From the sequence record OK570375: 64,000 nt of DNA; one strand, written 5' to 3'. Shown in pieces: positions 1-64,000 of this stretch; within the stretch, counting starts at the first letter, position 1; each line of letters begins with the position of its first letter. The notes under the pieces are model-generated. The model was given only the letters and a program-made list of their open reading frames with translations. It was not told where the DNA came from and did no database searches. Source of the stretch: Escherichia phage UoN_LDJ77_1. The position numbers and the translations under genes were made by a program.

Positions 1-269
1 CCATGCGATTTAACATTACCGCCGCCAATATCAGAAATGTTAATTTCACGCGCAATCGAAGGATCGATGTCAATTTCACGATTAAGTTTAGCGATAGCTA
101 AAGTATCACGCCCATTTACAGTACGGAACTCTAAAGGACAAACCACATCAACGTAATTTTTAATCGATTCACTGGTAGGTTGCAAATGAGCAGGAAGGTC
201 TTTAGGCGCCTTTGAGAAAACCACTTCACAGAAATTTTTACGGGTATCAAAATAAGTAGTCATAAACAT
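1..269 (-). CDS. hypothetical early protein, start ATG at 267..269, 3' end beyond window edge
   Basis: Hand-translated open frame with no stops from 269 to 1 (MFMTTYFDTRKNF...); GAGGAAAA SD upstream. Confidence 0.45.
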   Translation of the reverse strand, partial: MFMTTYFDTRKNFCEVVFSKAPKDLPAHLQPTSESIKNYVDVVCPLEFRTVNGRDTLAIAKLNREIDIDPSIAREINISDIGGGNVKSH

Positions 270-310
270 AGTATTTTCCTCAGTAAGGGGCCGAAGCCCC
301 TCATTTTATT

Positions 311-676
311 TTAAATATCAAATTCGTTAAGAACTACATCAAAGATTGCTTCAAGATGCTCAGGTTTAGCTCTGTTACTCAAAATATGACGAATCCAAGT
401 TTTAACCAGAAGCTTACGATTGACGCCATTCCAGCAAGGATGAGTACCTAAATCACGTTGACGGAAATCATCATCTAAAGCGATTTTAAAAGAAGAACCT
501 TCTTTCGTGATTGAAACCGTGATGCCATTTTCAAATCGCATATAAACGTAGTTAGGAGTCATATACTGTTCAATTTCGCATACTGATCCATTTTGATGTT
601 TCCAAAGGCAGATAGTATCAATAGAACCTGCAATACCGTTAGAAACATATTTACGTTCAAAGTTGATGTAGTTCAT
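311..676 (-). CDS. hypothetical protein (121 aa), T4 30.x-region position
   Basis: ORF track; same strand and tight packing as neighbours. Confidence 0.5.
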   Translation of the reverse strand: MNYINFERKYVSNGIAGSIDTICLWKHQNGSVCEIEQYMTPNYVYMRFENGITVSITKEGSSFKIALDDDFRQRDLGTHPCWNGVNRKLLVKTWIRHILSNRAKPEHLEAIFDVVLNEFDI

Positions 677-744
677 TTTTATTCTCCGAGATGTTTAATT
701 GCGGTACAGGTATATAATATCATATCCTGTACCAAAGTAAACAA

Positions 745-1077
745 TTATTTTACTACTTTCCAGTGCTTCATGTCAAGTTTACCGACTTTTTTCATCTTCT
801 CAATTAAGCGTTCGGCACGTTGGCGAGCTGTAACATAATACCATTCACCTAATTCATTTTGTTCAATTTTTCCAACGATTACTGTATTCAATTCATAAAT
901 CCAACCAGTAAAGAAATTATGAACTTGAATTGTAAAGGTGAAATCTGTTCCCATACCTTCTGTTGTTTCTACTTCAATAATATCACCTTCAACTGCCATT
1001 AAGAACCACATAGTTTCGTTATATTCACCATTGAAGCATTTAGCTTTAACTGAAGCGTTCAGATTAATCGTTTTCAT
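745..1077 (-). CDS. hypothetical protein (110 aa)
   Basis: ORF track; operon context. Confidence 0.5.
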   Translation of the reverse strand: MKTINLNASVKAKCFNGEYNETMWFLMAVEGDIIEVETTEGMGTDFTFTIQVHNFFTGWIYELNTVIVGKIEQNELGEWYYVTARQRAERLIEKMKKVGKLDMKHWKVVK

Positions 1078-1152
1078 TTTATTCTCCTTTGTTTGTGTAA
1101 GATAATACTATCACAAAGGAACCATACTGTAAACAACTTTATGCAATCGTTG

Positions 1153-1182
1153 GAAAATAAAAAAGGACTCCCGAAGGAGTCC
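1153..1182 (-). terminator. intrinsic terminator hairpin (GGACUCC-UUCG-GGAGUCC plus U-run) on minus strand
   Basis: Perfect 7-bp stem with UUCG tetraloop followed by T-run on minus strand, downstream of ORF 1188..1364. Confidence 0.6.
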
Positions 1183-1187
1183 TCAAC

Positions 1188-1364
1188 TTATGCTTTCTGC
1201 TTACCAAAACGAGAAGCATCATCTCGAAGAACCGCACGTGCTCGGCGCATGATCTTCTCAACAGTTTGATTGATACGAGAGTTCGACCCACGCTTGTAGC
1301 CAGCGCGTTTAGAATCACCAACTTTCTTTTCAACTGCTTTCTTTGCTTTAACTTGTTTTGCCAT
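1188..1364 (-). CDS. small basic protein (about 58 aa, MAKQVKAKK...)
   Basis: ORF track 1188..1406; internal ATG at 1362..1364 has an AAGAG SD, upstream ATG has none. Confidence 0.45.
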   Translation of the reverse strand: MAKQVKAKKAVEKKVGDSKRAGYKRGSNSRINQTVEKIMRRARAVLRDDASRFGKQKA

Positions 1365-1608
1365 TATAAATTCTCTTTTAAATGAAAATGCAGGACTTAT
1401 TGGCATTGCCTGCGCAAGCCCTCAAGGGGAACATAGGTTTTTGGATATTTAACGACCAGGATAACCATAAACCCGTCATCATTCACATTCAAGAGGTACA
1501 CCATAAAACTGCCGGGGTCTTAAAACTATAATGATTCGCAAATCATTAATCAGACAGTTCGATGGCTCCTCGATTTAGCTCACACTAAGGCAGTGAATCT
1601 CCAATAAA

Positions 1609-1857
1609 TTACTTCAATGTTACCACAAAGTGACGAACTGCTTTTCGTGCAGCAGAAGCCAGAGGCTTAGCATACTTAAGTTCATCTTTTTCCTGAAGCT
1701 CAGCAGCTAATGCAGTTTGAGCAGGATTCAGATGTTTGAAATAACGCAGGATTTCAAGAGCTTCGGCTTCAACATCAATAGATGCGCCATAGTTTTCGTG
1801 ACCATTATTCCATGCGTTTCGTTGCAGTTCAAGAGCGTGTTGTAATTGTTTAATCAT
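1609..1857 (-). CDS. rIII: rIII lysis-inhibition accessory protein (82 aa)
   Basis: Size, position next to gene 31 and sequence recalled as T4 rIII. Confidence 0.75.
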   Translation of the reverse strand: MIKQLQHALELQRNAWNNGHENYGASIDVEAEALEILRYFKHLNPAQTALAAELQEKDELKYAKPLASAARKAVRHFVVTLK

Positions 1858-2004
1858 TTAAAAATTCTCGTTAGAGATTAAAACTCGGTAGTCACGTTCT
1901 TCTGAATTTCATCTTCTTTCGACAGATCTCTCAGTTGTAGACTACCACGTAGAATCGTTCGGTTAACTTATTATTCCGACACCCAATTCATATTATTATT
2001 TATA

Positions 2005-2340
2005 TCACTTATAAAGACACGGAATAGCTTTATAGTGACAAGTAACGAATTTTTGTTTAATTTCTTTTGGCTGCTTAAGACCCAGAGCTACAAAAGGATG
2101 CGGAACATTTCGAATTTGACCAACTGGAAGAGAAGTCAAATCACCGACTTCGCAGAAACCTTCAGGAACATCAGGACCAACAGAGTGAACTACACACAGT
2201 TCAGGAACTTCACCTTGAACACGTTTACCGATAATAAGTCCTGATTCTGTAACTTCTTCATCACCAGCTTGTGCAGGTTCAGAAACTAAAATAACATATT
2301 CACCGACAGCACGAATTGGTAGCTGTTGTACTTCAGACAT
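2005..2340 (-). CDS. 31: gp31 GroES-like co-chaperonin (111 aa)
   Basis: 111 aa, sequence recalled as T4 gp31; position between cd and rIII. Confidence 0.85.
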
Positions 2341-2396
2341 CGTTTTTCCTTTTTGTTAACAGATGAATTAATAATAACAAATAATTCTTAAAGCAT

Positions 2397-2705
2397 TTAT
2401 TTACCAATAAATTGGAGTAAATGCTCAACTTTCATACCATTAACAGAAATCAATTTGTCAATAGAAAAACCTCGCCATGCACCGAGTTCAACATCAAATA
2501 TCGGAATCATATCAGTAGATTCTTTCCGAGTAGATTCAGTCAATTTACCGGTTTGCATAGTTGGCATAAAGTCAGCATCACGAGTGCCTTTCATAGTACG
2601 AATAGTACCATCAGACTTTTCAAAAACCACGTTTGAAATACCCATGGACAATTTAGTTTTCAAAATTTCACGAATTGCTACTTTCTGTTCAGTTGTCAAT
2701 TTCAT
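2397..2705 (-). CDS. hypothetical protein (102 aa, 31.1 position)
   Basis: ORF track; synteny. Confidence 0.5.
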   Translation of the reverse strand: MKLTTEQKVAIREILKTKLSMGISNVVFEKSDGTIRTMKGTRDADFMPTMQTGKLTESTRKESTDMIPIFDVELGAWRGFSIDKLISVNGMKVEHLLQFIGK

Positions 2706-2942
2706 TTATTTACCTATTACAGTTTTAATATGGGTTGTTCCACGTTCTTTAAGAGTGGAAAGCAATTTTTGGCATTTTTCTAAATCAGATTTCCAACTAT
2801 ACGGTCTATCAATACAAACCCATTCTGACTTATAATACTGCTTCCATTTAGAGAAAAAATATTTCTTATACTCTACAGCAAATGAAATGTTCTCGTTAGA
2901 ATAAGAACTAATTGCTGTGAGCTGTACCAAACGAAATTTCAT
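2706..2942 (-). CDS. hypothetical protein (78 aa, 31.2 position)
   Basis: ORF track; synteny. Confidence 0.5.
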   Translation of the reverse strand: MKFRLVQLTAISSYSNENISFAVEYKKYFFSKWKQYYKSEWVCIDRPYSWKSDLEKCQKLLSTLKERGTTHIKTVIGK

Positions 2943-3523
2943 TATTCACCACAGAATTCGTTGATATTTTCCCAATTTAACTTATTTAAGTTTTTCTTAG
3001 GAACATTAAACACTTCAATACCCGCATTTCGCAGAATATCATCCCAGCCAGGTTTATTTTTATCGTATGTTTCGCAATAAACCAACTTTTTAATTCCAGA
3101 TTGAGCTATCGCTTTTGCACAATCTGGGCAAGGAGAAAGTGTTACATACATAGTAGCACCTTCAATTGAAGAACCATTTCGCGCAGCAAACAAAATCGCA
3201 TTTTGTTCAGCATGAATTTCATTTTTAGACGACCATTCAGAGTGAGCGCTACGGTGTTCTTTCGCCAAGACAAAGCGATCAGTTGAACCAAATGATACGC
3301 ATTCAGGCTTATGGCCTTGAATGATAGTGTGTTTAGGCTTATTCAACAACCAACCTTGCTCAGCAGCATAATCACAACAGTTCACACCTCCTGCGGGTGA
3401 ACCATTATATCCGGTAGAAATAATACGTCCATTCTTTTCAATTACTGCTCCTACCTTCCAGGAGCAACATTTTGATTCTTGTGATACTAAATATGCAATT
3501 TGAAGTACTGTACTCGCTTTCAT
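2942..3523 (-). CDS. cd: dCMP deaminase (193 aa)
   Basis: Cytidine/dCMP deaminase zinc motifs HAEQNAI and PCPDCAK; 193 aa as in T4 Cd. Confidence 0.9.
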   Translation of the reverse strand: MKASTVLQIAYLVSQESKCCSWKVGAVIEKNGRIISTGYNGSPAGGVNCCDYAAEQGWLLNKPKHTIIQGHKPECVSFGSTDRFVLAKEHRSAHSEWSSKNEIHAEQNAILFAARNGSSIEGATMYVTLSPCPDCAKAIAQSGIKKLVYCETYDKNKPGWDDILRNAGIEVFNVPKKNLNKLNWENINEFCGE

Positions 3524-3858
3524 TTCATAATCACCAGATAAGCAGATTTAGCAGTTTCAACACGATAAATTTCGTGACGAAGTTTAGTTATACTTTTAAT
3601 AACAGAACTAATTATATTCTGCCCATCTTTAAAGCGGTTTTTCTTATCAATAAAAATTGCGCCAACCATCTTTTTGTGAAGCTCAACTGGATACTTCGTC
3701 ACAATAATAGCATCATATACAGAAGGATGAATACTATTTACTAGAGTGTCATTCATTAAAGTTATTCTAATGAACTGTGCTGTTTCAGAGTCAAGCGCTC
3801 TATGATCGCCAGTATCATTTTCAAGACAATTATCAATTATATCAGTTAAATTCATCAT
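3520..3858 (-). CDS. hypothetical protein (112 aa, cd.x region)
   Basis: ORF track; ATGA-type overlap with neighbours. Confidence 0.5.
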   Translation of the reverse strand: MMNLTDIIDNCLENDTGDHRALDSETAQFIRITLMNDTLVNSIHPSVYDAIIVTKYPVELHKKMVGAIFIDKKNRFKDGQNIISSVIKSITKLRHEIYRVETAKSAYLVIMK

Positions 3859-4091
3859 AGTACGCCATACACCCTTTGTGCTTCAACTAATCCATCAAAA
3901 TCCAATTTGAGATGTGTTATTTGATCACCATCACCTGGATTCACAATTACTAATACTGAACGAGGAGTTTCGGTAATAACACGAACCGATGTTTCAGGAA
4001 ATCGTTCAGAAACCTTATTTACCAATTCCTGAGCAAATAGTTTAACTTTTTCTTGGAATTCTTTAACAGTAATTGGTTTTTCACTTAGCAT
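3855..4091 (-). CDS. hypothetical protein (78 aa)
   Basis: ORF track; operon context. Confidence 0.5.
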   Translation of the reverse strand: MLSEKPITVKEFQEKVKLFAQELVNKVSERFPETSVRVITETPRSVLVIVNPGDGDQITHLKLDFDGLVEAQRVYGVL

Positions 4092-4153
4092 TTCAATTTC
4101 CTCATTTGTTTTGGTAGAGCTATAATATCACAACTCTACCAAAAAGTAAACTA

Positions 4154-4435
4154 TTAAATTGCCTTGAATTCTGATGTCTGTGATTCAAAGCGAATATCGC
4201 CTTTGATGACTAGCTCAGCATCAAGACCAAATACGACAATGATATGCGCGGAACCCGGATACAGCGTAATTGCAATAGAATCCACCTGGTCTGGAAGCAA
4301 AGTATTCAATACATGAGTCACTTGAGCATGAATTCGAAGCTCGGCTGCGTTATCAAGCTTTTCAAACATATTATTAGCGATAATTTGACTAAACACTACT
4401 TCTACGATTTTAGAATAAGTCGGAAACATATTCAC
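4154..4435 (-). CDS. hypothetical protein (93 aa)
   Basis: ORF track; operon context. Confidence 0.5.
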   Translation of the reverse strand: MNMFPTYSKIVEVVFSQIIANNMFEKLDNAAELRIHAQVTHVLNTLLPDQVDSIAITLYPGSAHIIVVFGLDAELVIKGDIRFESQTSEFKAI

Positions 4436-4624
4436 CTCACATAATTTTCTTCAAGCCAATTAATAACATCCAACGCATTATCAAAAGTTGAACCATCTAC
4501 TATTTCTTCTGTTTCATAATCAAGAATATCTAAGTCTACTCTTCCATCAACAATAGGCCATAAACAAAATAGATATTTCTTTTCTTTTTCAATTTTATCA
4601 CAAAGTTGATAAATCTTTTCTATG

Positions 4625-4632
<8 letters not shown>
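4432..4632 (-). CDS. hypothetical protein (66 aa)
   Basis: ORF track; overlap-coupled. Confidence 0.45.
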
Positions 4633-6043
<1,411 letters not shown>

Positions 6044-6047
<4 letters not shown>

Positions 6048-6280
6048 TTATTTTTCTCAACTAATGATTGAATATAATCATGCAGATCTTTAGACGCCTT
6101 AGCCCAATTATTTTGATATTCATTTTTAAGATTAGCACGAGATTGAGCTAATAAAACATCATTAGTTGGAGGTAAAGATTCTAACCGCTGAATCTGGCGT
6201 CCGTAAATCATTGCAGCCATCTCGGATTCATAAATCAATCCTTTTAAATGTTCAAATTGATGCCATGAAATCATTTGCAT
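6044..6280 (-). CDS. hypothetical protein (78 aa)
   Basis: ORF track. Confidence 0.5.
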
Positions 6281-6570
6281 TTATCCTCTTTTAACTCTTT
6301 ACGATAATAACATATCATAGTTTTTTGATCATGTACATATCGTTTTACATCATTAAGCCAAATACGAAATTCCTGGGAATCTTCAAATGGCATACCGACC
6401 CAAGCTTTACCATCAATAACTTTAACTTGCCAGGATAGTTTAGCTTCGTCATATGACTTTATTTGTACAGGCCAATTAGGATGAACTGTTTCTTTCTTTA
6501 CTTCTAGAGGCTTTGTCGAACAACCAACTAGAAGACCAATAGATAATATTACTGCTGATAGTTTAATCAT
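6271..6570 (-). CDS. putative lipoprotein (99 aa; signal peptide with LVGC lipobox)
   Basis: N-terminal hydrophobic segment ending LLVGCST. Confidence 0.5.
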   Translation of the reverse strand: MIKLSAVILSIGLLVGCSTKPLEVKKETVHPNWPVQIKSYDEAKLSWQVKVIDGKAWVGMPFEDSQEFRIWLNDVKRYVHDQKTMICYYRKELKEDKCK

Positions 6571-6920
6571 TTAGAAAGGTCCTGGATGTCTTCTGCGAAC
6601 TTGTTGAAGGAGTTGTTGATTTGTTTTTCAACCAATCCTGGCTTACGAGCCACCACATCCGCCTTCTTTACGTCTTTGCGCAGTTTTTCATTTTCACGCT
6701 CAATAGCAGCAATCGCCTCACGATTTTTATTATTCATCGCATCAATATAATTATACTGAATTCGCAAATTATTTAATGCTAAAGCGTTTTCATTGGCCGT
6801 TTTTGTAATTTCAGTAACTGATGTTTCTAATCTTTCTACCTTATTTTTTAAAATAATAGATGTTCCGCCTAATGCTATTACAATTAATAGCAAACCTGCT
6901 GTAGTATTACTTAATTGCAT
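6567..6920 (-). CDS. hypothetical membrane-anchored coiled-coil protein (117 aa)
   Basis: N-terminal TM-like segment, charged helical remainder. Confidence 0.5.
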   Translation of the reverse strand: MQLSNTTAGLLLIVIALGGTSIILKNKVERLETSVTEITKTANENALALNNLRIQYNYIDAMNNKNREAIAAIERENEKLRKDVKKADVVARKPGLVEKQINNSFNKFAEDIQDLSK

Positions 6921-7414
6921 AAAGTTTTAATAACCTCTACAATATCATCTTGAGAAAGACCGTTAATTAAAATATGATGTTCAGCCGGAGATTTAGAAAT
7001 TTTAAAGCATGCCTCAACATCTTCTGCCATATCCGATGCACTACGATTTGGATTACTAATTCCAAGACGATGCTTTCCAGTCAAAGGATTAACGATGATA
7101 TAGCATTTACAGCTATTGATATGAACATTGGGCTGAGTCTGATTAATGAACACTTCACAATCATACTTAGCGAGTTGATTTTCTAAAAAGACTTTCATCT
7201 CCTCAACCGCATCAGGAAGCATATCACGGGCTTGCTCAAGACGACGATTTCGATATTCTTTAATGGTAGTTTTCCGCTTGACTTGCTTAGCTAAATCTTT
7301 CTTAAGATCGGTGATATATCCAACTCGACGATTTCCTTTGAATACAGAAATCCCATCTGTAGTATCACCGTATGCTTCAACGACCATCTCAGTAGTAATA
7401 AGCTGCAAATCCAT
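6911..7414 (-). CDS. alc: probable Alc (transcription unfolding/termination on dC-DNA), about 167 aa
   Basis: Size and position between pseT region and rnlA as in T4; sequence identity not verifiable here. Confidence 0.55.
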   Translation of the reverse strand: MDLQLITTEMVVEAYGDTTDGISVFKGNRRVGYITDLKKDLAKQVKRKTTIKEYRNRRLEQARDMLPDAVEEMKVFLENQLAKYDCEVFINQTQPNVHINSCKCYIIVNPLTGKHRLGISNPNRSASDMAEDVEACFKISKSPAEHHILINGLSQDDIVEVIKTLCN

Positions 7415-7478
7415 CATAAAGTCCTCATGTTATGTCAGTAAGACTACTATAACACAACATGAGGGACTTGTAAACAGC

Positions 7479-9066
<1,588 letters not shown>

Positions 9067-9093
9067 AATAAAATGGGCCTTGCGGCCCACTCC

Positions 9094-9596
9094 TTAAAAA
9101 TATTTTTTAAAACTCATCATAACTTTATCATCAACATCATTATCAATCTGTGCAACAAGATAAGATGACAGTTCTACTTCTTGTGGCGCGGATTGAACAT
9201 TATCAGAATTAAGGTATTCACGAATCCAAGGATATGGATGTTTAACCGGAGCATCGGTAATTGGGCATGGAAGACCGCACTGTTTCATACGAGATACAGT
9301 TAAATAATCAATAAAGCTCCACATGCTATTTGTATTTAATCCAGGAACATCGCCGTCTTTAAATAAATGAATTGCCCAATCTTTTTCTTGGCGGTTAACT
9401 TCCATGAAAATATCAACTGCTTCTTGTTCACACTCTTGAGCAATTTTAACCCATTCATCGCCATCAGTGCCAAGTTGAAGTTGACGAATAATATATTGGG
9501 TGCCTTTAAGGTGAAGCTGCTCATCACGTGCAATGAACTTCATAATCTTGGCATTACCTTCCATGATTTCCATATTCTTGTGGAAGTTAAAGGTAC
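9094..9596 (-). CDS. nrdB: ribonucleotide reductase small subunit NrdB, exon 2
   Basis: C-terminal R2 homology (MEGNAKIM..., SSYLVAQID); predicted 3' splice site after intron-terminal G at 9597. Confidence 0.8.
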
Positions 9597-9732
9597 CGTT
9601 ATGTTCGATTGAGCTCGCTAATTCTCAACCCGTTCTCTTATGAACTGCTACATATTACTATGCAGACCAGACTATATCACAATCCCAGAGGGATTCTCCC
9701 CATTTCGAGTCGCTTGACCCTACGTCCGAAGA

Positions 9733-10542
9733 CTAGTCGTTGAACCTTGCTTTACAATTGTCGCCGTGCCATCGTTTATATGTTGATGGTGATAAATCTT
9801 TCTTATCACAATATGGACAATTCAATTGAATTCTATTTGGATTTAATTTACATCTGTCATTATGTTTTAGATAAAATCCAGGACCTTTACCAATGTGACC
9901 GCAGAAATCACATGTGATTTCTTTTTGTGCAGGATGGGTCCCGTTCTTAACCATTTCTAATGTTTTTGCTGATGTTCTTTTCTTATGGTCTTCTGACAAG
10001 AAATGATGTGAACCGTCATTTACCCGTTTTGATTGAGTTTCTGACTGCATTTTACCACCGCAAAATACATGAGTACCTTCTTTTATAGCTGCAATATTGC
10101 GTTCTTTAACTTTTGCAATATGCTCAGCTTGTTGAAAATTATGTATACCTAATGCAACTCTATTTAAATTAGATTTACGCTGTATTTCACCGTCTAAAAG
10201 ATGAAATGTACCATTTTCTATCTTAGATTTAATAGAGGCAATATTTTTAGCTCGTACTTCAGGGATATTAAAAATCTGGATTTCTCTAGATTTTGCGGCT
10301 TTAGAAGCTAATTCAGAAATTTCTTCAGGAGAATATTTCATTCTAAGCTTTATAGCATGACAAGCCTGGTAATCTTTTTGAGCTAAATGTATATCATAAT
10401 GTTCCTGTATAGAAAGGCACATCAAATTATCTAAATCATTATTTTCACGGTTACCGTCTTTATGATGGATTTCGTATGTTCTTCCATCAGAATCTTTAGG
10501 TATAGGTCCGTTAGCATCTATCCAAATTTTTCTATAGTTCAA
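9733..10542 (-). CDS. intron-encoded HNH homing endonuclease, I-TevIII-like, full length (269 aa)
   Basis: HNH motif EIHHKDGNRENNDLDNLMCL...EH and C-terminal Cys-rich zinc fingers; inside nrdB intron. Confidence 0.85.
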   Translation of the reverse strand: MNYRKIWIDANGPIPKDSDGRTYEIHHKDGNRENNDLDNLMCLSIQEHYDIHLAQKDYQACHAIKLRMKYSPEEISELASKAAKSREIQIFNIPEVRAKNIASIKSKIENGTFHLLDGEIQRKSNLNRVALGIHNFQQAEHIAKVKERNIAAIKEGTHVFCGGKMQSETQSKRVNDGSHHFLSEDHKKRTSAKTLEMVKNGTHPAQKEITCDFCGHIGKGPGFYLKHNDRCKLNPNRIQLNCPYCDKKDLSPSTYKRWHGDNCKARFND

Positions 10543-10569
10543 TTGTGCATCCTCTTAAAAGTATAATCA

Positions 10570-10577
10570 TATTTATA
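10570..10577 (-). promoter_or_regulatory. candidate T4-type late promoter (TATAAATA) upstream of intron ORF
   Basis: Exact TATAAATA on minus strand 27 nt upstream of the endonuclease ATG. Confidence 0.4.
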
Positions 10578-10687
10578 TTATACTAATTAAAGGTGCAAGC
10601 AAAACCTTGGCTGCTAGTTTTCCTATAAAGGACTTTCCAGCAATTAAAGGAGTTTTCGATAAACGTTACCGTTTAAAGGCGCATTTT

Positions 10688-11363
10688 ACGCAAAAGATAC
10701 ATAAAAACGAATAGCTTCTAAGGCATTAATAACGTGTAAACAGAGGTAAAGAGACTTCATTAAAGCACGTTTAGCTTCGGCTTCTTGTTTAATAGCTCGG
10801 TTTAAACGAAAGTCGGCATCAGGAGATTCTTTAGCTAGTTCTACAAATTCTTTAGCATTTTCCCATTCACGGGTTTTAACCAAGACATCATCATAATAGC
10901 GACCGATAGATTCAGCACGTTTCATGATAGCTTCATCTAATACAATCTCATCAAATACCTTCGATGGATCAGTATAAAGATTTCGCATGATATGAGTATA
11001 TGAACGACTGTGAATAGTTTCACTAAAAGTCCATGTAGCAACCCATGTATCAAGGCTTGGGTCTGAAATTAATGACATAAGTACAGCAGACGGCGCACGG
11101 CCCTGAATGCTATCCAAAAGTGATTGATACTTCAGGTTGTTAGTAAAAATATTTTGCTGATACTGAGGAAGCTTATTAAACTGTGCAGCATCCATCATTA
11201 AGTTTACTTCTTCGGGACGCCAGAAAAATGATAAGGACTTCTCTGTAAGTTCTTCAAATACTCGATGCCGTTGAATATCATAACGCGCAATACCAAGACC
11301 TGAACCAAAAAACATAGGTTCTTTTAAAACATCAACTGGATTTGTATTAAAAACTGTGCTCAT
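10688..11363 (-). CDS. nrdB: ribonucleotide reductase small subunit NrdB, exon 1
   Basis: N-terminal R2 homology; track ORF reads through 5' splice site into an intron stop. Confidence 0.8.
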
Positions 11364-11414
11364 AAATTTTCCGCTTAGTTAATAGTTGGTGACTCGTCCA
11401 TGAGTCAAATTATA

Positions 11415-12404
11415 TCATAATTTACAGGATGAACAATCTTCAGCTTTTGGAGTTTCTATTTCATAATCATCAGTACCAGAACCATCACGGGTATTATGAT
11501 AATAGAAATTTTTTCCGCCAAAATACCAAAAATACAAAAGGTCATCAATCATTATTGACATTGGAACCTTGCCTTTAGGGAAGATTTGGGGGTCATAATA
11601 TGTATTCGCTGAAGCTGATTGACACACCCATTTCAGCATAATAGCTACCTGCGTAAGATAAGGTTTATTACCTTTCTTAGCTAATTTCCATGTATAGTCG
11701 TAAAGGTCTATGTTATGCTCAATATTGGGCACGACCTGATTAAAGGAGCCCTCTTTTGATTCTTTAACAGAGACTGGTCCACGTGGAGGCTCGATACCGT
11801 TTGTACTGTTAGAAACTTGGGAAGATGACTCACATGGCATAAGTGCTGATAATGTGCTATTACGGATGCCAAAGAGCTTAAGGTCTTCCCGCAGCGACGA
11901 CCAGTCACAAACGTATTTTGGAGCTGCGATTTGGTCAATCTTTTTATTGTACCAGTCGATAGGTAATTCGCCTCGAGACCAACGAGTGTCTGAATAATAT
12001 TCGCAAGGTCCTTTTTCTTTGGCGAGCTTAATGGATGCTTTAATGAGTCCATACTGTAATCTCTCAAATAGTTCATGTGTTAAATCGTTAGCATCTTCAT
12101 AAGAAGCAAAGTTACTTGCCAGCCAAGCTGCATAGTTAGTAACACCTACACCGAGGTTACGACGCTTTTTAGCTTTTTCTGCTTCAGGAACCGGATATCC
12201 TTGGTAATCCAAAAGATTATCAAGAGCACGAACTTGAACTTCTGCTAATTCATTAATTTTATCTTGGTCTTGCCAGTCAAAATTATCTAGTACGAATGCA
12301 GAGAGAGTACAAAGCCCCACTTCTCCCTTGTTTTCAATAACTTTTATTGTAGTATACTCATCATCTTCGTAAAATTCATCTACAAATTCATAATCAATAT
12401 TCAT
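11415..12404 (-). CDS. nrdA: ribonucleotide reductase large subunit, C-terminal piece (NrdA-b, 329 aa) with its own start
   Basis: Aligns to NrdA from GLCTLSAF onward (NSTLSALMP, C-terminal CxxC tail); ATG overlaps stop of upstream HNH gene. Confidence 0.8.
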   Translation of the reverse strand: MNIDYEFVDEFYEDDEYTTIKVIENKGEVGLCTLSAFVLDNFDWQDQDKINELAEVQVRALDNLLDYQGYPVPEAEKAKKRRNLGVGVTNYAAWLASNFASYEDANDLTHELFERLQYGLIKASIKLAKEKGPCEYYSDTRWSRGELPIDWYNKKIDQIAAPKYVCDWSSLREDLKLFGIRNSTLSALMPCESSSQVSNSTNGIEPPRGPVSVKESKEGSFNQVVPNIEHNIDLYDYTWKLAKKGNKPYLTQVAIMLKWVCQSASANTYYDPQIFPKGKVPMSIMIDDLLYFWYFGGKNFYYHNTRDGSGTDDYEIETPKAEDCSSCKL

Positions 12405-13104
12405 TTAATTCTTTTACCTTTTTTCTAGTAATTCCTAAAGTTTTAGATGCTCGATGTATTGATTGATATTCTATACCGTTTATTTTTACAGCAATTAAGT
12501 TATGGGGTTTTAATCCCTTTGGATGAGGTTTACTGACGAAAACTAAATTATCAAGTTCTGAAATCTTATCCAATTTCTTACACTTAAATCCTTTGTGATG
12601 CGACCGTTTACCTTTACAAACGGCTGACATTGCAGATGGATTTAAATTATGCTCTTTACAAAATTCGTTAAGACCTCGATGAATTTCCTCATGACCATCC
12701 GGAAATGTAAACACCCAAGATGTTTGAAGTCGAGATTTAACTTCTGGAGACATAGGAATACCTTTGTTCCAAGCTGGTTTTCCTTTATTATTTTCAGATA
12801 CAGAAATAGCCAATTTTCTTCTAAGCCACCCATGGCGTTTATTGGTGTTCTTTCGTTCAATATTATCTTCAGAATAAACACACATCATATTAGCGGCAAA
12901 TATCAATTTATGATTATTTGGATATATCTTTACTAATAATTGATGAGCTATGTAATGCTCTTCTGGTGTCAAATCTACCAGGTTTTCCTTTGTATCAGAA
13001 CCACCAATACACAGAGGTATAATATGGTGTGATTCGGTATAGCAATCTAATTTTCTATTCTTAGCTTTAGAAATAAGGTTATTGTAAATTTTAAAATAAT
13101 CCAT
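12394..13104 (-). CDS. free-standing HNH homing endonuclease (236 aa, MobE-like) inserted within nrdA
   Basis: HNH motif ESHHIIPLCIGGSDTKENLVDLTPEEH; own SD AAGAGGAAAA; no group I core elements nearby. Confidence 0.8.
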   Translation of the reverse strand: MDYFKIYNNLISKAKNRKLDCYTESHHIIPLCIGGSDTKENLVDLTPEEHYIAHQLLVKIYPNNHKLIFAANMMCVYSEDNIERKNTNKRHGWLRRKLAISVSENNKGKPAWNKGIPMSPEVKSRLQTSWVFTFPDGHEEIHRGLNEFCKEHNLNPSAMSAVCKGKRSHHKGFKCKKLDKISELDNLVFVSKPHPKGLKPHNLIAVKINGIEYQSIHRASKTLGITRKKVKELNEY

Positions 13105-13149
13105 AACTTTTCCTCTTGTTATGGATTATTTATTAACGGTCTGTGTACT

Positions 13150-14583
13150 TTATTTGCTTTGAATTATACCGCCAGGATTAGCTTCATAAAACTTAGCTAC
13201 ATCCGACTTCTTAATTTTGATTAAACGAGTTTGTTGGCTATTCACATCATTTGTTGGAATAGCAATTTCACAACATAAGTTACTCTGACGAATAGGTGCC
13301 TTTTCACGAATAAACGGAGTATAGTTATTCGTATTATCAATGAACTGTACATAAATCCTTGCTGTTCCTGAACGTTCAGTCATGAGCAATTCAAATAGTT
13401 CACGGGCTTTAATACGCTTTTTACGAATATTAGGGTCTTTTTCTGCTGCTTCGTATAATTCACGGAAACGGTCTTGGTCTTTAAAATAAGAATAATAAAG
13501 CTCGCCACCCATTTCATGCGGACTGAACAAAGTAATGTAATCGTTCTTTCCGAATCGTTCCATCATCAAATCATTCAGCTGAACACCATAATCCATATGA
13601 CGGATACGGTTTTCTTCTACGCCTTTGTTATTTTTCAAAACGAGAAGATTTTCAACTTCCAAATGCCAAATAGGATAATAAGCAGTAGCAGCGCCGCCAC
13701 GAATTCCGCCCTGTGAGCATGATTTAACAGCAGTCTGAAAATGTTTCCAAAAAGGAATAACCCCAGTATGGCGTACTTCACCCATGCCAATCTTAGAACC
13801 TTCGGCACGAATCATACCAACGTTAATACCAATTCCAGCGCGTTTAGAGATATATTCAACAATTGAAGCGGAAGCCTTATTGATAGACTTCAGCGAATCA
13901 CCTGCCTCAATAACAACACATGAACTAAACTGTCGAGTCGGAGTACGACAACCAGCCATAATAGGAGTTGGCAGTGAAATCTGTCGAGTAGATACTGCTT
14001 CATAAAAACGGATAACATGTTTTAATCTATCAACAGGTTCATCTTGATGCAATGCCATTCCAATAGCCATAAATGCAAACTGTGGAGTTTCATAAATTTG
14101 ACCAGTGGTTTTATCTTTAACTAGATATTTTTCTTTTAATTGCATCGCCCCAGAATAAGTAAATTCCATATCCCGTTCATGCTTAATTTTTGATTCTAAA
14201 AATGTAATTTCTTCTGCTGAATATTTTGACAATAATTCAGGGTCATATTTACCTTCATTTACACAGTAAGAAATATGGTCAATAAATGAACGTGGTTCAT
14301 ACTGCCCATAAACATGCTTACGAAGAGCGAACATTAAACAGCGTGCAGCTACATATTGATAATCAGGCTCTTCAACCGAAATAGAATTCGCAGCAGCCTT
14401 AATGACAATAGTCTGAATGTCATCAGTTGTCATTCCATCACGGAGATATGATTTAATATTTTCATATAATTCATAAGGATCTACTGATGTTCCCTCAGAT
14501 GCCCAAGATAAAACTTTAATAATTTTTTGCGGGTCAAAGCTCTGAGAAACACCACTACTTTTGATAACATTAATTAATTGCAT
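13150..14583 (-). CDS. nrdA: ribonucleotide reductase large subunit, N-terminal piece (NrdA-a, 477 aa)
   Basis: NrdA homology through active-site SNLCCEIAIPTNDVN, then a 29-aa non-homologous tail and stop. Confidence 0.85.
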   Translation of the reverse strand: MQLINVIKSSGVSQSFDPQKIIKVLSWASEGTSVDPYELYENIKSYLRDGMTTDDIQTIVIKAAANSISVEEPDYQYVAARCLMFALRKHVYGQYEPRSFIDHISYCVNEGKYDPELLSKYSAEEITFLESKIKHERDMEFTYSGAMQLKEKYLVKDKTTGQIYETPQFAFMAIGMALHQDEPVDRLKHVIRFYEAVSTRQISLPTPIMAGCRTPTRQFSSCVVIEAGDSLKSINKASASIVEYISKRAGIGINVGMIRAEGSKIGMGEVRHTGVIPFWKHFQTAVKSCSQGGIRGGAATAYYPIWHLEVENLLVLKNNKGVEENRIRHMDYGVQLNDLMMERFGKNDYITLFSPHEMGGELYYSYFKDQDRFRELYEAAEKDPNIRKKRIKARELFELLMTERSGTARIYVQFIDNTNNYTPFIREKAPIRQSNLCCEIAIPTNDVNSQQTRLIKIKKSDVAKFYEANPGGIIQSK

Positions 14584-14900
14584 AAGTCCTCAACTTGAAA
14601 ATCGTCTTTAAACAGTCGGTTAACTATATGAGCTATTATATCACCATGACACGGCTTTGGTTTACATGTGCATCCTAGCCTCATTCCACGTAAAGGCTCT
14701 AAATGTGCTTTAGTTATTTCTCCGGATTTAATTCGACGTATAAAATCTTTTTTGAATAATTCAATGGCAGCCTCCCGGCTGCCAGCATCTTTACCGACGT
14801 AATTTCCCCAAAATGTACCACGGTGAATATTAACATCAAAGTCGGATTTGTATTTATTCACTACCCGACATAGACGGCCCGCGCGGTGATAATTCGGCAT
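14574..14900 (-). CDS. hypothetical protein (108 aa, nrdA.1 position)
   Basis: ORF track; synteny. Confidence 0.5.
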
Positions 14901-15117
14901 ATTGTTTTTCCGTTAAAACAGTAATATCGTAGTAACAGTCAGAAGAAGTTTTAACTGTGGAAATTTTATTATCAAAATACTCACGAGTCATTTTATGAGT
15001 ATAGTATTTTTTACCATAAATGATAATAGGCTGTTCTGGTCCTGGAACTTCTAACTCGCTTGGGTTAGGAAGTGTAAAAAGAACAACGCCAGAAGTATCT
15101 TTAAATCGTAAAATCAT
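14854..15117 (-). CDS. hypothetical protein (87 aa)
   Basis: ORF track; overlap with td stop. Confidence 0.5.
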
Positions 15118-15974
15118 ATTGCCATTTTCCCTTTAATTGCTGGATGCGATTCATAATTTTCAAGGATAAAATCTTTCGGTTTCATGTATTCAGTTAACCA
15201 GTAAAGCTGTGTTTCGGTGTCACAATTTCCAAACTCTATAGGCCAATCAATTTTAAGTTCACACAGTTCTTTAGGCTCACGACGTAAAATTTCTTTACAT
15301 TGTTCTACGTGATTCATATAGATATGAGTATTACCACCAGAAAATATCAAATCTCCTGGGATAAGATTACACATCTTAGCTACAATATGAACTAGTGCAG
15401 CATATGATGCAATATTAAATGGAAGACCGAGGAAAACATCTACTGATCGTTGATACCACTGAAGGTCAAGGTATCCATTACGAACATTAAATTGATAAAA
15501 CATATGACAAGGCGGTAATGCCATCTGCTTGAGTTCAGCTGGATTCCATGCTGAAACAATTTGACGCCTATCATTTGGCAGTTTTTTAATACGATCAATA
15601 ACTTCTATAATTTGGTCTACACCACCAAAATCACGCCACTGTTTTCCATAAATTGGACCAAGTTCACCACTATGGTATCCTAAATCTTTTGCTTGATTTT
15701 CGTAATTTTCATCCCAGACTGTTTTGCCTTGGATTAACGAATCATGCTGAATTAATCGTAAATCATTGACATTTGTGCTTCCTGATAAGAACCACAATAA
15801 CTCAGAAATGCAAGCTTTCCAGGCGAGCTTTTTAGTTGTTACTGCAGGAAAACCTTTGGTTAAATCCCAACGCAATTTAGTACCGAACAAAGCAATTGTT
15901 CCTGTGCCTGTTCGGTCATCAGTTTCATAACCATTTTCAAAAATGTCTTTAATTAAATCTTGGTATTGTTTCAT
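15114..15974 (-). CDS. td: thymidylate synthase, intronless (286 aa)
   Basis: Continuous ORF with TS motifs (PPCH active-site Cys region); no intervening sequence. Confidence 0.95.
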
Positions 15975-16018
15975 TTAGTACCTTATATAAATTATAATAC
16001 ATTTTATGAAGCTAATAA

Positions 16019-16366
16019 TTAATATGGTTTAGCAACAAATTTTCTCTCAATTTCAGGTGTGAAATATAATTCTTTACCGCGTTTAGAAAAGCGACCAATA
16101 ATATGATAATTATTCTCATCAAACGTGATATTACCAATATCCATAGCTTTCAACCAAATATCGATATTTCTATCCAGCTTTATGTCAAAATTCCAATACG
16201 GAGAACTATTACCGAAAATACTGCAAGCGGATTCAGTGAAACAACTGCTATAAATCTTGTCTTTAGGAACTACTAATTGATAGACGCCTTTAATAAACTG
16301 AGGACCCTGCCATTTAGGTTGTTTCACGTCTTTTTCTAATAGAATAGGGTAATAATTAAAATTCAT
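16019..16366 (-). CDS. hypothetical protein (115 aa) between frd and td
   Basis: ORF track; fills the gap between frd stop and td start. Confidence 0.5.
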   Translation of the reverse strand: MNFNYYPILLEKDVKQPKWQGPQFIKGVYQLVVPKDKIYSSCFTESACSIFGNSSPYWNFDIKLDRNIDIWLKAMDIGNITFDENNYHIIGRFSKRGKELYFTPEIERKFVAKPY

Positions 16367-16385
16367 ATTTCCGCCACGCGTTATT

Positions 16386-17212
<827 letters not shown>

Positions 17213-17223
17213 ATTATCTCCTA

Positions 17224-17556
17224 TTAAAAAGGATCAGGAACATATCCGCTAGCTTTAATCATTTTAATTAACGTTAACATTCCTTTGTTAACTGCTCGTG
17301 AGATTTCATCAAAAACTTCATCACTAAAAAGTTCTAACACGCCCTTCTGAACTTTTAATTTACAGCCAACAATTTCGTCATCGCCTATAGTAAATTCGTT
17401 TCCGCCAATTCCACCGAAAAACTTAATTACACCAGTTAACTGTCTTCCACGAGAATATGGGTCGTGTGATAAAGTAATATGAGTCACCCCGGGTACAGTT
17501 TTAAATTGGCAGCGAATATTTACTTGTGAAATTCCAGTTACATGAATGTCAGACAT
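17224..17556 (-). CDS. hypothetical protein (110 aa)
   Basis: ORF track. Confidence 0.5.
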   Translation of the reverse strand: MSDIHVTGISQVNIRCQFKTVPGVTHITLSHDPYSRGRQLTGVIKFFGGIGGNEFTIGDDEIVGCKLKVQKGVLELFSDEVFDEISRAVNKGMLTLIKMIKASGYVPDPF

Positions 17557-17566
17557 AATATTTTCC

Positions 17567-17809
17567 TCAAATAGACTTTTTCACAATTTTCCAATCAGCT
17601 TTAAACTGATCGACGTCAGAGTGATAAATCCAAAATCCTGCGCTTTCACCGTCTTCATAAAGCGGACACCCATCACATTCATCTTCCCATCCCATGCCAC
17701 GTAAAAGGTGTTCAGCTTTTTCAACAAGTTCAGAATCTTTACCGATGATATTAAAATACCATTTACCTCTAACTTCTGAATCTTTGATGCTCTGGCGTTG
17801 TAATCTCAT
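17567..17809 (-). CDS. hypothetical protein (80 aa)
   Basis: ORF track; AAGGAGAATAAA SD. Confidence 0.5.
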   Translation of the reverse strand: MRLQRQSIKDSEVRGKWYFNIIGKDSELVEKAEHLLRGMGWEDECDGCPLYEDGESAGFWIYHSDVDQFKADWKIVKKSI

Positions 17810-17947
17810 TTTATTCTCCTTAGCAAGCTTTAATCAAAAGATATAAACAGACCAACATAACTGCTGCCATAATATAAGGTGCGAACATTTTCTTTTCTCC
17901 ATTAGTTTTGATAGGGTAATAGTATCACACTACTACCCTTCTGTAAA

Positions 17948-18310
17948 CTACTTTTTGAAAGTTTTTCGCAAAAGTTCAATGATTTCATCTACATTGTTTT
18001 CGTCTACAATGCAGTGAATTTTTGTTACGCCAGAAACCTTGTCTTCTATTTCATCTTCAGAAGTCGGTTCTTTATACTCACGAAAACAATGAAATTCATC
18101 TTCGCAGACGTTGAAGTAAAAATGCTTTCCATTGGCGCATTCTACGTGTTTTACTACTTTAAATCCATCAGCAAAGAAAACTTCTTTAACTTCAAACCAT
18201 CCGCCATTTTCTTGAATAGCTTTAACTATTAATGAATTAGAACGCGGGCGATAATTAATAAATGTATCAATAAGTCTTGGAACAAGTTCGTACTTTTTAT
18301 CAATATACAT
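17948..18310 (-). CDS. hypothetical protein (120 aa)
   Basis: ORF track. Confidence 0.5.
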   Translation of the reverse strand: MYIDKKYELVPRLIDTFINYRPRSNSLIVKAIQENGGWFEVKEVFFADGFKVVKHVECANGKHFYFNVCEDEFHCFREYKEPTSEDEIEDKVSGVTKIHCIVDENNVDEIIELLRKTFKK

Positions 18311-18354
18311 TATGTTTTCCTCATTTTAATAGAGGCTTGATAGCCCCTCGATAA

Positions 18355-18585
18355 TTACTGTTCAATCAATCCCATGTAAAATTCTGCATCTTCAGCATCC
18401 ATACCATCACAGTATTCATTAGCCATAAATCGTTCAAGAACTTCTAAAGGACCTTCAATAACAATAGAAAAATTGCAATAATTGGGATCATCATGAATAC
18501 TTGTGATACTAAGTTCAGGATAACGATTACGAATAATTTCTTCAATATATTCAAAATCAACGATGTCAATATCAACTTTAGCCAT
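18355..18585 (-). CDS. hypothetical acidic protein (76 aa from MAKVDID)
   Basis: Second ATG preferred: AAAGAGGAAAA SD lies inside the longer track ORF. Confidence 0.45.
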
Positions 18586-18628
18586 ATTGTTTTCCTCTTT
18601 AATCATCAGCAGTATTGCCGATAGTTGT

Positions 18629-18658
18629 ATAGTACCATAAAGCTTTATGCTTGTAAAC
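18629..18658 (-). promoter_or_regulatory. T4 early-type promoter (GTTTAC-N18-TACTAT) on minus strand
   Basis: Matches the recurring GTTTAC / TA(C/T)TAT pair seen before many minus-strand genes here. Confidence 0.45.
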
Positions 18659-18679
18659 CGTTTTGTGAAAAAATTTTTG

Positions 18680-18708
18680 AAATAAAAAAGGGGACCTCTA
18701 GGGTCCCC
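18680..18708 (-). terminator. intrinsic terminator downstream of gene 32
   Basis: GGGGACC / GGTCCCC stem followed by U-run on minus strand. Confidence 0.6.
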
Positions 18709-18730
18709 AATTAATTAGTAATATAATCTA

Positions 18731-19639
18731 TTAAAGGTCATTCAAAAGGTCATCCAGGTCCGTGTCATCAGCACTAGATGAACTGCCAGAGCTTGAGCTC
18801 ATAAAATCATCTTCAGTTTTTGTATTGAAGTCATCAACATTGAATGCATCCAAATCATCAGCAACTTTATCAGCTTTCTTAGCAGCAGTTGCTGCGGCAC
18901 CACCCATAGCAGCAGTTCCCATAACTTGACTGAACTTAGTGCTCAGTTCTTCAAACGATTTGAATTTATCTTTAGAAGTCATTTCAGAAAGGTCAACCAT
19001 TTGTTCGAACAGTTCTTTCTGGAAAGATTCATCATCAATGTTTGGAATCGCAGATTGATTCAGGAATTTAGATTCGTCGTAGTTACTAAAACCAGAAACT
19101 TGTTTAACTTTCAGTACAAAGTTAGCACCTTCCCACGGACAAGTTACATCAACTGGAGTTTCACCCATTTCAACATCAACTGCAATCATTGCATTGATTT
19201 TATCCCAGATTTTCTTACCGAAACGATATTTAAATACTTTACCTTCGTTTTCTGGGGCAGCTGGGTCTTTTACAACAAGAATGTTAGCCCAGTAAGAAGT
19301 TTTGCGTTTAACAAGACTGTACTCTTTATTGTCAGTGTTGTACAAATCATTTTTACTGATGTACTGACATACTGGACAAGAATCGTAATCACCGTGGGTA
19401 GATGAACAATTTTCGATATACCATTTACCGTTTTTCTTGAAACCGTGATTTACAAGAATTGCGAACGGTGCTTGTTCATCATTTTTAGACGGAAGAAAAC
19501 GAATTACTGCTTGACCGTTACCCGCATTGTCGAGTTTCAGTTTCCACTCGCCTTTATCTTCAGAAGAAAAACCACCTTTATTTCCAGCCAGTTTAGCCAT
19601 TTGTGCAGCGAGTTCAGCAGTAGATTTACGTTTAAACAT
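18731..19639 (-). CDS. 32: ssDNA-binding protein gp32 (302 aa)
   Basis: Full-length recall of T4 gp32, including acidic Ser/Asp-rich C-terminus. Confidence 0.95.
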
Positions 19640-19699
19640 TTTTATTTCCTTTTTAATTTAATTAACAGTTGGTGCTATGACGATGTATGACCTCATAGC

Positions 19700-19740
19700 T
19701 GGTCAGTGAGATAATTATAATCTATTTATAATAAGCAATT
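19700..19740 (-). promoter_or_regulatory. gene 32 promoter cluster: MotA-box-like ATTGCTTA, TATAAATA late element, TATAAT -10
   Basis: Minus strand reads aATTGCTTAtTATAAATAgatTATAATtatc about 60-100 nt upstream of gene 32. Confidence 0.4.
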
Positions 19741-20392
19741 AATACTTGCAAGATTTCACAGTTTCAATAAAAACATTTTTAGCTTTCTGTGAATCAATAT
19801 TTAAAATTTTTCTATAAGCCTTTAACTTTATAGAATAATTATTCCAGACTAAATTATCAGTCTGTTCATCATGTTTATCAATTATATTTAAAAACGAATC
19901 AAGCAAGATAAACGTTTCAAACGAAATTATATTCGACTGAAGCAGTTTAAAAATATAACTTGATTGAACCTTTGGATTATATTCAAAGATTTCTTTAAAA
20001 GCAGAAACTTCAACTTTTTTACTAAAATAATAAATGTTGCGAATATCTTCTTCAAACTTAAATTTAATTTGCTTTAAGCGTCCGATATATTCACGATAAA
20101 ACACAAGTGCATCAGCGTCAGAGATGTCACCAATCCAAGCATCTTGGTTAGCAACAAGATTGCTTATAAAGATTAAAGCAAGTTCCTTTAATTTATATTT
20201 TTCTGATAACTTCTGGAAAAAATACTTATCCCTTCGCTTTTGATAAGCGGCATCAGACACCCGCATGCACCAATTATACTTAATTACATCATACTTTCCA
20301 TTCATATGTTGTTTTATCATTAAGTATAATTTATAAACTGATTTACCATCAATGTATCTTTCACCACCAGCAGGCATGCGGAGTTTAATCAT
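19739..20392 (-). CDS. 59: helicase loader gp59 (217 aa)
   Basis: Size, position upstream of gene 32 and sequence recalled as T4 gp59. Confidence 0.9.
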   Translation of the reverse strand: MIKLRMPAGGERYIDGKSVYKLYLMIKQHMNGKYDVIKYNWCMRVSDAAYQKRRDKYFFQKLSEKYKLKELALIFISNLVANQDAWIGDISDADALVFYREYIGRLKQIKFKFEEDIRNIYYFSKKVEVSAFKEIFEYNPKVQSSYIFKLLQSNIISFETFILLDSFLNIIDKHDEQTDNLVWNNYSIKLKAYRKILNIDSQKAKNVFIETVKSCKY

Positions 20393-20727
20393 AGTAGAAA
20401 ATCTAATGTATTAGTTTTTTCACAACGAACAACAGAAGGACGTAAAAGATTTTCGTCGATAGCTTCTGACTGAATTTTTTCAATTATACCCGAAGGAATA
20501 AATTTAGCAAATTGAGTTTCAGGAATAGAGTTTTCTTCCAAGAATGCTGTCGTAGCTTCAAGATAACTCATTCCAAACTCTTCTACCATTTTTTCAATAA
20601 TAAATCCATTTTCTTGACGATCAAGAAGCTTTGCTATTTCATCCTTTTCTTTCTTGATTGAAAGTTCTTTTTCTGAAAGATCGGTCTCATCGACCGGACG
20701 AATATCATTTAGAGAAAACTGTGTCAT
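20389..20727 (-). CDS. 33: late transcription co-activator gp33 (112 aa from MTQFSLN)
   Basis: Size and position between 59 and dsbA; internal start matches T4 length. Confidence 0.8.
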   Translation of the reverse strand: MTQFSLNDIRPVDETDLSEKELSIKKEKDEIAKLLDRQENGFIIEKMVEEFGMSYLEATTAFLEENSIPETQFAKFIPSGIIEKIQSEAIDENLLRPSVVRCEKTNTLDFLL

Positions 20728-20974
20728 AAAGTTCAACTACCTCTTCAGTTTCAGCTTCAAACACATCACGATTATCTTTATGATACAAAGCTAATAGACG
20801 ATTAAACATCTTACCATCAACGCCAAGTTCATCTTTGGCACGAATTCGAATATCTTTAATCAATTCATTATAACCAGAAATTTTCAGTTTATGATCAGAT
20901 GCTTCTTTAATAAATTTAGCCAAGTCTTCGCCATGGATAGCTTCATCAAATTCAACCATTTCTTTTTTAGCCAT
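20705..20974 (-). CDS. dsbA: dsDNA-binding protein DsbA (89 aa)
   Basis: 89 aa, position between rnh and 33. Confidence 0.85.
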   Translation of the reverse strand: MAKKEMVEFDEAIHGEDLAKFIKEASDHKLKISGYNELIKDIRIRAKDELGVDGKMFNRLLALYHKDNRDVFEAETEEVVELYDTVFSK

Positions 20975-20982
20975 TATTCACC

Positions 20983-21900
20983 TCAAAATTCATTAATGCT
21001 ATTAGTTAATTTAGAAAGACCCGCTTTTACAAAATATGAATAAATTTTGCCACGCGGTGGTAATTTATATGAATTATAGTAATTCACAATGTTTGAAGCA
21101 ATATTATCAGGAATATAATCAAAATCAATTAGAACTAAATTTTCTTTATATCGATTATATTCAGATTCAGTGAGAAGCACCTTAGCTTGCTCACGGTCAT
21201 TAGCAATAGCTTCAACGATTGAAGTTTTCATTGAAGGAGTTCGTTCACCTTCAACTCTGGTAAACCAGAAGTCAGATCGTACTTTAACTGAAGCAACGTT
21301 ATCCTTTTTGTCACCTTTAAGGATTTTAGTCATACAGTCAATTTCAGCAGAACCGCTTTTAATTTTAACCCATTTCTTATGCATCGGTGACCATTGCTTA
21401 ACATTTGGATATTTATGAAGCTGTGTAAAGTCACCATCCGATGAAATGATTAAAATCTTATGTCCTTCTAAAGAGAACTTTTTAACAAGAACAGCAATAT
21501 GGTCATCTGCTTCATACTTATCAATATCCATAACAATGTATGGCATATAAGCTTTCAATTCATCTATAACTTTATGGCTGGATTCAAAATAACCTTCCCA
21601 GTCCCAAGTCGATTCTTCTCGTGCCTTTCCACGGTTTTTCTTGTAATAATACGCGAAATCACGACGCCAATATCCAGATTTCGCGTTATCAATACACAGT
21701 ACAATTTTAGTGTATCCAAGAGCTTTTGCTTTTTTGACATTAAACTTAATTGAGTTCAATATCAAATGACGAACCATTGATAAATTAATTTTTTCTTTAT
21801 CTGGGAAGTTTACCAAAGCAGTTGAAAGCGCAATTTGACTAAAGTCAATTAAGCAAATTCCTTCTTTGTAATCTTCATCCAGCATCATTTCTAAATCCAT
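20983..21900 (-). CDS. rnh: RNase H / 5'-3' exonuclease (305 aa from MDLEMM)
   Basis: FEN-family motifs; sequence recalled as T4 RNase H. Confidence 0.9.
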   Translation of the reverse strand: MDLEMMLDEDYKEGICLIDFSQIALSTALVNFPDKEKINLSMVRHLILNSIKFNVKKAKALGYTKIVLCIDNAKSGYWRRDFAYYYKKNRGKAREESTWDWEGYFESSHKVIDELKAYMPYIVMDIDKYEADDHIAVLVKKFSLEGHKILIISSDGDFTQLHKYPNVKQWSPMHKKWVKIKSGSAEIDCMTKILKGDKKDNVASVKVRSDFWFTRVEGERTPSMKTSIVEAIANDREQAKVLLTESEYNRYKENLVLIDFDYIPDNIASNIVNYYNSYKLPPRGKIYSYFVKAGLSKLTNSINEF

Positions 21901-21962
21901 ATGAACCTCGTTCAATTAGTGAGATTTCTATTATATACTATCCAAATCTTAAAGTAAACAAG

Positions 21963-21970
21963 TATAAATA
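21963..21970 (+). promoter_or_regulatory. late promoter TATAAATA for gene 34
   Basis: Exact TATAAATA 35 nt upstream of gene 34 ATG, AGGAG SD between. Confidence 0.6.
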
Positions 21971-22004
21971 CTTATTATTGAAAACACAATAGGAGCCCGG
22001 GAGA

Positions 22005-25000
22005 ATGGCCGAGATTAAAAGAAAGTTCAGAGCAGAAGACGGTCTGGACGCAGGTGGCGATAAAATAATCAACGTAGCTTTAGCTGATCGTACCGTAGGA
22101 ACTGACGGTGTCAACGTTGATTACTTAATTCAAGAAAACACAGTTCAACAATACGATCCAACTCGTGGATATTTAAAAGATTTTGTAATCATTTATGATA
22201 ACCGCTTTTGGGCTGCTATAAATGATATTCCAAAACCAGCAGGAGCTTTTAATAGCGTACGCTGGAGAGCATTACGTACTGATGCTAATTGGACAACTGT
22301 TTCATCAGGACCTTATCAATTAAAGTCAGGCGAATCAATTTCAGTTAACACCGCAGCTGGAAATGACATCACGTTTACTTTACCATCTACTCCAATTGAT
22401 GGTGATACTATCGTTCTCCAAGATATTGGAGGAAAACCTGGAGTTAACCAAGTTTTAATTGTAGCTCCAGTGCAAAGTATTGTAAACTTCAGAGGCGAGC
22501 AAGTACGATCAGTACTAATGACTCATCCAAAATCGCAGATAGTTTTAATTTTTAGTAATCGTCTGTGGCAAATGTACGTTGCTGATTATAGCAGAGAAGC
22601 TGCAATTGTAACACCGGCAAGTCTTTATCAGGCGCAATCTAACGATTTTATCGTGCGTAGATTTACTTCCGCTGCGCCGATTAATATTAAACTTCCGAGA
22701 TTTGCTAATCACGGCGATATTATTAATTTCGTCGATTTGGACAAATTAAATCCACTTTATCATACAATTGTTACTACATACGATGAAACAACTTCAGTGC
22801 AAGAAGTTGGAACTCATTCCATTGAAGGCCGTACGTCGATTGATGGTTTCTTAATGTATGATGATAATGAAAAATTGTGGAGATTGTTTGACGGGGATAG
22901 TAAAGCACGTTTACGTATTATAACAACTAATTCTAGTATTCGTCCAAATGAAGAAGTTATGGTATTTGGAGCGAATAACGGAACAACCCAAACAATTGAA
23001 CTTCAGCTTCCAACCGATATTTCCATTGGTGATACTGTTAAAATTTCCATGAATTATATGAGAAAAGGACAAACAGTTAAAATCAAAGCTGCCGGTGAAG
23101 ATAAAATTGCTTCTTCAGTTCAATTGCTGCAATTCCCAAAACGTTCAGAATATCCACCTGAAGCTGAATGGGTGACTGTTCAAGAATTAGTTTTTAACGG
23201 CGAAACTAATTATGTTCCAGTTTTACAGCTTGCTTATATAGAAGATTCTGATGGAAAATACTGGGTGGTACAACAAAACGTTCCAACAGTTGAAAGAGTT
23301 GATTCTTTAAATGATTCTACTAGAGCAAGATTAGGCGTAATTGCTTTAGCTACACAAGCTCAAGCAAATGCTGATTTAGAAAATTCTCCGCAAAAAGAAT
23401 TAGCAATTACACCAGAAACATTAGCTAACCGTACTGCTACAGAAACTCGTAGAGGTATCGCAAGAATAGCAACTACTGCCCAAGTGAACCAGGATACTAC
23501 ATTCTCTTTTGCTGATGATATTATCGTCACTCCTAAAAAGCTGAATGAAAGAACTGCCACAGAAACTCGTAGAGGTGTTGCTGAAATTGCGACGCAGCAA
23601 GAAACTAACGCAGGTACTGATGATACTGCAATCATCACTCCTAAAAAGCTTCAAGCTCGTCAAGGTTCTGAATCATTATCTGGTATTGTAACCTTTGTAT
23701 CTACTGCAGGAGCTACTCCAGCTTTTAGTCGTGAATTAAATGGTACAAACGTTTATAATAAAAACACTAATAATTTAGTTGTTTCGCCTAAAGCTTTGGA
23801 TCAGTATAAAGCTACTCCAACACAACAAGGTGCAGTAATTCTAGCAGTCGAAAGTGAAGTAATTGCTGGACAAAGCCAAGAAGGATGGGCAAATGCGGTT
23901 GTAACGCCAGAAACGTTACATAAAAAGACATCAACTGATGCAAGAATTGGTTTAATTGAAATTGCTACGCAAAGTGAAGTTAATACAGGAACTGATTATA
24001 CTCGTGCAGTCACTCCTAAAACTTTAAATGACCGTAAAGCAACTGAAAGTTTAAGTGGTATAGCTGAAATTGCTACGCAAGTTGAATTCGACGCAGGCGT
24101 CGACGATACTCGTATCTCTACACCATTAAAAATTAAAACCAGATTTAATAGTACTGATCGTACTTCTGTTGTTGCTCTGTCTGGATTAGTTGAATCAGGA
24201 ACTCTCTGGGACCATTATACCCTTAATATTCTTGAAGCAAATGAGACACAACGTGGTACACTTCGTGTGGCTACACAAGTTGAAGCTGCTGCAGGAACAT
24301 TGGATAATGTTCTAATAACTCCTAAAAAGCTTTTAGGTACTAAATCTACTGAAGCACAGGAAGGTGTTATTAAAGTTGCAACTCAGTCTGAAACTGTGGC
24401 TGGAACGTCAGCAAATACTGCTGTATCTCCAAAAAATTTAAAATGGATTGTGCAGAGTGAACCAACTTGGGCAGCAACTACTCTGATAAGAGGGTTTGTT
24501 AAAACTTCATCTGGTTCAATTACATTCGTTGGTAATGATACCGTTGGTTCAACGCAGTCATTAGAATTATACGAGAAAAATAGTTATGCAGTATCGCCAT
24601 ACGAATTAAACCGTGTATTAGCAAATTATTTGCCGTTAAAAGCAAAAGCTGTAGATAGTAATTTACTGGATGGTCTAGATTCATCTCAGTTCATTCGTAG
24701 GGATATTGCACAAACGGTTAATGGTTCACTAACCTTAACACAACAAACGAATCTGAGTGCCCCTCTTGTATCATCTAGTACTGCTACGTTTGGTGGTTCA
24801 GTTTCGGCAAATAGTGTACTAACTATTTCTAATACTGGAACAGAAACTCATCTGATTTTTGAGAAAGGACCTCAAACTGGAACTAACCAAGCGCAGACGG
24901 TGACTATTAGAGTGTGGGGTAATCAATTTAGTGGGGAATCAGACACAACACGTTCTACTGTATTTGAAGTTGGTGATGAAACGTCTAATCATTTTTATTC

Positions 25001-25874
25001 TCAGCGCAATAAAGCTGGAAATATAACATTTAATATCAACGGTACGGTAACACCTATAAATGTTAATGCTTCAGGAACATTGAATGCAAATGGTGTAGCA
25101 ACATTTGGTAATTCAGTCACTGCAACTGGTGAAATTATTTCTCGAAGCGCAAATGCTTTCCGTGCTATTAGCGGAAATTATGGTTTCATTGTTCGCAATG
25201 ACGGGTCAGTAACGAATTTTATGCTTACTGCATCGGGTGATCAGACTGGCGGATTTAATGGATTGCGTCCTTTAGCTATCAATAATGCATCTGGTCAAGT
25301 AACGATTGGCGAAAGCTTAATCATTGCCAAAGGTGCTACTATAAATTCAGGCGGTTTGACTGTTAACTCGAGAATTCGTTCTCAGGGTACTAAAACATCT
25401 GATTTATATACCCGCGCACCAACAACTGATACTGTAGGATTCTGGTCAATTGATATTAACGATTCAGCCACTTATAATCAGTTCCCGGGTTATTTTAAAA
25501 TGGTTGAAAAAACTAATGAAGTGACTGGACTTCCATACTTAGAACGTGGTGAAGAGGTTAAATCTCCTGGTACACTGACTCAGTTTGGTAACACACTTGA
25601 TTCGCTTTACCAAGATTGGATTACTTATCCAACAACTCCAGAAGCGCGTACCACTCGCTGGACACGTACATGGCAGAAAACCAAAAACTCTTGGTCAAGT
25701 TTTGTTCAGGTATTTGACGGAGGTAACCCTCCTCAACCGTCTGATATTGGTGCTTTACCATCTGATAATGCTATAATGGGTAATCTTACTATTCGTGATT
25801 TCTTACGAATTGGTAATGTTCGCATTATTCCTGACCCAGTGAATAAAACGGTTAAATTTGAATGGGTTGAATAA
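22005..25874 (+). CDS. 34: long tail fiber proximal subunit gp34 (1289 aa)
   Basis: Size, N-terminal sequence and position ahead of 35-36-37. Confidence 0.95.
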   Translation: MAEIKRKFRAEDGLDAGGDKIINVALADRTVGTDGVNVDYLIQENTVQQYDPTRGYLKDFVIIYDNRFWAAINDIPKPAGAFNSVRWRALRTDANWTTVSSGPYQLKSGESISVNTAAGNDITFTLPSTPIDGDTIVLQDIGGKPGVNQVLIVAPVQSIVNFRGEQVRSVLMTHPKSQIVLIFSNRLWQMYVADYSREAAIVTPASLYQAQSNDFIVRRFTSAAPINIKLPRFANHGDIINFVDLDKLNPLYHTIVTTYDETTSVQEVGTHSIEGRTSIDGFLMYDDNEKLWRLFDGDSKARLRIITTNSSIRPNEEVMVFGANNGTTQTIELQLPTDISIGDTVKISMNYMRKGQTVKIKAAGEDKIASSVQLLQFPKRSEYPPEAEWVTVQELVFNGETNYVPVLQLAYIEDSDGKYWVVQQNVPTVERVDSLNDSTRARLGVIALATQAQANADLENSPQKELAITPETLANRTATETRRGIARIATTAQVNQDTTFSFADDIIVTPKKLNERTATETRRGVAEIATQQETNAGTDDTAIITPKKLQARQGSESLSGIVTFVSTAGATPAFSRELNGTNVYNKNTNNLVVSPKALDQYKATPTQQGAVILAVESEVIAGQSQEGWANAVVTPETLHKKTSTDARIGLIEIATQSEVNTGTDYTRAVTPKTLNDRKATESLSGIAEIATQVEFDAGVDDTRISTPLKIKTRFNSTDRTSVVALSGLVESGTLWDHYTLNILEANETQRGTLRVATQVEAAAGTLDNVLITPKKLLGTKSTEAQEGVIKVATQSETVAGTSANTAVSPKNLKWIVQSEPTWAATTLIRGFVKTSSGSITFVGNDTVGSTQSLELYEKNSYAVSPYELNRVLANYLPLKAKAVDSNLLDGLDSSQFIRRDIAQTVNGSLTLTQQTNLSAPLVSSSTATFGGSVSANSVLTISNTGTETHLIFEKGPQTGTNQAQTVTIRVWGNQFSGESDTTRSTVFEVGDETSNHFYSQRNKAGNITFNINGTVTPINVNASGTLNANGVATFGNSVTATGEIISRSANAFRAISGNYGFIVRNDGSVTNFMLTASGDQTGGFNGLRPLAINNASGQVTIGESLIIAKGATINSGGLTVNSRIRSQGTKTSDLYTRAPTTDTVGFWSIDINDSATYNQFPGYFKMVEKTNEVTGLPYLERGEEVKSPGTLTQFGNTLDSLYQDWITYPTTPEARTTRWTRTWQKTKNSWSSFVQVFDGGNPPQPSDIGALPSDNAIMGNLTIRDFLRIGNVRIIPDPVNKTVKFEWVE

Positions 25875-25882
25875 GAGGTATT

Positions 25883-27001
25883 ATGGAAAAATTTATGGCA
25901 GAGTTTGGACAAGGATATGTCCAAACGCCATTTTTATCGGAAAGCAATTCAGTAAGATATAAAATAAGTATAGCGGGTTCTTGCCCGCTTTCTACTGCAG
26001 AAGGACCATACGTTAAATTTCAGGATAATCCTGTAGGAAGTCAAACATTTAGCGCAGGCCTTCATTTAAGAGTTTTTGACCCTTCCACCGGAGCATTAGT
26101 TGATAGTAAGTCATATGCTTTTTCGACTTCAAATGATACTACATCAGCTGCCTTTGTTAGTTTCATGAATTCTTTGATGAATAATCGAATTGTTGCTATA
26201 TTAACTAACGGAAAGGTTAATTTTCCTCCTGAAGTAGCATCTTGGCTAAGAGCCGCGGGAACGTCTGCTTTTCCATCTGACTCTGTATTGTCAAGATTCG
26301 ACGTATCATATGCTGCTTTTTATACTTCTTCTAAAAGAGCTATCGCATTAGAGCATGTTAAATTAAGTAATAGAAAAAGCACAGATGATTATCAAACTGT
26401 TTTAGATGTTGTATTTGACAGTTTAGAAGACGTCGGAGCTACCGGGTTTCCAAGAAGAACATATGAAAGCGTTGAGCAGTTTATGTCAGCGGTTGGTGGA
26501 ACTAATAACGAAATTGCACGTCTACCAACTTCAGCTGCTATAAGTAAATTATCTGATTATAATTTAATTCCAGGCGATGTTCTTTATCTTAAAGCACAAC
26601 TATATGCTGATGCCGATTTACTTGCTCTTGGAACTACGAATATATCCATTAGATTTTATAATGAATCGGATGGATATATTTCTTCAACACATGCTGAGTT
26701 TACTGGTCAAGCTGGGTCATGGGAATTAAAGGAAGATTATGTAGTTGTTCCTGAAAATGCGGTAGGATTTACGATATATGCGCAAAGAACTGCCCAAGCA
26801 GGTCAAGGAGGCATGAGAAATTTAAGCTTTTCTGAAGTATCAAGAAATGGCGGCATTTCAAAACCTGCTGAATTTGGCGTCAACGGTATTCGCGTTAATT
26901 ATGTCTGTGAATCTGCTTCGCCTCCAGATATAATGGTACTTCCTACACAAGCATCGTCTAAAACTGGTAAAGTGTTTGGACAAGAATTTAGAGAAGTTTA
27001 A
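25883..27001 (+). CDS. 35: long tail fiber hinge protein gp35 (372 aa)
   Basis: 372 aa, T4 gp35-like sequence. Confidence 0.95.
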   Translation: MEKFMAEFGQGYVQTPFLSESNSVRYKISIAGSCPLSTAEGPYVKFQDNPVGSQTFSAGLHLRVFDPSTGALVDSKSYAFSTSNDTTSAAFVSFMNSLMNNRIVAILTNGKVNFPPEVASWLRAAGTSAFPSDSVLSRFDVSYAAFYTSSKRAIALEHVKLSNRKSTDDYQTVLDVVFDSLEDVGATGFPRRTYESVEQFMSAVGGTNNEIARLPTSAAISKLSDYNLIPGDVLYLKAQLYADADLLALGTTNISIRFYNESDGYISSTHAEFTGQAGSWELKEDYVVVPENAVGFTIYAQRTAQAGQGGMRNLSFSEVSRNGGISKPAEFGVNGIRVNYVCESASPPDIMVLPTQASSKTGKVFGQEFREV

Positions 27002-27006
27002 ATTGA

Positions 27007-27033
27007 GGGAGCCTTCGGGTTCCCTTTTTCTTT
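27007..27033 (+). terminator. hairpin plus T-run after gene 35 (GGGAGCC-TTCG-GGTTCCC)
   Basis: 7-bp stem with one G-U pair, TTCG loop, TTTTTCTTT tail. Confidence 0.55.
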
Positions 27034-27040
27034 ATAAATA
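27033..27040 (+). promoter_or_regulatory. late promoter TATAAATA for genes 36-37
   Basis: Exact TATAAATA 24 nt upstream of gene 36 ATG. Confidence 0.6.
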
Positions 27041-27063
27041 CTATTAAAATAAAGGGGCATACA

Positions 27064-27720
27064 ATGGCTGATTTAAAAGTAGGTTCAACAACAGGAGGCT
27101 CTGTCATTTGGCATCAAGGAAATTTTCCATTGAATCCAGCCGGTGACGATGTACTCTATAAATCATTTAAAATATATTCAGAATACAATAAACCACAAGC
27201 TGCAGATAACGATTTCGTTTCTAAAGCTAATGGTGGTACTTATTTAAATAAAGTAATTTTTAATAAAGGAATGACTGTTCCCGGCGCGGGGTCAGGTGAT
27301 AATGGTATTTTTGCTGGTCCTGGTGATAGTGCCACGTATGATACTACAAATATGGATATTGTTTCGTGGTATGGTATTGGTTTTAAATCATCACAGGGTT
27401 CAGCGGGTAGAACTGTAGTAATTAACACGCGAAATGGAGATATTAGCTCAAAGGGTGTAATTGAAGCATCACAAATACGCGCAACTTCATTATCTCCAGT
27501 AAATAATTATGACCTTACACGGAAAGATTATGTTGATGGAGCAATAAATATTGTTACAGCAAACGCAAACTCTAGGGTATTACGCTCTGGAGACACTATG
27601 ACAGGAAATTTAACTGCGCCAAACCTTTTTTCACAGAATCCTGCATCTCAACCCTCACATGTTCCACGATTTGATCAAATTGTTATTAAGGATTCTGTTC
27701 AAGATTTCGGCTATTATTAA
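27064..27720 (+). CDS. 36: long tail fiber distal connector gp36 (218 aa)
   Basis: N-terminus MADLKVGSTTGGSVIWHQG as in T4 gp36. Confidence 0.95.
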   Translation: MADLKVGSTTGGSVIWHQGNFPLNPAGDDVLYKSFKIYSEYNKPQAADNDFVSKANGGTYLNKVIFNKGMTVPGAGSGDNGIFAGPGDSATYDTTNMDIVSWYGIGFKSSQGSAGRTVVINTRNGDISSKGVIEASQIRATSLSPVNNYDLTRKDYVDGAINIVTANANSRVLRSGDTMTGNLTAPNLFSQNPASQPSHVPRFDQIVIKDSVQDFGYY

Positions 27721-27728
27721 GAGGACTT

Positions 27729-30700
27729 ATGGCTACTTTAAAACAAATACAATTTAAAAGAAGCAAAACTGCAGGAGCACGTCCTGCCGCTTCAGTATTA
27801 GCCGAAGGTGAATTGGCTATAAACTTAAAAGACCGTGTACTTTTTACTAAAGATGACCAAGGAAATATTATTGATCTTGGTTTTGCTAAGGGCGGTAGTA
27901 TTGACGGGAATGTTATTCATATAGGAAATTATAATCAAACTGGTGATTATACTTTAAATGGCACCTTCACTCAGACAGGTAATTTTAATTTAACTGGTAT
28001 TGCTCGAGTAACTCGCGATATTATTGCCGCCGGGCAAATTATGACTGAGGGCGGAGAACTTATTACAAAAAGCTCAGGTACATCACATGTTCGTTTTTTC
28101 GATAACAATAGCCGCGAACGTGGAATCATTTATGCCCCGGCTAATGATGGTTTAACTACACAAGTACTTAATATCAGGGTTCAAGACTACGCCGCTGGTG
28201 ATGAAAGCACCTATGCATTTTCGGGCAGTGGCCTATTTACTTCACCTGAAGTATCAGCATGGAAATCTATTTCGTCTCCACAAATTCTGACCGATAAAGT
28301 TATTACAAATGGGAAGAAGACAGGCGATTATGATATCTATTCATTATCAAATAACACTCCATTGGCAGAAAGCGAAACGGCTATTAACCACCTCCGTGTT
28401 ATGCGAAATGCTGTAGGAGCAGGTATTTTCCACGAAGTTAATGTTAATGACGGAATAACCTGGTATTCCGGAGATGGCTTAGACACTTATCTTTGGTCGT
28501 TTACCTGGTCCGGTGGGTTGAAAGCGGGTCATTCTATTTCTATAGGTACCCCAGGCGGTCCAAAAGGATATTCTGAATTAGGAACTGCTTCGATTACTCT
28601 TGGTGATAATGACACCGGGTTAAAATGGCATCAGGACGGATATTATTTCAGCGTTAATAATGGAACAAAAACATTTTTATTTAGTCCTAGTGAAACAACT
28701 AGTCTAAGAAAATTTGTAGCTGGATATTCTACTAACGGAACCGATTTAACGACTCCTCCAACTGAAAACTATGCTCTTGCTACTGTCGTGACATATCACG
28801 ATAATAACGCGTTTGGAGATGGTCAGACTCTTTTAGGATATTATCAAGGCGGTAATTATCATCACTATTTCCGCGGTAAAGGTACTACAAACATTAATAC
28901 TCACGGCGGTTTGTTAGTTACTCCTGGTAATATTGACGTTATTGGTGGTTCTGTTAATATCGATGGTAGAAATAATGCTTCTACACTGATGTTTAGAGGT
29001 AACACGACCGGAGCTAGTTCAGTTGATAATATGACAATTTCTGTGTGGGGCAATACGTTTACTAATCCTAGTGTAGGTAATCGTAAAAACGTCATGGAAA
29101 TTTCTGATGCAACTAGTTGGATGAGCTATATTCAAAGACTTACAACAGGTGAAGTAGAAATGAACGTTAACGGTTCATTTGAATCATCTGGTGTTACTGC
29201 TGGAAATAGAGGAGTTCACACAACAGGCGAAATTTCATCTGGGGCTGTGAATGCACTTCGCATTTGGAATGCAGATTATGGAGCCATTTTTAGACGTTCA
29301 GAAGGTAGTCTTCATATTATTCCAACTGCTTATGGTGAAGGCAAAAATGGTGATATCGGTCCACTTCGCCCGTTTAGTATGGCTTTAGATACCGGTAAAG
29401 TTACTATTCCAGATTTACAATCAAGTTATAACACGTTTGCTGCAAATGGCTACATTAAATTTGCTGGTCATGGGGCTGGTGCCGGTGGTTATGATATTCA
29501 GTATTCACAAGCTGCTCCTATTTTCCAAGAAATCGATGATGCTGCTGTAAGCAAATATTATCCTATTGTTAAACAGAAGTTTTTAAACGGTAAAGCCGTT
29601 TGGTCTTTAGGTACTGAAATTAATTCAGGTACTTTTGTTTTACATCATTTGAAAGAAGATGGTTCACAAGGCCATACATCAAGATTTAATGCTGATGGTA
29701 CAGTTAATTTCCCCGATAACGTTCAGGTCGGCGGCGGTGAAGCTACTATTGCTCGTAATGGTAATATTTTCTCAGATATTTGGAAATCGTTTACTTCTGC
29801 GGGAGAAATCACAAATATTCGCGATGCAATAGCTACTCGTGTTTCTAAAGAAGGCGACACGATGACTGGTAAATTGACTTTATCGGCAGGCAATGATGCT
29901 CTCATTTTAACTGCGGGCGAAGGTGCTTCATCACATATCCGTAGTGATGTAGGTGGTACAGGTAACTGGTATATAGGCAAAGGCGGCGGCGACAATGGTC
30001 TAGGTTTTTATAGTTACATTACACAAGGCGGTGTATACATAACAAATAACGGCGAAATATCGCTTTCTCCTCAAGGTCAAGGAACATTTAATTTTAATAG
30101 AGACCGCCTTCATATAAACGGTACACAATGGGTTGCGCACCAAGCTGGTGATTGGGGAAACCAATGGCGACAAGAAGCGCCAATATTTGTAGATTTTGGC
30201 AATGTCGGTAATGATAGTTATTACCCGATTATCAAAGGAAAATCTGGTATTACTAATGAAGGATACATATCTGGTGTTGATTTTGGTATGCGACGCACTA
30301 CTAACCAATGGGCTCAGGCTATTATCCGTGTTGGTAACCAGGAAAATGGTTCTGACCCACAAGCTATCTATGAATTTCACCACAATGGAGTTCTGTATGC
30401 TCCTAATATGGTTCAAGCTGGAGCAAGATTATCAGCTGGTGGAGGTGATCCGGTATGGCAAGGCGCATGCGTTGTTATTGGTGATAATGATACTGGATTA
30501 GTTCATGGCGGTGATGGACGAATTAACATGGTTGCAAATGGAATGCATATTGCTTCATGGTCTTCATCCCATCATGAACACACTGGGCTTTGGGGTACCG
30601 ACGGCGCGTTTTGGACTGAAACCGGAAGAGCTATTATTTCATTTGGACATTTAATTCAACAGAATGACAGTTATTCAACATATGTCCGCGATGTTTATGT

Positions 30701-31040
30701 CCGCTCTGATATTCGTGTCAAAAAGGACCTAGTTAAATTTGAAAATGCTTCTGAGAAGCTTTCAAAAATTAACGGTTACACTTATATGCAGAAGCGAGGC
30801 CTAGATGAAGAAGGTAATCAAAAATGGGAACCTAACGCAGGTTTAATTGCTCAAGAAGTTCAAGCTATTTTGCCAGAATTAGTTGAAGGTGACCCGGATG
30901 GTGAAGCTTTACTTCGTTTGAATTACAACGGTGTAATCGGTTTAAATACAGCTGCAATCAATGAGCATACTGCAGAAATTGCAGAACTTAAGTCAGAGAT
31001 TGAAGAGCTTAAAAAGTTAGTCAAATCATTGTTAAAATAA
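27729..31040 (+). CDS. 37: long tail fiber distal subunit gp37 (1103 aa) with C-terminal intramolecular chaperone domain
   Basis: gp37-like N-terminus; C-terminal region with GLIAQEV motif and coiled coil. Confidence 0.95.
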
Positions 31041-31071
31041 TAAGAGGGGCTTCGGCCCCTTGGAGGTTTAT

Positions 31072-31845
31072 ATGGCAGTTGAAGGACCGTGGGTAGGATG
31101 GTCTGCGAGGGTACAAACTGGAGACCCTTGGATGGGTGGTGCCGCACAGAGATTGAGAATGGGAATTCCGTTTTGGATGAGTAATATGATAGGTCGATCT
31201 GTTGAAGTAATTCACACACTTGGAGCAGACCATAACTTCAATGGTCAATGGTTCCGAGATAGATGTTTTGAGGCAGGTAGTACACCTATAGTGTTTAATA
31301 TCACTGGAGATTTAGTATCATATTCTAAAGATGTTCCTTTATTCTTCATGTACGGAGATACACCGAATGAATATGTTCAACTGAATATACATGGTGTAAC
31401 GATGTATGGCCGTGGCGGGAATGGCGGTAGCAATAGTCCTGGCTCAGCTGGGGGTCATTGTATTCAAAATGATATTGGTGGGAGACTAAGAATTAATAAT
31501 GGTGGAGCTATTGCAGGCGGCGGTGGCGGTGGCGGCGGCGGTAACTACGGTAGACTATCATTTGGTGGTGGTGGTGGTCGCCCATTCGGTGCTGGCGGGT
31601 CTTCCTCTCATATGGGTGCTGGTGCAACCGCTGGCACCATTTCCGCTCCGGGTGCAGGATCTGTCGGTGAGGGGTCTCTTTGGGTATATACAGGCGGGAA
31701 TGGCGGTGAAGTTGGCTCAGCAGGAGGTAGATGTAATATTCATGGGAACGGTACAGAATATAACGGTGGTGCTGCTGGTTATGCCGTCATAGGGTCTACA
31801 CCGACATGGCAAAACGTTGGAGCAATATATGGTCCAAGAGTATAA
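31072..31845 (+). CDS. 38: tail fiber adhesin gp38, T2-type with glycine-rich motifs (about 257 aa from ATG)
   Basis: Poly-Gly tracts separating variable segments; GGAGG SD before ATG at 31072; track start at 31060 is a TTG. Confidence 0.85.
31516..31578 (+). repeat. (GGN)n simple-sequence tracts encoding poly-glycine in gp38
   Basis: ggcggcggtggcggtggcggcggcggt (31516..31542) and ggtggtggtggtggt (31564..31578). Confidence 0.8.
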
Positions 31846-31875
31846 TTTGAATAAATATCCTTAAAAGGAGGGTCT

Positions 31876-32532
31876 ATGGCAGCACCTAGAATATCATTTT
31901 CGCCCTCTGATATTCTGTTGGGTGTTCTAGATCGCTTGTTCAAAGATAACGCTACCGGGAAGGTTCTTGCTTCCCGAGTAGCTGTCGTAATTCTTTTATT
32001 TATGATGGCGATTGTTTGGTATAGGGGAGATAGTTTCTTTGAGTACTATAAGCAATCAAAGTATGAAACATACAGTGAAATTATTGAAAAGGAAAGAAAT
32101 GCACGCTTTGAATCTGTCGCCCTGGAACAACTCCAGATAGTTCATATATCATCTGAGGCAGACTTTAGTGCGGTGTATTCTTTCCGCCCTAAAAACTTAA
32201 ACTATTTTGTTGATATTATAGCATATGAAGGAAAATTACCTTCAACAATAAGCGAAAAATCACTTGGAGGATATCCTGTTGATAAAACTATGGATGAATA
32301 TACAGTTCATTTAAATGGACGTCATTATTATTCCGACTCAAAATTTGCTTTTTTACCAACTAAAAAGCCTACTCCCGAAATAAATTACATGTACAGTTGT
32401 CCATATTTCAATTTGGATAATATCTATGCTGGAACAATAACCATGTACTGGTATAGAAATGATCATATAAGTAATGACCGCCTTGAATCAATATGTTCTC
32501 AGGCGGCCAGAATATTAGGAAGGGCTAAATAA
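31876..32532 (+). CDS. t: holin T (218 aa)
   Basis: 218 aa, one N-terminal TM segment, large periplasmic domain; AAGGAGG SD. Confidence 0.9.
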   Translation: MAAPRISFSPSDILLGVLDRLFKDNATGKVLASRVAVVILLFMMAIVWYRGDSFFEYYKQSKYETYSEIIEKERNARFESVALEQLQIVHISSEADFSAVYSFRPKNLNYFVDIIAYEGKLPSTISEKSLGGYPVDKTMDEYTVHLNGRHYYSDSKFAFLPTKKPTPEINYMYSCPYFNLDNIYAGTITMYWYRNDHISNDRLESICSQAARILGRAK

Positions 32533-32805
32533 TTATTTGTTTGTATACATCTCTAGATATCGATATACACCCTCAAAACCCTCGTTGAATTCGTCGATGA
32601 GGGTTTTCTTATCTTCTTGGGTTAATTCAGAAACAATTTTACGGAATGAATTCTGATTTAACTTTCTACCTTCATGCGTTACTCCAATCTCATTCAGAAA
32701 TGCGATAAAATTAGCACGATTCTCAACAATATCTTCTCTGGAAAATTTAATCAAAATAGACGCAACAGTAATAATTTCACGAACTGTATCAATGTTTTTA
32801 TTCAT
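32533..32805 (-). CDS. asiA: anti-sigma-70 factor AsiA (90 aa)
   Basis: 90 aa; sequence recalled as T4 AsiA. Confidence 0.9.
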   Translation of the reverse strand: MNKNIDTVREIITVASILIKFSREDIVENRANFIAFLNEIGVTHEGRKLNQNSFRKIVSELTQEDKKTLIDEFNEGFEGVYRYLEMYTNK

Positions 32806-32817
32806 TAACTATACCAC

Positions 32818-32970
32818 TCAATTAGTTGACTTTATTATAATATCATCAGACACTTGATTTGTAAACTGGTCTGTGTTATTTTCTTCAAAAATTTTTTCTA
32901 CGAATTCCTTGAACGACTCACGTTCCTGAGCTACATTATGCTCGATTACCTTTTCAAGATTATGACTCAT
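32818..32970 (-). CDS. possible small ORF (50 aa) between arn and asiA
   Basis: ATG overlaps arn stop (ATGA); overlaps a GTTTAC...TATAAT early promoter, so may be non-coding. Confidence 0.3.
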   Translation of the reverse strand: MSHNLEKVIEHNVAQERESFKEFVEKIFEENNTDQFTNQVSDDIIIKSTN

Positions 32971-33245
32971 TCAAAATAATCTTCAATTTCGTAATCATGG
33001 ACATAAATCATTATAGTTTTTAATACATCATCAATACTTTTTCCTGGAGCTGGAATTACGTAAAAATATCCTGCTTTTGAGAGGTCTTTATAAGTTCCAA
33101 CCAAGAAATCATTATTCTCAAGATGTAGTTCTTCAACTAATTCATTAACAATTGAGTGGTATAAATTTGGTAGAAACTTATATAGCTTTTCTAGAATATC
33201 AATTTTGATTGTGTATTGAACCACAGACTGAGAATCAATAATCAT
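32967..33245 (-). CDS. arn: Arn anti-restriction (McrBC inhibitor) protein (92 aa)
   Basis: 92 aa, position between motA region and asiA. Confidence 0.8.
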   Translation of the reverse strand: MIIDSQSVVQYTIKIDILEKLYKFLPNLYHSIVNELVEELHLENNDFLVGTYKDLSKAGYFYVIPAPGKSIDDVLKTIMIYVHDYEIEDYFE

Positions 33246-33328
33246 AGACCTTCCCCTTATGTTTCTGTTTGCGATTAGATTCTTTAAACGCTTTCTTCTT
33301 ATCCTTATGAACAGAAGCTTTATTAAAA

Positions 33329-33547
33329 TTATGTTTTGCGACTAAATTGTTCATAGTGCTGAATTACCTCTCTTAAACATTTGCATGTGAATGAAAACTT
33401 TTTAGCTACACCACATTCAAATATATGTTCTCTTAAATCGCGTGTATCGGTATATCCCATCTCAACAATAAAATGCCGTATTAGATTTTTATCTTTATCA
33501 TTGAGAGAATTAAAATAATCAGATTTTGAATTAATTTCCCTGGCCAA
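33329..33547 (-). CDS. hypothetical protein (72 aa)
   Basis: ORF track. Confidence 0.45.
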   Translation of the reverse strand: MAREINSKSDYFNSLNDKDKNLIRHFIVEMGYTDTRDLREHIFECGVAKKFSFTCKCLREVIQHYEQFSRKT

Positions 33548-33827
33548 ATTGAATCACCTTCAGTTGACGTTTTAACTCTTTTATCATTTCTTCGTTCATC
33601 GCAATATAAAGATCACGTAAAGCAGGTTTTAGCGTTCCATTTATTGGAGAACTAAATGGACATACATAATCTTTTCCTACAAGCTTTTTGGCGAATTCCA
33701 TATCGCAGAACTTAAATCCCGGCTCATTGGTATAAATTCCCCAATTAGTTGACATCATTTTATTAGCATATTCCAGTGCCTGGATTTGATTCATAATTCC
33801 ATCAATTTGAAACTTTTTAATATTCAT
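33531..33827 (-). CDS. hypothetical protein (98 aa)
   Basis: ORF track. Confidence 0.45.
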   Translation of the reverse strand: MNIKKFQIDGIMNQIQALEYANKMMSTNWGIYTNEPGFKFCDMEFAKKLVGKDYVCPFSSPINGTLKPALRDLYIAMNEEMIKELKRQLKVIQFGQGN

Positions 33828-34288
33828 TAGTAAAGGTCCTCAGAGTAAAGTTCTTTTTCATTACCACCACGTTCAATACGTACTTGTCCAGCATAAGTTG
33901 CAATAATCATTGCTTCTTCACGTGTCCAATAATTACTATATTGGTCAATAAACCCTTGGTCATCATTACAAACTTGTTGAGTAACTAATTGAGGTTTAAC
34001 TACATCTAAAACTTCTGCCATATCTTTAGAATAATGACGAGCACCTGGAATAATAAGAGTTCGTCCATCTTTTAATTTAAAACGGTTGGCTGCACAGACA
34101 ATTCGTCGTTGATACTTTTGGTTTTCATCCCAATACACAGTCTGCCAACAGATTTCAGGAACTTCATCTAAAACATTTTGTTCTGTATATTCACCACCGT
34201 AAGAAGCTAATTTAGCAGCCAGACTTTCCGGAGTCTCACGCGACAAAGCTTTATCTAACAGAGCTAAACGTTCTTTAAAAGTTTTCAT
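33827..34288 (-). CDS. hypothetical protein (153 aa)
   Basis: ORF track; ATGA coupling. Confidence 0.5.
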
Positions 34289-34614
34289 TTAAACCATCCT
34301 TTAATACGTTGCCACAAAGTTTTCTGCTGAGCTTTGTTAACACCAATTGAACGAATAACCGGTTGAGATTCCTGGAATTCTTTATAATCGGCAAGGTAAA
34401 TTTCGTAAGCTGCATCCGTAAATGAACTTATCGCTGCCATGAAATTATTGCGAATACCTACTGGAGCATCTTTACTTTCACGAATAATCATATATTTACC
34501 AGTCTTAATCTTTACAATAGTTCCAAGATAAGCTCCATGGTACCAAATATCCCAACCCTCTTGAGTAGGTTCTGCGCAACGACGAAGTTCATTAACGATT
34601 TCTAACTTGTTCAT
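34285..34614 (-). CDS. hypothetical protein (109 aa, motA.1 position)
   Basis: ORF track. Confidence 0.5.
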
Positions 34615-34624
34615 TATTTATTCC

Positions 34625-35260
34625 TCACAGTTCAGATGCTACAGTGATTACAGCTTCAATGTTTTCTGCCGAGCGTTTAATGTCAAGATACACATTACCG
34701 TTTTTAGCGATTTTACATGACATTCCGATGTCAGTAAATTTCTGAATATGATGTTCCATCATTTTATATCCAAAAATTCGCATATTTCCATTGTTGTTAA
34801 TTTCAAAATTACGAATTCCGTGAGTACGTTTTTCTAAAATAGCGAGATAGTTACTACGATAAGTTTTAACCTTTTTAAGAACAAATCCATTTTCATCTAA
34901 AAGTTTTAACATGAGGTCTTTATCTTCTTCCATATCGGAAGTAATCTCACGAGCTTTACGAGTTGCTCGTTTTTTCAGCAGTTCTGGAGCATTTTCCTGC
35001 GCGTATAAAGTTGCTGCATTTGAAATAATATCTTGAGCTTCACCAGTAATGATTAATCCATCACCAGATTTCTCCACCAGGCCTTTTTTAATCAATACCC
35101 CAATATTACTATTAACTACTGCGTTACCTAAATCTGGATGCACCTCACGAACTTCTGCAGCTGTAATGAAATCTTTCTTAGCAATGGTAATTAAAATCGC
35201 AGCAGTTTTTTCATTCAGAACATCGTTAGAAGCTTTGATGATGTAAGTTACTTTAGACAT
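34625..35260 (-). CDS. motA: middle-transcription activator MotA (211 aa)
   Basis: 211 aa; sequence recalled as T4 MotA. Confidence 0.9.
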   Translation of the reverse strand: MSKVTYIIKASNDVLNEKTAAILITIAKKDFITAAEVREVHPDLGNAVVNSNIGVLIKKGLVEKSGDGLIITGEAQDIISNAATLYAQENAPELLKKRATRKAREITSDMEEDKDLMLKLLDENGFVLKKVKTYRSNYLAILEKRTHGIRNFEINNNGNMRIFGYKMMEHHIQKFTDIGMSCKIAKNGNVYLDIKRSAENIEAVITVASEL

Positions 35261-35357
35261 TTTGTTTCTCCGTAGTTGATAAGACTATAATACCATAAGT
35301 TAAAGCAGAAGTAAACTTTATTTTGAGCTCTTTTTCAAGAGCTCTGGTAAAAATTAC

Positions 35358-35573
35358 TTAGATTGATAGGTCTTTAATCTTAGCTATTAAAACAGCTTTT
35401 CCTTCACGAAGTTTTTCCAGTTTACGACCATTAGAGCCGCGAACTACTAAGGAATTTATCTCCACTTCCAACCAATTTAGTTTTTCAACTAGTTCTTTAC
35501 GTTTAGCATTCATGCCGGGTTTAACTTTACCGAAACGGGTGGTAGTGTTTTGAGTATTTTTCATCTTATTCAT
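35358..35573 (-). CDS. hypothetical basic protein (71 aa)
   Basis: ORF track; preceded by early-type promoter. Confidence 0.45.
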   Translation of the reverse strand: MNKMKNTQNTTTRFGKVKPGMNAKRKELVEKLNWLEVEINSLVVRGSNGRKLEKLREGKAVLIAKIKDLSI

Positions 35574-35615
35574 TTTAATCTCCAGTTATTTTTCTGTATC
35601 AGTGTTGATAGGGTA

Positions 35616-35645
35616 ATAGTACCATGGAATGCTTTGGTTGTAAAC
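35616..35645 (-). promoter_or_regulatory. T4 early-type promoter (GTTTAC-N18-TACTAT)
   Basis: Same architecture as other early promoters in the window. Confidence 0.45.
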
Positions 35646-35665
35646 CGTTTTGTGAAAAAAATTTT

Positions 35666-35695
35666 AAATAAAAAAGGGAGAGCCTCGGCTCTCCC
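35666..35695 (-). terminator. intrinsic terminator hairpin (GGGAGAGC / GCTCTCCC) with U-run
   Basis: 8-bp GC-rich stem, 4-nt loop, T-rich tail on minus strand. Confidence 0.5.
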
Positions 35696-35700
35696 TAAAA

Positions 35701-35850
35701 TTACTGCATGACTGTGATAACTGTCATGATAACACGTTGAATTCCGAACGCAAGAAGACCTCCTGCTACGGCTGGAACAACGCCTAAACCTGCCAGTAAA
35801 ATGCTACCAGATACTAATGCAGCGCTTGTAATACCTATGAATGGACTCAT
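35701..35850 (-). CDS. small hydrophobic membrane protein (49 aa), start overlaps gene 52 stop
   Basis: Hand-translated MSPFIGITSAALVSGSILLAGLGVVPAVAGGLLAFGIQRVIMTVITVMQ; ATGA overlap with gene 52. Confidence 0.4.
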   Translation of the reverse strand: MSPFIGITSAALVSGSILLAGLGVVPAVAGGLLAFGIQRVIMTVITVMQ

Positions 35851-37175
35851 TTGATTTCCTCTAAATCTTTGGTGTATTCTGTAACTACATCAGTAGTTTT
35901 CCAATGTTCGTTTTCTTCTTTCTTAGCTTTAGCTTCTTCAGCAAGTTTCTTTGCTTCATCAGAAGTCATATGAAAAATATTCATACCAACTAGTTTATCA
36001 ACATAAGAAGAATACATATCAATTTTAGAAAGTTCTTCGGTCAGTTCTTTACGAGTTTTACCTTGTACAACAATTTCACCTGAAATTACTTTCTTAATGA
36101 AATGTGCCTTGGCAAAGGCTAAACGAAAAGCTGACTCAGTTTCTTTAATTTTGTTATCAATTCGTTTTTGGACATAAGTTTTACGAACTTCAACAAAGTC
36201 TTTAATTAAATCAACTACGTTATCGTAAACTTGTAGTTTTCCTTTCTCATTAATAATCGTAATATTTTGGGAACGACGCTCAATCAACCCGAAGTCTTTC
36301 ATGATTTTTGCATGGCGTTCTTCTTCGTTATCACTCAAAGCGTATTCTTTGCGGAATTTAACTTTGAATCCAAAACCGTGCTCACCGCAAGCATCATCCC
36401 ATGTAATGAAGCCTTTATCTTCAAGTGGGTCTAAGATTTTACTTACATAAGTTTCACGATCATACTTATATGGAATCTCAGTGATATGCATTTGAGTTCG
36501 TGAAGTAAACTTATATGTTCCACGAATTTCATACTGCCCATCAATTTCAACAACTTCACCACGAAATTCTGGGAATTCTACCTTCGGTTTAGTTACTTTC
36601 TTTCCTTGAAGAGCTTGTAGTACAGCTTTCTTGACAGAAGAAACACTATGAGGAAGAATGTAAGTTGCATAACCAGTTGCAATACCGGAAACACCATTAA
36701 GAAGAACAGTAGGAATAACAGGCAAATAGAAAGCAGGCGGAATGTGTTCTTTATCTTGATGTACCGGAGCATATTCAGTATCTTTATATACACTATAGAA
36801 ATTTTTACTTACACGAGCAAAAATATAACGACTCGCCGCTGCCTTTTGAACGGTACGAGAACCAAAGTTTCCTTGACCATCTAACAGAGGAAAGTTATTA
36901 TTCCAAGTATTAGCCATCAAAGCACCTGCGTCTTGTGCAGAGTTTTCGCCATGGTGATATCCAAGGTCCGCTACACCACCTGCAATAGAAGCAAGTTTGT
37001 GAAACTTATCTTTATTTCCTCGTGCCAAATCAAGGGCTCGAGCAATAACAAATCGTTGAACTGGCTTAAATCCATCAATCATATTTGGAATAGCACGATT
37101 TTCAACCGTGTACATAGCATAAGCCAATGCTTCATTATCAATGATACTTTTTAAATCGCGATTATTCAGTTGCAT
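35847..37175 (-). CDS. 52: DNA topoisomerase II medium subunit gp52 (442 aa)
   Basis: GyrA-like breakage-reunion domain; 442 aa as in T4. Confidence 0.95.
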   Translation of the reverse strand: MQLNNRDLKSIIDNEALAYAMYTVENRAIPNMIDGFKPVQRFVIARALDLARGNKDKFHKLASIAGGVADLGYHHGENSAQDAGALMANTWNNNFPLLDGQGNFGSRTVQKAAASRYIFARVSKNFYSVYKDTEYAPVHQDKEHIPPAFYLPVIPTVLLNGVSGIATGYATYILPHSVSSVKKAVLQALQGKKVTKPKVEFPEFRGEVVEIDGQYEIRGTYKFTSRTQMHITEIPYKYDRETYVSKILDPLEDKGFITWDDACGEHGFGFKVKFRKEYALSDNEEERHAKIMKDFGLIERRSQNITIINEKGKLQVYDNVVDLIKDFVEVRKTYVQKRIDNKIKETESAFRLAFAKAHFIKKVISGEIVVQGKTRKELTEELSKIDMYSSYVDKLVGMNIFHMTSDEAKKLAEEAKAKKEENEHWKTTDVVTEYTKDLEEIK

Positions 37176-37179
37176 AAAT

Positions 37180-37320
37180 TTACCATACTAGTGAATGTAG
37201 TGCCATAATAACATCAGAAATGAAAAGCACGACTTGAATTAATCCGAACATTATTCCGTAATATAATGCTATCAATAAAATAGCAAGGGCTAATGAATAG
37301 CCCAAGATTTTCTTAATCAT
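37180..37320 (-). CDS. small membrane protein (46 aa)
   Basis: Hand-translated MIKKILGYSLALAILLIALYYGIMFGLIQVVLFISDVIMALHSLVW; start overlaps ac stop. Confidence 0.35.
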   Translation of the reverse strand: MIKKILGYSLALAILLIALYYGIMFGLIQVVLFISDVIMALHSLVW

Positions 37321-37471
37321 TAGTAGATAACAACACAAATGTTAAATATGCACACATACCCTGAGCTAAAGCTTGCGAAAACACACTGCTAGCATCGATA
37401 CAGATAGTTAAAACACATGCTACTATCCAACAAATAAATGAAATAACTCCTAATAATTTTGCAATATTCAT
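37313..37471 (-). CDS. ac: small membrane protein (52 aa), ac (acridine sensitivity) position
   Basis: Hand-translated MNIAKLLGVISFICWIVACVLTICIDASSV...; GAGGAAAAT SD; size and position like T4 ac. Confidence 0.5.
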   Translation of the reverse strand: MNIAKLLGVISFICWIVACVLTICIDASSVFSQALAQGMCAYLTFVLLSTND

Positions 37472-37558
37472 ATTTTCCTCACTGGCGTCCGAAGACGCCT
37501 TTAGTTTTAAGATTATTACGATAGAACTGCATCACATGTTCGTTATGGAAATTACTCA

Positions 37559-38017
37559 TTAATATGCCTGCAAAACGAATTTAAAGTTATCAGCCAACAT
37601 ACGATTCATTTCTTCAAGTGTTTGATACTCAGAATGATGATTACGAGTAAACGCCAAAGCTAACTGACCTTTACCAAATCCCGTCGTTAGAGGTTTCATC
37701 TTAGAAGCAGGCAGATAAAATACTGTGTATGGAACATTGTTATTTGCAATAGTACGCGCAAGCTGAGACCGACGTTGACGAATATGACTTAGAACTGCGC
37801 TGAATCCTTGCTTAGAACGCTGATTGCCTACATAAAATCGTGCAGACACGCATGGATTACTAAATGGACGACCATCTAATTTACTCACTAAAAAGTAAAA
37901 TCCAGGTTTAGATAAAATATCTTTATGCGGAGTTCCTAAAAACCATTCACCACCCTTGATTGTACCAATAACAGTTGCGCCTGCATTGTTCAGATCAGTA
38001 ACAGTCATATATTTCAT
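37559..38017 (-). CDS. ndd: nucleoid disruption protein Ndd (from MKYMTVTDL)
   Basis: Sequence recalled as T4 Ndd; GAGGAAA SD before internal ATG. Confidence 0.8.
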
Positions 38018-38075
38018 ATTAATTTCCTCTAAATTATTTTCTACTCCAAGGCCGCATGAATACGCGGCCATTAAA

Positions 38076-38291
38076 TTAATCGTCGCAGTCGACGCTCAAT
38101 TCCCAAAACTCTTCTACAGTATAAGTTTCAGTATCATTTTCAATACAGAAACGTTCATTACTGTTATTTGTTAAAGTAGCATTAACTGTCGGTTTCTCGC
38201 TAGTGCTCTTAAGAGGTGAAATACGAATTAACTGATCACCGCTATCTAAACAGAAAATTTCGCCGACTTTTACATCTTTAAAGCTTTTCAT
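38076..38291 (-). CDS. hypothetical protein (71 aa)
   Basis: ORF track. Confidence 0.45.
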
Positions 38292-38406
38292 AATTCACCT
38301 CAAGGAGTATAAAATCCAAACGCAGTTGTTGACCATCCCATCCAATATGGAAAATTTGCGCCAATGTAAAACATAAGAATATAAAACCAAATGTTTAGTA
38401 AATTCA

Positions 38407-38625
38407 TCATTTTACACCATTCCAAATTGTTTCAACTACGGATTTTAAACCATTTTGATGAATATCCATTCCGACTACCGCCATCAAATAGATTCCAACT
38501 ACAACTGAACCTAAGGCAAAAATCAGCATGAAAATGAATAAAGCCGGAAAAATATTATCGAAAAACCATTCAATAAATGTAAAAGCACTGCGTTTACGCT
38601 TCATATTTTCCTCACATAAATCCAA
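38407..38625 (-). CDS. hypothetical membrane protein (72 aa)
   Basis: ORF track; hydrophobic. Confidence 0.45.
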   Translation of the reverse strand: MDLCEENMKRKRSAFTFIEWFFDNIFPALFIFMLIFALGSVVVGIYLMAVVGMDIHQNGLKSVVETIWNGVK

Positions 38626-38725
38626 AGTAAGCGTTTAATACATCAATCATTAAAACGATTGGGAATATACTCAAAACTATTATTATTATAACTACATTCC
38701 ATATAGCTTTAATAATCTTTTTCAT
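38612..38725 (-). CDS. small membrane protein (37 aa, MKKIIKAIWNVVIIIIVLSIFPIVLMIDVLNAYFGFM)
   Basis: GGAGGAACAG SD and early promoter upstream; the 82-aa track ORF reads through promoter and SD. Confidence 0.35.
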   Translation of the reverse strand: MKKIIKAIWNVVIIIIVLSIFPIVLMIDVLNAYFGFM

Positions 38726-38968
38726 TTTCTGTTCCTCCGTAGTTGATAGGGTAATAGTACCACGGAAGAACAGTCTTGTAAACAACTTTTTTAAAAATAT
38801 TCGTAATAAATGTGAATACCAACTACTACCGCTGAAACCTGTGCAACCCACCACGCGCAAGCAATAAGTACAGAATTCAAAATTTTCATAATAACCTCAT
38901 TACAAAAGTAAATGTTAAACAAATTAATGGAATACTAATTAACCAAACGAAACACCACCATAGTGAAC

Positions 38969-39232
38969 TCATAACTCAATCTCAGCGATTTTCATTTCAT
39001 TACTATTAATAGCCGCTTTAAGACTATCTGAAAGAATTACATTCCAGTGGTCATTCATATGACCACTAACTAAGCGTGTAATTTCTTCGGGAGTTGAAAA
39101 ATAAGGCGTATCAGACTCCCAATGCGATAATCCTAAGCGAGTATAAATCATACCTTCATCATCGCTAGAATATTCAACTGACACAAACTCATCAGTTATT
39201 TTATGTTTAGCGTAATAAAATTTAAATTTCAT
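38969..39232 (-). CDS. hypothetical protein (87 aa)
   Basis: ORF track. Confidence 0.5.
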   Translation of the reverse strand: MKFKFYYAKHKITDEFVSVEYSSDDEGMIYTRLGLSHWESDTPYFSTPEEITRLVSGHMNDHWNVILSDSLKAAINSNEMKIAEIEL

Positions 39233-39307
39233 TTTCCGCTCCTCCGTAGTTGATAGGGTAATAGTACCACGGTCCTTGTGGTATGTAAACCGTTTTGTGA
39301 AAAATTT

Positions 39308-39865
39308 TTAAATGGAAAGATACCATCCGTTGTAGTTGCTTTTTCTTACAACCTTACGAAGGTCTTCTCTGTCACCGATGAACTTCGGAGTGTACTGGAT
39401 GACACCTGGATGAATTTCTTTAGTGTTGAATATAATTATACAGTCAGCGACTTGATGATTTAGAATGGGCCCTAAATTTATTCCAGAACCATATGGATAC
39501 TCTCCGCTGCATCCCGTTGTTACCGAAATCCAACGCGAGTCAGTTTGATGTGTTTTGACTTCTACACGAAGCCCGCAATATTTTGGATGCGCTAAAACAT
39601 CCCATGCATACGTGTACGGATCATCGACATTTTCTTGGCCTTTATTGACATATCCGCTTAGCCAATCTGCCACAAAAAACTCTGCGTACACAGCGATACG
39701 GCATCTTTCGATAACTTCTGCCTTATCCTGATTCGGATTTTGTTTTAAAGAGTATCTTGCTGTATCAGCAATTTTGACCTTCATTTCACTAGTCAAGTCA
39801 CTGTTCGATAGGGTAAATGTCGGAATCTGAAATAGTCTCTGTAAACCCGGATTCGTTTTCTGCAT
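39308..39865 (-). CDS. denB: endonuclease IV DenB (185 aa)
   Basis: 185 aa and position next to rIIB as in T4. Confidence 0.75.
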   Translation of the reverse strand: MQKTNPGLQRLFQIPTFTLSNSDLTSEMKVKIADTARYSLKQNPNQDKAEVIERCRIAVYAEFFVADWLSGYVNKGQENVDDPYTYAWDVLAHPKYCGLRVEVKTHQTDSRWISVTTGCSGEYPYGSGINLGPILNHQVADCIIIFNTKEIHPGVIQYTPKFIGDREDLRKVVRKSNYNGWYLSI

Positions 39866-39928
39866 TAAACTTTCCTTTTACGTCGGAATCATAATTTCTC
39901 TTAAAACAAAAGGGCCGAAGCCCTTATT

Positions 39929-40123
39929 TTATTTGAATTGTGCGATTCTTTTCTCTAGACACTCAGCATAAGATTTCATTGAGATGAACTGTGAAAGCAG
40001 CAGTTCTTGCTCAACTGCACTAACCGTTAGAAACTTTGTGCTTTCTAAAAATTTGCTCAGTGCATTAATTTTGAGCATTAATTGATCGTATTCTTCTTTT
40101 ACTCGTGCTTGATAACCTAACAT
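39929..40123 (-). CDS. hypothetical coiled-coil protein (64 aa, denB.1 position)
   Basis: ORF track; flanked by near-identical hairpin repeats. Confidence 0.45.
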   Translation of the reverse strand: MLGYQARVKEEYDQLMLKINALSKFLESTKFLTVSAVEQELLLSQFISMKSYAECLEKRIAQFK

Positions 40124-40155
40124 AATTTTCCTTAATATGATAAGGGCCGAAGCCC

Positions 40156-41094
40156 TTATTTAAATTGTTCAGTAACGTCTTCAACTACTTCGTATTGGCA
40201 GGTACGCATTTTAGCATCGTTGTAATCAATCGGAATTGATACTACATCACGTGGATGTACTTTAACTTTTACAACTCGGCTGGTTGAACTGCCAAAGTGA
40301 CGAATATAAGATTTAGAACACACATGCAGACCACGAGAACAAGTTTGTGTATCATCGTCATTCACACGAGTACGCGGCATTTTAACTACTTTACCAGGAC
40401 TGTTATCAAAGGTGTTTGAGTGACAGTCAAAGTAGTTGTCACGAACTACTTTCCAAGCATAGAAGTAACCATCTTCTGTAATTTCAATATCGTTTGCTAC
40501 CAAGAAATCAAAGAGTCGAGATACCGCTTTCTGGCTTGGGTTTTCCAGCAGATTTTCCAAGAACGGAAAATAAAATTCAAAGTTTTCACCTTTTTCCATC
40601 GAATCGAGAATACGATCAACTAAACCAGACCGTAATTCGATATTTTGATAGAACAAGCTTCCGCCTTCAATTCGAACATCGCCGGAAATATATTTTTCAA
40701 CAGCGCGACGAACATTAATTTTTTGTGCCGCTTCTTCCAACTTATCTGCTACAAGCAGATTAAGAATTTCCTGGAAGTTTGAATGAGTATTAGGAGTTGC
40801 GTTATAAGTTATACCGTCAACAGTAATTGAAATGAATTTTTTAGATGCATTCCAAATAATGTCAGATTTAGCAACTGGAGCAATAACTGCATCGTTATTA
40901 ACTTTAATTGTAATATCACCGCTAATAGTAACTTTAGAGCGTTTAGCTTCTTCAGCATTTTTCAAAACACGACGAATTGTGTCAACCGATACACCTTGCC
41001 AATCAGCCAATTCCTGTTGGGTGTAATTACCGCTTGAATACAATTTAACAATTTCAGCTTGTTCGTTTTTGGTCAGGCATTTAATATTGTACAT
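40156..41094 (-). CDS. rIIB: rIIB (312 aa)
   Basis: 312 aa, adjacent to rIIA. Confidence 0.9.
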   Translation of the reverse strand: MYNIKCLTKNEQAEIVKLYSSGNYTQQELADWQGVSVDTIRRVLKNAEEAKRSKVTISGDITIKVNNDAVIAPVAKSDIIWNASKKFISITVDGITYNATPNTHSNFQEILNLLVADKLEEAAQKINVRRAVEKYISGDVRIEGGSLFYQNIELRSGLVDRILDSMEKGENFEFYFPFLENLLENPSQKAVSRLFDFLVANDIEITEDGYFYAWKVVRDNYFDCHSNTFDNSPGKVVKMPRTRVNDDDTQTCSRGLHVCSKSYIRHFGSSTSRVVKVKVHPRDVVSIPIDYNDAKMRTCQYEVVEDVTEQFK

Positions 41095-41105
41095 AATTTT
41101 CCTTA

Positions 41106-43283
41106 TTAGGCCGCAAGGGCCTTCATAGTTTTAGCGATTTGGGAAACTTCATCATCACTTAAAGAGTTGCGATAACCGATGAAGTCGGAAACAATACGGA
41201 ATTTCTTGGTAAACTCAGCAACCATTTTATCACTGTTTTTTGAAGCATTATTTGATAATACATCAAAAAGATTAGTTACTGTCCAGATGTCATGACCAAT
41301 GGTATCTTTTCCACCATTAAAATATACACCCTGTAATGAACTAACCATATTAGCGAGTCGTGTATATTCTTCAGAAACTTCATCTACACTGAAGTACTTC
41401 ATCATAAAATCTAACTCAGGATACTTGATAATTTTATCAATATATCGTTTAGCTGAACTTGAATAACCTACATACTTATCATAATCTACATCATCAAAAG
41501 CATCTACATATAAATCACGCAAAGCTTCAAAAATACATTGACACTGACCAAGCTCTTTTACCTTTTTCTGTAAAAGCGGACGAATAACATAAAATTCATT
41601 AATGCCAATAAGATTAGCCATACGAATCAAAATATTCATAGATGGATGACAAAGCGATGTAGTACCATCCATAGAGAAAATATCAGAACGATGCATATAC
41701 GCTACATAACCAGTAATTTCATCTGCTTCTGACGTAAGTGTAAATAGTTCCTCTTTTTCCCAGCGCCCGTCTTTAATTTCAAATTTAAATGCTGTAGCAG
41801 CTTTAGGACGAGGAGCTTTACTTTTAACTACCTTTGGAATATAGCTTTTAACTAAAGCTTCAATTTCTGACAAATAATGAATGTTAACTTCATCATTTTC
41901 AAACATTGCCATAATATCAGGAAGTAAATCAATCTGTGATTCTACTTCCGGATTAATAAACAGAAGACGTTCGTTATGATGAATATTCAGAGTGTTATTA
42001 AATTCACTATCATCTAATGCACGTGCTAATCCACGGACAATATTAACACGATTTTTAATATTATCAATAACGATATTAATTTTTGTTGTATTAATACCAA
42101 ACAGACGATAACTTGATGCAATGGCTGAAGTTTCATGACTTTGCTTAATGCGCTTCAGTCGAGGGTCAAGATTTACTTCATACACAACCCCTGCATTACA
42201 TAACTTACTGTCAGGTTCAAACATACTCTGCATCTTCTTATATGACAGATTTTTAGTCGTGAATTTGACTGAATTACTAATCATATAATCTCGAGCAGAA
42301 TACCCCATCTTCATTAATTCGCGATATGTATGACGAGGAGATGTAGATTCTTTAAATCGTTTTACATCTTCATTAAATGCTTTCTCACTGAGTTCTTTAA
42401 CTCGTTCAATAATATTTTTACGAGTGCGATCGTCTAATGAAAGAGCTTCGCGTGATGGGGCAATATCAAGTGAACCCATTGGAAACTTAATGTAATTCAC
42501 TTCATTGCGAATGCTTAACCAGTTGCGGTCTCTAATAACACCATCAATAGGATAAACAATACCGCCATAGATAGCATATAATCCACCACGATCTGGCCAG
42601 TATCTTTCTGGATTTACGCCGTAATAATCATCAAAATCCGGAAAATAGTCAATTTCACGGTCAAGACCATTAATGATAGCCAAATCTTTGAATGGTCGCA
42701 TGATATAAGAAACTTCATAAGCAAAGTTTCTAAAGTCTTTTTCTTCAACTGGAACTACGATTTCAATACCAGTTTTATCATCTGGACCCATTTCTTTTAC
42801 GAATGTAGGTTTAATTTGTGGACCATCGCCATCCATGTAAGCTACATAACCACGAATTTCACCTTTATGGTATGAAGTAATACTAAACGTATCAGTATAA
42901 CTAAACGGAGATTTAGAACCTAAACCAAATCCGCCAATGAAATCGTTAGATTCAGCCTTAGATGAACTGAAGTATGAATTATACAGACCAGGAGAATTAT
43001 CATCACCCTGAATATCAAAATCACTCATACCCGGACCAAAATCTCGACAAACAAATCGTGGATCTAAACGTCCAGGAACTTGTATGATAAATTTTTCAGG
43101 ATTTCCATTGAGAGCATGGGCATCAATCATGTTGGTAATCAATTCACGGACTACTGCGCGAATCTTGTTTGTATACAAATCAGATGACAGAATTTTAAAT
43201 ACTTTAGGAGATGCTGTGATGCTAAATGCTTTTGATTTAGAACCATTACCAAGAATTGTTTCTTTTTCAGTGGTGATAATCAT
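41106..43283 (-). CDS. rIIA: rIIA (725 aa)
   Basis: 725 aa with N-terminal GHKL-like ATPase region. Confidence 0.9.
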
Positions 43284-43293
43284 AATTTCCTCA

Positions 43294-43497
43294 TTAATTC
43301 ATATTGCGTTTAATAACTTCAGCAACTTCTAGTAGTTCATCTTTAGTTGCGGTGTCGGATTGAATTTTATCTCTAATATCTTTAAAGCGGTTTTTAAATT
43401 CTTCGGCTTCTCCCATATCGAAAAAGCGTTGAATGATTCTATATTCTCGATGAACTGCTTTATCAAAAAGTTCTAAATTTACTTTATATGATTTCAT
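43294..43497 (-). CDS. hypothetical protein (67 aa, rIIA.1 position)
   Basis: ORF track. Confidence 0.5.
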
Positions 43498-43551
43498 TTC
43501 AATATCCTCATTTGTCCAATTAATTATACCACATCCTTGTGGTAAAGTAAA

Positions 43552-45369
43552 CTACTGGCTCATCCATTCTTTACGAAGGTCAGCATTATCTCCCATGAGC
43601 ATTTCAAAAAGCTCTTTCCAGTTCTCAGGAAGTTTAACAACATCATATACTGGATTTTGAATCATTTCACGATATTCAGATTTTTCCAAAGAGCCAAGTC
43701 CTTTAATATAACGGATGCTATGTTTAGGTAGAGCATCTTTGGCACTCTCATATTCAGCGACTGTATAAAACCATTCTTGTTTTTTACCGACCTGAGCGAT
43801 GATTACAGGAGTTTTGACAAAGCGAATTCGTCCTTGCTCAAACAATTCTGGCCAATTACTAAAAAACCCGAGCAGAGAAGGATAAATGCTTCCTAGACCA
43901 TCATGATCAGCATCAGTCATAATAGCAATATTATGATAATTCAAGTTTTCAGCTTTTTCACCGAGAACTAGACCAGTGATTGCGCAAATATCAAATAGTT
44001 CTTTGTTTTTAAGCATATCGGCATATGACATACCCCAGCTATTAAGAACTTTACCGCGCAATGGATAACCACCATGAAGTTCTTTATCACGAACATCAAT
44101 AAGATATCCGATAGCAGAATCACCCTCAGTCAAGAAAAGAGTAGTATCAGCATCTTTACCACAAAGATTCGCTTTGATATGTTTATGAACCTTAGCTTTA
44201 GAAGCCTTTTTAGCTGCTTTAGTTTCTGCTGCTTTTTCTGCCGCCAATTTACGAGCTAATGCTGCTTCAATAATTGGCATCAAAATCGCTTCATTATTCA
44301 AAATAGCACGTGAAATCTTTTTAGCATCAAGTTGAATATGACTACGGATTTCACCAAATGGAGAAGTCAAACGCTCTTTAGTTTGAGAATCAAATCGCAT
44401 GTTTTTCATATCACGAACAAACATAACGATAGTCAAACATTCTTTGACACGCGCTTTAGTTACATCAATTTTGAACTTGCGTTTGATTTGTGGAATAAGG
44501 TCTTCACAAATATCATCCATAACACAGTCAATGTGATGGCCACCATTCTTAGTGTGAATGTTATTGACGTACGTCAACTGACGAAAACCATCCGGTGAAC
44601 GACCAACCGCAATAGAACAATTTTCTTGTTCTTGAACAATAGCATGTTCATCATACTGTCGTGCATATTTCTTAAAATTGCCCTGAACCTTTTTACCATT
44701 AAAGGTAAATTGAATATCAGGATAAACAACAGCAAGTGTCTGGAGACGATCTAGTGTAATGTCAAGATAAACCTGAGATAGCTCATTAGTTTCAAATGAC
44801 ATAAAATCAGGAATGAAAGTAACGCGAGTTCCTTTCCATTTTCCAGGAATATCTTCCCATGATTTATTTTCCATGCCATTTGAACAACGAACTACAATAT
44901 TATTTTGACCATCGCCAGTTTCACCGACAAACATCACAGAAAAAATGTTTGTCAAACTAGAACCAACACCATTCATACCGCCAGTGACGCGTTCTTTATC
45001 ATCACCGAAGTTACCACCTGCTTTTGGAATAGTCCATGCAGCAACAGGACCAGGAATTTCTTCACCGGTAGGTGTTTTAACCATCGCCTGTGGAATACCG
45101 CGACCGTTATCTTCAACTGTTACTTGATTGTTTTTAATAGTAACATTAATTTTATTTGCGAATTTAAACTTAGTACGAATACCTTCATCTACTGAGTTAT
45201 CGATAATTTCATCAATAAGCTTAACAAGACCAGGTACATACTGAACACTTTCCCATTTACCAAACAGAAAGCGCTCATGCATTTCATTAGCAGAAGAGCC
45301 AATATACATGCCGCTACGCTTTTTGATATGTTCAATATCGCTCAGAATTTTAATTTCATTCTTAATCAT
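43552..45369 (-). CDS. 39: DNA topoisomerase II large (ATPase) subunit, unsplit gp39 (about 605 aa)
   Basis: GyrB-like ATPase plus TOPRIM in one frame; no gene 60 split and no mobA. Confidence 0.9.
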   Translation of the reverse strand: MIKNEIKILSDIEHIKKRSGMYIGSSANEMHERFLFGKWESVQYVPGLVKLIDEIIDNSVDEGIRTKFKFANKINVTIKNNQVTVEDNGRGIPQAMVKTPTGEEIPGPVAAWTIPKAGGNFGDDKERVTGGMNGVGSSLTNIFSVMFVGETGDGQNNIVVRCSNGMENKSWEDIPGKWKGTRVTFIPDFMSFETNELSQVYLDITLDRLQTLAVVYPDIQFTFNGKKVQGNFKKYARQYDEHAIVQEQENCSIAVGRSPDGFRQLTYVNNIHTKNGGHHIDCVMDDICEDLIPQIKRKFKIDVTKARVKECLTIVMFVRDMKNMRFDSQTKERLTSPFGEIRSHIQLDAKKISRAILNNEAILMPIIEAALARKLAAEKAAETKAAKKASKAKVHKHIKANLCGKDADTTLFLTEGDSAIGYLIDVRDKELHGGYPLRGKVLNSWGMSYADMLKNKELFDICAITGLVLGEKAENLNYHNIAIMTDADHDGLGSIYPSLLGFFSNWPELFEQGRIRFVKTPVIIAQVGKKQEWFYTVAEYESAKDALPKHSIRYIKGLGSLEKSEYREMIQNPVYDVVKLPENWKELFEMLMGDNADLRKEWMSQ

Positions 45370-45438
45370 CACTTATCCTCGTTTGGTTTCGGGAATATTA
45401 TACTCCAATAATCATAAAGCTAAAGGCCCGAAGGCCTT

Positions 45439-45708
45439 TTATTTAAAACGAATAGTCGAATCCTTGAAGAATAGTCCAGAACATACTGTTCCTTCTACTT
45501 TCTGCCCAGTAGGTCCAATAGCACGAAATCCAGTATGCTGGAAATCATTTTCAGAGCAACCGAACCAATTATATCCAGTGATTTCAATATTAGTAAAACC
45601 ACTTGAAGACAAAACTTTGGTTGCATTATCAGCATCAGTACATCCTATTAAAGACACTGCTAATACTAATGCTGCAATAGAACGATTAATATATTTCATA
45701 ATTTTCAC
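45439..45708 (-). CDS. putative lipoprotein (89 aa)
   Basis: Signal peptide with LIGC lipobox. Confidence 0.5.
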   Translation of the reverse strand: MKIMKYINRSIAALVLAVSLIGCTDADNATKVLSSSGFTNIEITGYNWFGCSENDFQHTGFRAIGPTGQKVEGTVCSGLFFKDSTIRFK

Positions 45709-46076
45709 TTAAATTTAATGGCTTGAAGAAGACTAATAACTCTCAAGCGGCTTCTTTCATCTTTAACTGTAAAGGAAAGAGGGTCACCAGATTTCATAGT
45801 GATAGTGCATCCAAAATCAAAATTTTCGGGAACTTCTTCGAAGAAGTCAAATTCTTCATCATAAATTAGAACATTACTCTGAAAACTGTGAAGAATTTTT
45901 CCATCATTTCCAGATGCTGTACTAATCATTGTAACATTATTACCTTTCATATCTTCAACGATAAATTCGCTTGTAGATATTACAGCATTAATAGAACCAT
46001 TCCTATAAATAGCAGACATTAGATATTTCTTTTCTTCGCCTTCGCGAATACGATATTTCTTACCGATTTTAAACAT
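45705..46076 (-). CDS. hypothetical protein (123 aa from ATG at 46074..46076)
   Basis: Track start is a GTG; in-frame ATG two codons in. Confidence 0.5.
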   Translation of the reverse strand: MFKIGKKYRIREGEEKKYLMSAIYRNGSINAVISTSEFIVEDMKGNNVTMISTASGNDGKILHSFQSNVLIYDEEFDFFEEVPENFDFGCTITMKSGDPLSFTVKDERSRLRVISLLQAIKFK

Positions 46077-46078
46077 AA

Positions 46079-46255
46079 TCACCCTTTAAGTAAGTCGTAA
46101 AAACCACCATTCACATGCTTAGGAGCGGAAACTAACCGAATAGCAATCCGATGACAATCAGGACATACATCAGTATCCCTTTCAGAAATTTTCTTGATTT
46201 TTTCGTATTCTTTTGCACAGTCTTTGGATTGGCATTTATAATCATACATTGGCAT
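46079..46255 (-). CDS. small zinc-ribbon protein (58 aa, CxxC...CxxC)
   Basis: Hand-translated MPMYDYKCQSKDCAKEYEKIKKISERDTDVCPDCHRIAIRL...; below the 60-aa track cutoff. Confidence 0.4.
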   Translation of the reverse strand: MPMYDYKCQSKDCAKEYEKIKKISERDTDVCPDCHRIAIRLVSAPKHVNGGFYDLLKG

Positions 46256-46257
46256 AA

Positions 46258-46677
46258 TTATTCCTTAAAGTGAGCTTTCAACATCTGATACAAGGACCAT
46301 GCTTGTTCATTATTTTCAATAGTAACTTTCATTACCGGGAATTCTGTGAAATCTTCTATTTGTTCTTGCTCTTCCTGCTCTTGTTCTTCAGCAGCCTGAT
46401 ATGGATTTTCAACTTCATCAAAGAACCCAGCTTCGTTAGTAGAGAGCCAGATAAAGTTTTCGTCAAGGATATCACCGCCGGCACAACGTTTGAGTACACC
46501 TATGGATGTCATAATTTTAGTAGGACGCCCAAGATAATCAGCATCTAAAATTTTAAAAGGCTCCATACCTAAACGTCGTGCATAGATTCCGTTATCAGTA
46601 TGGTCTTTAATAAAATTTTCTTGAGCTTGTTTATTTTTAAATTGATACCATTTATTAACTTCAAATTTAATAGCCAT
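46258..46677 (-). CDS. hypothetical acidic protein (139 aa), T4 goF position
   Basis: ORF track; synteny only. Confidence 0.5.
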
Positions 46678-46892
46678 TAATAAATTTCCTTCCAGTAAGT
46701 TGTACCATCTTCAGTGATTTCACGAAATACACCGTAAATTGGCTGTTTATCACCGACTTTCTCATACACATAAACAGAAGTCAAGTGAGTAAACTTGCTA
46801 GTATGTTCCTTTTGAACTACTACCAAATCTGGATCGAATAATACATCTTCAAATTCGTCATTAGTGCAGTTTTGAACAATTTTACGTTTCAT
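46677..46892 (-). CDS. hypothetical protein (71 aa), T4 cef position
   Basis: 71 aa and position before motB; identity not verifiable. Confidence 0.5.
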
Positions 46893-47064
46893 TACAATTT
46901 CCTCATTAATTGAACATTGGAGCGATGCGTTTCAGAAGAGTATCAACACCTTTAGCGAATTTTCCATTTTATTATCCGAGTTGTTTTCTGTATCAGTAGT
47001 TGATATTGATATAGTACCATAATCAACTACTGATGTATATAGTTTTATGAAAAAATTTTAAACT

Positions 47065-47553
47065 TTATGCATAGAGAGCATTGCTATAGTGTTTAATCCA
47101 ACTTTCAGGAATGACTTTGTATGTTCCTAAAAATACCACGTTGTACAACTTAACGCCATCTTCTACCCATTGATCGGTAATGTATCCACACATAGCGCGA
47201 GTATAAGCAGCCTTTCCATCATCTTTGATAAATTTAAATTCGCAAGGAGCAATGAACTTAATAGCTTGACCGAGTTTCCACTTAAAGTCTACACCTACAT
47301 GCGAAGTATCAATCGTTTCAATTCCTTTAGCGGGAACAGCTTTCAAAAACGCAGGCTCAAGAAATTTCCATCGAACATAACCAAACTGGGGCTTAGACAT
47401 TCCATCTTTAGCAATGATACGTACTTTTACTTCAGAATCTTCATCTTTAACACCGTGTTTAAGCTGAATGCTTACAACTTCGACCAATTTTCCTGCTGCT
47501 TTAGAACGGGATTTATCAGATACACGAGCAATTTCACCGATATTAATATTCAT
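47065..47553 (-). CDS. motB: MotB-like protein (162 aa)
   Basis: 162 aa and position as T4 motB. Confidence 0.7.
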   Translation of the reverse strand: MNINIGEIARVSDKSRSKAAGKLVEVVSIQLKHGVKDEDSEVKVRIIAKDGMSKPQFGYVRWKFLEPAFLKAVPAKGIETIDTSHVGVDFKWKLGQAIKFIAPCEFKFIKDDGKAAYTRAMCGYITDQWVEDGVKLYNVVFLGTYKVIPESWIKHYSNALYA

Positions 47554-47626
47554 AATTATCTCTCACTTGTTAAAAAGATTTTATACTCCACAGGACCATT
47601 ATACTCTGGTCCCAAGAGTTTGTAAG

Positions 47627-48175
47627 CTAGCTTACACGAACATTAATCGCTGCGCTACGAGGAACTACAGAGTATTCTCCAGCATGAACTACGTTCAGAA
47701 GTTCAACGCCATCTTCAATCCACTGGTCTGTTACCCAACCACAGATAGGATTATCAAAAGGACGACGGATAGACACAGCAGCACACAACAGGTCTGTAGG
47801 GTCTTGTTCTTCAACTTCTTGGAACAGGATGAACTCATCTTCATAAACCAGGTTTTTCTTTATTTTGTTATTATCTAACCGGCGACCGTGGATGACGTAA
47901 GATTTGTCAAACCACTCACTTTTGGCAAATTCTTCAACAATAAATTCGCCTTCGCCAAAAACATCAGTCAGAGTTTTATGACCAGAAATCAAGGCATTAG
48001 TTTTAATTTTAGGTTCAACCAGTTTGTAGGTTTTGCCGATTTCAATAGCGGTAGTCATAGTAGGTTCCTTAATTTCCAGTGGTTTAACAGGGCATACATA
48101 AGTGCTTACAACATCAAAATCAATCAGTTTAGCTACCGGATTTGGTATGTATTCAGGATTATAATTAAATTTCAT
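47627..48175 (-). CDS. hypothetical protein (182 aa) sharing a C-terminal domain with MotB
   Basis: C-terminal motif CGxxTDQW(V/I)EDGV(K/E)LxNVV shared with 47065..47553. Confidence 0.5.
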   Translation of the reverse strand: MKFNYNPEYIPNPVAKLIDFDVVSTYVCPVKPLEIKEPTMTTAIEIGKTYKLVEPKIKTNALISGHKTLTDVFGEGEFIVEEFAKSEWFDKSYVIHGRRLDNNKIKKNLVYEDEFILFQEVEEQDPTDLLCAAVSIRRPFDNPICGWVTDQWIEDGVELLNVVHAGEYSVVPRSAAINVRVS

Positions 48176-48177
48176 AA

Positions 48178-48717
48178 TTATCTCATTTCAATAAAATCTA
48201 CGAGTTCAGCATGCGATTTGCGGAACATTACTTGGTGCCCACCAATGATAACTTCATCTTCAGGAACTTCGTATACAGCGAGATAAAATCCTTTAGAAGA
48301 TAATTCTTCCCGCTCTTCTCGTGTGAACCATCTCATCATATCATATTCACTAGCGAAAGCAAAATGATAAAGACCTATAAACCATCCTGGAATATGATAT
48401 TCTACTCCAACATAATCTTTCTTGAACTTAGTATTAATTACTATATTAGCGTTTTTAACTAATAGTTTATCTTCGTGTGGTAAAGGAATTCTTTTATTAT
48501 TATCGCTATGATGCATAAAATTAGGTCTGTCATAACCTACGTGTAATAGCCACTCTTCGCTCCATGAATCTATTATACTCCTGTACGGCGTTATTTGAAC
48601 ACAAAGATTTCGACGTATTGTTATAGCATCTTCATAATCAAGAATACTAAACGATGATTCAACACGATAAATTTTCATTTTATTATCCTCAGTAGCTATG
48701 GTGTTATAATACCACAA
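48178..48717 (-). CDS. hypothetical protein (179 aa)
   Basis: ORF track. Confidence 0.5.
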   Translation of the reverse strand: MWYYNTIATEDNKMKIYRVESSFSILDYEDAITIRRNLCVQITPYRSIIDSWSEEWLLHVGYDRPNFMHHSDNNKRIPLPHEDKLLVKNANIVINTKFKKDYVGVEYHIPGWFIGLYHFAFASEYDMMRWFTREEREELSSKGFYLAVYEVPEDEVIIGGHQVMFRKSHAELVDFIEMR

Positions 48718-48741
48718 CTAACCGAGGAAGTAAACAACTTT

Positions 48742-49425
48742 TTATCGTTTTGTTGGAAGAGATAGAGGATCGCAATCTTCCTCTGACGGAGCATCTTCAA
48801 GACCCATAGCATATCGCAAAGCATACTTCATCATCAGAATATCTTTCGCACAGTCATGAATAGAATCATGCGCAACGAATCCATCTAAAGTTCCTTTTGG
48901 AAGAGGACATGTGGTCATATCACGAACAAGAAGAAGTGCTTCAATTCTGGTACGAATATCACGCTGATTCCAGAATTTACATGGTTCTAACTTAAATGTG
49001 TCAAGCTCATTCTCAGAAACACCATTAAGACGTTGAATATCACGAATGAGATCGACTAAAATTGGAAAATCAAACGACATTCCACGGCACCAGCCTTGAG
49101 ATTTCCAAGGATCGATATTATGTGCATTAATGTAATCATTAAATTTCGCAATACCGTCGATAGTGCTTACATCTTCATCGGACGGTGCAATATTTTTTCG
49201 AGCTTCAGGAGACTGATTTTTCCACCATTCGATAGTACTTTTAGTAAAAAGACGATGTCCTTTTTGGCTTTTTAAATCAAATTTGATTTTAATGCCGCGT
49301 GAAACTAATTCATCAAATGTTTCAACTACTTCTGGGTTAGGGTCAAAAGCAATTACAGCTAAATCAATAACAGCTGCTTTTTCACCACTTCCCATTGTTT
49401 CAAAATCTATAATAAAATCAAACAT
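48742..49425 (-). CDS. dexA: exonuclease A, DnaQ-like 3'-5' exonuclease (227 aa)
   Basis: N-terminal DxE exonuclease motif (FDFIIDFETMG); size and position as T4 dexA. Confidence 0.8.
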   Translation of the reverse strand: MFDFIIDFETMGSGEKAAVIDLAVIAFDPNPEVVETFDELVSRGIKIKFDLKSQKGHRLFTKSTIEWWKNQSPEARKNIAPSDEDVSTIDGIAKFNDYINAHNIDPWKSQGWCRGMSFDFPILVDLIRDIQRLNGVSENELDTFKLEPCKFWNQRDIRTRIEALLLVRDMTTCPLPKGTLDGFVAHDSIHDCAKDILMMKYALRYAMGLEDAPSEEDCDPLSLPTKR

Positions 49426-49700
49426 TAAATTTTCCTTGCTAAATCGCGAATTTGACCTACAGTATAGTCTTGAATATAAACTTTATTAATAGGTTCATCA
49501 ATAAATTTTGCCATAGATTCAATATCTTTTTGCATCTCTTCAAGACTGTATATTATCTTTAAAGCTTTTTCGCGAATAGTAATATTTTCAGGACCAGAAT
49601 TTTTCTCAATGACAGCTTTAACATTTGTCATAAGAGATTTAAACTGACACCAACTTAATTCAATCATTAATAACCGCCTTATAAAGATGGCTAATTTCAC
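49425..49700 (-). CDS. hypothetical protein (91 aa)
   Basis: ORF track. Confidence 0.45.
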   Translation of the reverse strand: MKLAIFIRRLLMIELSWCQFKSLMTNVKAVIEKNSGPENITIREKALKIIYSLEEMQKDIESMAKFIDEPINKVYIQDYTVGQIRDLARKI

Positions 49701-49920
49701 CTAAAATGTAATCACTGATTGTAACAGTTTTTACTTCACCACAAAAGAATTCTAACGCAATCAAATCTCGTTCAATTTCTTCCAATTGAAGCATTAACTT
49801 GCCTGATTCAATTTTCACGTTTTTGCGATTTTTACTATAAGCTATTTCATAAATTTCGCTAACTTTATCCTGAAGAAGATAAAACTGATCTTTAGTTATT
49901 TCCACGAATAGCTTCCTCAA
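49660..49920 (-). CDS. hypothetical protein (86 aa)
   Basis: ORF track. Confidence 0.45.
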   Translation of the reverse strand: MRKLFVEITKDQFYLLQDKVSEIYEIAYSKNRKNVKIESGKLMLQLEEIERDLIALEFFCGEVKTVTISDYILGEISHLYKAVIND

Positions 49921-50152
49921 ATTTAATTAGTAATTTACAGACACTTTCATCTAATGTAATTACTGTATCTGTATTACTATGATATGATTGTTTTTCAATT
50001 CGTTTAATTGCTAATATAGTATCACTTATAAGATAAAGCTTATGAAGGAGCTCAGCTCCTGTTACCATAACATTAAGATTATCTTGCTTATTAGTATGCT
50101 TCCTTATACCATCTATTAGACGATTTAAATATTTTGAATTGATGTTAATCAT
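49892..50152 (-). CDS. hypothetical protein (86 aa)
   Basis: ORF track. Confidence 0.45.
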   Translation of the reverse strand: MININSKYLNRLIDGIRKHTNKQDNLNVMVTGAELLHKLYLISDTILAIKRIEKQSYHSNTDTVITLDESVCKLLIKFEEAIRGNN

Positions 50153-50158
50153 ATATCC

Positions 50159-51478
50159 TCACACATAAAACACATCATAACGACCACGGGTAACACCAAC
50201 ATAAAGAAGTTGTTGGGCCAATTCAGCATCTGCATAATGAATACAAGGCGTATAAATGAAAGCACGGTCTACAGACATACCCTGCGCTTTATGGAATGTT
50301 GATGCAGGAAGTGCTTTCACTTTACTAAACTGTGATTTAGCATCCCAAAAATCGCTCCACGGAGCTTTTCCGCCTTTGTTCCAATTTTTATAAGTTTCTG
50401 CTGTTTTACCTAAAAATAGGTTAAACTTATACAATTCTTCATCAGATGAAATTATTTTAATCTTTTCACGATAATATTCATCATCGCCATAAGTTTCTAC
50501 TGTTAAATCCCAATGACGAATTAAGTATTCCCCAGAAACACCACGAGCTTTAACAAACGTTGATGTATACTCTGCTTCTATAATACGAACTAATTGTCCG
50601 TTATTAAAAATAATTTCTGATACAGGCTTTCCATCAATTTTATATGTTTTAATTAACGGTTCCTGCATTACAATAATTTCACCGACAATAAAATCTTTAT
50701 CAGTTTCAAAAATCTTTTTACGAATAATGCTATTTAACTTGTCAACAGATTTATTCGTAAATGCCATTACGCGATTTTCAAACAAATCATCTAAAGATTT
50801 GACGATTGAAAAATAATTTACCATAAAATCGCGTAAAGCGGTATCACCAGTAAATCCACGTACTCCATGCCCGTCAACAATTTTATCATAAATCCACTTA
50901 CCGTTACGAACGTCAGTAGCTACATCAATAATAGGAGCATTACTGCGTTTAACTTCAGTAAGTTCACACTGATAAAAATCTTTGTGTGTAAAGAATGGAC
51001 TGATATAAGCAGTATTTTCTCCTGGATCAACAGGTCTAATTTGCTTATTATCACCTATTCCAATTATAGTACACCAAGGTGGAATAGTTGAAAGCAGAAT
51101 TTTAAATAGCTTTCTATCATACATTGACACTTCGTCGCAGATTAATACTCTGCATTTAGCTAAATCCGGTACTTCTTTTTGTTCAAAAAGAACGTTTTCT
51201 TCATATGTTACTGGGTTAATTTTAAGAATGCTATGAATAGTACTTGCTTCTTTCCCTGATAGTTTTGAAAGAATCTTTTTAGCCGCATGAGTAGGAGCTG
51301 CTAAAATAATACCAGTTTCACCCGTAGATATTAAAGCTTCAATGATGAACTTAGTAAGAGTAGTCTTACCGGTACCAGCAGGTCCATTAATAGTTACATG
51401 ATGTTTCTTTTCTTTAATAGCCTTCATAACAATGTTAAAGGCATTTTTCTGGCCTTCGGTCAAATCATCAAATGTCAT
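50159..51478 (-). CDS. dda: Dda DNA helicase, SF1 (439 aa)
   Basis: Walker A GPAGTGKTT and SF1 helicase motifs; 439 aa. Confidence 0.9.
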   Translation of the reverse strand: MTFDDLTEGQKNAFNIVMKAIKEKKHHVTINGPAGTGKTTLTKFIIEALISTGETGIILAAPTHAAKKILSKLSGKEASTIHSILKINPVTYEENVLFEQKEVPDLAKCRVLICDEVSMYDRKLFKILLSTIPPWCTIIGIGDNKQIRPVDPGENTAYISPFFTHKDFYQCELTEVKRSNAPIIDVATDVRNGKWIYDKIVDGHGVRGFTGDTALRDFMVNYFSIVKSLDDLFENRVMAFTNKSVDKLNSIIRKKIFETDKDFIVGEIIVMQEPLIKTYKIDGKPVSEIIFNNGQLVRIIEAEYTSTFVKARGVSGEYLIRHWDLTVETYGDDEYYREKIKIISSDEELYKFNLFLGKTAETYKNWNKGGKAPWSDFWDAKSQFSKVKALPASTFHKAQGMSVDRAFIYTPCIHYADAELAQQLLYVGVTRGRYDVFYV

Positions 51479-51786
51479 CGTAAATTCCCTGCAATTGGTA
51501 TACTAACAATACGCCCAGTATCTAAAATTCGCTGATATAATCTTTGTGTGTCTACGTCAGGCTTAACATGTTTAACTTCTATTTTATTAAACCAAAACTT
51601 ACGTGGAGTCTCAACTAATCTTGGAATTCCCTTACCTAAAGCTAGTCGATACTGTTCTTTAAGAGTAGTAAATACTTTATCAGCAATCTTCCATTCAAAA
51701 AATACAGCAGGACGATGTTCATCAAGCGGAACTGGCGCCGTAAATCCGTCTTTGTCTCGGTAAACTATCGCATATACATAAACCAT
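51475..51786 (-). CDS. hypothetical protein (103 aa)
   Basis: ORF track. Confidence 0.5.
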   Translation of the reverse strand: MVYVYAIVYRDKDGFTAPVPLDEHRPAVFFEWKIADKVFTTLKEQYRLALGKGIPRLVETPRKFWFNKIEVKHVKPDVDTQRLYQRILDTGRIVSIPIAGNLR

Positions 51787-51787
51787 A

Positions 51788-52534
51788 TTATCCTCGGATA
51801 AGTTTAAAAATTGAACAATTTAGCGGGTATCCTCTTTTCAGTTTAAGTTTATCAATAAAAGACAAGTTTTGATACCGCTCTACACCTTGAATAATTTTAT
51901 CACACATATCATATTGCATTTCTGCTTCTGACAACTTTTTCACAATTTTCCAATCCGAGCCTTTAAGAAGAACGTTCAATTTAACAACTTCAGCGCCTTC
52001 TGCTATGCGAGAACCATCAATACGAGCTTTAAGTGCTATAATCCTTAGCTTAATGTCAGAGGTCTGTTTTGATTTAGAAAGCTGAGAAATGTGTTCAATT
52101 CGGTTTTCACGTTTTTTCTGTATAGCTTTAATTTGATTATAAGTCTTTTTGATTTTAGCCCATTTCTTTTCATCTAAATTTAGTTTATGAACTTTTTTCG
52201 CAGATGAACGACCAATTCGCAAAGCAAATAAATCACGCTTTTCAATCAACTCCTCTAAAGTATAATCAGAACGAAATGTATTATACTTTTTCTTTACTGC
52301 AATAACATTCCCTTTAATGTATCCAACGTTATTATCAAAACGTTCTAATGATAATTTCTCTCCTTCAATACGATTATCAAAAGGTTCTCCTGAGTAGGCA
52401 CAAACTTTTTGATCTAAAATGTTCTTAATGTAATTGAAGTCTAAGTTAAAATCTTTAGAACGTCTTTTTGCAGATGCCTGAGTATGCTCTAGACGACGTT
52501 TAATTTTACGAATTTGATTATTAGACAGCTTCAT
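51788..52534 (-). CDS. hypothetical basic protein (248 aa), T4 srd position
   Basis: Size and position between dda and modA. Confidence 0.5.
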   Translation of the reverse strand: MKLSNNQIRKIKRRLEHTQASAKRRSKDFNLDFNYIKNILDQKVCAYSGEPFDNRIEGEKLSLERFDNNVGYIKGNVIAVKKKYNTFRSDYTLEELIEKRDLFALRIGRSSAKKVHKLNLDEKKWAKIKKTYNQIKAIQKKRENRIEHISQLSKSKQTSDIKLRIIALKARIDGSRIAEGAEVVKLNVLLKGSDWKIVKKLSEAEMQYDMCDKIIQGVERYQNLSFIDKLKLKRGYPLNCSIFKLIRG

Positions 52535-52657
52535 ATTTTTCTCACATCTTACGGACGGTTAACTACTTATACTATAACATTTTTACCTTAACTTGTAAAC
52601 AACTTTATGTAAAAATGCTTTAAAACTTTCATGGTATAATGAATCTAAGTCCTTCCA

Positions 52658-53260
52658 TTATAGATTAAATCCTTCAAAATCAAGAGTATAGATAGTGTAT
52701 GTTGAATACTTTTTGTACTCATATTTATCTGCAATTCTAAATACACTTCCAGCTGGTATCATTACTTCTTGTTCATCTGAAACTAATTCCATATTACGAT
52801 AACGATGACTATCCGGAAACTTAAAGTTTGGATTGTATTCTTTACAGCGTAGAGCTTTTATAGCATACTCCTGGAAATTGAATACCATAGGAGCTTTGAA
52901 TTCAAAAATAACTTGTGTGTTATACTCTAAACCGGAAGCAAAATGTAGAGCTATATTTTTATCATATGAAGCTGATACGACTTTATCAAATGTAATAATA
53001 TCAATTCCTTGATTTAATACTTGCTTAGTCTCAGCTGGAACACCTCTCCAAAGAGGTTTATCGTTTGGTTCCAAACGAGATTTGATTATTTCATTTAACC
53101 AAGTATGGTCATCTGGTTTATTAGTAATACAATGAATTAAAAGTTCAATTTCAGATAAATTAAACCCTTCAGAAAGTAATTCTTCACGAATAGAAGCACG
53201 CACCGATGCATCCATTGATTTTATTTTAAAATCTTTTAGTTGCATTACTGAGTATTTCAT
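52658..53260 (-). CDS. modA: ADP-ribosyltransferase ModA (200 aa)
   Basis: R-S-E ART signature (LWRGV..., EQEVMIPAG); 200 aa. Confidence 0.8.
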   Translation of the reverse strand: MKYSVMQLKDFKIKSMDASVRASIREELLSEGFNLSEIELLIHCITNKPDDHTWLNEIIKSRLEPNDKPLWRGVPAETKQVLNQGIDIITFDKVVSASYDKNIALHFASGLEYNTQVIFEFKAPMVFNFQEYAIKALRCKEYNPNFKFPDSHRYRNMELVSDEQEVMIPAGSVFRIADKYEYKKYSTYTIYTLDFEGFNL

Positions 53261-53880
53261 TCAACTACCTCAATATCATAAACTTTAAATGTTCCAAATG
53301 AATCGTGTAATTTTTCTTTTGAAATAGAAGTTATTCTATACTTTCCAATTGGAATCATCCATTCTTGTTCACGCACAATCATCATTAAGTTATCAGTACG
53401 CTCTGAATCTAGCCCATCAGTATCTTCATACGTGTACTTAAACTCAGTATTAGGAGAAGAAAGTATAATATCGCTGATATGGTCAGAATAATTAAAAGCT
53501 TTATCAGTTTTTAAGCGAAATATTATTTCAGTGAAATACTCAACATAAGAAAAACCACATGCTGTGTGCAAACTAGTAGTAAATGAATCTACCCTATTCG
53601 TTGAAAACACTTCTCCAACTTGTAAATCTTTAATGAGTTCTTTTGTCGATTTTGATATACCACGATATAACTGATAAGGTGATTTAGTTAAATGCTTTTT
53701 AACGATTTTATTCAACTGCCGATGAAGAGCTTCATTCTTTTTAGCTTCCATACATTGCCAAAGAATTGACTGCTCAAAGTCAGTAAATTTTTCACAGACT
53801 TTTTTATACATATCATATTGAAAATCAACGCTTTCAGCTTTTATAGATAACTGTTCAACATCTGCAAGATTAATAATCAT
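53257..53880 (-). CDS. modB: ADP-ribosyltransferase ModB (207 aa)
   Basis: Paralog of ModA with LYRGIS... and EQEWMIPIG; 207 aa. Confidence 0.8.
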   Translation of the reverse strand: MIINLADVEQLSIKAESVDFQYDMYKKVCEKFTDFEQSILWQCMEAKKNEALHRQLNKIVKKHLTKSPYQLYRGISKSTKELIKDLQVGEVFSTNRVDSFTTSLHTACGFSYVEYFTEIIFRLKTDKAFNYSDHISDIILSSPNTEFKYTYEDTDGLDSERTDNLMMIVREQEWMIPIGKYRITSISKEKLHDSFGTFKVYDIEVVE

Positions 53881-53947
53881 GATAGCCTCCGTATACTTCA
53901 GAAGCTATCATATCATCGTTAGAAAGGAAAGTAAACAACTTTTTGAA

Positions 53948-54130
53948 TTATTTTGCCCAGGGAGCCCAAGGCGGAGGGTCAAGATGGTATGAAGCTAGTT
54001 CTTCTAGAAGAGCATCTGGGGCTTCAATTCCATAATTCTGTAATACTATACGGTATTCTTTCTTATAATCACTAGAATCATTCTGGATATTCGTAGAATG
54101 ATTATCTTCTAACATCTCAAATAAATCCAT
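53948..54130 (-). CDS. hypothetical protein (60 aa)
   Basis: ORF track. Confidence 0.4.
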   Translation of the reverse strand: MDLFEMLEDNHSTNIQNDSSDYKKEYRIVLQNYGIEAPDALLEELASYHLDPPPWAPWAK

Positions 54131-54138
54131 ACTAATTC

Positions 54139-54609
54139 CTAGCGATAAAAACCAAATTGACGATTAGCTTCAATAATCTTTCTTTCTTCTTCGGACATTC
54201 TCCAACGTAGTCCAACATCAAAATGAGCCCAGACCATCTTAACAAATGCATTTATATCTTTAATATCTTCAATAATGAATGTTTTACTTTTAGAAGGTTG
54301 ACTCACTAATTTAACTTTATCATCTTCAAACAGGTCAAAAAGACCATATTCATGAGCTCTTTTATAGCCTTTAATAGTTAAAGCTTCAGAAGAAGAAAAC
54401 GGTGAATCTGTATTCTGCAAAATATCTTCAGTATGCTTTATAATTAGAATAACATTTTCTGGATATTTTCTTTCTTTTATATCTTTAATTAAAAAATCCG
54501 GATTTTCTGCTAAAGGAATAATTAATGAGCATTTTTTACCAAGAGTATTTACTGATTTACCTTCTTTAGACATGAATTCTACTGAATAATGTTTTGCTAC
54601 TTCAATCAT
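54139..54609 (-). CDS. hypothetical protein (156 aa)
   Basis: ORF track. Confidence 0.5.
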
Positions 54610-54767
54610 GTGATTTCCTTTTGCCTACTAATGGACCCATCGGGAATTTTGTTTTCCTGGATATATTTCTCATTTTCTTCCATCATTTTACTGCCAATTT
54701 TAAGAAGCAAATCCAGTGCTTCATTTGCTTTTGCTTTAGCCTCTTCTAACGTTATATCTTTGTTCAT
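54606..54767 (-). CDS. possible small ORF (53 aa) coupled by ATGA overlaps on both sides
   Basis: Hand-translated [37 protein letters not shown]... Confidence 0.3.
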
Positions 54768-54967
54768 GATTTATCACCATAGATGTCTCTCATCAATTTA
54801 AGCGCTGAGCGTTCTAATTTCTTTTCTTTCTCAGCATTAATCATTGATTTCATCCATTCTTCCGATTCGTTCTGCATTTCTTTATTTGCTTGTTCAACCC
54901 AACCATCATCAATATACATTGAGTTTGGTCTATTGAACCATTCAAGAATCTTCTTGAGAGCTTTCAT
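54764..54967 (-). CDS. hypothetical protein (67 aa)
   Basis: ORF track. Confidence 0.45.
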
Positions 54968-55442
54968 TTATTTTACCTAAAACAATAGTAGGAGCATCGT
55001 CAAATTTATGAATTTTTAGCAAATTTGGATTTAACTTATTCCATAAAGAGGTAATAAAATATGATAGCGCACTTTCGTCCGTAATTATAAATTTATTTCC
55101 TTTATCTATTTTCCAATCATATATTGAATCATATGAATAGAAGGATAACGGTTTATTATTATTATAATATGCTTCACTAACATCAATATAGTTAGATTTA
55201 GTAAATGCTTGAATTGCCATAAATGGAGAATTTTGTACAGTTTCAATAATTCCGATCTTTTTAAGTTTTATTTCAACATCTTCTGGAATTGGCATTGAAA
55301 TAAAATCTTCTACTAGATACATGTTATTGTCATATCTTTTATCAATCATTACTGCTACGGTAATTGGAACATCCTTGACAAACGCCATACTAATACTATT
55401 GATAGACATTTCAAACAAAATTGCTTCCATAATTTTCCTCAA
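54942..55442 (-). CDS. hypothetical protein (166 aa)
   Basis: ORF track. Confidence 0.5.
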
Positions 55443-55780
55443 TCACAAGATGTAGATGAACAACTAGAATCACAAGAACTTCCACATGAATCACCTGCCC
55501 ATACGTGAACAGGAACATTTGTATCATATGAATCAGAACTAGACTGTGTTTTCTGTGCATTAGATGATGTAGTAGGTGTTGACCAGCGCCAGGGATTTTT
55601 ATAATATTCCTGGGCTTCTTCATAAGTCATAGTGACTGCTTCTACTGTTCCATCTCCCATATAAACATACTCAACTACAGTTAAAGGAAGGTAGTCATTT
55701 GAAATAGGAACTACACCTTCTCCGGGAGTTGTAGAGAAAAAATCTGTAAAGAAACTTTTAAACCAATTAAAGATAAACAT
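55439..55780 (-). CDS. hypothetical protein (113 aa) with Ser/Cys-rich C-terminal tail
   Basis: C-terminus [18 protein letters not shown]. Confidence 0.5.
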
Positions 55781-55986
55781 TACAAAAAGCCTTTCTTGAA
55801 TTCGACTTGCTTCTCACCATAATCATATCGAATTTCTGCATTAAATTCGACAGAACCATCTGCGTACATCATAAATGAATGCACAACAACTTCTGTAGAC
55901 CATGGTTGTAGTTCATATTTCTTCATTACGTGTCGTGAAATGATAATATCTAAATCTTCATTCGGTTTAATCCAACGATTTAACAT
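55780..55986 (-). CDS. hypothetical protein (68 aa)
   Basis: ORF track. Confidence 0.45.
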   Translation of the reverse strand: MLNRWIKPNEDLDIIISRHVMKKYELQPWSTEVVVHSFMMYADGSVEFNAEIRYDYGEKQVEFKKGFL

Positions 55987-56050
55987 AGCGCTCTCCTCTA
56001 TAAGATAATTCTATTATACCATACTCATTTTGGAAAGTAAACCATTTAAA

Positions 56051-56076
56051 TGAAAAAAGGACTCCCGAAGGAGTCC
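56051..56076 (-). terminator. intrinsic terminator downstream of soc (same hairpin as at 1165..1182)
   Basis: GGACTCC-CGAA-GGAGTCC with A6 on plus strand (U-run on minus). Confidence 0.6.
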
Positions 56077-56082
56077 TTAAAT

Positions 56083-56328
56083 TTATTCACCAGTTACTTT
56101 CCACAAATCTTCATTTGCAGCAATCCATTCAGTACGTTGATTTTCTTCATATACTGTAGAATATGCTGCTTTTTCTGAAGGGAATGTCTGGTAATGAGCA
56201 CCAGAAATTTTGTGAACGTCAGAATAAAGAGGGAAAGCTACGGAAATTTCCTTTCCTTCAATTTTCTTATTTCCATCTAATTTCTGCTCAAATGTTTTGA
56301 TATTAACATAACCGCGAGTACTAGCCAT
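56083..56328 (-). CDS. soc: small outer capsid protein Soc (81 aa)
   Basis: Sequence recalled as T4 Soc. Confidence 0.9.
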   Translation of the reverse strand: MASTRGYVNIKTFEQKLDGNKKIEGKEISVAFPLYSDVHKISGAHYQTFPSEKAAYSTVYEENQRTEWIAANEDLWKVTGE

Positions 56329-56396
56329 GTAATTCTCCTTTTATTTAAATTACATGACTATTTATAATAAATTCTCGCGGCTTTTAAGACGAGCTG

Positions 56397-56915
56397 TTAA
56401 TAACCTCGGTCTTGACGAGCGAAATTTTCAGCATTTTTCAGATAATAAAGTTTAAAGATTTCTTCAGCCGTAAGACCAAGACCTTGGAACATGTTCAGAA
56501 CGAAATGAAGAATATCAATCATTTCGAATTTAATTTCCAACTGGTCTTGTGGAGACAAATCAGTAATTAGAGTTTCACGGCGTTCACCATGTTGAGCTTT
56601 CCAAGGCTTCCATACAGCAGATGCATCTTTTTCGCCATTGCTCATACCGCCAAGAGAAGTTAGAAGTTCACGGAATTCATCGTCAATATAATCTTTCTGA
56701 TTACGCAGCCAATCAACAACTTCACCTGCGGTAGCCAAATCATCAGGATGACGGTTATATTCAGGTTTATCTTTAGCTAAACGAATCTGCAGAGATTTCT
56801 GCATGTCAAGCATTACCTGCAGCGGGTCTTTTTCATCACCGAGAATATCCCAATATTCATTTTGAGCTTTATCAGCGCCTTCGATCAGTTGACTACATTC
56901 GTTAAAGTAAGCCAT
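56397..56915 (-). CDS. 56: dCTPase/dUTPase gp56 (about 172 aa from second ATG)
   Basis: MazG-like NTP pyrophosphatase; AAAGGAAAA SD lies inside the longer track ORF. Confidence 0.85.
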   Translation of the reverse strand: MAYFNECSQLIEGADKAQNEYWDILGDEKDPLQVMLDMQKSLQIRLAKDKPEYNRHPDDLATAGEVVDWLRNQKDYIDDEFRELLTSLGGMSNGEKDASAVWKPWKAQHGERRETLITDLSPQDQLEIKFEMIDILHFVLNMFQGLGLTAEEIFKLYYLKNAENFARQDRGY

Positions 56916-56975
56916 TATTTTTCCTTTCAATTCATTAATAAGTTAAATAATTATATCATTTGATTATGTAAGCAA

Positions 56976-58315
<1,340 letters not shown>

Positions 58316-58340
58316 TATATCATCCTCAGCAATTTATTTT

Positions 58341-58370
58341 ATAATACCATAACAAGCTGAGAAAGTAAAC
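58341..58370 (-). promoter_or_regulatory. T4 early-type promoter (GTTTAC-N18-TATTAT) for ORF 57755..58315 and dam
   Basis: Same architecture as other early promoters in the window. Confidence 0.4.
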
Positions 58371-58414
58371 AAATTTATGAAATTTGTGATAAATATTAAT
58401 TTAAAGGAGGACAC

Positions 58415-58615
58415 ATGGCACAAAAATTAATGGCACTTGTTGATGCCATAAAAGGTAATAAAAAACGTATAGCTTTTACTATTTCTGCTATGGTAGGAAT
58501 TTTACTCTGGAACTTTATTTTATCACCCATTGCAATTGCACATGGTATTAATATTCCAGTAGTTACTCTTGATACATTTGTAGATTTAGCATTTGCTTTA
58601 GTTGGGTTGATTTAA
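58415..58615 (+). CDS. small two-TM membrane protein (66 aa), opposite strand, convergent with gene 61
   Basis: Strong SD AAAGGAGG 6 nt before ATG; two hydrophobic helices. Confidence 0.4.
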   Translation: MAQKLMALVDAIKGNKKRIAFTISAMVGILLWNFILSPIAIAHGINIPVVTLDTFVDLAFALVGLI

Positions 58616-59640
58616 ATCTTAGCATATTTAGATAGCCGCATTTTAGCCATCAACCCCTGGGCAATATTATTTTTCATATATTCCATAATTTGTTCAGGGG
58701 TTGCACCTTCCTTTCTAATCATATCATTAACATCTTTTGATTTCCAGGGAGATTTATCCCAAAACATAACCCTTTCTCCTGCATCAACTAATTTAGTCAT
58801 TCGCTTAATAGTGTCAGGATGACGAGGTTCATTATCTAAAACCCACACGCGTCTATCTTTAAATGGAACAACTTCTAGGTCTAATTGACCACCCGTAATA
58901 GCTATACCATTTTCAATAAAAAGCGAATCTATAGGTCCTTCTAGAACATATACATCACCATCTTTAACTCGTTCGACTCCATAGATTTTTGTTGCCTCAG
59001 GATAAGCTTTGATGGTGATATATTTTTGAGGAGCATCTTTCTTTAATGCGCGTCCTTGAAAAGACTCAGCTTTTCCATTAGCATTATAAATTGGAATAAC
59101 AAGACGAGGCTCAGAAATTTCCTTTTTGTATGTTCCCGGTGCTATGCTATTAACTAATTTAGGCCATTCGGTTGTAAACCAAAGATATTTCCATTTATCC
59201 TTTGGAATACAACGAGCTTTTACATATTTTATAATTGGATGGTCTTCCGCCAGTTTATCTAATCTAACACATGACGGAAGAGATTTAATTATTTTCTTCT
59301 CAGGATGTTTAGGAAGTTCTTTAGGTTTTTCTACTGGACGACTTTTACCTTTTTCTTTTCTTATTTCAAAGATATACTCACGATATAAATCAGGTTCAAA
59401 CTCCTTTAAATATATTCCGATTGGCGCATGATAGTTACAGTTATAACAATGAATATTTCCTTCATTATTATCACCATAATACCATCCACGGGCTTTATTT
59501 TGGTCGGTTTTTGAATCTCCACAAACTGGGCATCTAAACCGTAATTTAAAAGTTGAACTATTATTTACTTGTGTGAATTTAGGTAAATGAGCTAATGCAC
59601 GATATGCAAACTCATTATCAATCCAAGGTATTGATGACAT
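58612..59640 (-). CDS. 61: DNA primase gp61 (342 aa)
   Basis: N-terminal zinc-ribbon (CPVCGDS...CYNC) plus TOPRIM-like region; 342 aa. Confidence 0.9.
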   Translation of the reverse strand: MSSIPWIDNEFAYRALAHLPKFTQVNNSSTFKLRFRCPVCGDSKTDQNKARGWYYGDNNEGNIHCYNCNYHAPIGIYLKEFEPDLYREYIFEIRKEKGKSRPVEKPKELPKHPEKKIIKSLPSCVRLDKLAEDHPIIKYVKARCIPKDKWKYLWFTTEWPKLVNSIAPGTYKKEISEPRLVIPIYNANGKAESFQGRALKKDAPQKYITIKAYPEATKIYGVERVKDGDVYVLEGPIDSLFIENGIAITGGQLDLEVVPFKDRRVWVLDNEPRHPDTIKRMTKLVDAGERVMFWDKSPWKSKDVNDMIRKEGATPEQIMEYMKNNIAQGLMAKMRLSKYAKI

Positions 59641-59643
59641 TCT

Positions 59644-59808
59644 TTACTCTTCTTTTTCTTTAGATTCCTCTTTTTTCTTTTTAGGAATCTGTTCAGGACC
59701 TTTATTTACTACAGCACCTGATGTTGTTCCAGTAGAGATATTTTCAGGATTACCACCTGAATCTCCAGCAACCATATCTTCTTTGATAAATTCTTTATAT
59801 GTTTTCAT
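59644..59808 (-). CDS. possible small acidic/Lys-rich ORF (54 aa) just upstream of gene 61
   Basis: Hand-translated MKTYKEFIKEDMVAGDSGGNPENIS...; may only provide the gene 61 RBS context. Confidence 0.3.
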   Translation of the reverse strand: MKTYKEFIKEDMVAGDSGGNPENISTGTTSGAVVNKGPEQIPKKKKEESKEKEE

Positions 59809-59809
59809 A

Positions 59810-60166
59810 TTAACCTCTATTCATAAAAGCATTAAAAATTTGGTCATCAATAGATGGAATAGCAACCTTTTCGGCATCATTTAGCAAATCATTAATTTCA
59901 TCAGATAGCATAACACATGTGCCTTTATTTCCTGTAATTGTTACTGCACAATTACGAACGTTTTCTTTATTAAATTTTAGGTTAATATTTTCGTAATGAA
60001 AATCCTTTAATGCTGAATATATTTTTAAAATAAAATTGTCTTTTACTACAATAAACCCAACCTCACTATTAAAACGTGGTTCATGGAAACTGTAATAAAC
60101 CTTTTCATCTATAAAATCGTATGAAATTTTTTCCATTTTTAAATATGAAAATTCAGAACTATACAT
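59810..60166 (-). CDS. hypothetical protein (118 aa, 61.x region)
   Basis: ORF track. Confidence 0.5.
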   Translation of the reverse strand: MYSSEFSYLKMEKISYDFIDEKVYYSFHEPRFNSEVGFIVVKDNFILKIYSALKDFHYENINLKFNKENVRNCAVTITGNKGTCVMLSDEINDLLNDAEKVAIPSIDDQIFNAFMNRG

Positions 60167-60178
60167 ACTAACCTCTAA

Positions 60179-60472
60179 TTACTCACCTACCACTTCAGCG
60201 ATGATATTTTTATTATTAAAGTTTTTATCGCAATACAGAACATAATTATACTGCATTACACCACCAGATTTAAGTTGTTTTTGCACTTCAGCTTTCATTT
60301 CAGGACGATCACGTTCAACGATATTCATAATATCCGCTTCAATTTGAATTTCAACTTCAGTCTGATCTGCAGTCATAGACCATTCGCACAAATCTTTGTC
60401 ATAACCCGCTATAGCAGGCTGAGCAGCGCAAGAAGATAAAGCAAAAATTGCAGCAAAGATAAATTTTTTCAT
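60179..60472 (-). CDS. sp: Spackle periplasmic protein (97 aa)
   Basis: Signal peptide; 97 aa; position between 61 and 41. Confidence 0.8.
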   Translation of the reverse strand: MKKFIFAAIFALSSCAAQPAIAGYDKDLCEWSMTADQTEVEIQIEADIMNIVERDRPEMKAEVQKQLKSGGVMQYNYVLYCDKNFNNKNIIAEVVGE

Positions 60473-60532
60473 GATAATCTCCTCAGTAGTTTATGTTTAT
60501 ATAGTATCTCAATTTCCAATAAAAGTAAACAG

Positions 60533-60790
60533 TTATTTTAAAACTTCTGCATAATCACATGTTACAAACTGTTTCTCTAACTTGGCGATTTTACGAAAGT
60601 ATCTTTTGCATTGACGAATCTGTCGCTTTGTAGGGCGCACAGCAAACTTAATAAATTCCACTCGACCAAATGGAGGGCTTTCTTCTGCCGGAATATCTAA
60701 TACTAATTCCCACGTATCTGCAATAAGTGCTTTGAATTGAGTATTTTTCCTGACATTATACGGAGTAGGTTTAAATAAAACGATATGCAT
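60533..60790 (-). CDS. hypothetical basic protein (85 aa from internal ATG, 61.4 position)
   Basis: GAGGA SD precedes the ATG at 60788..60790, which abuts the dmd stop. Confidence 0.5.
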   Translation of the reverse strand: MHIVLFKPTPYNVRKNTQFKALIADTWELVLDIPAEESPPFGRVEFIKFAVRPTKRQIRQCKRYFRKIAKLEKQFVTCDYAEVLK

Positions 60791-60791
60791 A

Positions 60792-60974
60792 TTATCCTCG
60801 GCAATCCACTTCACATACCTTCTTGTCATCAATGAAAGCTTTAACTAGTGCTTTATTAACTTCAGCATATTGAGTAGTAGCCCATTGAACGTCATCTTTC
60901 ATCATTGTGATCTCTTTAGTAAACATGCTTTCGTTCTTAAACCACCCCATAAAAACTACCTTTACCAATTCCAT
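60792..60974 (-). CDS. dmd: Dmd antitoxin (60 aa)
   Basis: 60 aa directly downstream of gene 41; sequence recalled as T4 Dmd. Confidence 0.85.
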   Translation of the reverse strand: MELVKVVFMGWFKNESMFTKEITMMKDDVQWATTQYAEVNKALVKAFIDDKKVCEVDCRG

Positions 60975-61032
60975 AACAATCTCCTCATTTAACCAACAAG
61001 ACTACTATACCATAGTCTTGTCAGCTTGTAAA

Positions 61033-62460
61033 CTAAAATTTTAATTCATTTGCCAAAGCATCTAACTGAGCTCGAGCGGATTCGTTTCTTTGATAGCGAT
61101 TCTGTTCAGCCTGAATTTGCTGTGAACCTGCTACTTCGTTCACTTCAGTTGGAGTAGAATCTTGTTCAATTTCTACCCATTTCTGATTTCCTTTTTGAAC
61201 ACCCATCAAAAACTTATTCCATTTATTCTTATCACCGTATCGTGATTTGATTTGCTTAATGAGTTGTTGTTCAGCAGCTGCTAGCTCCTCGGTTTCAATG
61301 ACCGCAAGCATAAAATCAGCTGTTGCTGGAAGACCGGCAGATTCTGCAATATCGCTCATGTTAACATCAGAAGAATCCCAAGCTTGTTTACCAACCTGTG
61401 CTGCAGTCCAAAGAACAGTTTCGGTTTCAACAGCAAGAGCACGTAATTCCTCTGCAATGGCTTTAACAGTTGTGTAACTATTTTCTGAGTAAACTCTAAT
61501 GCGGCAAGATTTACAAATACCTAGATAGTCGACAATAATGATTGTTGGAACAAAATTCTTCTTGAGCTTTAATTCGTTTAAAAGCGATCGAAATGTATTA
61601 GCATCTGCTCCACCAGTAGGATACTGTTTAACTATTAAACGACCGAGAGTAGATTTCTCGCGCCATTTTTCCATTTTTCTTTTATACTCAGCGTAAGAAA
61701 TATGCCCGTCATCAATGTCATCAAGAGAAACATCAAGCATATTAGCATCAATACGTTTAGCACAGACTTCTTCTGCCATTTCCATGGAGATATAAAGAAC
61801 GTTATGACCAAGCTGTAAATAATCCGCTGCTAATGAACAAAGTCCTAATGATTTACCAACGTTAACACCAGCCATTAAAACGTTCAGTGTTCCTGTCTCA
61901 GCTCCGCCTTTAGTAATTTTGTTTAGAATTCTGAGTTTAAATGGAACTTTACGAGCTTTATTCATATAAGATAGCCAGCGTGCTTCGTAGTCATCCATCC
62001 AATCATGACCAACGTAGCTATCAAATGAAATTGATAATGCTTGACGCATGATATCAGGAATAGCACCTACATCTGGCATTTTCTTATTTCGTTTTTCCGG
62101 AGGAAGCTCAGCATTAGTTTGAATTTCGATTATTTTAGACGTAGCATTAAACATCGCCCTTTGCTGAACATATTTTTCTGTTTCTTTTACTAACCAACTG
62201 TGGTCTTCTGGAGAATCGGCTAGTTTTGAAATAAGTGTTTTTACACCAGAATATTCTGTTTCAGTAAATGAACTATTTTCTAATGCAACATTTAACGCAT
62301 TAATAGATGGAACGCTATGATACTCATTAACATGAGATTTAATTAATTTGAATGTATTTTTAGCTGGACCACTTTCAAAATATTCTGAATCCATATATGG
62401 CCAAACTTTTGAAAAATAAGCTTGATCAAATATGAGATGAGAAAGAATAATTTCTACCAC
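61033..62460 (-). CDS. 41: replicative DNA helicase gp41 (475 aa)
   Basis: DnaB-family motifs (GVNVGKS Walker A); 475 aa. Confidence 0.95.
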   Translation of the reverse strand: MVEIILSHLIFDQAYFSKVWPYMDSEYFESGPAKNTFKLIKSHVNEYHSVPSINALNVALENSSFTETEYSGVKTLISKLADSPEDHSWLVKETEKYVQQRAMFNATSKIIEIQTNAELPPEKRNKKMPDVGAIPDIMRQALSISFDSYVGHDWMDDYEARWLSYMNKARKVPFKLRILNKITKGGAETGTLNVLMAGVNVGKSLGLCSLAADYLQLGHNVLYISMEMAEEVCAKRIDANMLDVSLDDIDDGHISYAEYKRKMEKWREKSTLGRLIVKQYPTGGADANTFRSLLNELKLKKNFVPTIIIVDYLGICKSCRIRVYSENSYTTVKAIAEELRALAVETETVLWTAAQVGKQAWDSSDVNMSDIAESAGLPATADFMLAVIETEELAAAEQQLIKQIKSRYGDKNKWNKFLMGVQKGNQKWVEIEQDSTPTEVNEVAGSQQIQAEQNRYQRNESARAQLDALANELKF

Positions 62461-62469
62461 ACTTACTCC

Positions 62470-62832
62470 TTAAAAGAATTTAAATTTTTTCTTTGACCTT
62501 TTATTAAATGCATCTTGCAGTTGCATTGTAATACATTTTTCTACATGAGGAGTTAACTCAGCTTTTCTTTCTTGGTCAAGAACAGCAAAGTCCATTACAA
62601 CCTTTCCATCAACCCAATCCAGTTTAGTTACATACACTATATGTGTAGAACCATCTTCTAGTTTAATGACAATCTCCTGGATAACATTTTCCATAGCGGA
62701 TTTAATTATCTTAAGAGACTCATTAAAAAGACGTTCTTTTCTTTCTTCTTCCCCCTCCGAAGAGGGGGATTCATCGATAATTTCTAGATCTAAGTCTAAA
62801 TCATCTTTATTCATTAAATTCTTCCATATCAC
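62470..62832 (-). CDS. 40: gp40 head vertex assembly protein (about 120 aa)
   Basis: Position between uvsX and 41; size. Confidence 0.7.
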   Translation of the reverse strand: MIWKNLMNKDDLDLDLEIIDESPSSEGEEERKERLFNESLKIIKSAMENVIQEIVIKLEDGSTHIVYVTKLDWVDGKVVMDFAVLDQERKAELTPHVEKCITMQLQDAFNKRSKKKFKFF

Positions 62833-63988
62833 TTAACTGTTCGAGGTCAGTTTCTAAATCAGCAGCTGATTTACTTTTACTTTCTGGAGATTTAAATTTT
62901 TCAACCTTTGAGTTAATCAATTCATCAACTTCAGCTTCAACAATTTCATTACTATCAATAGCACCTAACTGATAAGCACGTTTAATAGCATCTCGGAATG
63001 GTTGATGCTTAAATAAAGGACCCCAGAATGTAGTGCAGTTAGTATCTTTTGCACGCCAAGATTTTTCTTCGCGAATCATCTCGCCGGTTTCTTCGTCAAG
63101 AAATTCACGAGCATACCAACCATTCTTAGGTTTTACTACAAATCCTAATTCTAGAGCCATATCTAACAATCCAGAATAAGGATCGATACCACCGTCAAAT
63201 TTAACATCAATAAAGAATTTACTTTTTTCTTTAACGGTACGAGATTTTTCTACATTTAGAACAAATTGATACCCCTGAAGATCAGAACCATCTTTAATCT
63301 GACGTTTACCGATAATGAATACAGTATCAGCCGAATACATTACGCCTGTACCACCTGTCATCACGGTTTTACTAAACATTTCAATTGTTTCAATTGTATG
63401 GTTAACCGCAACACACGGAATATTTTTAATGCTAAAATAAGGAGTAACGATACGGAATAATGACTTCAGTGATTTAGCACGAGTCATATCTGCCACAGAT
63501 TTTTCATTCAAGGCGTCTTCCGTTTCTTTCTTAGAAGCCATATTACCGATTGAGTCGATGAATACAATAACCTTTTCACCACGCTCAATAGCTTCAAGCT
63601 GATTCACCATGTCAATTTTCAGCTGTTCAACTGACTGAATCGGCGTATGAATTACTCGTTCCGGGTCAACTCCCATGGATCGCAAATAAGCTGGAGTAAT
63701 ACCAAATTCGCTATCATAGAATAGACAAACCGCGTCAGGATATTTGTTCAAATATGCCGCAACCATAGTCAAAGACATATTTGATTTAAAGTGTTTAGAA
63801 GGCCCTGCGAAAATAGTTAAACCAGACTGCATACCGCCATCAATCGCACCAGAAATAGCAATATTCAGCATTGGAATTTTTGTACGGATTACATCCTTTT
63901 CATTAAAGAATTTAGATGTAGTCAGTTCAGCAGTCATTTTAGAAGTGGAAGCTTTAATCAAACGGGATTTTAAATCTGCAATAGACAT
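62807..63988 (-). CDS. uvsX: UvsX recombinase, RecA-like (393 aa)
   Basis: RecA-family Walker A GPSKHFKS; sequence recalled as T4 UvsX. Confidence 0.95.
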   Translation of the reverse strand: MSIADLKSRLIKASTSKMTAELTTSKFFNEKDVIRTKIPMLNIAISGAIDGGMQSGLTIFAGPSKHFKSNMSLTMVAAYLNKYPDAVCLFYDSEFGITPAYLRSMGVDPERVIHTPIQSVEQLKIDMVNQLEAIERGEKVIVFIDSIGNMASKKETEDALNEKSVADMTRAKSLKSLFRIVTPYFSIKNIPCVAVNHTIETIEMFSKTVMTGGTGVMYSADTVFIIGKRQIKDGSDLQGYQFVLNVEKSRTVKEKSKFFIDVKFDGGIDPYSGLLDMALELGFVVKPKNGWYAREFLDEETGEMIREEKSWRAKDTNCTTFWGPLFKHQPFRDAIKRAYQLGAIDSNEIVEAEVDELINSKVEKFKSPESKSKSAADLETDLEQLSDMEEFNE

Positions 63989-64000
63989 TCATTTTTTCCA

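Follow-up and report, generated by a model that had tools for sequence, protein, structure and literature searches.

Group I introns interrupt several genes of nucleotide metabolism in phage T4, and that of nrdB is a well-known one: its self-splicing was reportedly first demonstrated by Gott et al. in 1986 and Sjoberg et al. in 1986, and the nrdB intron of phage RB3 is said to have been described by Eddy and Gold in 1991. The T4 intron is described as self-splicing (PMC2790892), and the mobility of the RB3 intron was shown in 2007 by Robbins et al. (PMC1865063), the year from which biochemical characterization of its enzyme also dates. The RB3 intron codes for the homing endonuclease I-TevIII, which cuts intronless nrdB as a dimer at positions -14/-16, leaving 2-nt 3′ overhangs; homing of this intron, ascribed to I-TevIII, exceeded that of a T4-intron donor control more than 40-fold (PMC1865063). 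The truncated nrdB intron of T4 is mobilized only in trans, by MobE (PMC2790892).

We compared with these systems a 64,000-nt stretch of DNA from Escherichia phage UoN_LDJ77_1 (OK570375; hereinafter the window), for which an initial annotation had proposed a group I intron in nrdB at 9597-10687. Both boundaries turned out to be exact, and the strand, which had been left unstated, is the minus strand. Judging by sequence comparison, this segment is almost certainly a full-length RB3-type T-even phage nrdB group I intron with an intact I-TevIII homing endonuclease gene (Table 1). It occupies the same site of the same gene as the RB3 nrdB intron (KM606994), has the same length of 1091 nt, and is identical to it at 1089 of these positions; both introns code for a 269-aa enzyme with an HNH domain and a double zinc finger, and they have promoter, hairpin, and Shine-Dalgarno sequence in common. 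The RB3 record is itself annotated with an nrdB join and I-TevIII. From RB3 to the window, one of the two substitutions (GAC to TAC) results in D23Y in I-TevIII, and the other leaves Cys263 unchanged (TGC to TGT). An nrdB intron with I-TevIII of this kind is already known from the literature, and the window copy departs from the published RB3 element solely in a single amino-acid change, conservative in appearance, and in its genomic neighborhood. The T4 intron shares the insertion site and the core, and its 5′ 209 nt are identical to those of the window copy save for a 1-nt indel. Applying the window splice junctions to T4T gives a 598-nt intron, which aligns to the window copy outside a 491-nt internal segment (window intron positions 210-700) that T4 lacks. 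This agrees with the statement in the initial annotation that T4 bears a truncated version: absence of the segment eliminates the HNH domain and causes a frameshift, leaving the T4 copy immobile alone and dependent on MobE (PMC2790892). The two copies further differ by about 10 point differences and two 1-nt indels in all, including a compensatory change in P9.

Table 1. Features of the nrdB intron locus in window coordinates; helices are as proposed from the model alignment and folding.
Feature	Position	Strand	Details
nrdB exon 1	10688..11363	-	codons 1-225 and first base of codon 226; 3′ end ...UUUGCGU
nrdB group I intron	9597..10687	-	1091 nt; 5′ end AAAAUGCGCC, 3′ end ...CAUAACG (terminal G)
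nrdB exon 2	9094..9596	-	5′ end GUACCUUUAAC
Ribozyme core, 5′ half	10597..10687	-	CM transfer, MFE fold, motif positions
Ribozyme core, 3′ half	9597..9752	-	CM alignments, hairpin folds
P1			exon GCGU plus A1 with U5-C9 (intron positions); U.G at splice site
Internal guide UGCGC	10683..10679	-	
P2 hairpin	10674..10661	-	intron 14-27; GUAA loop
P3	10652..10647 with 9701..9696	-	intron 36-41 with 987-992
P4 (P/Q elements)	10642..10637 with 10617..10612	-	intron 46-51 with 71-76
P5 hairpin	10632..10621	-	intron 56-67
P6	10602..10597 with 9752..9747	-	intron 86-91 with 936-941; least certain helix
P7 (R/S elements)	9738..9734 with 9674..9670	-	intron 950-954 with 1014-1018
P7.1	9733..9724	-	intron 955-964
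P7.2	9720..9707	-	intron 968-981
P8	9694..9682	-	intron 994-1006
P9	9665..9648	-	intron 1023-1040
P9.1	9645..9632	-	intron 1043-1056
P9.2	9630..9607	-	intron 1058-1081
Terminal G	9597	-	intron 1091
I-TevIII gene	9733..10542	-	269 aa, TTG start; N-terminal HNH domain, two C-terminal CX2CX12-13HX3C zinc fingers
T4 late-promoter consensus TATAAATA	10570..10577	-	exactly 27 nt between motif and I-TevIII TTG
RBS-masking hairpin in P6 loop	10547..10596	-	Shine-Dalgarno AAGAGGA (10556..10550) paired to upstream CACCUUUA; TATAAATA in loop
Operator-like sequence TTGCTTGCACCTTTAATTAG	10583..10602	-	intron 86-105; 15/20 identical to intronless homing site TTGCGT/GTACCTTTAACTTC (slash, insertion site)

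The interrupted gene is seen as two minus-strand ORFs, the first (11363..10686) terminating in ...AIRFYVSFA and the second (9573..9094) opening at an in-frame ATG and containing MEIMEGNAK... At the DNA level, exon 1 terminates in ...TCTTTTGCGT and exon 2 begins with GTACCTTTAAC; the intervening sequence has AAAATGCGCC as its first letters and CATAACG as its last. In-silico splicing of 10687..9597 yields a 392-aa NrdB reading ...RFYVSFACTFNFHKNMEIMEGN..., which is colinear with, and equal in length to, the NrdB proteins of the intronless phages RB32 and T2, just as expected from the earlier proposal that splicing restores the conserved R2 region. The junction is unambiguous because the flanking bases differ at both splice sites (intron first base A versus exon 2 first base G; intron last base G versus exon 1 last base T), which rules out a sliding or alternative junction. 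The proposed P1 pairing between exon GCGU and intron GCGC and the proposed terminal G were likewise recovered: intron G6-C9 is the partner of exon GCGU, U(-1).G6 being a wobble, and the minimum-free-energy fold of the ORF-deleted intron contains the same pairing. Position -2 of exon 1 (window 10689, minus strand) is polymorphic among these phages, reading GCGT/GT (slash at the junction) in the intron-containing window, RB3, and T4 alleles, and GCAT/GT in the intronless RB32 and T2; the G is required for the third P1 pair. The difference could stem from co-conversion with the intron or represent a variant of the homing site.

The P, Q, R, and S elements that the initial annotation had placed on either side of the ORF were located as AAUUGCUGGAAA and CUAGCAGCC 5′ of it and GUUCAACGACUAG and GAUAUAGUCU 3′ of it; they align respectively to P4, P4′, P7, and P7′ of the group I model, and the conserved P3-P8 core is present. 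The covariance-model scan that had been suggested as a check gave a divided outcome. The window copy itself fell below threshold: with gathering thresholds, the Rfam models recovered no match anywhere in the window, and a permissive RF00028 scan of 9400..10900 scored 29.8 bits (E=2.6e-5; gathering score 50 bits) at 9888..9648 on the minus strand, corresponding to the 3′ core. In this permissive alignment R, P7.1/P7.2, P3′, P8, S, and P9 are convincing, and the 5′ half of the model is forced onto ORF sequence; the miss is probably due to the ~800-nt ORF splitting the core. In contrast, a natural 304-nt ORF-less derivative of the intron from Escherichia phage vB_EcoM_CE1 (ON229909) matched RF00028 end to end with 68.6 bits (cut-off 50, E=2.3e-17). 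The CE1 intron has the same site and core as the window copy and is identical to it over the 5′ 117 nt and the 3′ 157 nt; the I-TevIII ORF has been eliminated through a deletion bounded by two CAATTG repeats (intron positions 143 and 928). Membership of the window intron in the group I model would be conferred by homology transfer from this derivative and not directly. The CE1 intron (L006 1212..1515, from ON229909) itself illustrates the stage of the homing cycle at which the endonuclease is lost.

The helix map was obtained by transferring the covariance-model alignment of the CE1 derivative to the window copy and was checked with the minimum-free-energy fold of the ORF-deleted window intron and with folds of the individual hairpins. 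P7.1 and P7.2 are additional hairpins of a kind that typifies subgroup IA. Outside the ORF, the window and T4 introns differ at seven positions, three of which are in P9: from window to T4, an A-U pair becomes G-C by changes on both sides (compensatory) and a G.U pair becomes G-C by a one-sided change. The other four are in the P5 loop, the P8 loop, the joining segment before P9, and the 3′ tail. The proposed P6 is the least secure of the helices because a T4 difference at intron position 938, within the ORF, would break one of its pairs. The intron copies compared are 94-100% identical, which is too little variation for formal covariation testing. Taking splicing over from the published work on T4, the nrdB pre-mRNA would be made from the minus strand and its intron would adopt a group I core of the subgroup IA type. 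P6 would accommodate the ~800-nt ORF as a loop, and the 3′ end of the ORF would extend into P6′/P7. Guanosine-initiated self-excision would then take two transesterification steps, the earlier one at the P1 U.G pair and the later one after the terminal G, and ligation of ...UUUGCGU to GUACC... would restore the R2 subunit.

A megablast search of 50,697 phage records with 9400..10900 as query retrieved 644 matching records, 83 of which contain the full-length intron with its ORF (≥80% of the query); all of these are T4-like (Tequatrovirus and relatives), RB3 included. Records at 27% query coverage (e.g., RB32, T2, and many others) represent intronless alleles. Many GenBank records, among them the closest relatives of the window, present nrdB as two 'beta subunit' genes together with a 'homing endonuclease' or 'hypothetical protein', and in several of them exon 2 is given as a separate 'beta subunit' CDS starting from the internal ATG of MEIMEGN. 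The CE1 record labels nrdB exon 2 'major capsid protein'. Routine annotation and the standard Rfam scan both miss this intron; the main worth of the case lies in annotation practice, with little of it as discovery, and its lesson is that ORF-bearing group I introns call for an ORF-aware search.

The proposal of an intact 269-aa HNH ORF was confirmed by profile searches, in which residues 4-48 matched Pfam HNH_3 (E=6e-13) and residues 1-269 covered the 269-position profile of PHROG 12324 ('intron-like DNA endonuclease'; E=1.9e-193); the C-terminal 97 residues additionally match the PHROG representing the truncated protein of T4. A search of solved structures with the I-TevIII sequence gave no match at E≤0.01. 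Residues 74-114 (10201..10323, minus strand) marginally matched Pfam FlgM (anti-sigma-28; 26.2 bits versus a cut-off of 25, E=9e-6), which we judged to be probably a chance match to a helical, low-complexity, lysine/serine-rich segment; it corresponds to the linker between the HNH and DNA-binding domains. All four catalytic residues, H26, H27, N39, and H48, are present; alanine mutants of these abolish cleavage and retain binding (PMC1865063). The zinc fingers CDFCGHIGKGPGFYLKHNDRC and CPYCDKKDLSPSTYKRWHGDNC keep all eight ligands, including C211, C214, C242, and C245, the cysteines required for binding (PMC1865063). The earliest in-frame ATG of the ORF is M41, and a start there would cost most of the HNH motif; the Shine-Dalgarno sequence AAGAGGA precedes the TTG at 10542 with a 7-nt spacing, and this TTG is therefore the functional start, consistent with the published residue numbering. 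At its other end, the ORF overlaps P6′ and the R element GUUCAACGACUAG of P7 by its final ~7 codons and its stop.

The window I-TevIII is identical to that of RB3 at 268 of 269 residues, and the single difference, D23Y, is three positions before the catalytic H26/H27. Y23 is a widespread allele: in the 61-nt region around codon 23, at least 46 of the 77 phage records covering it are identical to the window. Y23 may even be the commoner form in sequenced phages and might differ from the D23 enzyme of RB3 in activity or stability, an idea that we put forward as speculative and rather unlikely; the D23 enzyme is notably feeble and labile in vitro, and if the idea were true, the textbook picture of a weak I-TevIII could reflect an atypical D23 allele. 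A contrary reading, which we consider quite improbable, is that the intron splices and its Y23 enzyme is inactive or too weak for homing, the element persisting passively or by co-conversion from neighboring endonucleases. D23Y sets this copy apart from the only biochemically characterized enzyme at a site near catalytic residues, even that RB3 enzyme is weak (~2 U/µg, Kd ~0.8 µM; PMC1865063), the ORF starts with TTG, and the defective T4 copy demonstrates movement in trans by MobE (PMC2790892). However, the ORF is full-length with every mutationally defined residue intact, and an inactive Y23 is unlikely because the allele is frequent, the identity of so many records around codon 23 arguing against a recent disabling mutation. 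Moreover, the known trans-helper is absent from between nrdA and nrdB: the spacer between the 3′ nrdA piece and nrdB (11364..11414) measures 51 nt and has no free-standing mobE, as in RB32 and AV121, whereas T4 and RB3 have the gene at this place. The window intron would thus depend on the I-TevIII that it encodes itself.

We favor this self-reliant I-TevIII, in which, following the RB3 enzyme, the dimer would make a double-strand cut in intronless nrdB at -14/-16 with 2-nt 3′ overhangs, and repair templated by the intron-containing genome would copy the intron in. The suggestion in the initial annotation that this might be an active homing element is thus in line with experiment on the nearly identical RB3 element (PMC1865063). 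Endonuclease activity of the Y23 form itself is a prediction, as D23Y parts this allele from the characterized one.

In T4, the intron ORFs possess an internal late promoter and a hairpin masking the ribosome-binding site (PMC2988022, citing Gott et al. 1988), and primer extension has located middle and late promoters for the three ORFs (PMC2988022, ref. 48 = Gott et al. 1988). The late-promoter motif TATAAATA, noted earlier as lying 27 nt 5′ of the ORF and as suggesting late expression, is indeed at that distance from the TTG and is looped out by a hairpin in which the Shine-Dalgarno sequence is buried, as in the published T4 arrangement. By number alone the motif does not exceed chance expectation in the window (8 copies versus 9.45 expected), so that its weight as a candidate late promoter derives from its position and from the literature. 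The hairpin that encloses it is stable (dG -14.9 kcal/mol, z -3.94), with none of 200 shuffles being as stable, and RNAs starting just downstream of TATAAATA have no such hairpin and fold with only -1.4 kcal/mol. That TATAAATA is a chance octamer, with I-TevIII expressed only from read-through nrdB transcripts, would be compatible with these motif counts; nevertheless, we regard it as very unlikely, given that the hairpin around the motif sequesters the Shine-Dalgarno sequence with its 5′ arm and has the motif in its loop, that intron positions 65-209, comprising promoter, hairpin, and Shine-Dalgarno sequence, are identical in the window and T4, and that T4 intron-ORF promoters of these classes have been located by primer extension. 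Late-promoter use, by analogy with T4, would then operate as follows: in early and middle read-through transcripts the ribosome-binding site of I-TevIII would be buried in the hairpin; late in infection, transcription would start just downstream of TATAAATA in the hairpin loop; and the resulting RNA, devoid of the 5′ arm, would be translated from the TTG.

An autorepression operator has been proposed for I-TevIII and is regarded as putative (PMC2988022). The operator-like sequence in the window resembles the homing site to a degree reached by 13 of 2000 shuffles and 10 of 984 window tiles. A scan of 9000..11500 for sigma-70 promoters and terminators gave counts indistinguishable from those of shuffles. 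Three short plus-strand ORFs within the intron (44, 56, and 42 aa) were set aside as unsupported, the neighboring rnlA, denA, nrdB, nrdA, and td all being on the minus strand.

Downstream of nrdB, the window has denA (endonuclease II; 8656..9090, minus strand), a member of the GIY-YIG family (Pfam E=5.4e-6) that is denA in the RB3 annotation too, followed by rnlA (RNA ligase 1; 7479..8639), in the ordinary T4 gene order. On the other side, nrdA (11415..14583, minus strand) is split in two by a gene (13104..12394) coding for a 236-aa HNH endonuclease whose N-terminal 127 aa show 46% identity to T4 MobE. NrdA-N (14583..13150, minus strand; 477 aa) ends in ...NLCCEIAIPTNDVNS followed by a 28-aa basic tail (pI 10.0), and NrdA-C (12404..11415, minus strand; 329 aa), the first 11 nt of whose gene overlap the HNH gene, has a 26-aa acidic head (pI 4.05) before GEVGLCTLSAF; intact NrdA relatives read NDVNS-PDAEI-GLCTLSAF across the split site. 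A group I intron as the cause of this interruption was dismissed, there being no group I signal at that place. The arrangement is common to 34 T4-like phage records, including vB_EcoM_112 and fPS-2.

That nrdB too is an unspliced gene in pieces, giving two polypeptides (225 aa, and 159 aa from MEIMEGN), may be brought to mind by the truly split and intron-free nrdA next door, by the in-frame ATG ORF at 9573..9094, and by the many records with two 'beta subunit' CDSs, but it is extremely improbable, since the ORF sits within a complete group I core, the same junctions yield the 598-nt intron of T4, the seven conserved residues CTFNFHK between the end of exon 1 and the ATG would be lost, and the nrdB pieces have no compensating tails like those on the nrdA pieces.

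The split nrdA, which is probably of more interest than the nrdB intron, is closely paralleled by the mobE 'genes-in-pieces' ribonucleotide reductase (RNR) of Aeromonas phage Aeh1, with which it has in common a split between the active-site cysteines and the oppositely charged tails of the pieces; in Aeh1 these tails are essential for activity (PMC3045599), and a preprint mentions such insertions, as unpublished, in 'Aeh1 and several others' (10.1101/2022.08.31.505936). RB3 differs in having mobE between nrdA and nrdB, the window having instead a MobE-like gene inside nrdA. Unlike in T4, td of the window (15974..15114, minus strand) is an uninterrupted 286-aa ORF with no td group I intron or I-TevI. 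The nrdB intron of the window is similar to the td and nrdD introns of T4, with their I-TevI and I-TevII, in being a group I intron in a nucleotide-metabolism gene of the same phage group; the ORFs of those introns have middle or late promoters and hairpins masking their ribosome-binding sites, and their enzymes, like I-TevIII, cleave away from the insertion site (PMC2988022). They differ in the enzyme itself, the td and nrdD endonucleases being GIY-YIG monomers and I-TevIII an HNH dimer (PMC1865063).

Follow-up and report, generated by a model that had tools for sequence, protein, structure and literature searches.

The nrdA gene of Escherichia phage UoN_LDJ77_1 raises the question of why the large subunit of ribonucleotide reductase (RNR) is encoded by two open reading frames (ORFs) on either side of an endonuclease gene. 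Is the insert removed by splicing, has it destroyed the gene, or is this a gene in pieces like that described for Aeromonas phage Aeh1? We analysed a 64,000-nucleotide stretch of sequence record OK570375, here called the window, in which nrdA occupies the canonical td-nrdA-nrdB position.

Layout of the split nrdA and its tails

An earlier, sequence-only reading had placed nrdA in two ORFs around an HNH gene, and all three ORFs are indeed found on the minus strand. The organization of the locus is as follows.

13150..14583, minus strand: nrdA-a coding sequence, 477 aa, with the ATP-cone, the all-α domain and RNR barrel profile positions 1–221
13153..13236, minus strand: tail-a (QQTRLIKIKKSDVAKFYEANPGGIIQSK), the 28-codon extension of NrdA-a
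13105..13149, minus strand: spacer of 45 nt, from the NrdA-a stop to the mobE start
12394..13104, minus strand: mobE coding sequence (the HNH ORF), 236 aa, classed by homology as a free-standing HNH homing endonuclease gene
11415..12404, minus strand: nrdA-b coding sequence, 329 aa, with the remaining RNR barrel, profile positions 219–523
12333..12404, minus strand: tail-b (MNIDYEFVDEFYEDDEYTTIKVIE), the new N-terminus of NrdA-b, 24 codons
12312..12332, minus strand: seven recoded codons, NKGEVGL replacing PDAEIGL, from comparison with intact alleles
12312..13236, minus strand: the whole mobile cassette, 925 nt in place of 21 nt encoding PDAEIGL, a net gain of 904 nt

The cassette borders were set by the intact allele of Yersinia phage PYps11T, whose flanks are 98% identical. 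NrdA-a and the HNH ORF share a frame; NrdA-b is in another, as the earlier reading had it. The nrdA-b gene overlaps the HNH stop by 11 nt, and its Shine-Dalgarno sequence is weak and distant (AAGG, ~11 nt upstream of the ATG). Some lengths given earlier need amendment. The non-homologous tail of NrdA-a is present but has 28 residues and not 29; NrdA-b does have its own ATG and a novel start, made up not of about 20 residues but of 24, followed by the seven recoded codons that precede CTLSAF; and 45 nt, instead of about 46, lie between the stop codon of NrdA-a and the start of the HNH gene. Around the cassette the nrdA backbone is T4-type and otherwise intact, and the 51-nt gap between nrdA-b and nrdB contains no gene.

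The break lies in the loop between the strands carrying the equivalents of catalytic Cys439/Glu441 and Cys462 (E. coli numbering) and maps to D454|E455 of E. coli R1. The Pfam profile positions listed above show a clean division of the RNR barrel domain, PF02867, between the two ORFs, with no residues lost. In NrdA-a, residues C222, N435, C437 and E439 are the equivalents of Cys225, Asn437, Cys439 and Glu441. C32 of NrdA-b is the Cys462 equivalent, and NrdA-b also contains the radical-transfer motif FYY and, at its C-terminus, the CSSC pair.

The tails have opposite charges. Tail-a is basic, with a pI of about 10 (10.0) and a net charge of about +4, and tail-b is acidic, with a pI of about 4 (4.05) and a net charge of about −8. 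The opposition, pI about 10 versus about 4, is kept across lineages; the Aeh1 tails have pIs of 10.4 and 3.8 (Crona et al., PMC3045599). Both tails are conserved in the six lineages aligned, tail-a with the core L-[IVF]-K-[IV]-[KR]-K-[SK]-[DE]-[IV]-x-x-F and tail-b with an invariant E-x-YED-x-EYTT motif, and both are recognisable also in loci L016 and L018. At the codon level the tails change as coding sequence, mainly at synonymous third positions, with pN/pS values of 0.39 and 0.32 over the six lineages and synonymous sites near saturation. By this measure the tails are under purifying selection. Reasoning from Aeh1, we infer that the oppositely charged tails would hold the NrdA halves together.

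The NKGEVGL codons are found only in carriers and segregate together with the cassette allele. A search for an intact allele encoding NKGEVGL found none, and for this reason the recoded stretch is taken to belong to the cassette. The intact nrdA allele carries ...AATGATGTGAATAGTCCTGATGCTGAAATTGGATTGTGTACTCTC... as a putative MobE target, a site that the recoded codons would destroy.

MobE and its translational start

The HNH ORF product matches Aeh1 MobE over its full length (45% identity over 227 aa, E 3e-57), and Aeh1 MobE is its closest full-length relative in the phage collection outside the coliphage carrier group. Its modules are an N-terminal HNH nuclease domain and an I-HmuI NUMOD-like domain at aa 135–173. 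The Pfam matches are to PF22083, above cutoff at 38.2 bits, and to PF01844, at 18.2 bits under its cutoff of 21.4; the protein also matches phrog_655 (1e-58). Among 84 homologues, H26 and N41 of the HNH motif are invariant, and H27, H50 and H54 nearly so. An AlphaFold2 model (pLDDT 91.5) has I-HmuI (1u3e, E 8e-5) as its sole significant match in the PDB. By its HNH motif, its NUMOD-type modules and this model, MobE is identified as an I-HmuI-like modular HNH homing endonuclease. HNH conservation, patchy distribution and near-identical cassettes point, indirectly, to MobE as a putative site-specific endonuclease that mobilises the cassette. The MobE of T4 (Wilson & Edgell 2009, PMC2790892) resides in the same neighbourhood, and its HNH nuclease domain is 46% identical over the first 133 aa, but T4 mobE is intergenic, between nrdA and nrdB, and splits no gene. 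Because the tblastn match ends at residue 133, the C-terminal half of the window and Aeh1 MobEs is without a counterpart in T4 MobE.

The sequence-only reading gave the HNH gene a Shine-Dalgarno sequence of its own. One is present, within a predicted hairpin that also takes in the start codon. The features of this region, with the nrdB intron of the window for comparison, are as follows.

13142..13149, minus strand: conserved spacer motif AGTACACA, inside the 45-nt spacer
13127..13134, minus strand: late-promoter-like box AATAAATA, agreeing with the T4 late-promoter box TATAAATA at 7/8 positions
13094..13131, minus strand: predicted RNA hairpin, a 14-bp perfect stem, ΔG −14.5 kcal/mol
13111..13117, minus strand: mobE Shine-Dalgarno sequence AAGAGGA, in the hairpin loop
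13102..13104, minus strand: mobE AUG, within the 3′ arm of the hairpin
9574..10685: nrdB group I intron with I-TevIII, from a match to Rfam RF00028

The late-promoter-like box overlaps the 5′ arm of the hairpin, and three metagenomic cassettes (L013, L014 and L016) have a perfect TATAAATA in the orthologous place. The folding z-score of the hairpin is −5.0 to −5.4. The hairpin is kept in L012, L013 and L014, with three compensatory pairs and 96% of cells paired versus 31–43% in slid controls, the covariation being based on only four distinct sequences. The same hairpin and late-promoter design has been described for Aeh1 mobE and for I-TevI/II/III (PMC2988022). The prediction, then, is of the Aeh1 type: the hairpin would sequester the mobE start region, and late transcripts would be free of the inhibitory arm. 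The nrdB intron is similar in that an HNH endonuclease interrupts an RNR gene and the endonuclease ORF is preceded by a late promoter, TATAAATA at 10570..10577. It differs in that RNA splicing removes the interruption, whereas the nrdA cassette contains no ribozyme.

If the cassette is the self-neutralising element proposed below, the spacer motif, TGT[AG]CA[CT]A in consensus, might be a MobE operator, by analogy with I-TevI autorepression. A reading of the motif as a mimic of the nrdA target at the Cys462 codon was set aside; it holds in several lineages, including Aeh1, and fails in L016.

Distribution of the cassette and its relation to Aeh1

The same arrangement is present in 34 GenBank/RefSeq records, representing about 27 phages, and the coliphage carriers, vB_EcoM_112 among them, are members of Tequatrovirus and Mosigvirus. 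Across carriers the cassette is 97–100% identical, except for a segment in the C-terminal half of mobE that exists as two alleles. Between Tequatrovirus-type and Mosigvirus-type backgrounds the nrdA-a flank has a dS of 2.3–2.7, so that synonymous sites are saturated, and an omega of 0.04, which reflects purifying selection mostly older than the insertion. Intact alleles with 98% identical flanks also exist. The presence of a near-identical cassette in synonymously saturated nrdA backgrounds indicates that the cassette has spread laterally, and recently.

Six metagenomic MobE homologues (50–66% identity) are each encoded between NrdA-a and an overlapping NrdA-b, at the same site, and these six lineages bridge the coliphage cassette to Aeh1. 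A homologue of 39% identity is not so placed. As a separate observation, identity between diverged backgrounds climbs to 97% over the final ~60 nt ahead of the junction; since the region also encodes the active-site loop, the rise may come from either that or co-conversion.

The Aeh1 system is described by Friedrich et al. 2007 (PNAS), Crona et al. 2011 (NAR, PMC3045599) and Gibb & Edgell 2007 and 2009, and we compared it with the window through locus L004. The sequence-only reading likened the locus to the genes in pieces of Aeh1, and the likeness proves to be one of homology, not mere analogy, in MobE, both tails, the break site and the layout. In both phages nrdA is split in the loop between the Cys439/Glu441 and Cys462 equivalents, each ORF has its own start and stop, and the intervening HNH genes are homologous. 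Homologous non-NrdA tails, basic at the C-terminus of NrdA-a and acidic at the N-terminus of NrdA-b, are found in both, mobE overlaps nrdA-b in both, and the spacers are 46 nt in Aeh1 and 45 nt in the window. A hairpin that overlaps a TAAATA box and blocks initiation of mobE translation is likewise common to the two, as a prediction for the window. The differences are as follows. The nrd operon of Aeh1 is elsewhere, near nrdD, whereas nrdA of the window is in the td-nrdA-nrdB order. The Aeh1 hairpin buries the Shine-Dalgarno sequence, while that of the window buries the AUG and leaves the Shine-Dalgarno sequence in the loop. The window tails are only about 40–50% identical to those of Aeh1, and the coliphage cassette, unlike that of Aeh1, is seen in the act of spreading, as two alleles, through near-identical genomes. 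The arrangement itself is already known from Aeh1, and the window contains, by sequence comparison, a further case that is homologous in every part.

Alternative explanations and a proposed mechanism

The insert might be a group I intron that harbours an endonuclease ORF, in which case splicing would restore nrdA as it does nrdB. T-even phages have such introns in td, nrdB and nrdD, the nrdB of the window among them, and joining AGC (Ser449) directly to AAC AAG GGA... would yield a product of exactly native length. However, two Rfam scans gave no match to RF00028 in the insert, at E ≤ 1 or, over 12200..13350, at E ≤ 10, although scanning did pick up the nrdB intron of the window (29.9 bits, E 1e-4). 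Only 45 nt of the insert are outside ORFs, and the ends that such an intron would have are conserved at the peptide level in eight lineages, with pN/pS of 0.3–0.4 in the six aligned. The homologous Aeh1 arrangement is reported as non-splicing (PMC3045599, PMC3653736). With the flanks conserved as coding sequence and the insert empty in the Rfam scans, the earlier judgement that no group I elements are visible holds, and an intron is very improbable. The tails could instead be the halves of a split intein, and NrdA would then be joined by protein trans-splicing, like the products of the fractured genes of Dassa et al. 2009 (PMC2677866). The gene order there is the same (host-N plus peptide, endonuclease gene, peptide plus host-C), nrdA is often targeted, and electrostatic attraction of the two peptides was proposed. 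Crona et al. left the origin of the Aeh1 tails open and raised a degenerate intein as a source (PMC3045599), and in relatives (L013; P0242 and others) the nearby Cys439 site is occupied by genuine inteins or split inteins. Yet the peptides of fractured genes are HINT halves that ligate exteins, whereas the window tails are without intein similarity: no Hint or intein Pfam domain was found, and hhalign of the tail profiles against the L013 mini-intein gave a probability of 0.1%. The tails total 52 aa, far under the ~130 aa of a HINT domain. Tail-b is not directly followed by Cys, Ser or Thr, seven native-like residues lying between, and a stop codon and a frame shift separate the halves. Furthermore, the split-intein nrdA relatives (P0242 and others) break at Cys439 and not in the cassette loop, and since L013 contains the cassette next to a complete intein, the two are separate elements. 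[quoted passage not shown] An intein, which the earlier reading had also discounted, is exceedingly improbable.

It is also unlikely that the endonuclease insertion merely inactivated nrdA, leaving decaying remnants in a phage that uses the host RNR. On nrd+ hosts T4 can do without its nrdA, and selection for a working split enzyme is for that reason not guaranteed. In the same direction, some annotators leave the NrdA halves unannotated, as in the HY01 record, or list nrdA as absent (PMC5931544). Against this, both ORFs are intact, with catalytic residues kept, in all carriers examined, and NrdA-a has an omega of 0.02 among Tequatrovirus carriers, again a signal mostly older than the insertion. 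The tails are conserved under purifying selection across cassettes whose MobEs have diverged to 45% identity, a conservation that can be understood only if both split products are in use, and the Aeh1 homologue is fully active (PMC3045599). An assembly or sequencing error could be suspected, since the nrdA locus of one related record, UFV-AREG1, shows an evident join with an N in it, and the sequence-only reading had itself mentioned sequence errors. It is refuted by the 34 records: the 925-nt cassette recurs, with identical junctions, in many metagenome contigs and in the genomes of about 27 phages that were sequenced independently, and the probability left to an error is negligible.

We consider it highly probable, by analogy with Aeh1, that a mobE-type HNH cassette interrupts the nrdA loop, that the separate halves are reassembled, and that a late-expressed mobE, silenced by its hairpin at other times, spreads the cassette by homing; every functional step is carried over from Aeh1 at 45–57% protein identity. 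The cassette, in the order tail-a codons and stop, spacer with box and hairpin, mobE, ATG and tail-b codons, and recoded codons, would have inserted between the Cys439/Glu441 and Cys462 strands. NrdA-a and NrdA-b would associate as a heterodimer with a composite active site, and the charged tails would be required for the (NrdA-a/NrdA-b)2 dimer of heterodimers and for an active holoenzyme with NrdB2. [quoted passage not shown] 2007). From its position, the hairpin is predicted to silence mobE on early and middle read-through transcripts, with mobE expressed late from a promoter whose transcripts would be without the hairpin 5′ arm. The comparative data suggest that MobE cuts the intact nrdA of co-infecting phages and that repair copies in the whole cassette. 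The insertion would be close to neutral for the recipient, because repair brings the tails along with the rest. The T4 topoisomerase genes 39/60, split by mobA, are similar in that a Mob-type HNH insertion divides the gene of an essential enzyme and charged tail-like extensions are present (PMC3045599, PMC2988022); the host gene and the Mob endonuclease are different.

It is tempting to go further, and we lean towards the view that the cassette is a self-neutralising mobile element, made up of an endonuclease, a conserved and portable pair of oppositely charged tails that would rejoin any protein the insertion divides, a translational silencer and a recoded target. It would be spreading by homing among Tequatrovirus and Mosigvirus, and would earlier have spread across T4-like genera, in at least eight diverged lineages including Aeh1. 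Crona et al. only speculated on the origin of the tails and on tails as a general neutraliser of gene fragmentation (PMC3045599). If the view is correct, their question on the origin is answered, the tails being inherited with mobE, and the tails are a natural split-protein complementation module. The about 27 coliphages, the six uncultured lineages and the sharp borders against diverged host genes make the split RNR of Aeh1, so far a single curiosity, part of a mobile family, and support the "antidote" as part of the mobile element. The system is now available in E. coli T-even phages, where RNR biochemistry, phage genetics and homing assays by mixed infection are standard practice. Split nrdA genes are at present mis-annotated, and the tail motifs E-x-YED-x-EYTT and L-x-K-x-[KR]-K-x-[DE] provide a simple diagnostic for them.

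Organization of the split nrdA gene

The source phage is a T4-like Tequatrovirus, and the minus-strand gene order in the window is frd, td, nrdA.2, nrdA.1, nrdA, nrdB. The three ORFs claimed by the sequence-only reading (NrdA-a, HNH, and NrdA-b) are all present on the minus strand. As it had also stated, NrdA-b is out of frame with the rest: NrdA-a and the HNH ORF share one frame, and NrdA-b lies in another.

Features of the split nrdA region, its nrdB neighbour, and the Aeromonas phage Aeh1 locus (L004)
13150..14583, minus strand: NrdA-a, 477 aa
12394..13104, minus strand: HNH ORF (mobE), 236 aa
11415..12404, minus strand: NrdA-b, 329 aa
13094..13131: perfect 14-bp hairpin in the spacer and first mobE codons
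13127..13134: late-type box AATAAATA
12531..12755 (columns 546-770 of alignment A3): two-allele segment, mobE codons ~117-192
9733..10542: I-TevIII-like HNH ORF in the nrdB intron, full-length, 269 aa
10570..10577: perfect late box TATAAATA upstream of the I-TevIII-like ORF
L004 13208-14629: Aeh1 nrdA-A
L004 12448-13161: Aeh1 mobE
L004 11490-12461: Aeh1 nrdA-B

By Pfam, NrdA-a has the ATP-cone and the all-alpha domain together with positions 1-221 of the barrel profile, and positions 219-523 fall in NrdA-b; therefore, the barrel is cut cleanly, with no part missing. The boundaries were set against Yersinia phage PYps11T, which has an uninterrupted nrdA and matches the window at 98-98.6% identity in the flanks. 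Where PYps11T reads NDVNS-PDAEIGL-CTLSAF, NrdA-a of the window ends with NDVNS followed by QQTRLIKIKKSDVAKFYEANPGGIIQSK and a stop, and NrdA-b begins with MNIDYEFVDEFYEDDEYTTIKVIE followed by NKGEVGL-CTLSAF. Window positions 12312..13236 (925 nt) replace 21 nt of intact nrdA, and the net gain of 904 nt explains the frame change of NrdA-b. On E. coli R1, the break falls between D454 and E455, in the loop joining the C439/E441 strand and the C462 strand.

The view that the insert is neither an intron nor an intein is supported. A cmscan search of the insert gave no group I hit at either E<=1 or E<=10, and the same scan picked up the nrdB intron at 9648-9888. Outside its ORFs, the insert has only 45 nt. 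Pfam detected no Hint or intein domain, and no similarity was seen between the tail profiles and a genuine mini-intein of a relative. The added peptides, tail-a at the C-terminus of NrdA-a and tail-b at the N-terminus of NrdA-b, evolve as protein: in a six-cassette comparison with nearly saturated synonymous sites (pS 0.6-0.8), tail-a has a pN/pS of 0.39 and tail-b one of 0.32. The tail-b motif E-x-YED-x-EYTT is invariant across the six cassettes aligned.

Relation to phage Aeh1 and the cassette family

The proposed likeness to the Aeh1 genes-in-pieces arrangement holds for MobE homology, aligned tails, and layout, and the alignments show that the two arrangements are homologous, beyond similarity alone. 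The MobE proteins (236 aa in the window, 237 aa in Aeh1) share 45% identity over 227 residues (E 3e-57), and Aeh1 MobE is the nearest full-length relative in the phage collection beyond the coliphage carriers. The spacer before mobE is 45 nt in the window and 46 nt in Aeh1, the mobE/nrdA-b overlap is 11 versus 14 nt, and the Cys462 equivalent in NrdA-b is Cys32 versus Cys31. Tail-b aligns as MNIDYEFVDEFYEDDEYTTIKVIE with Aeh1 M-IEHERIYEVYEDEEYTTVEIEV, and tail-a as RLIKIKKSDVAKF with MLFKVKKSEVDKF. The Aeh1 enzyme requires its tails (pIs 10.4 and 3.8) for activity, and they promote assembly of the (NrdA-a/NrdA-b)2 tetramer and of the holoenzyme, a solution that Crona et al. (PMC3045599) found to differ from both RNA splicing and protein splicing. 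The window tails have pIs of 10.0 and 4.05. From this homology and the comparative signatures, expression of the split genes, non-splicing, and enzyme and endonuclease activity are predicted for this phage.

A large protein search turned up full-length MobE homologues from metagenome assemblies, at identities grading from 66% down to 50%. All six loci checked (L012, L013, L014, L015, L016, and L018) have the homologue flanked by an NrdA-a of ~475 aa and an overlapping NrdA-b of ~326 aa, lie in T4-like neighbourhoods, and keep both tails with their charge pattern. A 39% homologue is located elsewhere, not between NrdA halves. Split nrdA was already known from Aeh1 (PMC3045599). What is added here is that the cassette is a conserved, mobile family with the tails, hairpin, and recoded target built into it, and that its presence in coliphages is convenient for experiment.

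Other breaks in nrdA were also observed. Besides its mobE cassette, L013 (1107..2951; ENA ERZ14207129 contig) carries a canonical mini-intein (CLSGDS...ILVHN|C), which sits at the codon for the catalytic Cys439, with the cassette break 15 codons downstream. The C-terminal segment of this intein recurs in a stand-alone protein, P0242, where it forms the C-half of a split intein joined to NrdA starting at Cys439. In the representative library, many stand-alone NrdA C-halves of ~350-380 aa (P0250, P0256, P0297, P0314, P0348, P0360, P0376, and P0343) open with the C-fragment of a split intein, ~32 aa long, whose last residues are [VI]HN|C at the Cys439 site; here nrdA is fractured elsewhere than at the mobE cassette point. 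In two other uncultured phages, L019 (1572..4520) and L020 (2..1361), nrdA is split in the same loop with unrelated tails, and breaks in this loop appear to recur. L019 has a 47-aa NrdA-a tail, a 35-aa acidic NrdA-b extension, and a 146-aa ORF between the halves without a PHROG match; in L020, NrdA-a abuts NrdA-b with no intervening gene.

MobE, its spread, and its proposed regulation

MobE matches an I-HmuI NUMOD-like Pfam domain above that domain's cutoff and the HNH domain just below its own cutoff, and matches PHROG 655 (homing endonuclease) at 1e-58. Its AlphaFold2 model (84 homologues; pLDDT 91.5) has I-HmuI (1u3e, E 8e-5) as its sole significant PDB match. Two residues, H26 and N41, do not vary across the 84 homologues, and another three, H27, H50, and H54, are almost invariant.

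GenBank holds 34 cassette-carrying records, about 27 phages (Tequatrovirus and Mosigvirus), from E. coli, Shigella, Yersinia, and Salmonella; nrdA is uninterrupted in hundreds of close relatives. Comparison of the Tequatrovirus-type with the Mosigvirus-type background gives dS 2.3-2.7 and omega 0.04 for nrdA-a, and at the cassette border identity jumps to 97-100%, evidence that the cassette spread laterally and recently. The cassette has two alleles, differing mainly in the C-terminal half of MobE (~70% nt identity) and also synonymously within the NKGEVGL codons. Each allele is found in both nrdA backgrounds; therefore, the recoded NKGEVGL stretch travels with the cassette. No intact nrdA allele encoding NKGEVGL was found when looked for. 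The two-allele segment covers the NUMOD-like DNA-binding domain, the remaining cassette being 97-100% identical, and the phage F2 cassette is a mosaic of both alleles.

The predicted hairpin (dG -14.5 kcal/mol, z -5.0 to -5.4; 0/200 shuffles fold as well) holds the mobE Shine-Dalgarno (SD) in its loop and the AUG in its 3′ arm. L012, L013, and L014 retain this hairpin, three of its pairs having changed in a compensatory way; 96% of cells are paired, versus 31-43% in slid controls. The L015 and Aeh1 hairpins differ in being larger, with the SD covered. Every lineage has a box containing TAAATA that overlaps the 5′ arm: AATAAATA in the window, and the perfect T4 late box TATAAATA in L013, L014, and L016. 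In the scheme described for I-TevI/II/III and Aeh1 mobE, folding of the early read-through transcripts prevents translation, and late ones lack the 5′ arm (PMC2988022). By analogy, we infer such regulation here: the hairpin would leave mobE untranslated on early read-through transcripts, and late transcripts would lack the 5′ arm.

Directly past the NrdA-a stop, all eight lineages (the window, L012-L018, and Aeh1) have a conserved spacer motif, TGT[AG]CA[CT]A (AGTACACA in the window, 13142..13149), whose distance to the late-promoter box varies (0-9 nt). The motif resembles nrdA at the Cys462 codon, a correlation that fails in L016, and may serve as an operator or in RNA processing.

Annotation of the carriers and the neighbouring nrdB

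No discussion of the coliphage nrdA split was found in the literature searched, and its annotation is inconsistent across records. The vB_EcoM_112 RefSeq entry labels a gene "MobE" and has two NrdA CDSs, HY01 (NC_027349.1) has no CDS for either half, SH-2 names the halves hypothetical proteins, and in the vB_EcoM-UFV13 paper nrdA is one of the genes given as "not predicted" (PMC5931544). In the UFV-AREG1 record (NC_031030.2 136500-141500, locus 2486..2680), an intact-type allele NDVNSPDAEIGLCTLSAF...LLDYQ is read through, followed by an "N" and a cassette-type allele, giving a 500-aa "nrdA_2"; the joint probably reflects mis-assembly or a stock in which carrier and non-carrier genomes were mixed.

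The neighbouring nrdB (9094..11363, minus strand) is interrupted too, by a group I intron (Rfam RF00028, 9648..9888; 29.9 bits, E 1e-4, under the gathering score). With HNH genes in the nrdA cassette and the nrdB intron, both RNR subunit genes of this phage harbour HNH endonucleases, and each interruption is resolved in its own way. T4 has mobE between nrdA and nrdB, whereas the window's gap there is only 51 nt (11364..11414), so that position is empty. The carriers F26, FL23/FL44, IME537, and 236Ecol005PP have an extra 0.7-1.6 kb somewhere in the nrdA region, annotated as endonuclease, methylase, or hypothetical proteins.

Follow-up and report, generated by a model that had tools for sequence, protein, structure and literature searches.

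The product of gene 38 (gp38) in Escherichia phage UoN_LDJ77_1 (accession no. OK570375) was found to be a tail-fibre tip adhesin of the T2/T6/S16 type and not a protein of the T4 chaperone type, and the best explanation of its two glycine tracts, which we regard as quite probable, is that they are structural stems of the polyglycine-II (PGII) type at whose GGN islands exchange takes place on rare occasions. The protein is an ordinary, already catalogued adhesin: the public entry UFK27336.1 (P0125; Escherichia phage UoN_LDJ77_1) showed identity over all 257 residues, and the best DNA match of g38 within the phage collection was 97%. The architecture (Henning group) and the structural basis (Dunne, 2018) have been established before, as has the idea of recombination (Tetart, 1998; Trojet, 2011), and the modest addition made here is nucleotide-level evidence, read from gene sequences, that the tracts flanking the receptor loop between them (loop B) appear to recombine with each other in viable phage.

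The window, i.e., the whole 64,000-nt stretch that was analysed, was shown to belong to a Tequatrovirus and showed 94–95% identity over 24 kb with many T4-like phages of E. coli and Shigella. The region from 25.9 to 32.5 kb corresponded to the T-even distal long-tail-fibre locus with the canonical order g35-g36-g37-g38-t (Table 1), in which the holin gene t is the usual 3′ neighbour of g38, and the order g37(S74)-g38-t was kept in all annotated relatives. The C-terminal intramolecular chaperone of gp37 was identified by Pfam as Peptidase_S74 (residues 993–1052), and the motif DVYVR^SD at residues 988–994 corresponds to the DVYIR^SD site that PMC7917993 discusses in fPS phages and S16. Autocleavage of gp37 is predicted after R992 (approximately nt 30704/30705), which would free the last 111 residues and expose the docking tip for gp38. 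Both the S74 chaperone and the DVYVR^SD motif are consistent with the way in which T2 and S16 fibres are built, gp38 being attached to the tip of gp37 after maturation of the latter. A GC-rich hairpin in the g37-g38 spacer directly adjoins the g38 Shine-Dalgarno sequence GGAGG (31062–31066); its folding energy of -13 kcal/mol was not significant compared to shuffled sequences (z = -0.93), and the equivalent site in phage G2133 carries the annotation “putative terminator”. The ORF listing begins g38 at a TTG at position 31060. The ATG at 31072 was taken as the start, residue 1 of this reading being aligned with residue 1 of S16 gp38, and the gene ends with a TAA stop codon (31843–31845).

Table 1. 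Features of the distal tail-fibre locus and of gp38, with positions in the window.
Feature	Position	Strand	Basis or remark
g35	25883-27001		
g36	27064-27720		
g37, distal long-tail-fibre subunit, 1103 aa	27729..31040	+	
GC-rich hairpin with UUCG tetraloop (GAGGGGC-UUCG-GCCCCUU), g37-g38 spacer	31044..31061	+	RNA fold
Gene 38, adhesin gp38, 257 aa + stop	31072..31845	+	Pfam, PDB matches, AF2, Foldseek
N-terminal attachment domain, residues 1-40	31072..31191	+	Gp38_N; docking role at the gp37 trimer tip taken from S16
Central beta-helix domain (predicted), residues ~45-148	31204..31515	+	Model secondary structure, S16/PP01 alignment, conservation profile
Tract 1, (GGN)9 = G149-G157	31516..31542	+	
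Distal hypervariable loop B, N158-F164, NYGRLSF	31543..31563	+	
Tract 2, (GGT)5 = G165-G169, followed by conserved RPFG	31564..31578	+	
Remaining predicted polyglycine-II sandwich including loops C, D and E, and conserved C-terminal strand	31579..31842	+	
Holin gene t	31876..32532	+	PF11031, E = 2e-117

Pfam comparison showed that gp38 matches GP38 (PF05268; E = 7.7e-69, 232 bits with a cut-off of 25) over residues 45–257 and the full length of the profile, and Gp38_N (PF21721; E = 5e-20, 71.7 bits) over residues 1–40, both scores exceeding the curated cut-offs. Among solved structures, sequence matches were found to PP01 gp38 (9V85; E = 8e-79) and S16 gp38 (6F45_D; E = 1e-52). An AlphaFold2 model built with 60 homologues in the alignment reached a pLDDT of 90.6 and a pTM of 0.80, and a Foldseek comparison of this model with PDB chains returned 9v85_C (TM 0.84, E = 9e-26) and 6f45_D (E = 2e-22), with nothing significant beyond these two (next matches E > 2). 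The model thus predicts a three-domain fold consisting of an N-terminal helical attachment domain, a beta-helix and a PGII sandwich. Within the attachment domain, W7 and W20 were invariant across 60 homologues, and W35 is present here and not kept in all of them; for S16, the N-terminal tryptophans are known to plug into gp37 in docking (PMC6851490). The beta-helix domain holds the first glycine motifs (GRGGNGG ... GSAGG) and the distal loop A (approximately residues 120–125). The distal loops C, D, and E were placed by alignment transfer at the approximate limits of residues 177–182, 198–205, and 220–231, and further glycine motifs lie within the same 31579..31842 segment.

Glycine makes up 25% of gp38. 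The column entropy of 115 homologues showed that conserved glycine blocks alternate with variable segments in the C-terminal half of the protein, and positions G150–G154, G165–G169, P171, and G173 were invariant in 60 sequences. All testable defining features of the T2/T6/S16 gp38 adhesin family were found in this protein. An earlier note, made from the letters of the window alone, had called the gene product a T2-type gp38 adhesin with glycine runs that separate short variable segments; the first part was borne out by Pfam, the conserved columns, the AlphaFold2 model and Foldseek, and the second agrees with the homologue alignment and the entropy profile.

Location of gp38 at the virion fibre tip and receptor binding are known for S16, PP01, T2, T6 and the FL phages. 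T4 gp38 shares the gene name and the locus position downstream of g37, but is unrelated in sequence and is an assembly chaperone absent from the virion, the T4 receptor being bound by the gp37 tip (PMC6851490). S16 gp38 (PDB 6F45; Dunne et al., 2018) has the same N-terminal helical bundle with tryptophans, beta-helix and PGII sandwich; it differs by showing 44% identity in the structural alignment, by containing G8 and an 8-residue loop B (FRVGHTEA) compared to G9 and 7 residues here, and by binding Salmonella OmpC. The best structural match was gp38 of the E. coli O157 phage PP01 (9V85; mBio 2026), with an rmsd of 2.1 Å and 62–66% identity. Its loop B is likewise located between both glycine tracts and is required for receptor binding, but PP01 contains G8 and a 13-residue loop B of the YSQANNWAGKYVC class compared to the 7-residue loop B of the window, and its receptor is OmpC. 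The gp38 proteins of T6, T2, K3, Ox2, and M1 resemble that of the window in that glycine-rich motifs part hypervariable segments, and differ in having other loop sets and in their receptors Tsx, FadL/OmpF, and OmpA. Within this group, T6 gp38 (P0027) was 75% identical and contained G9 and G5. Ac3 gp38 was 93% identical with the same layout of G9, 7-residue loop B and G5.

The glycine-rich motif (GRM) and hypervariable segment (HVS) architecture goes back to the Henning group (1987–1991), as cited in PMC12892980. In S16, the polyglycine-II helices are made of ten glycine-rich motifs and are stacked as a sandwich of three layers; helix 3, which is long and central, is 151-GGGGGGGG-158, and the hypervariable segments are distal receptor-binding loops (PMC6851490). 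HMMER alignment placed G149–G156 of the window protein on S16 G151–G158 and G165–G169 on the next S16 G5 run, and G157 occupies the position at which the loop of S16 starts. In both proteins, 16 residues separate the beta-helix from tract 2. In PP01, loop B (Q161–V170) sits between the same motifs, and swapping it alters OmpC-dependent infection (PMC12892980). By homology with S16 and PP01, we infer that tracts 1 and 2 are polyglycine-II helices 3 and 4, which flank the distal loop B. In this arrangement G149–G156(157) and G165–G169 would be two of approximately ten such helices in the three-layer sandwich and not spacers, and both would act as stems from which the receptor loop NYGRLSF projects. 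The loop B of the window belongs to the shortest class in the family, with 7 aa compared to 11–15 aa in the others. Since every backbone NH and CO of such a helix would be hydrogen-bonded in the lattice, strong purifying selection on glycine identity and on tract length is expected, with only the third codon positions drifting.

With low confidence, the receptor of the window gp38 is probably OmpA and/or LPS. The closest tested adhesins, those of FL12, FL18, and FL20, are OmpA users (npj Viruses 2025). These OmpA type 2 adhesins share the loop-B class (N-R-G-[RK]-L-x-F), G9 and G5 with the window protein, and their specificity domain is approximately 74–90% identical to it; the loop itself reads NYGRLSF in the window compared to NRGRLVF or NRGKLIF in the OmpA type 2 adhesins. 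Phage vB_EcoM_SP1, which has an identical specificity domain, was reported to show periodate-sensitive adsorption, with no receptor found among the K-12 Keio mutants, and these two observations make the OmpA assignment only tentative.

On DNA level, tract 1 reads GGC GGC GGT GGC GGT GGC GGC GGC GGT in frame. Its description in the earlier note as a pure (GGN)9 was right in coordinates, frame and at the glycine level, but not on DNA level, where GGC and GGT codons interrupt each other and perfect 3-nt periodicity extends over no more than 11 nt (82% matches in TRF). The (GGT)5 named for tract 2 was confirmed in coordinates, frame and coding content, and this tract is a perfect trinucleotide repeat of 15 nt. 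The two tracts were the only occurrences of a (GGN)5 pattern in the 64-kb window, where none was expected from 100 shuffles, and a G9 run was obtained in 105 out of 200,000 shuffles of the gp38 protein. GGC was used in six of the nine codons of tract 1 compared to 16% window-wide (p = 9e-4). The hairpin potential of the tract DNA showed no excess (z = 0.56 on the + strand and 2.92 on the - strand). Exact identity between the two tracts is restricted to 5 nt, tract 2 being made up of GGT only and tract 1 being rich in GGC.

Tract length was surveyed in 260 homologous proteins, comprising 120 cluster representatives and the members of ten 90%-identity clusters. Tract 2 consisted of 5 Gly in 243 of the 244 parsable sequences, and the sole exception was a G-to-D substitution; thus, no length variant of tract 2 was found among the 244. 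Tract 1 varied family-wide from 4 to 9 Gly with a length that followed the loop-B class: 9 Gly were found in 130 of 132 sequences of the loop-B class of the window and in 51 of 54 T6-like sequences, and mostly 8 were found with IAYRPHSGANWQDI. The tract-1 codons differed synonymously between close relatives while the length was held at 9. Scrambled synonymous codons at a fixed length point to purifying selection on a structural element and not to a slippery repeat. Inside the 90%-identity clusters, indels of the C-terminal domain either shortened tract 1 by 1 or 2 codons or lay between the tracts, where the indel was an 18-residue duplication; the single exception was one codon in the 1998 record of Ac3. 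Across relatives, tract 1 was found to be shortened by 1, 2, 3, or 5 codons or lengthened by 3 codons. Indels between near-identical isolates thus fall most often in tract 1, yet at a low frequency of approximately 2–6% of the unique sequences per subtype. Some of the tract-1 length variants come from metagenome or draft assemblies, the accuracy of which is doubtful in G-rich DNA.

Several candidate variants were set aside. The two Ac3 records (1998, 777 nt; 2021, 774 nt) were not used as evidence on tract length, the extra codon being located outside both tracts in an SS-SHM segment; this codon may be an old sequencing difference. The gp38 of HP3 (P0184) contains a frameshift inside tract 1, whereas that of HP3.1 is intact; the frameshift is probably a sequencing error, since the paper on HP3 and HP3.1 reports only two SNPs, elsewhere in the genome. 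Natural deletions of loop B (P0017, P0028, P0029, P0115) and a larger motif-to-motif deletion (P0118, P0120), which would be reciprocal products of the duplication in PYps47T described below, were not accepted as viable variants. Loop-B-deleted genes occurred only in contigs with further defects: in the P0017 contig, 626 residues of gp37 are missing as well, and the ORF of P0115 is split and contains an in-frame stop. The G12 of OES_C-3 was shown to result from in-frame substitutions (AAC TAC to GGC GGC) with the gene length unchanged and was not counted as an indel.

These data bear on the proposal that the slippage-prone (GGN)n DNA acts as a contingency locus, with a high mutation rate within populations that keeps host-range variants ready, as in phase-variable repeats of bacteria. 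The perfect 15-nt repeat of tract 2 and the tract-1 contractions and expansion in relatives would fit such a locus, but it is the perfect repeat that shows no length variation, and the interrupted tract 1 has a codon pattern that differs between close relatives, which is the opposite of slippage with homogenisation. Two of the three hallmarks of a contingency locus were lacking here: repeat-number polymorphism was not frequent (0 of 244 for tract 2; for tract 1, two variants among 132 sequences of this subtype and three among 54 of the T6-like class), and no switching of expression or frame by repeat change is found, since a 3-nt unit stays in frame and on/off frameshift switching is impossible. 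Regarding the third, repeat purity, tract 2 is perfect and tract 1 interrupted. Furthermore, the 2–6% of variants among unique sequences were gathered over years of sampling and represent no within-population rate, and the single-strand folding potential was not in excess. We therefore consider a contingency locus very improbable.

The same survey also bears on a purely structural reading, according to which the tracts are the coding image of PGII helices, the DNA repeat has no evolutionary role, and the rare differences in tract length come from errors in sequencing or assembly or from dead-end mutants. The invariance of tract 2, the 98% fixation of tract 1 within the subtype, the interrupted codons, the probable error in HP3 and the defective contigs of loop-B-deleted genes all agree with it. 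Similarly, among 220 phages, no T6 derivative with an engineered deletion of a glycine motif or a variable segment was obtained (Trojet, 2011). A step in divergence at tract 1 would in this reading mark the place where a conserved beta-helix gives way to loops that evolve fast under positive selection. The modular composition of the gene, described in the following, is what this reading accommodates poorly.

From nt 31516 to the stop codon, g38 showed 100% nucleotide identity with phage vB_EcoM_SP1. In the N-terminal module (residues 1–40), it showed 98% nucleotide identity with Ac3, FL23, and KIT03 compared to 59% with SP1; SP1 and IME340 have a different attachment module with a 2-residue indel. 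Among the adhesins, the N-terminus was either 100% or 52% identical, independently of the remaining protein, and the breakpoint of this discordance was located near nt 31208. The g38 allele of the window is thus a chimera, in which an N-terminus like that of Ac3, FL23, and KIT03 is joined to a specificity domain like that of SP1. The beta-helix and the specificity domain showed identities of 86 and 32%, respectively, to KIT03-like adhesins, and of 52 and 82–87% to Krischvirus adhesins, and each beta-helix type was found together with each C-terminal type; the existence of these four combinations speaks against the purely structural reading.

Maximum chi-square analysis of codon alignments located a breakpoint at nt 31521, inside tract 1, in the comparisons with Ac3 and with the T6-like FL23. 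The comparison with JSE gave a breakpoint at nt 31486, which precedes tract 1 by 30 nt. The breakpoints obtained with SP1 (residue 46) and KIT03 (residue 103) were away from glycine motifs. A synonymous-site test, restricted to third positions of conserved four-fold codons, showed a divergence from FL23 of 4/39 upstream and 33/55 downstream (p = 6.5e-7). The asymmetry was reversed for JSE, with 19/29 upstream compared to 19/59 downstream (p = 0.0055), and was also detected for T4_ev151 (p = 0.0036). The Ac3 breakpoint was not significant at synonymous sites, indicating that diversifying selection on the loops accounts for some of the divergence step at tract 1, as the purely structural reading has it. 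However, the synonymous asymmetries show that the two sides of tract 1 differ in history in several lineages, which loop selection cannot explain, and rate heterogeneity cannot yield strong asymmetries of opposite direction for FL23 and JSE. Modular exchange mediated by a glycine motif is thus supported for tract 1, as judged from these comparisons.

Crossovers in glycine motifs that swap specificity were proposed earlier by Trojet (2011) and by Tetart (1998), as cited there. Among 14 selected RB5 × RB32/33 chimeras, Trojet (2011) found no exchange inside GRM1–GRM5, and the junctions flanked the whole specificity domain. In the explanation that we favour, the conserved GGN codons would provide short islands of near-identity between diverged alleles, as well as between the two tracts of one gene. 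Exchange at these islands could have three outcomes: (i) the whole specificity domain would be swapped at tract 1, (ii) a few Gly codons would be gained or lost in tract 1, or (iii) an unequal exchange between tract 1 and tract 2 would duplicate or delete loop B.

The third outcome may be represented among the PYps phages, a set of Yersinia/E. coli phages that are siblings and come from a single zoo (PMC8762354). The gp38 of PYps47T was shown to have the layout G9-YYSPFSQMRLTF-G6-YYSPFSQMRLTF-G5, in which the two loop copies are identical on nucleotide level. The G6 junction (GGCGGCGGTGGCGGCGGA) consists of the 5′ part of tract 2 followed by the 3′ end of tract 1, and spans a 14-nt sequence (GGCGGCGGTGGCGG) common to both tracts. 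PYps47T thus contains a duplicated loop B that presumably arose by unequal exchange or slipped mispairing between the tracts. In PMC8762354, the change is noted only as “insertion of 15 residues”, and no mechanism is given. In addition to PYps47T, PYps32T showed a 9-nt insertion in tract 1 resulting in G10-V-G, PYps55T a tandem GGQ duplication in the first glycine motif, and PYps35T a 4-residue deletion in a later loop. PYps47T and PYps32T were plaque-purified and propagated, and the PYps47T junction is the exact hybrid expected from tract 1 and tract 2, which is difficult to reconcile with errors or dead-end mutants; together with the synonymous asymmetry and the four domain combinations, this makes the purely structural reading unlikely in our opinion. 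The GRM/HVS work of Henning, Tetart and Trojet treats exchange between alleles, whereas the PYps47T case is an intragenic exchange of tract 1 with tract 2. Within the literature on gp38 and slippage or duplication, we found no paper on slippage of the tracts; the papers of the Henning group (1987–1994) and Tetart (1998) may contain an earlier description.

PYps47T lysed 52 of 128 Y. pseudotuberculosis strains compared to 78–87 for its siblings (PMC8762354). A difference in host range between siblings with differing tract-1 and loop-B states is what a contingency locus would also lead one to expect, but the relation is correlative only, and any consequence of such exchanges for host range is presumptive. 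In the window allele, an exchange of the PYps47T type should be less likely, since the identity common to both tracts is limited to 5 nt. The view of the two tracts as hot spots for indels or recombination holds only in part: tract 1 is the main indel site, though at low frequency, coincides with breakpoints and took part in the loop-B duplication, but tract 2 never varies in length.

It is rather improbable that tract 1, alone or together with tract 2, is a site of elevated rearrangement rate in clonal phage populations, at which in-frame codon slippage or unequal exchange would keep generating variants with a changed length, a duplication or a deletion of loop B. If this were true, T2-type phages would always have adhesin variants in store, comparable to the His-box duplications of T4 gp37, and the interrupted, GGC-rich codons of tract 1 would represent a tuned compromise between stability and exchangeability.

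The current understanding of the gp38 family is unchanged by these results. As gp38 is the main host-range determinant in most T-even phages, it is a target for engineering of therapeutic and diagnostic phages. The glycine tracts would be load-bearing, and loop grafting should leave their length unchanged; tract 1 appears to be the natural seam where exchange of whole specificity domains has taken place, and tract-tract recombination that duplicates loop B is a possible natural route to longer receptor loops.

The two ends of g38, which encodes the tail-fibre adhesin gp38, were found to resemble different relatives. Codons 1–40 showed 98% nucleotide identity to the related phages Ac3, FL23 and KIT03 and only 59% to SP1, and the region from nt 31516, where the first glycine tract (tract 1) begins, to the stop codon matched SP1/IME340-type genes at 100%. 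The g38 allele of the window is a chimera, with a breakpoint near 31208.

Tract 1 was found to be rich in GGC, which makes up 6/9 of its glycine codons compared to 16% of the Gly codons in the long ORFs of the window (p = 9e-4). This richness is also present in the relatives; the second glycine tract (tract 2) consists mostly of GGT. The GC content of the whole g38 was 48.5%, compared to 35% for the genome. The coordinates of tract 1 and of features in the neighbouring tail-fibre region are listed below.

Coordinates of tract 1 and of features upstream of g38
Feature	Position	Location	Property
g35 (hinge-connector gp35)	25883-27001		Pfam match ILEI
21-nt tandem repeat, 1.9 copies	30973-31012	3′ end of g37	encodes heptad-like peptide
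GC-rich hairpin with UUCG tetraloop, GAGGGGC-UUCG-GCCCCUU	31044-31061	g37-g38 spacer	-13 kcal/mol
Tract 1, (GGN)9	31516-31542	g38	

The UUCG hairpin directly adjoins the Shine-Dalgarno sequence of g38, and its counterpart site in phage G2133 carries the annotation 'putative terminator'. Candidate roles for the hairpin are those of an mRNA stabiliser, a terminator or an element of translational coupling. In the intramolecular chaperone of gp37, the peptide encoded by the tandem repeat occupies the extreme C-terminus. Further upstream, residues 59–126 of gp35 matched ILEI (interleukin-like EMT inducer/FAM3 fold; E = 1.4e-8), a match also recorded for the gp35 homologue in locus L036.

Among the related gp38 proteins, that of Escherichia phage OES_C-3 (PQ642264; L022) contains 12 glycines in tract 1. 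Here the first two codons of loop B, the variable receptor loop between the tracts, are changed from AAC TAC to GGC GGC, that is, by four substitutions that leave the gene length unchanged; this glycine gain may reflect local template switching or a patch of gene conversion rather than independent point mutations. In phage M1 (P0031; UniProt RBP_BPM1), the loop-B sequence of gp38, YWNASITRYRYRYVV, contains an RY triplet repeat, and that of close relatives is YWNAGIIRYVV; this looks like a small tandem expansion within the loop itself and outside the glycine tract.

Three homologues from assemblies, P0118, P0120 and P0084, are candidates for either recombinants or assembly chimeras. P0118 and P0120 (212 aa; contigs of 45–221 kb) lack the whole GSAGG-to-GAGGSSSH interval including both tracts, and P0084 (303 aa) is a fusion, at tract 1, of gp38 with the C-terminus of an S74 chaperone of the gp37 type. 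Homologues with the loop-B class of the window, here in the form NRGRLIF (clusters of P0058 and P0066), were present in many Salmonella enterica assemblies, on contigs of ~220–226 kb, far larger than typical T4-like genomes (165–170 kb).

In the window, Ac3/FL23/KIT03-like N-terminal codons are thus combined with an SP1/IME340-like sequence from tract 1 to the stop codon, and the attachment module of gp38 therefore assorts independently of its specificity domain.
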